Shown: positions 1-18,712 of the stretch, piece after piece
Numbering within the stretch: the stretch's first letter is position 1
How the letters are laid out: each line of letters opens with the position of its first letter
From: Promethearchaeota archaeon
GTDB lineage: Archaea > Asgardarchaeota > Lokiarchaeia > Sigyniarchaeales > SOKP01
DNA length: 18,712 nt
Direction of reading: 5' to 3'
NCBI GenBank assembly: GCA_011364975.1
Contig: RDOE01000062.1
Location: forward strand, 1-18,712
The notes under the pieces: generated by a model
The model's input: the letters and a program-made list of their open reading frames with translations, nothing else
Told to the model about the DNA's origin: nothing
Databases searched by the model: none
Program-made: the position numbers and the translations under genes

Positions 1-793
1 AGTACTTTCCAATTAATAAAAATGTCAATATCATCGACATTGCTTCATAAAACGTTTTACCGTCAATAAAGAAAGTCGTTAAAATAGAATAAACTAAAGC
101 CGTGGTTGTTCCTAAAGCTACAAGAACATCCATATTTGTTGACTTATTCTTAAGAGATTTGTATGCGCCCTTCAAGAAAAAGGATCCTGCTACAACATAA
201 TTGGCAATAGCTAAAAAGAATAATAAAAGCTTCAACTCAAATGGCTGTTCCATAAAGATCATACTTATTGGTGCAATAATACCTGTAAAAATTAAGGAAA
301 TTAAGGTAATTCGTAGTCGATACTTCATTTCTTTTTTATGAGCTTCAATTTCTTTGTCAATAGCGCCTGCTACTTTCTCAACTTTATAACCAAGTTTCTT
401 TATTTCGGAATATATTTGATTCTCATCAATTTTTAATTCATTAAATTCTATAAATAACTTGCTAGCGCTTATATTTCCCCTAATATCATAAATTCCATCA
501 ATACTCTTTACCTTTTCAATAAAAATGTTAAATTCTTGTTCTGATAAGGAAGTAGTGAGTTTAATGTCGATTTTAGCTAAGTTTGCTTTGTATCCCAAAT
601 CTTTAATAGCTTTACTAAAAGTAGCATAATTTGTAATAATTGGATCAAATTCTACTGTAGCTTCCTCATTTGCAAAATTTACAACAGAGCTGGAAACTCC
701 TTCTAAATCTTTTAATTTAGTTTCGATTTTCAAAGCACAGTTCGCACATGTCATTCCACCGAGTTTAATTTTAACTTTATCTTTAGATTCCAA
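1..793 (-). CDS. copA: Heavy-metal (Cu+) translocating P1B-type ATPase, N-terminal part (runs off the left edge)
   Basis: Not in the ORF track; translated by hand. TTG at 793-791, 6 nt after GGTGA (804-800). Reads MESKDKVKIKLGGMTCANCALKIE (HMA GMTCxxC), then a second HMA-like fold, then KGAYKSLKNKSTNMDVLVALGTT...FYEAMSMILTFLLIGKY, typical of the CopA TM region. Frame is open to the window edge. Confidence 0.93.
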   Translation of the reverse strand, partial: MESKDKVKIKLGGMTCANCALKIETKLKDLEGVSSSVVNFANEEATVEFDPIITNYATFSKAIKDLGYKANLAKIDIKLTTSLSEQEFNIFIEKVKSIDGIYDIRGNISASKLFIEFNELKIDENQIYSEIKKLGYKVEKVAGAIDKEIEAHKKEMKYRLRITLISLIFTGIIAPISMIFMEQPFELKLLLFFLAIANYVVAGSFFLKGAYKSLKNKSTNMDVLVALGTTTALVYSILTTFFIDGKTFYEAMSMILTFLLIGKY

Positions 794-1023
794 ATAAAAT
801 CACCATTTTGGATTTATTATTATAAAAATATCTAATTACTTAGAAATAGGTATGGGTTATAAATTGTAAATGAAAATCCTTATTTTAGTTAAAATAAGAA
901 GAATTTAAATCATTAATGAATATATTATTACTTTTATCGAATTATTACGCAAATTCTTTGTAATCTCTTATTTTTTAGCTTAATTCAAAATTCAAATTGA
1001 GATTGAAAAGAAAATTAGTTAAA

Positions 1024-1398
1024 TCATTTTTCCCTAAATTTCTTAATTGCATCATATAAAGCATCAGCTGCTAAATTACTACAGTGTAATTTTACAGGAG
1101 GCAAGCCATCTAAAGACTCCGCAACCTGATCTCGAGTTATTTGCATTGCATCGTCTAATGTTTTACCTTTAGCTAATTCGGTAAGTTGAGATGCACTCGC
1201 AATCGCAGCAGCACATCCAAAAGCCAAGAAGGAGATATTCTCAATATATTCTTTTGATTTTTTTTTTCCTATTTTGAGATAAATATACATTAAATCTCCA
1301 CAAACTGGATTTCCAATCTCTCCAACAGCATCAGCATCCTTCATTTCACCCATATTCCTTGGATTCCTAAAATGATCCATAACTTTATCAGAATACAT
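1024..1398 (-). CDS. iscU: Fe-S cluster assembly scaffold, IscU/NifU-N (MisU) family
   Basis: MYSDKVMDHFRNPRN, GNPVCGD, FGCAAAIAS and LPPVKLHC give the three scaffold cysteines. ATG 1398 is preferred to the track's TTG 1434 because family similarity begins at MYS. Confidence 0.95.
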   Translation of the reverse strand: MYSDKVMDHFRNPRNMGEMKDADAVGEIGNPVCGDLMYIYLKIGKKKSKEYIENISFLAFGCAAAIASASQLTELAKGKTLDDAMQITRDQVAESLDGLPPVKLHCSNLAADALYDAIKKFREK

Positions 1399-1440
1399 TA
1401 TAAAAGCACTTAAATTAAATTCTTTCTTAAACAATAAAAG

Positions 1441-1477
1441 TTAATCATAAAATTAATGTTTTTTGCCTTATGATTAA
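1441..1477. promoter_or_regulatory. Perfect 10-bp inverted repeat upstream of iscU (candidate operator)
   Basis: TTAATCATAA (1441-1450), 17-nt spacer, TTATGATTAA (1468-1477). Lies just upstream of a TATA-like TTTAAGAA (minus strand, 1431-1424) about 26 nt before the iscU ATG. Confidence 0.4.
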
Positions 1478-1515
1478 AATCATTAATATGACTATAGCAA
1501 TAATTTATTAGTTTA

Positions 1516-3915
1516 TTAGCTCAAGATTATTAGTTTTCTTTTTTGAGGTAATGATACTTTTTCAACACCCAGTTCTTTAACATAGTCAACAACATCTATA
1601 AGACTTTTAGCAGATTGATGGAAAAAACACACTTCTTTTGGTTCTAAAGCTTTAATCATTTCAGCTAATTGCTTTTTATCCGCATGCAATTTTATTTTAA
1701 GTTGCGGGAAAAAAGTATTAATTAAAAATGCTCGAAATGGAACTTTCCAAGTATCTGAAAAACAGATTTCTTGACTTCCTTGTATTAAATCTAACCCTGG
1801 GGGATCATGAATAGATCCTGCTAGATATACTAAATTATGAGGATTTCGTCCCACGATATTAATAATATTCCTTATTATTCCATAAGATAAATCAGGAGGA
1901 TGAGATATTATTATATTATTCTTATTTTTTAAAAAGTCTAGATCACTCAAATCAAACCATCTAAATTTTATACTATTGAAGGGATTGGCTTTATCCCGAA
2001 TTAATTTTGAGATTGGTCCATAGATGTATTCGTATCGATGATTTATTACTTGGATATTTTTACGCACCATCATATCTACATAAATATTAGGTCTTTTTGT
2101 ATATCCACGTCGAAGTTGTAATTTTCTAAAATATCTCCAAAATATTAACATAAAGCTAATTGCTAAGCTGGAAGGATCAGTTCCTATAAGAACATTATCC
2201 TCATATTCTGCTTTTTGCTCTAAGAAAAGAATTAGACTATGAAATTGATCGGAGATATTACCAAAATCTTCAGTAGCACTTGTACCATCAATTAAAAGAT
2301 AATCTATTGGTCGGGAAATTTGTTCAAGAAATCTCCTAGTACCGGCAAAAGGTGTTATATCATGAAAAGTATAGTCTCCAGTATAAAGAAATCTAAAATC
2401 TTTTATTTTTGCCAGCATCATTAAAGCACCAGGCATATGACCTCCATGGAAAAATGAAAGGTAACAGTCTTTATCTTTAAATTCAACTTTATCGCCATTT
2501 TCTACATAGATCACATTTTGGATGATTTTTCGATACTCTTCTTCTTCAATTCTATCAGCGGTTTCTTGTTTTAAAAATTTTGAATCCCGTAATAAAAATA
2601 AATCAAGCGTGATTCTAGAACATAATATAGGCACGTCTGGATATAATTCTATTAGTTTTTTTAGACCAGACACATGATCATAATGACTATGAGACACAAA
2701 TATTGCATCTATTCTGGGCAAGGAACTTTTCTCTTTTTCATCGGTTTCATCATTAAATTTATAATTTCTTCCATTATTATTTATGCTTAGACTATCATTC
2801 TCTTTTGAATCGTCAGATAATAACTCTTGCTCAGCTTCTAAAATCATATTTGATAAGTTTTTAAGATACGAGTCTATATATTCAAAGTCGTCAGGTTTGT
2901 CAAAATTTTCTTTTTGTTCAACAGAGTTATCATGTAAATCGCCAGAATTCTCAATCTCATTCACTTCTTCAACTTTTTCTTTTTCAGATATACCACAATC
3001 CAATAGTATATTTAATTTTCCTAATCCCAAAATATGACAATTATGATTTGGTTTAAGAACTATTGGGTAGATTGTTATCCTAATCCTATCTTCATTTTTA
3101 ATTCCAGTAAGGGAAATGTTTTTAAAATAATTTTGATCGAATTTTTTTTCTATTTTATCAATTGCTAAAGAGATCTCACTTTCTCCAACGGGAACTCCAG
3201 TTATATAGAAATACCAGCCGTATATTTTAACAAGTTCTTCGAGGCTTTCATACATCTGGTCTCCAATTAGAGATTTTATTACTATGACTTTTTCTTTTTG
3301 ATAATATATTATTTTTCCTATCGAATTTTTTTCTTTTAATGGGATTTTGTTATTATTATTAAAAAAATCGTCTAAAACACGTTCTATTGGCATCTGAGAA
3401 ATATTATTTGAATTGATTAGCTTTAAATATTGAAAATATTCTTTGGTACGATATAAAGCACGCATATTCTCCTTTTCTTTAAGCTGAATCTTTGCATTCT
3501 CAAATGTATAATGGCTTCTATTGATAGTTGTCTCTTCTTTTTTGTTTTGTTTTGGTTTTTTAGCTTTTTTTGATTCTTTTTTTGGTTCTTCAACAAAGAA
3601 GAACCAACCATATAGTTTGATTAATTTGTCCCGATTCCATATAATTTCTTGACCATTTTTAATTACTAATGAAATAATACGATCTTTTTTAGAATAGAAA
3701 ACCTTTATTATCGAATTTTTAGTTTTATTAGTGATATCATTGTTTTCTAAAAATAAATGATTAAAAACTTCTTTTATAGGCTTTAGAGGTGCGTTCTTCT
3801 TGTTTAATACTGATATTTTTTCTTTATAAGACTTTATTTTATATGCAGAACTAAATTCTTCTCTCTCTTCAATTTCAATCATTTTTTCATTAAATTTAAA
3901 TTCCTCTACAGCCAT
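1516..3915 (-). CDS. MBL-fold beta-CASP ribonuclease, divergent aCPSF1/FttA-like, with two degenerate KH-like N-terminal repeats
   Basis: Motifs: LLDCG (I), SHSHYDH (II, HxHxDH), GGHMPGA (III), LYTGDY (IV), LLIDGT (A), LHAD (B), FFHQ (C; His is typical of RNA-acting beta-CASP enzymes). ATG 3915 is likely; TTG 3927 is possible. Confidence 0.85.
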   Translation of the reverse strand: MAVEEFKFNEKMIEIEEREEFSSAYKIKSYKEKISVLNKKNAPLKPIKEVFNHLFLENNDITNKTKNSIIKVFYSKKDRIISLVIKNGQEIIWNRDKLIKLYGWFFFVEEPKKESKKAKKPKQNKKEETTINRSHYTFENAKIQLKEKENMRALYRTKEYFQYLKLINSNNISQMPIERVLDDFFNNNNKIPLKEKNSIGKIIYYQKEKVIVIKSLIGDQMYESLEELVKIYGWYFYITGVPVGESEISLAIDKIEKKFDQNYFKNISLTGIKNEDRIRITIYPIVLKPNHNCHILGLGKLNILLDCGISEKEKVEEVNEIENSGDLHDNSVEQKENFDKPDDFEYIDSYLKNLSNMILEAEQELLSDDSKENDSLSINNNGRNYKFNDETDEKEKSSLPRIDAIFVSHSHYDHVSGLKKLIELYPDVPILCSRITLDLFLLRDSKFLKQETADRIEEEEYRKIIQNVIYVENGDKVEFKDKDCYLSFFHGGHMPGALMMLAKIKDFRFLYTGDYTFHDITPFAGTRRFLEQISRPIDYLLIDGTSATEDFGNISDQFHSLILFLEQKAEYEDNVLIGTDPSSLAISFMLIFWRYFRKLQLRRGYTKRPNIYVDMMVRKNIQVINHRYEYIYGPISKLIRDKANPFNSIKFRWFDLSDLDFLKNKNNIIISHPPDLSYGIIRNIINIVGRNPHNLVYLAGSIHDPPGLDLIQGSQEICFSDTWKVPFRAFLINTFFPQLKIKLHADKKQLAEMIKALEPKEVCFFHQSAKSLIDVVDYVKELGVEKVSLPQKRKLIILS
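3208..3780 (-). repeat. Internal protein-level duplication (aa 50-110 vs 180-240 of the 803-aa ORF)
   Basis: Ungapped alignment at offset 130 aa, 23/61 identities counted by hand (PI..V....F..NN.I..K.KNSI.K..Y..K...I......G.........L.K.YGW.F). DNA 3598-3780 and 3208-3390. Confidence 0.85.
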
Positions 3916-3995
3916 TAAGATAAACAATTTATCAAGAAAAAAAATGCTTACGTTTTTGAAGAGAGAATTTTAGAACTAATATTATGAGATGAAAT

Positions 3996-4586
3996 TTATT
4001 TTTTTCTTCGATGTAATAACTCCCATCTTGTTTTTTGAGGTAATGGAAAATTACCCCCTTTGACTGATTTAACATTTTCAATTGACATGAAAGCATTTGG
4101 GGTTACATTTTTTATTATGTCTAAGATTTTAGCTAAATTTTTCCGCTTAATTACTAAAATTACTAATTTCACACTCGTTTTTAATCCTTCCGCAGTTAAA
4201 GTAGTTAATCCATATCCTTGAGCTTTCAATGTTTTTACTAGTTCCTCATGATTTTCTCTTACAATGAGATGCAAACTTAGTAATCCTAAAGAAATCTTAC
4301 TTTCTAAGATCAATCCCGTATAATTCCCCATTGCAAAACCACTAGCATAGGCAATATAATAAATAATATTAGTTAAATTGCTGAATATCTGCCCCATAGC
4401 AAAAAGCCAAATAAGCATTTCAAAAAATCCAACCAAAGGTGCTAACTTTTTCCTACCTTGAGATATAAATACAATTCGTAACGTTCCTAATGCCACATCC
4501 ACTACTCTAAAACTAAAGATTAGAATAGGCAATATTATCAAGGAGAAAACTGAATTATCGAAAAGTTGATTAATCATAAGGATCAT
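3996..4586 (-). CDS. DUF2179/DUF5698 (UPF0316) membrane protein
   Basis: LIFSFRVVDVALGTLRIVFISQGRKKLAPLVGFFE and YASGFAMGNYTG in the TM region. Soluble C-domain LKAQGYGLT...PNAF matches the family pattern. Confidence 0.85.
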   Translation of the reverse strand: MILMINQLFDNSVFSLIILPILIFSFRVVDVALGTLRIVFISQGRKKLAPLVGFFEMLIWLFAMGQIFSNLTNIIYYIAYASGFAMGNYTGLILESKISLGLLSLHLIVRENHEELVKTLKAQGYGLTTLTAEGLKTSVKLVILVIKRKNLAKILDIIKNVTPNAFMSIENVKSVKGGNFPLPQKTRWELLHRRKK

Positions 4587-4668
4587 TTTTCATCAAGTAG
4601 ATTTAACTTAAATTAAAATTTCTTAATAAAAACTAAGCTAGAATATTCTTGTTATATTGATTCAACGT

Positions 4669-5337
4669 TTAAATATTTTTTTTATACAAGTTCATGACTT
4701 TTGCGATATCAATAGGTCCATTAATATTCATTAAACTCAATAAATTTTGATCTAAGGGTTGAATAGCATCCTCCACAGGAACATAGTTTATCTTCCAACT
4801 CTTGTCTATAAAATTATGCAATCCATAATTTTCATTTATCAGAATTTGCCTAGCTCTTTCTAAACCTTTTGCTACAGGATATATTGCAAAAAATGGTTCG
4901 AGAAAACTATTCTTCCATCTTGGGATACAACATTCGAATCCCTTAGATTTATCTATCATTAATCGAATGACTTCTGGCTTAATTAAGGGCATATCACAGG
5001 ATAAAAGATACACTTTTTCGAAATTTAATCGTTTAAGTTCTTTTAATCCTGAATATATTCCTAACATGGGCCTAAAAATGTTAGGATGGTGAAATATCTC
5101 TCTATCATCAATAATGAATGTTACATCCTTCGGGAAGGCTATTGTTTTTCTGTAATTAAAGATTTGTTCTTCTGAATGAGCCGCTAAAAATATGTCTTCA
5201 TCCAATTTAGATAATGTTTCTATTTGATGTAAAATTAGCGGCTTTCCTAATAGGTCAATTGCTGCCTTTTCAATTCCAAATCGAGCTGATTTGCCTCCAA
5301 TTAAGATAAGGATCGCAAGATATTTTGGATTTTCCAT
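4669..5337 (-). CDS. mobA: Molybdenum cofactor guanylyltransferase
   Basis: ILIGGKSARFGIEKA nucleotide-binding loop, plus PMLGIYSGL, LSCDMPLI, LEPFFAIY and NINGPID. Confidence 0.88.
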   Translation of the reverse strand: MENPKYLAILILIGGKSARFGIEKAAIDLLGKPLILHQIETLSKLDEDIFLAAHSEEQIFNYRKTIAFPKDVTFIIDDREIFHHPNIFRPMLGIYSGLKELKRLNFEKVYLLSCDMPLIKPEVIRLMIDKSKGFECCIPRWKNSFLEPFFAIYPVAKGLERARQILINENYGLHNFIDKSWKINYVPVEDAIQPLDQNLLSLMNINGPIDIAKVMNLYKKNI

Positions 5338-5511
5338 AATCTTTATTGTTAGTTTTTACAGTAATAAAATTTACATTTTCATTTAAAGTTTAATTTGTTT
5401 TTAAAATATTTTCATTTTGAAAATTAAATCAAATAAAAAAATGCGTAAATTAGATTATTAAACGAGTGCTTAAATTTTTAAAATTCAGTTTTTGTTTATA
5501 TTAAAGAAAAG

Positions 5512-5658
5512 TTATATATCGTCATCATCGTCAAGATCGTCCCAATCTTCATCTTCATCAAAATCTTCGTCTTCATCCCAATCATCTTCATCGAAATCAT
5601 CGTCTTCATCCCAATCATCTTCATCTTTTCCAAAATCAGTATTGGTATACATGGTCAT
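5512..5658 (-). CDS. 48-aa extremely acidic W/F-repeat microprotein (not in ORF track)
   Basis: MTMYTNTDFGKDEDDWDEDDDFDEDDWDEDEDFDEDEDWDDLDDDDDI*. SD-like GAGAGTGA 7 nt before the ATG, BRE/TATA at 5750-5736 and a T-rich tract after the TAA. Same strand as neighbouring mobA. Confidence 0.8.
   Translation of the reverse strand: MTMYTNTDFGKDEDDWDEDDDFDEDDWDEDEDFDEDEDWDDLDDDDDI
5542..5625 (-). repeat. 33-nt tandem repeat (about 2.5 copies) encoding DEDDWDED(D/E)DF
   Basis: Minus strand: GATGAAGATGATTGGGATGAAGACGATGATTTC / GATGAAGATGATTGGGATGAAGACGAAGATTTT / GATGAAGATGAAGATTGG. Confidence 0.9.
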
Positions 5659-5735
5659 TCAAAATTCACTCTCATTTAATTTTTTAAATATTTAATATAT
5701 ATGTGATTAACAATTACAATAGGTAACTTGCTAAT

Positions 5736-5772
5736 TATTTAAATATTTCTAAATTAATAATCGATTAATCGA
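5736..5772 (-). promoter_or_regulatory. Putative BRE/TATA promoter of the microprotein with an adjacent 12-bp palindrome
   Basis: Minus strand AGAAATA-TTTAAATA (5750-5736). Perfect palindrome TCGATTAATCGA at 5761-5772. Confidence 0.5.
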
Positions 5773-6215
5773 ATAATAACCATAATTTAGAACTAGTAAA
5801 GCTTAAATACATGATTAGGCTCAGAGTTTTAAGCTTAGGGTTATAGTAAAATGTAAGAGAGACAATTGGAATAATCTAGTCATTAATTTTATATAATTTA
5901 ATCATTTTTAATATAGGTATATTAGAATTAATTAAAATAATGATATTAAAATATTCCTTGAGTGATATTTAAGCATTTTATATTTCATACAATCTTTTTA
6001 TATTTAATGATGCATCATAGCGCAAGGCGTTTCATTAATATTTATATAATTAGCTTCCCCCAAATCTAATAAAAATTCAATAAGATAAGGGTAAAAAAGC
6101 AAATATTCACATTATTAATGTTCAAATAATCTTTATTTTAATGATAAATGAACCTAATAATTAAGTTAACATATTAAATAGCACTTTAGTTCCTTTTAGT
6201 CTATGAAATTTTCAT

Positions 6216-6230
6216 CCAAAAGTTTATAAG
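6216..6230 (+). promoter_or_regulatory. Putative BRE/TATA promoter for the MTase-Ddl / pan unit
   Basis: CCAAAAG-TTTATAAG matches the archaeal BRE+TATA layout and predicts a TSS near 6248-6255. Confidence 0.5.
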
Positions 6231-6247
6231 TAAAGAGTGTTTTATTT

Positions 6248-6340
6248 GATTTCAAATCTGAGTAAAAAAATTCGCGCAGAAAAAGACTGAGATATTGAAC
6301 AATAAGACAATATTGGCTGCTCTTATCGGGGTTTCAAATC
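6248..6340 (+). ncRNA. Candidate structured 5' leader / small RNA (long irregular hairpin)
   Basis: Hand-folded: 6248-6265 pairs with 6323-6340, GCAG 6276-6279 with CUGC 6317-6320, and GAUAUUG 6291-6297 with CAAUAUU 6308-6314. Begins at the predicted TSS. No known family recognised. Confidence 0.3.
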
Positions 6341-6453
6341 TTTTACTATTTCTATTAAAAGATTTTATAAAAAACTCAAATTTTATTCACTTTAAATTTA
6401 AAAAATTCAATTTTATTAGAAAATTTAATTGTTCTTAAAAAAAATTGCTAAAA

Positions 6454-8388
6454 ATGACAAGTAAATTAGAAAATGGTATAAGCAAAACTCAAGCCGTTAT
6501 AAAGAATGAGAATAAAGAACAAGTATGCATAGGACCAGTTAATGATTTAGAACAGTTTGTTAAAACCGATTGGTGGAAGCATATCTTCAATGCATATTAT
6601 TTAAAAACAGATGGTGATGTAGTTGAAGATCAAAAGATTACCGCAACAGAAATAGATTATTTTATTAAACTACTTGATTTAAAGCCGGAGCATAGAATTT
6701 TAGATCTTTGTTGTGGTCAAGGACGTCATACTATCGAATTAGTAAAGAGGGAGTATGGAAAAGTAGAAGGTTTGGATCGTTCAAGATATTTGATACAAAA
6801 AGCAAGATCTAATGCTAAAAAATCCTCATTATATTGCAAATTTAAAGAAGGGGATGCACGAAAATTACCTTACCCTCCTGATCAGTTTGATAATCTTATA
6901 ATATTAGGTAATAGTTTTGGATACTTCGAAACAGTAAATGATGATCTTCGGGTCTTAAAGGAATCATTTCGAGTCTTGAAACCCTGGGGTAAAATTTTGA
7001 TAGATTTATCTGATGGAGAATATTTAAAAAATAATTTTCAACCACGCTCTTGGGAGTGGATAAATAAAGAATATTTTGTTTGTCGTGAGAGATCATTATC
7101 ATTGGATGAACAACGACTTATTTCACGAGAAGTTATCACTCATGTGAATAAAGGAGTTTTAGTGGATCAGTTTTATGCTGAAAGGCTTTATACGAAGGAC
7201 CAGATAATGCAAATTTTAACCAAAGCGGGATTTTCTGATATAATTTTTCATGGCACAATTACACCGGATTCCCAACGTAATCAAGATTTAGGGATGATGG
7301 AACGCAGAATTATTGTTACAGCTTTAGTTAAGAAAGAATGGTCTACACCAAAAATTAAAGCAAAAGCAATAGAGAAGAAAGTAGCAGTAATTTTTGGAGA
7401 TCCTTCTAAGCCAGATCATTTGAAACCAAGTACTATATTCGATGATGATGATTTTTATACTATTGATCAACTAAAGGCTGCTTTAAAAGAAATAGAAGGA
7501 TATAATTTTGTTTATTTCAATAGTCATGATTCTTTAATTCAGGATCTTCAAAAAGCAAAAGCACAATTAGATTATGTTTTAAACCTATGTGATGAGGGAT
7601 ATTATAATAATCCTCGCTATGAACTGCATATTCCAGCTCTTTTAGAAATTCTTAAAATACCCTATACTGGTTCTGGTCCTCAATGTCTTGCTTTTTGTTA
7701 TGATAAATCTTTAGTTCGGGGAATCGCTAAAGAATTGGATGTACCTATTGCCGAAGCAATATACATCAAACCTGGAGAAAAAATAATTGATCTTCCATTA
7801 TACTTTCCTGCAATTGTAAAACCTAATTTCGGGGATTCAAGTTTTGGAATTACCCAGAAAAGTGTAGTAAATAATGGAGAGGAACTATTAAATGCGATTT
7901 CTCAAATACGAGACCAATTTGGTTATGATAAACCAGTGTTAGTAGAACAATTTTTAACGGGAAAAGATTTAACTATTGGAATTATAGGAAATCCGCCAGA
8001 TAATTATATCGTTCTACCTATTATTGAAGAAGATTATTCTGCATTGCCACCAGATCTACCAAAAGTATGTGGTTATGAGGCTAAATGGATGCCCGATTCT
8101 CCGTATTGGAACCTTAAATCCAAACCAGCAGAATTACCCGAAAATGTTGTTCAAACAATTGAAATTTGCTCTTTAAAGTTATTTGAAAGATTGGAATGTA
8201 GAGATTATGTTAGGTTTGATTGGCGATTAGATAATGAAGGGAATCCAAAACTTCTGGAAGTGAATCCTAATCCTGGATGGTGTTGGGATGGTCATTTATC
8301 CAAAATGGCAAAACTAGCCGAAATTGATTATGTTGATATGCTAAGAAACATTTTAAAAGCTGCAGAACTAAGAATTAGCTCAAGGTAA
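6454..8388 (+). CDS. Fusion: class I SAM-dependent methyltransferase + D-Ala-D-Ala-ligase-like ATP-grasp domain
   Basis: N-half: ILDLCCGQGRH (SAM motif I), GLDRS, EGDARKLPY, LGNSFGYF. C-half: IPYTGS, DKS, PAIVKPNFGDSSFGI, VLVEQFLTG, YEAKW, RFDWR, LEVNPNPG. Start at ATG 6454 or TTG 6445. Confidence 0.9.
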   Translation: MTSKLENGISKTQAVIKNENKEQVCIGPVNDLEQFVKTDWWKHIFNAYYLKTDGDVVEDQKITATEIDYFIKLLDLKPEHRILDLCCGQGRHTIELVKREYGKVEGLDRSRYLIQKARSNAKKSSLYCKFKEGDARKLPYPPDQFDNLIILGNSFGYFETVNDDLRVLKESFRVLKPWGKILIDLSDGEYLKNNFQPRSWEWINKEYFVCRERSLSLDEQRLISREVITHVNKGVLVDQFYAERLYTKDQIMQILTKAGFSDIIFHGTITPDSQRNQDLGMMERRIIVTALVKKEWSTPKIKAKAIEKKVAVIFGDPSKPDHLKPSTIFDDDDFYTIDQLKAALKEIEGYNFVYFNSHDSLIQDLQKAKAQLDYVLNLCDEGYYNNPRYELHIPALLEILKIPYTGSGPQCLAFCYDKSLVRGIAKELDVPIAEAIYIKPGEKIIDLPLYFPAIVKPNFGDSSFGITQKSVVNNGEELLNAISQIRDQFGYDKPVLVEQFLTGKDLTIGIIGNPPDNYIVLPIIEEDYSALPPDLPKVCGYEAKWMPDSPYWNLKSKPAELPENVVQTIEICSLKLFERLECRDYVRFDWRLDNEGNPKLLEVNPNPGWCWDGHLSKMAKLAEIDYVDMLRNILKAAELRISSR

Positions 8389-8392
8389 TTTT

Positions 8393-9598
8393 ATGAATAT
8401 GATTGAAGGAGAAGATAGAAGAAATAAAGATGATGAATTTTTAAAATCATATATCAATCATTTAGAGACAAAAATAAAAGATGTTCAAAATCATATAGAT
8501 TTACTAAAATCGGATTTATTACGCTTGGAAGATGAATCTCAAGGTTTGAAAAGAGAAATTGAACATCTTAATGAAGTACCTCTCTTAACTGGTGAAATAG
8601 AAGATATTTTAGATGAATCCAAGAATCGATTAATTGTTAAAACAAGTTCAGGAATTAGTTATATTGTTAATACTACTGAAAGAGTCAAACAAGAAGATTT
8701 AAGTCCTGGATTACAAATCGCACTTAATCAAAGAAATTTTGCTGCTGTAGAAATTTTACCAACTAAGTTAGATCCGTTTATAAAAGGGATGGAACTTTTA
8801 GAAAAAAATATTGATGTAGCATATGGTGATATTGGTGGATTGGATGATCAAATACAAGAAGTCAGAGAAACAGTTGAGTTACCATTACTAAAACCTGAAT
8901 TATTTAAAAGAGTAGGAATAGAACCCCCCAATGGTGTATTATTTTATGGGGCTCCTGGAACAGGAAAAACACTTTTAGCAAAAGCAGTAGCATCAGAGAC
9001 AAATGCTACTTTCATACGGATCATTGCTGCTGAACTTGTACAGAAATTCATTGGAGAAGGTGCAAGATATGTTAGGGAAATCTTTAAGCTTGCGAAAGAT
9101 AAAGCACCTAGTATAATTTTTATTGATGAGCTTGACGCTATCGGTGCCACGAGAATGGAAGATGCAACTTCAGGAGATCGTGAGGTTAATAGAACATTAA
9201 TGCAACTGTTAAGTGAATTAGATGGTTTTGATGAGAGGAAGAATGTAAAATTCATAGGAGCAACTAATAGAGCAGATATTTTGGATCCTGCCTTACTTAG
9301 AGCGGGAAGATTTGACAGATTAATTGAATTTCCTTTACCTAATCCTGTTGCAAGAGAAGCTATATTTAAAATACATATGAGATCTATTAATATGGAAACA
9401 ACGATAGATCTTAAAAAGATTGTAGATTTAACTGAAGGAGGAACTGGAGCAGATATAAAAGCCATATGCATAGAAGCAGGCATGTTTGCAATACGGAGGA
9501 ATTCTGAAATGGTTACATATGAAGATCTGCTAAAAGCGGTTGAAAAAGTAAAAAATAAATCAAAAGAAGTCCCATTAACTTCTGACTTTTTTACTTAA
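8393..9598 (+). CDS. pan: Proteasome-activating nucleotidase (AAA+ ATPase)
   Basis: N-terminal coiled coil and OB region, DIGGLDDQIQEVRETVELPL, Walker A GAPGTGKT, pore loop KFIGEG, Walker B FIDELD, SGDREVNRTLMQLL, SRH ATNRADILDPALLRAGRFDR. HbYX-like end FFT. Confidence 0.93.
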   Translation: MNMIEGEDRRNKDDEFLKSYINHLETKIKDVQNHIDLLKSDLLRLEDESQGLKREIEHLNEVPLLTGEIEDILDESKNRLIVKTSSGISYIVNTTERVKQEDLSPGLQIALNQRNFAAVEILPTKLDPFIKGMELLEKNIDVAYGDIGGLDDQIQEVRETVELPLLKPELFKRVGIEPPNGVLFYGAPGTGKTLLAKAVASETNATFIRIIAAELVQKFIGEGARYVREIFKLAKDKAPSIIFIDELDAIGATRMEDATSGDREVNRTLMQLLSELDGFDERKNVKFIGATNRADILDPALLRAGRFDRLIEFPLPNPVAREAIFKIHMRSINMETTIDLKKIVDLTEGGTGADIKAICIEAGMFAIRRNSEMVTYEDLLKAVEKVKNKSKEVPLTSDFFT

Positions 9599-9622
9599 AC
9601 CTTTACTATTTTTAATTTTAAA

Positions 9623-10732
9623 TTAATTGAAGTAGCCAAGAATTAGAAATACGAACTCAATAACAAATATAAAGGTTAAGAGTATTTCCATATAAAGCAA
9701 GAATTTTTCATTTAAGTTTGTTTGAGCAACGTTATAAATATCTCCAATGGTATCTATTCTATGCCGTATGCTTCCGCTCCATTCTTTTAATTGAAATAAT
9801 TCAGCTAATTGAGTATATAATTGAGCTAAATAAAAGTCACCAAATAATTTTGATACATTTTCAACGCTTTCTAATAGATATGATAAATCATATTTTAATC
9901 GAAGTAAATTTCCAACTCGTTTACTTAACCTTCGCCAAAGTGTACCACTCATATAATAAATCTTGGAAATATCCGATTCAGCTAAAGAGAGTCTTCTTTC
10001 TAATAATTTATCTAAAATTCTTAATTCCAATAATTGATAGTTAGCGATTTCAATAACAGTTAAAATATCATTATAATCTTCAGTCGGATCGATAATTAAA
10101 CCACGATCAAAATCAAAGATAATATAATCATTCTGTAAATAAGAGAAACTGTTTTCTAAAGTTCGTTCAATTTGATATTGATTTAAGTTCAGTTCTGGAT
10201 CTTCTCCCATTAATAAATTTGCTATAAATATTTTATTTTCGTTGATAAAGGATTTAGGGTTTTCAAAAGTGTCTGTAAGACAATACATTGTGTATTTTTC
10301 AGTATCAGTTATTCCGAAATTATAACCAACTTCATCAATACAATCTCTTATTTGATTAAAAATTTTTGTCTCGTGAGATTTTAGGAATTGATTTATATTA
10401 TATTCTATATTTTCAACATAAAACTTAATTTTTCTAATTTCATAGAGTTCATTTAATTGAATATCTGCAAATTTAAGATGGGCTGTTAATGAAATAACTC
10501 CATCTTCATAAATTTTTACTTGTAATTTGACCTCGTTAATATATTGAGATGTAGTAGTAATCCTTTGTATAATTTCTAATCTTATAGGCTCAGGAAAATC
10601 GACGTATTTCGGAGTATCCCTTTTTTTAATGATTACTTTATACTGAATCCCATGTATTATGTCTACTGCTTTCTTTAGATCTATTTTCCTACCAACATCC
10701 GTTAGACGGATTAAAATTACTTCGCCTTTCAA
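9623..10732 (-). CDS. Conserved hypothetical protein, RMD1/DUF155-like, with a C-terminal TM helix
   Basis: QLLELRILDKLL...VENVSKLFGDFYLAQLY...FQLKEW...YMEILLTFIFVIEF resembles the RMD1/Sif2 helical bundle plus terminal TM. Family call is from memory of the pattern. Confidence 0.6.
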   Translation of the reverse strand: MKGEVILIRLTDVGRKIDLKKAVDIIHGIQYKVIIKKRDTPKYVDFPEPIRLEIIQRITTTSQYINEVKLQVKIYEDGVISLTAHLKFADIQLNELYEIRKIKFYVENIEYNINQFLKSHETKIFNQIRDCIDEVGYNFGITDTEKYTMYCLTDTFENPKSFINENKIFIANLLMGEDPELNLNQYQIERTLENSFSYLQNDYIIFDFDRGLIIDPTEDYNDILTVIEIANYQLLELRILDKLLERRLSLAESDISKIYYMSGTLWRRLSKRVGNLLRLKYDLSYLLESVENVSKLFGDFYLAQLYTQLAELFQLKEWSGSIRHRIDTIGDIYNVAQTNLNEKFLLYMEILLTFIFVIEFVFLILGYFN

Positions 10733-10879
10733 AGATATGAACTTTTCTATAATTTAGAATTTAATTTATTATAGTTTTAAATCAAAAAAAAAACATTTCA
10801 ATTACAATACTAAATAATTTTTTATTTGATTCTATTTTTTATTTTTATTATTTGAGACTTCTATAAATTAATTTAATAT

Positions 10880-12184
10880 ATGAATTTAATTCTCTTAATA
10901 ATAAATTTCTGTATATTTGGAATTATTCTAGTAAGCTACTCATCAAGTAAATTAGATTTTGTAGCTATATCATTATTAGGTTGTTTTGTTTCTGGCTTAA
11001 TTACCGGCTTGGTTTTACAAATTGATATGCTATCTTTGGCGATTTCTAAGTATATCGAATTTGAAGCGATCATTGTGATATTATGCATGAGTTTAATAAC
11101 AAAAATTGCTCAAGATTCGAATATTTTAGAGTATCTCGCTATTAAATTATTTAAAATTGTAAAAGGAAATAGAAGGTTATTTTTTTACATTATTTGCATT
11201 ATCACTACATTATTAGCAGCAATTATTAGTGATGTTGTTGTAGTTCTAATTTTAGCGCCAGTTGTTATAAGATTATGTCACTTTCTAAAAATTCGTTCAG
11301 GCACGTATCTTTTAGGGATGACTATATGTATTAATATAGGTTCAATTATTACCCCATTTTCAAGCGGAGAAAATATAATAATCTCTACCGCCTTCAATTT
11401 GGACACGCTCTACTTTGTTGTATATTATTGGGGATTTTCGTTTTTTTTGTTATTTATTACAGCATATTTAATGGATAAATTTATTTTAAGTAAAGAACCT
11501 GGGATTGAAGATATGCAAAAACGATTTGTTTTAGATTTAGTCGACGCGGATACTATGATCGCAAATAGAAAGATGTTTTATATCAATAGCATCGGTATTA
11601 TTATTACCATAATTCTTTTCGCTGTTTTACCAGCTTTATATCTTTCAGCAGCTTTTTCGGCTTTAATAATTGTAATTATTAATAAAAGATTTATGAAAAA
11701 AGATTTAAAGGAACTTTTAAAAGGAGTAGAGTGGGAAATAATATTTTTTTTTATATCATTATATGTTGTAGTAGGGAGTCTACTAGAATCAGGATTTAAA
11801 GACCTTTTTATTAATATTCCGTTCCAAGATTTAAGCCCTTTTATGGTAAGTTTTATAGTCCTAATTTTGGTAAGTTTAGTCTCTGGATTTGTTGCTAACA
11901 CTCCTACGGCATTGATTTTTATCCCAATAATCGGATTACTAATTAATGATTTTTATTTTCCATCCGTTCCATTATATTATTCTTTTATTATTGCAATAAA
12001 TATTGGGGGCAATTTGATCCCTCAAGGAGCTGCTTGTGACATGATGACGCTTAAAATCGCTCAAAAGAATGCTGTGGATAATTTAAACTTTAAAAGGCTA
12101 TTAAAGGTGGGAGCTACATTTGCAATAATTCACATTTTATTATCTGTTGGATATCTTTTCCTTCTTAGTTTATTTAATGGTTAA
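10880..12184 (+). CDS. Ion-transporter superfamily permease (ArsB/NhaD/CitMHS/SLC13-like)
   Basis: Many hydrophobic segments in two halves. Motifs NIGSIITPF..GEN, VEWEIIFFFISLY, SGFVANTPTA and NIGGNLIPQGAA. Substrate cannot be determined. Confidence 0.8.
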   Translation: MNLILLIINFCIFGIILVSYSSSKLDFVAISLLGCFVSGLITGLVLQIDMLSLAISKYIEFEAIIVILCMSLITKIAQDSNILEYLAIKLFKIVKGNRRLFFYIICIITTLLAAIISDVVVVLILAPVVIRLCHFLKIRSGTYLLGMTICINIGSIITPFSSGENIIISTAFNLDTLYFVVYYWGFSFFLLFITAYLMDKFILSKEPGIEDMQKRFVLDLVDADTMIANRKMFYINSIGIIITIILFAVLPALYLSAAFSALIIVIINKRFMKKDLKELLKGVEWEIIFFFISLYVVVGSLLESGFKDLFINIPFQDLSPFMVSFIVLILVSLVSGFVANTPTALIFIPIIGLLINDFYFPSVPLYYSFIIAINIGGNLIPQGAACDMMTLKIAQKNAVDNLNFKRLLKVGATFAIIHILLSVGYLFLLSLFNG

Positions 12185-12330
12185 AATTTATTTTGGGAAA
12201 AAATTAATCACCTATAATCTTCATTTTAATAACCATATCCCATTATTGATAATCTTTATAATGTACGTCAATTAAATAACATAAAAGGAATGATTATTTT
12301 AAAATAAGGAAAGAAATGTGATTAGAAACA

Positions 12331-13923
12331 TTGAATGATGACAAAATTGTAATTAAAAATTTATCAAATGTAATTGGAAAGGATTTTAGTGAAGTGAGTG
12401 TAATAAGAGATACCTACGTTGGCTTCTCATATAAGCAAGAGCAAGAAAATATCACTGAACTTAGTTTAGATTTATCAAAACTTGAAATAGGTGAGAAAGC
12501 TCTAGCTTTGACTGGTGAAATAATTCAGAAACTAGAACACCTTAAAACACTTTATATTAAGTTTTTAAAAGGAGAGAGTATTCCAAATTGGTTATTTCAA
12601 CTTACTAAATTAGAAAGTCTAAGTTTGCGTCAAAATAACTTAAATTCAATCCCTGAGGGAATAAAGAATTTCACATTGCTTAAATCACTGAACTTAGCAT
12701 CGAATGATATAACCGTTTTACCAAAATGGATTTTGGAATTGAGTGATTTGAAAGATCTAAACCTGGAACACAATGATAATCTTGAGTGGAATCAAAAAAA
12801 TCTTGAAATTTTGGAAATATTAAAAGAAAGAGGTGTTAAAATTATAGCAACAAGATTATTTAACTTCCAGCTTAAATATAACCTTCCAAAAGATAAAATT
12901 GAAATAATAAGAGAACTTGAAAGGGAGAACATAGAAAAAGAAAAAATGAAGCAATATGTAAATCCCATTAATATGAAAATTGAGGATGGGAAAATAATTG
13001 AATGGAGAATGTTTGAATATTCATTTAAAGCCTTGCCTGAAAACTTCGGAATCTTTAACGAGCTAAAATCCTTAACTATAACACACACACCTCTCGAAAT
13101 GTTACCAGAGTCTTTTGGTAAACTTACAAGTCTCGAATTTCTCGATTTATCTTCTAATTCCCTTAATAAGTTACCAGACTCATTTAGAAATTTAAAATCA
13201 ATTTCAACCTTAAATTTAAGCAACAACCTCTTTAATGAGATTCCCACGCAATTATGGAGTTTTACCTTATTAACTCATTTAAATCTAAGTAATAATCCAT
13301 TAGGTGATGAAGAAAAATCTATTATTCAAAAAGCTCCCGATTCCATTAGAGAATATTTAAGAAAGAAAGCAACTATAAAAATTTTTATTTCTCATGCAGT
13401 TATAGATTTTGAAAAATATCAAATTGGAAAACTTGTAGAATATCTAAAGAATCAAAAAGAGATTTCTGAAGTATTTTTCTGTGAAGAGGATTTAACTGGA
13501 AATATCGATCAATGGATGCTAGATACAGTTCAGAAATCCCAATTGATATTATTTGTTGCTACAAAGAAATCCCTATATGATTCTGTTGATTGTCGAAATG
13601 AATTACAGCTTGCCGATAAATTTTCAATCCCCATTATTCCTCTGAAAGGTGATGATGTTGACTGGAATGAATTAGCAGAACTAAAATTGTCGAGGGAATT
13701 AGGAATTGAGTTTGAAAGAAATAATTTTGAGTCTTTCTACGCTGATCTATACAAATATATCTATAATTTTAAACGCGAAATTGACCTTATGTCAAAAAAA
13801 AGTCGTCAACAGGGAATTACCAACATATATGAAAGATTTAGGTTGATATTTAATGAAAATATTGAACAATTAAAACGTAGAATTGATCAATTAGAACAAA
13901 GAATAAAAAACTTGGAGAATTAA
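12331..13923 (+). CDS. Soluble LRR-LRR-TIR protein with a C-terminal coiled coil
   Basis: LxxLxLxxNxLxxLP repeats at aa ~65-150 and ~220-324. TIR domain from aa 349 (KIFISH...SQLILFVATKKSLYDSVDCRNEL...IPIIPL). Heptad tail IEQLKRRIDQLEQRIKNLEN. No TM segment or signal peptide seen. Confidence 0.88.
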   Translation: MNDDKIVIKNLSNVIGKDFSEVSVIRDTYVGFSYKQEQENITELSLDLSKLEIGEKALALTGEIIQKLEHLKTLYIKFLKGESIPNWLFQLTKLESLSLRQNNLNSIPEGIKNFTLLKSLNLASNDITVLPKWILELSDLKDLNLEHNDNLEWNQKNLEILEILKERGVKIIATRLFNFQLKYNLPKDKIEIIRELERENIEKEKMKQYVNPINMKIEDGKIIEWRMFEYSFKALPENFGIFNELKSLTITHTPLEMLPESFGKLTSLEFLDLSSNSLNKLPDSFRNLKSISTLNLSNNLFNEIPTQLWSFTLLTHLNLSNNPLGDEEKSIIQKAPDSIREYLRKKATIKIFISHAVIDFEKYQIGKLVEYLKNQKEISEVFFCEEDLTGNIDQWMLDTVQKSQLILFVATKKSLYDSVDCRNELQLADKFSIPIIPLKGDDVDWNELAELKLSRELGIEFERNNFESFYADLYKYIYNFKREIDLMSKKSRQQGITNIYERFRLIFNENIEQLKRRIDQLEQRIKNLEN

Positions 13924-13938
13924 GAATTTGTTAACCAT

Positions 13939-14094
13939 TTACACAATTTTATATGAATCTTCATCTTTGGGAGGTTTTTTACCTTTTTGGGGGTAAATTC
14001 GCCTTCGATATTTTTTATTTTTTAATACAACTCCATACTCTTCAGTGTTATCATTATCTGATTCATCAGAACCTTTAACTCTTGTTTTCGCCAT
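13939..14094 (-). CDS. 51-aa small hypothetical protein (not in ORF track)
   Basis: MAKTRVKGSDESDNDNTEEYGVVLKNKKYRRRIYPQKGKKPPKDEDSYKIV*. Fills the gap between iscS and the LRR-TIR gene on the iscS strand. Alternative in-frame ATG at 14103. Confidence 0.65.
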   Translation of the reverse strand: MAKTRVKGSDESDNDNTEEYGVVLKNKKYRRRIYPQKGKKPPKDEDSYKIV

Positions 14095-14144
14095 TATTAT
14101 CATTCGAGTTTTTACTTAATTCTATAATATTTTAATTTTTATTT

Positions 14145-15353
14145 TTACTTATCAACCTTGGGTTTTCTTTTTGTTAAAGGAGATAATTCTCTTAATCTTT
14201 TAATTACATGGGGTAACCTTTCTAAAAAGTAATCTATTTCATCCTCAGTAGTAAATCTACCTACTGTGACACGCAAGGATCCATGAGCATCTTGAGGTTT
14301 TAAACCTATGGCGAGTAATACGTGAGAAGGTTCTAACGATTTTGACGAACAGGCTGATCCAGTGGAAGCACCAATTCCTTCTGAATCTAAATCTAACACT
14401 ATTGACTCACCTTCAATGTATTTAAAACCTAAGTTAACATTATTCGGTAATCTTTGAGTAGGATGGCCATTAAGAAATGAATCATCTATGTTTTCGAGAA
14501 CATATTTAATTATTTTATCTCTTAATCTAGTTTGACGCGGTATTTCTATCTCCATTTCATCTTTTACTAGTTCAACCGCTTTTGCGAATCCTGCAATTCC
14601 TGGTACATTTACGGTACTTGGTCTCATATTCCACTCATGACCTCCACCAAACATTATTGGCTCAATGTAACTTTCTCCATCTTCTCTAAATCCCTTATTA
14701 CGTATATAAAGCATCCCAACACCCTTAGGTCCATATAATTTATGAGCAGAAGCAGATAAAAGATCAATATGCATTTTATCAACATCGATAGCAATTTTAC
14801 CATATGCTTGTACAGCATCAGTATGAAAAATTATGTTATGCTTATTGGCAATCTTTCCAATTTCTTCAATCGGTTGAATCGTCCCGATCTCATTATTTGC
14901 AAACATAATTGTGATAAGAATTGTATTATCGGTAATTGAATCTTCTAATTGCTTTAGATTAATTAGACCGAACTTATTAACAGGTAAATAAGTAATCTGA
15001 AATCCTTCTTCTTCAAGATGTTTACAGGTATTTTCAACAGCATGATGTTCTATTGATGAGGTGATGATATGATTACCCATTTTTTTATTTTTTAAAGCTA
15101 CTCCCATAATCGCAAGATTATCAGCTTCTGTACCAGAAGAAGTAAAAAAAATCTCATCGCGCTTCGCATTTATCAAGCTAGCAATAATCTCGCGAGATTT
15201 GGTGAGTACTTGTCCTGCTTTCTGTCCCAGAGAATGCAAACTGGATGAATTTCCATAAGTAGCTTTAAAATGCTTTTCAATCTCTTCGATGACTCTTGGG
15301 TCCATTGGTGTGGTTGCTGCATTGTCTAAATATATAAATTTTAAATTATTAAT
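14145..15353 (-). CDS. iscS: Cysteine desulfurase, group I (IscS/NifS/MisS)
   Basis: IYLDNAATTP (upstream of the track's ATG 15305), FTSSGTEADN, HTDAVQ, SAHKLYGPKG (PLP Lys), STGSACSS (catalytic Cys). Start placed at ATT 15353; see findings. Confidence 0.95.
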   Translation of the reverse strand: MNNLKFIYLDNAATTPMDPRVIEEIEKHFKATYGNSSSLHSLGQKAGQVLTKSREIIASLINAKRDEIFFTSSGTEADNLAIMGVALKNKKMGNHIITSSIEHHAVENTCKHLEEEGFQITYLPVNKFGLINLKQLEDSITDNTILITIMFANNEIGTIQPIEEIGKIANKHNIIFHTDAVQAYGKIAIDVDKMHIDLLSASAHKLYGPKGVGMLYIRNKGFREDGESYIEPIMFGGGHEWNMRPSTVNVPGIAGFAKAVELVKDEMEIEIPRQTRLRDKIIKYVLENIDDSFLNGHPTQRLPNNVNLGFKYIEGESIVLDLDSEGIGASTGSACSSKSLEPSHVLLAIGLKPQDAHGSLRVTVGRFTTEDEIDYFLERLPHVIKRLRELSPLTKRKPKVDK

Positions 15354-15603
15354 ATTCGATCAACTCTAAGAATTGGAATAATAGTTGTATTAACTTAAGT
15401 AGTACTACAAAAAATAAAACAGTTTATCTTGTGCTTTTAAATGATTTTAATTAATAATACACGTTAAATTTTAATTCTTTACAATTTCTCTTCTATATTA
15501 TTTATCAAATTCTTGTTGATTTTTTTTAAGTTAAAATGTAAAATTTTTTAATTTTAAAAATTTGAAATAATAATATTAAAATTAAATATATGAATTAGAA
15601 ATC

Positions 15604-16167
15604 ATGTCTTTTAAGATAGTTTGGGCGATAACGGGTACAGGTTATGTGCTCCAAGAATCAATTGATCTAATGAAGGAATTACAAGAAGTTAATAAGATTG
15701 AGATAACCGTTCTATTATCTAAAGAAGGAGAAACTGTTGTAAAATGGTATAAAAAATGGTTATCATTAACAGAAGTTGTAGAAAAAGTAAAAGTGGAAAA
15801 AACTCCGAATTTGCCATTTTACGCTGGTCCTTTACAATTGGGTAATTTTGATATGTTTATTGTTTGTCCCACCTCCGCCAATAGTGTTGCAAAAATAGTT
15901 TACGGAATAGCTGATACCTTAATTACCAATTGTGTTGCACAGGCAATCAAGGGTGGACAAGTAGCTTACATTTTTCCTTCAGATCAAGATTTAGAACCGA
16001 TTGTCACTTCCCGACCAGATGGGTCTCCTTTAGTCTTAAAAATCAGGGACATTGAAATTGAGAATATCAAACGTTTAAAAAAACTTGAAGGAATTTACGT
16101 TTTTTCGGATTTTTCGGAAATTAAAAAAGTAATTATAAAAAAATTAAAGGAGAAATCTGGAATTTAG
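15604..16167 (+). CDS. afpA: Archaeal flavoprotein, AfpA family (HFCD flavoprotein fold)
   Basis: IVWAITGTG, LSKEGETVVKWY, PTSANSVAKIVYGIADTLITNCVAQAIKG and IFPSD. Confidence 0.8.
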   Translation: MSFKIVWAITGTGYVLQESIDLMKELQEVNKIEITVLLSKEGETVVKWYKKWLSLTEVVEKVKVEKTPNLPFYAGPLQLGNFDMFIVCPTSANSVAKIVYGIADTLITNCVAQAIKGGQVAYIFPSDQDLEPIVTSRPDGSPLVLKIRDIEIENIKRLKKLEGIYVFSDFSEIKKVIIKKLKEKSGI

Positions 16168-16171
16168 ATTT

Positions 16172-16612
16172 TTAATTTACAATTGTTACTGATTGTATAG
16201 CGCCCTCTGGACAAGATAATTCACATTTCAAACAGCCTTGGCACTTGGAAATTTCTTTATATTTATATCTTATCCCTTCCTCTTCTCTTCCCACTTTCTT
16301 TACTATATCTTTATAGAATAAATTTTTGGGGCAAAAATTCCCGTTTTCATTAAGACATTTTTCACACATAGAACATTTTTCATGATCAATCTTAATACTA
16401 ATAATTTGATTATGTTTAGTAATTGAGGTAACCTCAATAGCATTTCTCGGACAGACCTGAACACAATTAAGACATGCCTTACATTTTGCATAATCTACTT
16501 TTCTAATTCCATGCTCAAAGTAGATTGCTTTAACTTGACAAGCTCTTAAACAACGTTCACATCGTAAACATTGTTCTTGATTAATTTGAACTGGAACAAA
16601 TTTTTCCTTTAT
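16172..16612 (-). CDS. Polyferredoxin with four [4Fe-4S]-type cysteine motifs (~146 aa)
   Basis: The track's 65-aa ORF extends in frame without stops to 16630: CLRCERCLRAC, CKACLNCVQVCP, CSMCEKCLNENGNFCP, CQGCLKCELSCP. No in-frame ATG/GTG/TTG upstream of 16369. Start is probably ATA 16612 (or 16618). Confidence 0.88.
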   Translation of the reverse strand: MKEKFVPVQINQEQCLRCERCLRACQVKAIYFEHGIRKVDYAKCKACLNCVQVCPRNAIEVTSITKHNQIISIKIDHEKCSMCEKCLNENGNFCPKNLFYKDIVKKVGREEEGIRYKYKEISKCQGCLKCELSCPEGAIQSVTIVN

Positions 16613-16807
16613 TGCTATTGACCTTGAAATTTAATTTTATCTAAGTAATTGGAATTATAAAATAAAAATAAAAATAAGGGTTATAAAATATTAAACTTTC
16701 CAACTGTGAAGATATAATTACAAAAAGGATATGAAAATAAAGTAAAATCTTAAAATTAAAACCAAATTTTTATCAGTTTTTTTAAAATTCATAATATTAA
16801 CATTAAA

Positions 16808-17602
16808 TTATTGAAAGTATTGAGTATAACCTTCTTTTGATTTTTCAGGTAGCTGTTGTTGCCTTTGATATTGTTGCGCCTTTTCTGCTAATTCTAACAT
16901 TTTTGCTTTAATCTCCTTCCCTTCTTCAATTAACTTAGCAGTTTCAATATTTAATCCATAAATTTGGTTTAGAACTTCAAGAATTGCTGCTCCTGCTTCA
17001 GGAGTAGGTATTTCAAAAACAGGGGTGAATAACGCATAAGCTTTTAGCCTATTTGCTAATGCTTCATTAAGTATAGTAGCCTCTGGCCCAACTATAATTC
17101 CTTTCTCTACTTTTTGTAAGCCATATCCCTCAAAACGGGCGATCATGTCCTCCTCAGCGGCATAATACACAGGATAATCATCAATAATTCCTCTCTGGGG
17201 TATTCCTTGGAAAATTACAACTTCTTTTGCCTTAACATCCTCAGATAATAACCAATTATTAATTGTCTTGGCAAGGTCATTGTATGCAGTCGACACCTGG
17301 AATGGAACTTCTGCAATTCCTACAATTAGATTATATTTTGCAGTATAGTAAATTCTAAAAGGATGCTTTAACACACCCTGATAAAAAACCGAAATTGGGG
17401 GTAGATATTCTGAGGTTACAAATCCAATTTCTTTAATGTCGGGAATCTGCTCAATTAAAGCATTAGCAACAATGGGACCTACTAAGCCAATTCCAGCAAA
17501 CCCTAAAATCATTGTAGCATCTGGTTTTATTAAGTTAGAAAGGTCTTCAATGACAATTGTGCTTTTTTTACCTTTGTCGCATATATATTCTTTCTTAACC
17601 AA
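16808..17602 (-). CDS. PAC2-family proteasome assembly chaperone (PbaA/PbaB-like)
   Basis: MILGFAGIGLVGPIVANALIEQ, LPPISVFYQGVLKHPFRIY, GIIVGPEATIL, PTPEAGAAILEVL, IETAKLIEEGKEI. TTG start 5 nt after AGGAGA. Ends QYFQ. Confidence 0.9.
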   Translation of the reverse strand: MVKKEYICDKGKKSTIVIEDLSNLIKPDATMILGFAGIGLVGPIVANALIEQIPDIKEIGFVTSEYLPPISVFYQGVLKHPFRIYYTAKYNLIVGIAEVPFQVSTAYNDLAKTINNWLLSEDVKAKEVVIFQGIPQRGIIDDYPVYYAAEEDMIARFEGYGLQKVEKGIIVGPEATILNEALANRLKAYALFTPVFEIPTPEAGAAILEVLNQIYGLNIETAKLIEEGKEIKAKMLELAEKAQQYQRQQQLPEKSKEGYTQYFQ

Positions 17603-17862
17603 TAGAATCTCCTTCTTTTTTTATTATTTTATTATATTGAATCTTAAAATCTAATTTTGCAAACGAATATTTCTATTTTTATGATATAGTAGTGAACTAT
17701 CTATTATTAAAATTAACTTATTATTAACAATTAATTTGAGAGCTCTAATGCTTTTTTTTGAGGGTAGTCTTAGATATTTCATTTAATTTATTGAGACCAG
17801 ATCTAGCTTAATTTTAAATTATGTTTTAATATCACGCAAAAAGAAAATTTTTAGCTTAACTT

Positions 17863-17963
17863 TATAAATACCGATTGTTATATTATTTAAGACAAAAGTG
17901 TCATATATTTGTCGAAATAACAGGTAATTTCAAGGGATCCGGTTATTGCAATCGGTATTTATA
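17863..17963. repeat. 101-bp element bounded by perfect 15-bp inverted repeats
   Basis: TATAAATACCGATTG (17863-17877) and CAATCGGTATTTATA (17949-17963). Nested inner IRs: GACAAA 17891-17896 / TTTGTC 17908-17913 and TTATTT 17883-17888 / AAATAA 17915-17920. Confidence 0.85.
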
Positions 17964-17996
17964 GTTAGATGAGAGGATTTTGTATCTGTAGTTACT

Positions 17997-18712
17997 ATGG
18001 AGTTTAAAGCTTTAAATGTCAGTTATAGTTCACTGAAAAACGCTATTAATATTAAATTTTTTTCTATTATTACGATTTTACTGAATACTTTTTGTGTAAT
18101 ATTTGGTGTATTATACATAACTTTTTCAGTCTACATTTTGGCATGGGATATATTTGGAATAATACTTCCAATTACACTTTTTGAAAATTTATTTCTTATC
18201 TATTTAAGTTCAAGTCAAGTCGAAAAATCCACTAAAAATGGGCATCGTATATATCATTTTTGCGTGATATTTCTTATTTATATTATGATATCATTTTTTG
18301 GCATAATGGGAGGAAATTTACTCTTATCAGCAATCATCGTGAATAATGGATTTATTATCATATTTAGTTATTTCCTAATCTATTTTTTCTATTTTAGTTT
18401 GCTAATTTTAAGTATAATTCTCGCAATATATGATTTAAGATACTTTAATAATAAACGAATACAACCTATAACACAAAAGCAACTTAACTCAGTCTTTATA
18501 CAAAAGAAATCCATAAACCAGTTGTTAAAGAAACCTTTAAACATTATTTCTACGATTATCTTCATGTTAAGTGCGTTATTTGCCATAGTAATTGTTTTTG
18601 GTTCTTTTGAAATTATTACGACTTTCATCGCGATAATTGCGTCTCAATTTGGGATCTTTTTTTCATTGATTTTCTTAGCGAATTTGATCTTAAAATTAAA
18701 CTTAAAAAGGCA
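17997..18712 (+). CDS. Multi-pass membrane protein of unknown function, N-terminal part (runs off the right edge)
   Basis: ATG 17997 opens a stop-free frame to the edge (238 codons): MEFKALNVSYSSLKNAINIKFFSIITILLNTFCVIFGVLYITFSVYILAWDIFGIIL..., with about six hydrophobic segments. Confidence 0.8.
   Translation, partial: MEFKALNVSYSSLKNAINIKFFSIITILLNTFCVIFGVLYITFSVYILAWDIFGIILPITLFENLFLIYLSSSQVEKSTKNGHRIYHFCVIFLIYIMISFFGIMGGNLLLSAIIVNNGFIIIFSYFLIYFFYFSLLILSIILAIYDLRYFNNKRIQPITQKQLNSVFIQKKSINQLLKKPLNIISTIIFMLSALFAIVIVFGSFEIITTFIAIIASQFGIFFSLIFLANLILKLNLKR

Follow-up and report, generated by a model that had tools for sequence, protein, structure and literature searches.

A conserved gene for a hyper-acidic, tryptophan-containing microprotein beside a methyltransferase/ATP-grasp ligase gene in Lokiarchaeal archaea

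In a Lokiarchaeal (Promethearchaeota) archaeon, positions 5512-5658 (minus strand) of the 18,712-nt stretch of DNA analyzed here (the window) form a genuine, conserved protein-coding gene. The gene, whose coordinates include the stop codon, encodes a 48-aa hyper-acidic Trp/Phe microprotein and is identified both as an open reading frame and through in-frame orthologues. A first-pass annotation of this DNA had proposed a hidden small-protein gene at this place, and that proposal has held up, since the frame is conserved and has its own Shine-Dalgarno (SD) sequence and a promoter-like box. The same annotation took the genome to be a probable Asgard genome, which agrees with the Promethearchaeota MAG titles carried by close relatives of a neighboring gene.

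On the minus strand the frame runs from ATG to TAA over 48 codons and reads MTMYTNTDFGKDEDDWDEDDDFDEDDWDEDEDFDEDEDWDDLDDDDDI. Recounting the translated ORF gives 24 Asp and 7 Glu, which is the 31/48 acidic residues originally reported, along with a single Lys and no Arg. The aromatic residues are W16, W27 and W39, and F9, F22 and F33. Trp and Phe do alternate as described, and the described interval of 5-6 residues is nearly right, the actual spacings being 7, 6, 5, 6 and 6. The motif EDWDDL is also present, with L42 as its last residue. At such low complexity, likenesses to LIR, WASP-A and kinesin-light-chain motifs are easy to get by chance alone.

Part of the gene is a tandem repeat with a 33-nt unit (2.3 copies, 95% identity, 5549-5625). 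Because the region is a repeat of GAN codons, two further frames are open over it, a 67-aa Ser-rich ORF on the plus strand (5492-5695) and a 45-aa ORF on the minus strand. It had been stated that the ORF list showed only the antisense Ser-rich frame, which is incorrect, as the mechanical ORF list includes the 48-aa ORF too. The exact 48-aa sequence is also present in the ESM Atlas, so some gene caller has called this frame. The nearest clusters there are unnamed and have a score of 0.86, under the level that the tool treats as meaningful.

By itself, the length of the ORF is within chance: when the intergenic region 5338-6444 was shuffled, 458 of 2000 shuffles gave a longest ATG-initiated ORF of at least 48 codons. 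Its composition and conservation are beyond chance. The gene has a GC content of 36%, versus 15% and 21% in its flanks, and its product has 65% D+E and 6.3% Trp, compared with 12.1% and 1.0% in the long ORFs of this genome, which has 30.6% GC.

Since HMMER discounts biased composition and sequence searches for this protein mostly fail, we used the neighboring genes as anchors for finding orthologues. Of the 42 genomes sampled from the window's genus, 40 yielded the MobA-like gene (30 loci fetched) and 24 the ligase gene (25 loci fetched). At all ten loci where mobA and the ligase are divergent neighbors, there is an acidic Trp-repeat ORF between them on the mobA strand. The ten coding sequences are 129-186 nt long, every length being a multiple of three, and have in common an N-terminus outside the repeat, MNIEYEIGLKKDE or MELEYNLGMEKDE. 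Pairwise differences among them number 340 at first, 251 at second and 830 at third codon positions, counted over pairs that are not independent. In a sister genus, the micro-ORF lies upstream of the ligase and divergent from it in 21/30 loci, at a distance of 743-986 nt, and in 21/25 of those whose upstream sequence reaches 1 kb or more. Two genera thus keep the same start codon, SD, stop and frame despite length changes, and the TGG codons are kept despite the low GC content. The indels are all multiples of three. One of the 21 sister-genus copies (G108) has no ATG and an in-frame TGA upstream and may be broken.

HMMER is nearly blind to this family because of its correction for composition bias. 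A single-protein search of 41 relatives found one orthologue only, and a single-protein query of a word-indexed database gave 365 candidates, none of them at E <= 0.01. A profile built from ten sequences left the window's own copy below threshold; with this insensitive profile, 13/135 genomes of the family (the window's own counted) and 0/19 in other families were matched. Among 1.84 billion representative proteins, a search with a profile gave only five matches at E <= 0.001, all of them 45-69-aa proteins of the sister-genus type. When eight sequences of the microprotein family were looked up in a protein-cluster collection of 15 billion proteins, none was present.

An SD-like sequence, GAGAGTGA, lies on the minus strand at 5666-5673, 8-15 nt upstream of the ATG, and orthologues have GGAG or GAGG 11-14 nt ahead of their start codons. 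Among the AT-rich, TATA-like stretches upstream of the gene is a box at 5737-5748 that reads AAATATTTAAAT on the coding (minus) strand, a putative promoter element. It overlaps columns 82-89 of an alignment of the spacer from nine genomes, and these columns are invariant; in relatives, a TTTATATA box is found ~62-70 nt upstream of the microprotein start. The palindrome that had been noted is also there, at 5754-5779, and is imperfect, with 16-nt arms that are 88% complementary. On the 3' side, the region 5431-5511 (minus strand) contains two T-tracts, one right after the stop codon (5503-5511) and one at 5431-5443, which could be transcription terminators ahead of mobA. Apart from two TATA-like boxes, the alignment of the spacer between the micro-ORF and the ligase has no conserved block, and Rfam gave two sub-threshold chance matches only in this spacer.

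Two genes flank the microprotein gene. The gene for a MobA-like NTP transferase (4669-5337, minus strand) is co-directional and lies 175 nt downstream. On the other side and divergent is a 647-aa gene (6445-8388, plus strand) that, on the basis of Pfam and PDB, encodes a class-I SAM methyltransferase joined to a D-Ala-D-Ala-ligase-like ATP-grasp domain, which we call the ligase. The conserved gene-order partner of the micro-ORF is the 5' side of this ligase and not mobA, because the micro-ORF is found beside the ligase at loci without mobA and is absent from mobA loci that lack the ligase. The former are L069, L082, L089, L093, L095 and L102; in the last four, the micro-ORF is co-directional with the ligase and directly upstream of it, and the genes on its far side differ. 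Adjacency to the ligase thus survives changes in both orientation and far-side genes. Of the 20 mobA loci in the window's genus that have no ligase, not one carries the micro-ORF, and in all six of those whose neighbor was read, the gene divergent from mobA is a CitMHS-type transporter gene. MobA is a frequent neighbor and not a conserved one. These 20 loci weaken the idea of an operon with mobA. We also considered that the ORF could encode a leader peptide of the ligase, and rejected this because in most genomes it is divergent from the ligase, about 740-990 nt apart.

The link between micro-ORF and ligase is not obligatory. The micro-ORF is missing at 13 of the 23 ligase loci with upstream sequence in the window's genus and at 4/25 in the sister genus, and a six-frame reading of the intergenic regions of L080 and L094 found no remnant of it. 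Across GTDB species genomes we found 80 ligase loci, 20 with archaeal and 60 with bacterial labels. Nineteen of the 20 archaeal labels are Asgard or unspecified archaeal, mostly Promethearchaeota, and one is Nitrososphaeria. The acidic micro-ORF is present at 15 of these 20 loci; of the five without it, two have too little upstream sequence, and those where no acidic ORF was found include L080, L094, L139 and the Nitrososphaeria locus. At the bacterial loci, an acidic ORF was found within the flanks (up to 3 kb) in 0/60. The linkage is confirmed in part: wherever the micro-gene was detected, it adjoined the ligase or the genome carried a ligase, but many ligase genes lack it and none of the bacterial loci has it.

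The ligase also occurs in bacteria, where its copies are 60-71% identical and carry labels such as Planctomycetota, Atribacterota, Aminicenantes and Desulfobacterota; the mean column identity in an alignment of 50 sequences is 74%. No conserved or pathway-naming partner gene was found among the neighbors at the 19 bacterial loci scanned. The ATP-grasp domain (Dala_Dala_lig_C) is under every NCBIfam cut-off, and a match to TTL reaches E 0.006 only. The best solved relative of the methyltransferase domain is 9ri2, annotated as 'methyltransferase, putative'. Its high conservation in bacteria suggests that the ligase is a self-sufficient, probably small-molecule, enzyme; because it is so highly conserved and stands alone there, the Asgard microprotein would be an accessory to it at most. 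In front of a conserved LGPV motif, the ligase has a Lys/Arg-rich N-terminal tail, a possible docking site for the microprotein. The listings and abstracts of the literature that we consulted contain no description of a methyltransferase/ATP-grasp fusion like this one, and the ATP-grasp passage in PMC11237513 deals with other enzymes.

Five nucleotides after the ligase is a gene for a paralogue of the proteasomal ATPase PAN (8393-9598, plus strand), assigned to its NCBIfam subfamily above cut-off. It ends in ...DFFT, that is, in Hb-F-X and not in HbYX. The second PAN of the window's genome is 63% identical to it and ends in ...RLYS, the canonical HbYX (motif as defined in PMC12352868). All nine C-termini that we read from ligase-adjacent PANs, the window's included, are of the Hb-F-X type (FFT, FFI, LFI, LFM and IFL); nothing on such PAN variants appears in the literature listings and abstracts consulted. 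The microprotein had been described as next to pan, and a neighboring RNase had been named as well. The methyltransferase/ATP-grasp gene, which that description did not mention, stands between the microprotein gene and pan, and it is this gene, not pan or the RNase, that is the conserved neighbor. A proteasomal ATPase is a recurring part of the neighborhood, with PAN directly after the ligase in 18/30 sister-genus loci and in 6/25 loci of the window's genus. The micro-ORF, ligase and PAN are found together in 14/30 sister-genus loci, in the window, and in L084, L086 and L087. Two PAN copies are present in 16/24 ligase-positive versus 3/18 ligase-negative genomes of the window's genus. We conclude that the ligase, the Hb-F-X PAN and the acid-Trp micro-gene tend to occur together.

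Across the family, the products are ~34-62 residues long and have a short N-terminus, often containing Lys, followed by an almost purely Asp/Glu body, with a net charge of -15 to -43. An alignment of 21 sequences shows M1, D17 and W39 unchanged throughout and W16 in at least 90%, both Trp being in a D/E context. The Phe positions of the window's protein are not conserved and read I, T, W, F or D elsewhere in the alignment. Among spacings between hydrophobic or aromatic residues in the family, six is the commonest (35/111). A terminal Tyr or Phe is present in 10/21 sequences of the alignment and in 18/21 of the sister-genus ORFs. The prediction of a disordered product is supported by AlphaFold2, which, given the alignment, predicts no secondary structure and a mean pLDDT of 60.5 for the microprotein. 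A disordered binder with acidic-aromatic sites is a fair working model, given the lack of predicted structure and the two conserved acid-flanked Trp.

Our preferred reading, which we hold tentatively, is that the microprotein is a disordered polyanionic partner, either a regulator or a substrate, of an Asgard-specific accessory module formed by the ligase and PAN. It would be a small subunit of a module made up of the methyltransferase/ATP-grasp ligase and, in many genomes, the Hb-F-X PAN. Through its Trp-plus-acid motifs it would bind the ligase or the PAN variant, at a surface that is basic or accepts aromatics, and would serve there either as a regulator or as a protein on which carboxylate chemistry is carried out. 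The binding, the partner and the effect are inferred. Several observations pull against this reading: the ligase is 60-71% identical at 60 bacterial loci of which none has the micro-ORF, its basic N-terminal tail is found in bacteria as well, and the co-occurrence counts are confounded by shared ancestry. A micro-gene at either of two loci (the one described here, locus 1, and a second, locus 2, described below) is present in 18/20 ligase-positive versus 2/13 ligase-negative genomes examined in the genus, a contrast that is partly ancestry because the genus consists of two clades that differ in all of these traits; in the more distant half of the genus, the counts are 2/4 versus 2/8.

The microprotein could instead be a general polyanionic disordered protein with no tie to its neighbors, one of an interchangeable set, which would mimic nucleic acids, provide counter-ions or chaperone basic proteins. 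We think this rather unlikely, though it has evidence behind it, as the window's gene is not the only one of its kind in this genome. Scanning 62,403 stop-to-stop frames of at least 25 codons for a 20-residue window with at least 70% D/E, we obtained 15 frames; the three shortest have three [DE]W[DE] motifs each, and the twelve longer ones have none. Besides the window's gene, there is a 45-aa acid-Trp ORF on contig C186, 3' of a gene of the CofE-like F420-0:gamma-glutamyl-ligase family (locus 2), which is kept at 11/30 genus loci, most copies with an SD, and has an N-terminus (MNIELKDD...) similar to that of the window's family. A 66-aa ORF on contig C119 is divergent from the gene for a HEAT-repeat protein in 21/30 loci; this ORF, sometimes duplicated, has a DDYNDGEWD motif. 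Because these two other families adjoin unrelated genes, the acid-Trp class may act generally and not via a neighbor. Loci 1 and 2 are also complementary: this genome has both, the six other locus-1 genomes examined all lack locus 2, and eight ligase-positive genomes without locus 1 carry locus 2. Furthermore, a DNA pattern for W-acid...W-acid is found in 123/135 genomes of the family, while the reversed pattern, used as a control, gives 0 in most genomes and a maximum of 2 per strand. Against a general polyanion stands the adjacency to the ligase, which persists through the rearrangements described above, and the fact that the three families each keep their own neighbor and their own motifs, such as DDYNDGEWD in the third, so that partner-specific roles are favored.

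Another alternative treats the three genes as a system resembling Pup or tubulin tails, in which the ATP-grasp enzyme modifies the microprotein or ligates it, the methyltransferase tunes its charge, and the Hb-F-X PAN recognizes it for unfolding. In actinobacteria, Pup is a disordered protein of ~60 aa whose gene lies close to those of a PafA/Dop-type carboxylate-amine ligase and of Mpa, an AAA ATPase related to PAN, and it ends in a conserved GGQ or GGE used for ligation. The window likewise encodes together a microprotein predicted to be disordered, a ligase and a proteasomal AAA ATPase; the same trio recurs at the loci listed above, and the PAN variant and the micro-gene each correlate with presence of the ligase. 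Acidic protein tails are substrates of some ATP-grasp enzymes, among them RimK, TTL and LysX, and the product here is rich in carboxylates, probably disordered, and often has a terminal Tyr or Phe. We nonetheless regard such a system as improbable. At the C-terminus, family members have I, D, Y, F or N; GG[QE] is missing, and no residue of the Pup kind is conserved. The neighboring ligase is, by Pfam and NCBIfam, a Ddl-type ATP-grasp with a methyltransferase and not PafA/Dop, and its match to TTL is poor. Many ligase loci are without the micro-ORF or PAN, and the ligase also stands alone in bacteria, where none of the 60 orthologues is accompanied by the microprotein and where, to our knowledge, the phyla that carry the ligase have no PAN.

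LysW (or ArgW), a carrier of ~54 aa with an N-terminal Cys4 zinc ribbon and an acidic, Trp-containing tail that ends in EDWGE, offers a related comparison, as its ATP-grasp ligase LysX acts on the carboxylate of the carrier. The microprotein is also acidic, contains Trp and is encoded beside an ATP-grasp ligase. In contrast to LysW, it can have no zinc ribbon because it has no Cys, the family does not have the EDWGE end, and there is no NCBIfam match. The ATP-grasp of the ligase is Ddl-like and not RimK/LysX-like, and no lysine or arginine biosynthesis genes were found near the microprotein gene.

The role first suggested for the microprotein, that of an archaeal counterpart of Sem1/DSS1 serving as a cofactor of the proteasome or PAN and as a mimic of ssDNA, is very unlikely. 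In the parts of PMC8442969 that describe them, DSS1/Sem1 and its paralogue CSNAP are small proteins of 57-90 aa that are intrinsically disordered and highly acidic; conserved aromatics (Trp in DSS1, Phe in CSNAP) with acidic residues on either side form their binding sites, and DSS1 has a transiently helical C-terminal segment. The microprotein resembles this description in being small, acidic and disordered by prediction, and in having two near-invariant acid-flanked Trp, and a PAN gene of the same module is 2.7 kb away. The family is far more acidic and more repetitive than DSS1, however, and the C-terminal helix is missing from the AlphaFold2 prediction. Membership in DSS1/Sem1 finds no support from the Pfam model PF05160 (DSS1_SEM1), which matches 0/21 family members at E <= 10 and gives no match in a six-frame search of the window's genome. 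The neighbor is the ATP-grasp/methyltransferase gene and not a gene for a PCI-lid protein, and the conserved linkage is to this gene and not to PAN. DSS1 partners PCI-domain subunits of the lid or of TREX-2; the PCI model gives five weak matches in the genome and also matches 4/14 control genomes. As far as found, the microprotein is moreover confined to a single Lokiarchaeal family in GTDB, judging from the insensitive profile described above. Literature listings and abstracts hold nothing on archaeal acid-Trp microproteins.

Finally, we give almost no credence to the possibility that this is not a gene and that the ORF arose by chance from a GAT/GAA-rich tandem repeat, or that the antisense Ser-rich frame is the real product, since what speaks for it (the unexceptional ORF length, three frames open over the repeat, HMMER-based searches without significant matches in a protein of biased composition, and the absence of all eight sequences looked up from a collection of 15 billion proteins) is already contradicted by the conservation data, namely the start, SD, stop and frame kept in two genera, the excess of third-position substitutions, the conserved MNIEYEIGLKKDE-type N-terminus outside the repeat, and the TGG codons.

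It is improbable, though it would be of consequence, that the Lokiarchaea have a protein-modification and unfolding pathway in which the polyanionic, Trp-anchored microprotein is a tag or a tail-substrate, the ligase ligates or modifies its carboxylates and a dedicated Hb-F-X PAN reads it out. Such a pathway, if real, would be the Asgard counterpart of pupylation, or of the tyrosination and glutamylation of tubulin tails. Asgard archaea are the closest known relatives of eukaryotes, and if the three genes cooperate, they would represent a new Asgard way of regulating proteins or of marking them for an unfoldase, as well as a prokaryotic functional analogue for the eukaryotic adaptors DSS1 and CSNAP. 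Small low-complexity genes such as these are missing from standard protein collections and are nearly invisible to HMM searches. Even if the three genes do not cooperate, the acid-Trp microproteins, of which there are at least three families, are a regular component of Lokiarchaeal proteomes that has been overlooked.

The window's own genome carries two further acid-Trp micro-ORFs besides the 48-aa hyper-acidic Trp/Phe gene at 5512-5658. The second, of 45 aa, lies on the plus strand of contig C186 (locus L071, 4794-4931), 3' of a CofE-like gene of the F420-0:gamma-glutamyl-ligase family, and is kept in 11 of 30 loci of the genus; except in the window's own genome, it and the window's micro-ORF are mutually exclusive. 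The third, of 66 aa, is on the minus strand of contig C119 (locus L072, 4999-5199), divergent from a gene for a 487-aa HEAT-repeat protein. It is kept in 21 of 30 genus loci, with tandem duplicates in three of them, and its DDYNDGEWD motif is strongly conserved. In the sister-genus genome G108 (L067/L206), the copy of the window's micro-ORF has no ATG and has an in-frame TGA immediately upstream, and from its sequence this may be a decaying copy.

In the window, the 803-aa metallo-beta-lactamase/beta-CASP-like protein (1516-3927, minus strand) has an N-terminal extension of about 390 residues, and it is not a standard aCPSF1, scoring 71 bits against a cut-off of 580 bits. The 530-aa protein at 12331-13923 on the plus strand has both leucine-rich repeats and a TIR domain (Pfam TIR_2, E 1.1e-6), a domain arrangement typically found in proteins of immunity or signalling.

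The methyltransferase/ATP-grasp gene, the ligase, is followed on the plus strand by a PAN paralogue (8393-9598) that ends in ...DFFT, with Hb-F-X replacing the canonical HbYX motif, while the second PAN of the same genome, on contig C124, ends in ...RLYS. All nine ligase-adjacent PANs that we read, including the window's, have the Hb-F-X C-terminus. Two PAN copies are found in 16 of the 24 ligase-positive genomes of the genus, versus 3 of the 18 ligase-negative ones. Next to the PAN paralogue, on the minus strand, is a 369-aa protein (9623-10732) with a hydrophobic C-terminus and no match to Pfam or NCBIfam models, which recurs in many relatives, convergent to or right behind the ligase or PAN (for example at L041, L080, L081, L082, L087, and several sister-genus loci).

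The ligase itself (6445-8388, plus strand) is a fusion of a methyltransferase and a Ddl-like ATP-grasp domain, found at 60-76% identity in Lokiarchaea and many bacterial phyla, among them Planctomycetota, Atribacterota, Aminicenantes, Desulfobacterota, and Chlamydiota. When we compared the neighbouring genes of 19 bacterial fusion loci, none were conserved. The fusion has probably spread horizontally.

Follow-up and report, generated by a model that had tools for sequence, protein, structure and literature searches.

An LRR-TIR-helix protein family of Lokiarchaeia with an invariant catalytic-type glutamate: a predicted single-chain TIR sensor-effector

A protein in which LRRs are fused directly to a TIR domain and a C-terminal helix is encoded by the genome of an Asgard archaeon. 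It is the product of a 530-aa gene at 12331..13923 (+) of the window, i.e., the whole stretch of DNA analysed here, which is an entire 18.7-kb contig of an archaeal genome of 3.74 Mb (99% complete, 6% contamination). Its family combines this architecture with a TIR fold, an invariant Glu (E424), a gradient of conservation along the chain, and a patchy, class-restricted and sometimes tandem distribution. The protein is predicted to be a TIR NADase of the kind known from SARM1 and SPARTA, autoinhibited until a ligand triggers it, a cytoplasmic sensor and effector in a single chain; by our analysis this reading has about an even chance of being correct. TIR domains are common to bacterial, plant, and animal immunity, where, in well-studied systems, the link to the sensor is made by a STAND NTPase (plants, Avs), by a membrane span (TLRs), or through a separate effector gene (Thoeris). 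The Asgard protein displays a simpler wiring, and its family is missing from the PADLOC catalogue and, supplementary tables aside, from surveys of Asgard defence systems. Should both the NADase activity and its trigger be demonstrated, the family would offer a minimal, tractable model of how repeat sensors gate TIR enzymes and a first entry point for functional work on TIR signalling among archaeal relatives of eukaryotes.

The ORF is uninterrupted over 530 codons, from a TTG start to the stop codon at 13921-13923. It is preceded by an in-frame TGA (12319-12321), and the TTG at 12331, the earliest possible start, aligned with the initiator Met in 31 out of 31 orthologues (alignment A1). Pfam searches revealed four LRR families (best 6.9e-19) and TIR_2 (PF13676) at aa 351-462. 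The TIR_2 score of 29.6 bits is a marginal pass of the cut-off of 28, and this domain does not appear among the TIR_2 matches of the source genome at the genome-wide E ≤ 0.001. The other matches at E ≤ 1 turned out to be weaker ones to LRR families and one to HSBP1, which covers the final 19 residues of the C-terminal helix and is insignificant (E 0.078); NB-ARC, P-loop NTPase, Roc, COR, and APAZ were absent at the same threshold. None of the PADLOC family models matches the protein. In the Protein Atlas it falls into generic TIR_2 clusters only, at 0.87-0.89, under the 0.9 level. Models of Xanthomonas Xop LRR effectors (NCBIfam) matched the LRR part alone with 84 bits against cut-offs of 450-600, which was not taken as membership. 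An AlphaFold2 model based on 32 orthologues has a pLDDT of 83 for the whole protein and above 90 for the LRR part, where a helical linker divides the repeats into two blocks of four. No TM-like segment was detected, and the protein is soluble since no 19-residue window exceeds a hydropathy of 0.72. Thus the original prediction of a soluble LRR-TIR-helix layout free of TM, NB-ARC, and ROC-COR domains is confirmed by Pfam, the AlphaFold2 model, and the hydropathy profile.

Conservation, expressed as the mean pairwise identity of 32 orthologues, changes along the chain, all parts of which are given here on the + strand. The N-terminal cap (aa 1-70, 12331..12540), modelled as a helix, a beta-hairpin, and a helix, varies among orthologues, and together with the four repeats of LRR block A (aa 71-154, 12541..12792) it shows an identity of 37%. 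The lowest value, 34%, belongs to the helical linker with its second beta-hairpin (aa 155-230, 12793..13020). Identity is 59% in LRR block B (aa 231-325, 13021..13305), the last three of its four repeats being best kept, 69% in the LRR C-terminal cap (aa 326-347, ...EEKSIIQKAPDSIREYLRKK, 13306..13371), and 78% in the TIR domain (aa 348-465, 13372..13725). The post-TIR region (aa 466-530, 13726..13920) consists of two helices and has 71% identity at aa 466-507 and 47% in the heptad tail. The helix of aa 466-486 packs in the model as the final TIR helix, and that of aa 489-529 carries a conserved G..(I/V)YERFRL motif and the I/L heptad tail. The x positions on the concave face of repeats A1-A4 and B1 show as many as 13 residue types, and their majority frequency is 0.33-0.39, as compared to 0.53-0.93 for the LRR scaffold positions; repeats B2-B4 are more uniform (0.57-0.62). 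LRR block A is a candidate ligand-binding surface because its concave-face positions are so variable. A variant with 97% identity has 16 differences, 8 of them in aa 1-154 and one in the TIR. The alignments suggest strong purifying selection on the TIR beside a variable LRR face, a pattern expected of a fixed output module that carries a changeable surface for recognition.

Profile alignments assign the cap to the SHOC2/LRRD1 type (LRRD1 9ijj, 9fqr). The cap motif had earlier been read as pointing to a Roco origin, that is, descent from an LRR-Roc-COR-TIR protein by loss of Roc-COR. Such a descent could explain why the top Foldseek match of the full model is an LRR-Roc-COR fragment of Chlorobium tepidum Roco (4.5e-13, with SHOC2 close behind at 1.9e-10) and why one family member (P0120) is named 'small GTP-binding protein' by its source. 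The latter protein, however, has LRR and TIR families alone on record, and LRRD1 and SHOC2 are at least equally good matches for both the cap motif and the repeats, the cap aligning residue for residue. The best solved LRR profile matches are LRRD1, SHOC2, and Leptospira LRR proteins, and no Roco chain is among the best 60 listed in the profile search of solved structures. Roc or COR was found in 0 of 23 relatives (18 wider relatives and five giant TIR proteins), and the four closest LRR paralogues in the source genome are LRR-only. Since such a cap motif is a general feature of SHOC2/LRRD1-type LRRs, the Roco origin is unsupported and seems highly improbable. The protein has in common with Roco, SHOC2, and LRRD1 the LRR class and the C-terminal cap, a likeness limited to the LRR part; it differs from them in the lack of Roc-COR or a death domain and in the arrangement of the LRRs as two blocks of four.

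The TIR-helix part (the C-terminal 201 residues) was also modelled alone with an alignment that included 27 additional distant relatives, yielding a pLDDT of 89.8 and a pTM of 0.81. The domain is flavodoxin-like, with five parallel beta-strands alternating with helices as in solved TIRs. In a Foldseek search of this model the SARM1 TIR came first (1e-4, TM 0.67-0.70 on target), followed by SPARTA, MAL, plant TIRs, DNPH1, and AbTir. The doubt whether aa 349-480 form a TIR fold at all is thereby answered in favour of the TIR. Sequence searches of solved structures with the TIR-helix, as a single sequence or as a 16-sequence profile, returned no TIR chains; their sole match, the mitochondrial CDP-DAG synthase Tam41 (6ig2, E 0.005-0.008, 72 aa), was taken as a chance match. 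With a profile that retained the LRR columns, the same kind of search was dominated by LRR proteins. A two-copy complex prediction for the TIR-helix (alignment A3) scored 0.02, a value which counts neither for nor against self-association.

E424, encoded by the GAA codon at 13600..13602 (+), lies in the motif S418-V-D-C421-R-N-E424-L, in the helix following strand C, where enzymatic TIRs have their conserved Glu. It is invariant in 32 of 32 orthologues and in all 43 sequences of a larger set that includes paralogues of 31-49% identity, in which L372, C421, and W445 are the only other invariant residues. It is also invariant (10/10) in an alignment with a short TIR protein and a WD40-TIR protein from the same genome and five membrane-receptor TIRs. 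According to HMMER, the segment SKSVKLE of the short TIR aligns with SKWCLME of the flax L6 TIR. Because the short TIR thus aligns both ways, E424 can be equated with the Glu of the short TIR and with that of L6, and the earlier placement of E424 in a catalytic-type position is borne out. In structural alignments, E424 falls within 2-5 residues of RUN1 E100 and SARM1 E642 (both residues taken from the titles of the structure entries), as judged by simple offsets. Four residues before the Glu, an invariant Asp (D420, 32 orthologues) occupies the place of the Trp in the L6 motif, so that the protein departs from enzymatic TIRs at this point. The Trp is known at the same position of SARM1, AbTir, and plant TIRs. 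The presence of D420 instead could mean that NAD+ binding is altered or abolished.

The substitution would also suit a TIR that serves as a non-catalytic scaffold or adaptor for TIR-TIR assembly with the WD40-TIR, short TIR, and membrane TIR receptors of the cell, similar to animal TLR-adaptor signalling, the Glu being structural. As stated in a passage of PMC7075850, this Glu occurs in more than 70% of all TIRs, non-enzymatic ones included, and need not follow activity. A fixed protein partner would be in keeping with how strongly the TIR surface is conserved (78%), and potential partners are at hand: the source genome has two further TIR proteins of a related subtype (29-30% identity), and this subtype has matches in 68 of 135 genomes of the host family, up to 11 per genome. 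On the other hand, the nearest structural matches are catalytic TIRs, and no partner gene is linked. Close orthologues of the short TIR (65-70% identity) occur in six genomes, of which only one (G264) also contains a close LRR-TIR orthologue, and at least six LRR-TIR genomes (G244, G245, G255, G267, G270, G271) have no short-TIR match at E ≤ 1e-15. The short TIR as an adaptor partner of LRR-TIR was ruled out by this lack of co-occurrence, and a scaffold role in general appears unlikely.

If the protein is a TIR NADase, its operation may be pictured as follows. The variable N-terminal LRR block would bind a putative ligand, e.g., a stress signal or a protein of viral or other non-self origin. 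In the resting state, the conserved C-proximal LRRs and the cap would keep the TIR inactive, a putative autoinhibition. The C-terminal amphipathic helix would join two or more chains, so that binding of the ligand could lead to TIR-TIR packing and to the formation of composite active sites, in which E424 would then cleave NAD(P)+. The output of this putative NADase chemistry would be NAD+ depletion, i.e., dormancy or death of the infected cell, and/or a signal derived from ADP-ribose. No effector gene is linked, which speaks for NAD+ depletion, or for a diffusible product with its reader elsewhere; the putative role would be in defence. SARM1 provides a working analogy for the combination of a repeat sensor, an oligomerisation domain, and a TIR, and SPARTA for a TIR that oligomerisation switches on and that depletes NAD(P)+.

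The family was found in a single Asgard class, the Lokiarchaeia, and its occurrence there is patchy. A word-indexed search returned 751 proteins at E ≤ 0.001. The best 120 of these are mostly 526-564 aa long with a full-length identity of 41-97%, and include longer forms (585-739 aa) and shorter partial records. Among the distant representatives of the search, lengths of 452 and 1432 aa recur in frames of genomes of the class. Their archaeal source names are Promethearchaeota, Lokiarchaeota, one Odin label, and one Hermod label; the non-archaeal names among the same 120 are generic (LRR protein, hypothetical protein, 'internalin A') and there are two marine-sediment metagenome records. A scan of one genome per species gave 36 loci with archaeal-type labels except for one (L009), labelled 'Nanopelagicaceae bacterium'. 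The gene order at L009 (NifU, MBL-fold protein, MobA-like protein, cysteine desulfurase, LRR-TIR, flavoprotein, PAC2) is that of the window. Since Promethearchaeota records have this order as well, the bacterial label probably stems from a mistake in binning or labelling. Among 400 genomes of the phylum, scored for up to eight first-look candidates each and many of them incomplete, 67 have TIR-helix matches at E ≤ 1e-20. The matches fall in 57 of 134 genomes of the host's own family, in 1 of 1 and 6 of 14 genomes of two other families of the order, and in 2 of 3 of one further family of the class; none of the 247 genomes in the remaining 29 families of the phylum has a match at this threshold. 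The scores are bimodal: 38 matches in 33 other genomes have 61-79% identity over almost all 201 residues, and below the gap lie paralogues of up to 52%. Up to seven matches occur in some genomes and tandem pairs are found (L023, L024, and several other contigs), whereas the source genome has a single copy. Within the host genus, close orthologues are present in 10 of 41 other genomes, and at least eight congeneric genomes of 91-100% completeness are devoid of any match. No relatives were detected on plasmids or phages by tblastn or on viral contigs by a pattern scan. Sixteen proteins of 101-322 aa, sought as stand-alone TIRs, are mostly partial records or lie on very short contigs, and were read as fragments of the LRR-TIR family. 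Many paralogue matches had stops inside; in the one case examined (L049), the pseudogene reading was rejected, as the alignment merely overruns the stop of a shorter WD40-TIR gene.

These data bear on the question of whether the protein works in defence or in ordinary signalling. In the latter case it would be a regulated enzyme whose SHOC2/LRRD1-type LRRs bind a host small GTPase and whose TIR cleaves NAD+ or another nucleotide or nucleoside. The source genome contains 71 matches to the Roc small-GTPase family (61 above the cut-off), mainly in frames of 170-220 aa, consistent with the big small-GTPase complement known for Asgard archaea, and the class of the LRRs would suit such a ligand. The gene, however, is missing from most genomes of the genus and the family, including those that are 98-100% complete, which would be unexpected for a core signalling component. 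Besides, tandem duplication and the variability of the LRR face are in line with ligands that change, and no GTPase gene is linked. An ordinary signalling role therefore seems quite unlikely, even a little more so than that of a scaffold.

The neighbourhood of the gene is of the housekeeping kind. On its 5' side, a CitMHS-type transporter gene lies on the same strand at a distance of 146 bp, and on its 3' side there is a convergent class-V aminotransferase/cysteine desulfurase; NifU, a proteasome-activating AAA ATPase, PAC2, and a flavoprotein are further away. The GC content of the gene, 28-29%, is no different from that of its flanks. Immediately 5' of the AAA ATPase gene, the window has a 647-aa ORF (6445-8388, +) with an N-terminal SAM-methyltransferase and a C-terminal D-Ala-D-Ala ligase-type ATP-grasp domain. 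Two other ORFs, 9623-10732 (-, 369 aa) and 17997-18710 (+, 238 aa, open-ended), match no Pfam family at E ≤ 0.001. A search of sequencing runs for signs of expression listed 20 DNA data sets from seven studies and none of RNA.

The order cysteine desulfurase, LRR-TIR, flavoprotein, PAC2 is restricted to the five closest loci (67-70% identity), one of which (L011) lacks PAC2. Fourteen other loci have a block of their own, with acyl-CoA synthetase and GNAT upstream of LRR-TIR. Downstream of it comes a convergent gene for an N6 methyltransferase of 691 aa that has a specificity domain, followed by genes for enoyl-CoA hydratases, Alba, and CODH/ACS subunits. This methyltransferase (L019:9664-11736, -, and its counterparts in the 14 loci) is an N6-adenine methyltransferase fused to a Type I specificity-like domain, and no restriction subunit is found among its immediate neighbours. 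It is the sole credible defence-type match of PADLOC in the 130 genes flanking 37 loci. The other matches are an IscS-type desulfurase, scored as DndA/SspA and located near NifU, and a few weak ones (ATPase, subtilase, mad2), and the rest of the flanking genes are housekeeping. The earlier statement that no Thoeris-type effector lies nearby proved right in a wider frame: ThsA, SIR2, Macro, and SLOG are absent from the window and from the 130 flanking genes, and no APAZ or Argonaute was seen in the scanned neighbours of the LRR-TIR loci. Nor do the 37 loci show a conserved partner gene or a defence island. The two stable neighbourhoods, the flank-like GC content, and the absence of plasmid, phage, and viral relatives are more in keeping with a gene that has long been inherited vertically, with losses, than with a mobile defence island.

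The protein should be compared with the known TIR systems. SPARTA and the short-pAgo systems combine TIR-APAZ with an Argonaute; LRR-TIR has neither, and its sensor, an LRR region, is joined to the N-terminal side of the TIR. In SARM1 the TIR is preceded by ARM repeats and SAM, in contrast to the LRRs before and the single helix after it here, and the detectable sequence relation to SARM1 is confined to the TIR. In plant TIR-NLRs and TIR-only proteins (RUN1, RPV1, L6, RPP1), the TNL order is TIR-NB-ARC-LRR; here it is reversed to LRR-TIR with no NB-ARC, and the Trp of the plant motif (L6) is replaced by Asp. More generally, NLR/STAND receptors (TNL, Avs, bNACHT) possess a central NTPase, which neither LRR-TIR nor its 18 wider relatives contain. 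With Thoeris ThsB the protein shares the prokaryotic type of TIR and the Glu, and ThsB-type Atlas clusters reach 0.87-0.89, a lead only; it has no PADLOC match to ThsB and no ThsA-type neighbour. Toll-like receptors have a signal peptide, extracellular LRRs, and a TM segment, whereas LRR-TIR lacks a signal peptide and TM and its LRRs are of the intracellular SHOC2 type. Its BB-loop region, read by eye as CEEDLxGNID, differs from the Box-2 RDxxPG loop of TLRs (Box 2 as given in a passage of PMC7075850). The label 'TLR/NLR-like' in the original prediction is hence apt for the layout and fails for the TM segment, signal peptide, NB-ARC, and Box-2 loop. Direct ancestry of TLRs or TNLs is unsupported, since the family was found in one class only and its TIR has its nearest counterparts among those of prokaryotes. 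Prokaryotic fusions of TIR to repeat domains are generally known. In one part of PMC7075850, prokaryotic TIR groups are described as mixing architectures. The Asgard LRR-TIR family appeared to be undescribed in the full-text literature searched and is not mentioned in PMC11249213, PMC11291487, 10.1101/2024.10.26.620412, PMC7075850, or PMC8195603, in each case supplementary tables aside, which might list a member.

The LRR-TIR protein may belong to a wider TIR repertoire. The related TIR subtype terminates many proteins of 300-3600 aa in the host family (the same 68 of 135 genomes), and the 18 wider relatives of LRR-TIR add WD40, TPR, or extra LRRs or repeat the LRR-TIR unit. Our tentative suggestion, which we regard as possible rather than probable, is that LRR-TIR constitutes one arm of a lineage-specific, STAND-free TIR receptor network that arose independently, with soluble and membrane sensors and one NAD+-based output. 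LRR, WD40, and TPR proteins would serve as the soluble sensors, and type-I receptors as the membrane sensors, each of the latter composed of a signal or anchor, a huge beta-helix or solute-binding ectodomain, one TM segment, and a cytoplasmic TIR. A NUDIX protein, found within at least two TIR gene arrays, might act as a signal degrader. If this suggestion is true, an innate-immune-like or cell-surface sensing network with Toll-like topology would exist in archaeal relatives of eukaryotes.

Several TIR proteins of this kind deserve mention. In the source genome itself, a 1192-aa WD40-repeat protein with a C-terminal TIR is encoded on contig G000:C123 (L006:1044-4622), and the 234-aa short TIR protein, whose C-terminal TIR is 29% identical to that of LRR-TIR, on G000:C184 (L007:2864-3568, -). 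Five giant proteins of 1689-3619 aa occur in the same archaeal family (L051:474-5540; L052:227-6787, -; L053:338-6955; L054:275-11131, -; L055:533-6232). Each of them has an N-terminal hydrophobic segment, NosD/beta-helix repeats, a single TM helix located 130-220 residues ahead of the point where the ectodomain region ends, and, at the C-terminus, a TIR_2 with the equivalent of E424; SBP_bac_5 domains are also present in two of the five. Their membrane topology is Toll-like, although the ectodomain is non-LRR. In G264, a TIR array (C114, L049:3100-16417) encodes a 4TM-TIR protein of 548 aa, a WD40-TIR protein of 547 aa, a signal-LVIVD-TM-TIR protein of 1067 aa, a NUDIX-domain protein of 576 aa on the opposite strand, and then a WD40-TIR protein of 1221 aa. 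A second congener (G260:C4, L050) has ORF sizes in the same order as this array, the Pfam scan having been made on the G264 array only.
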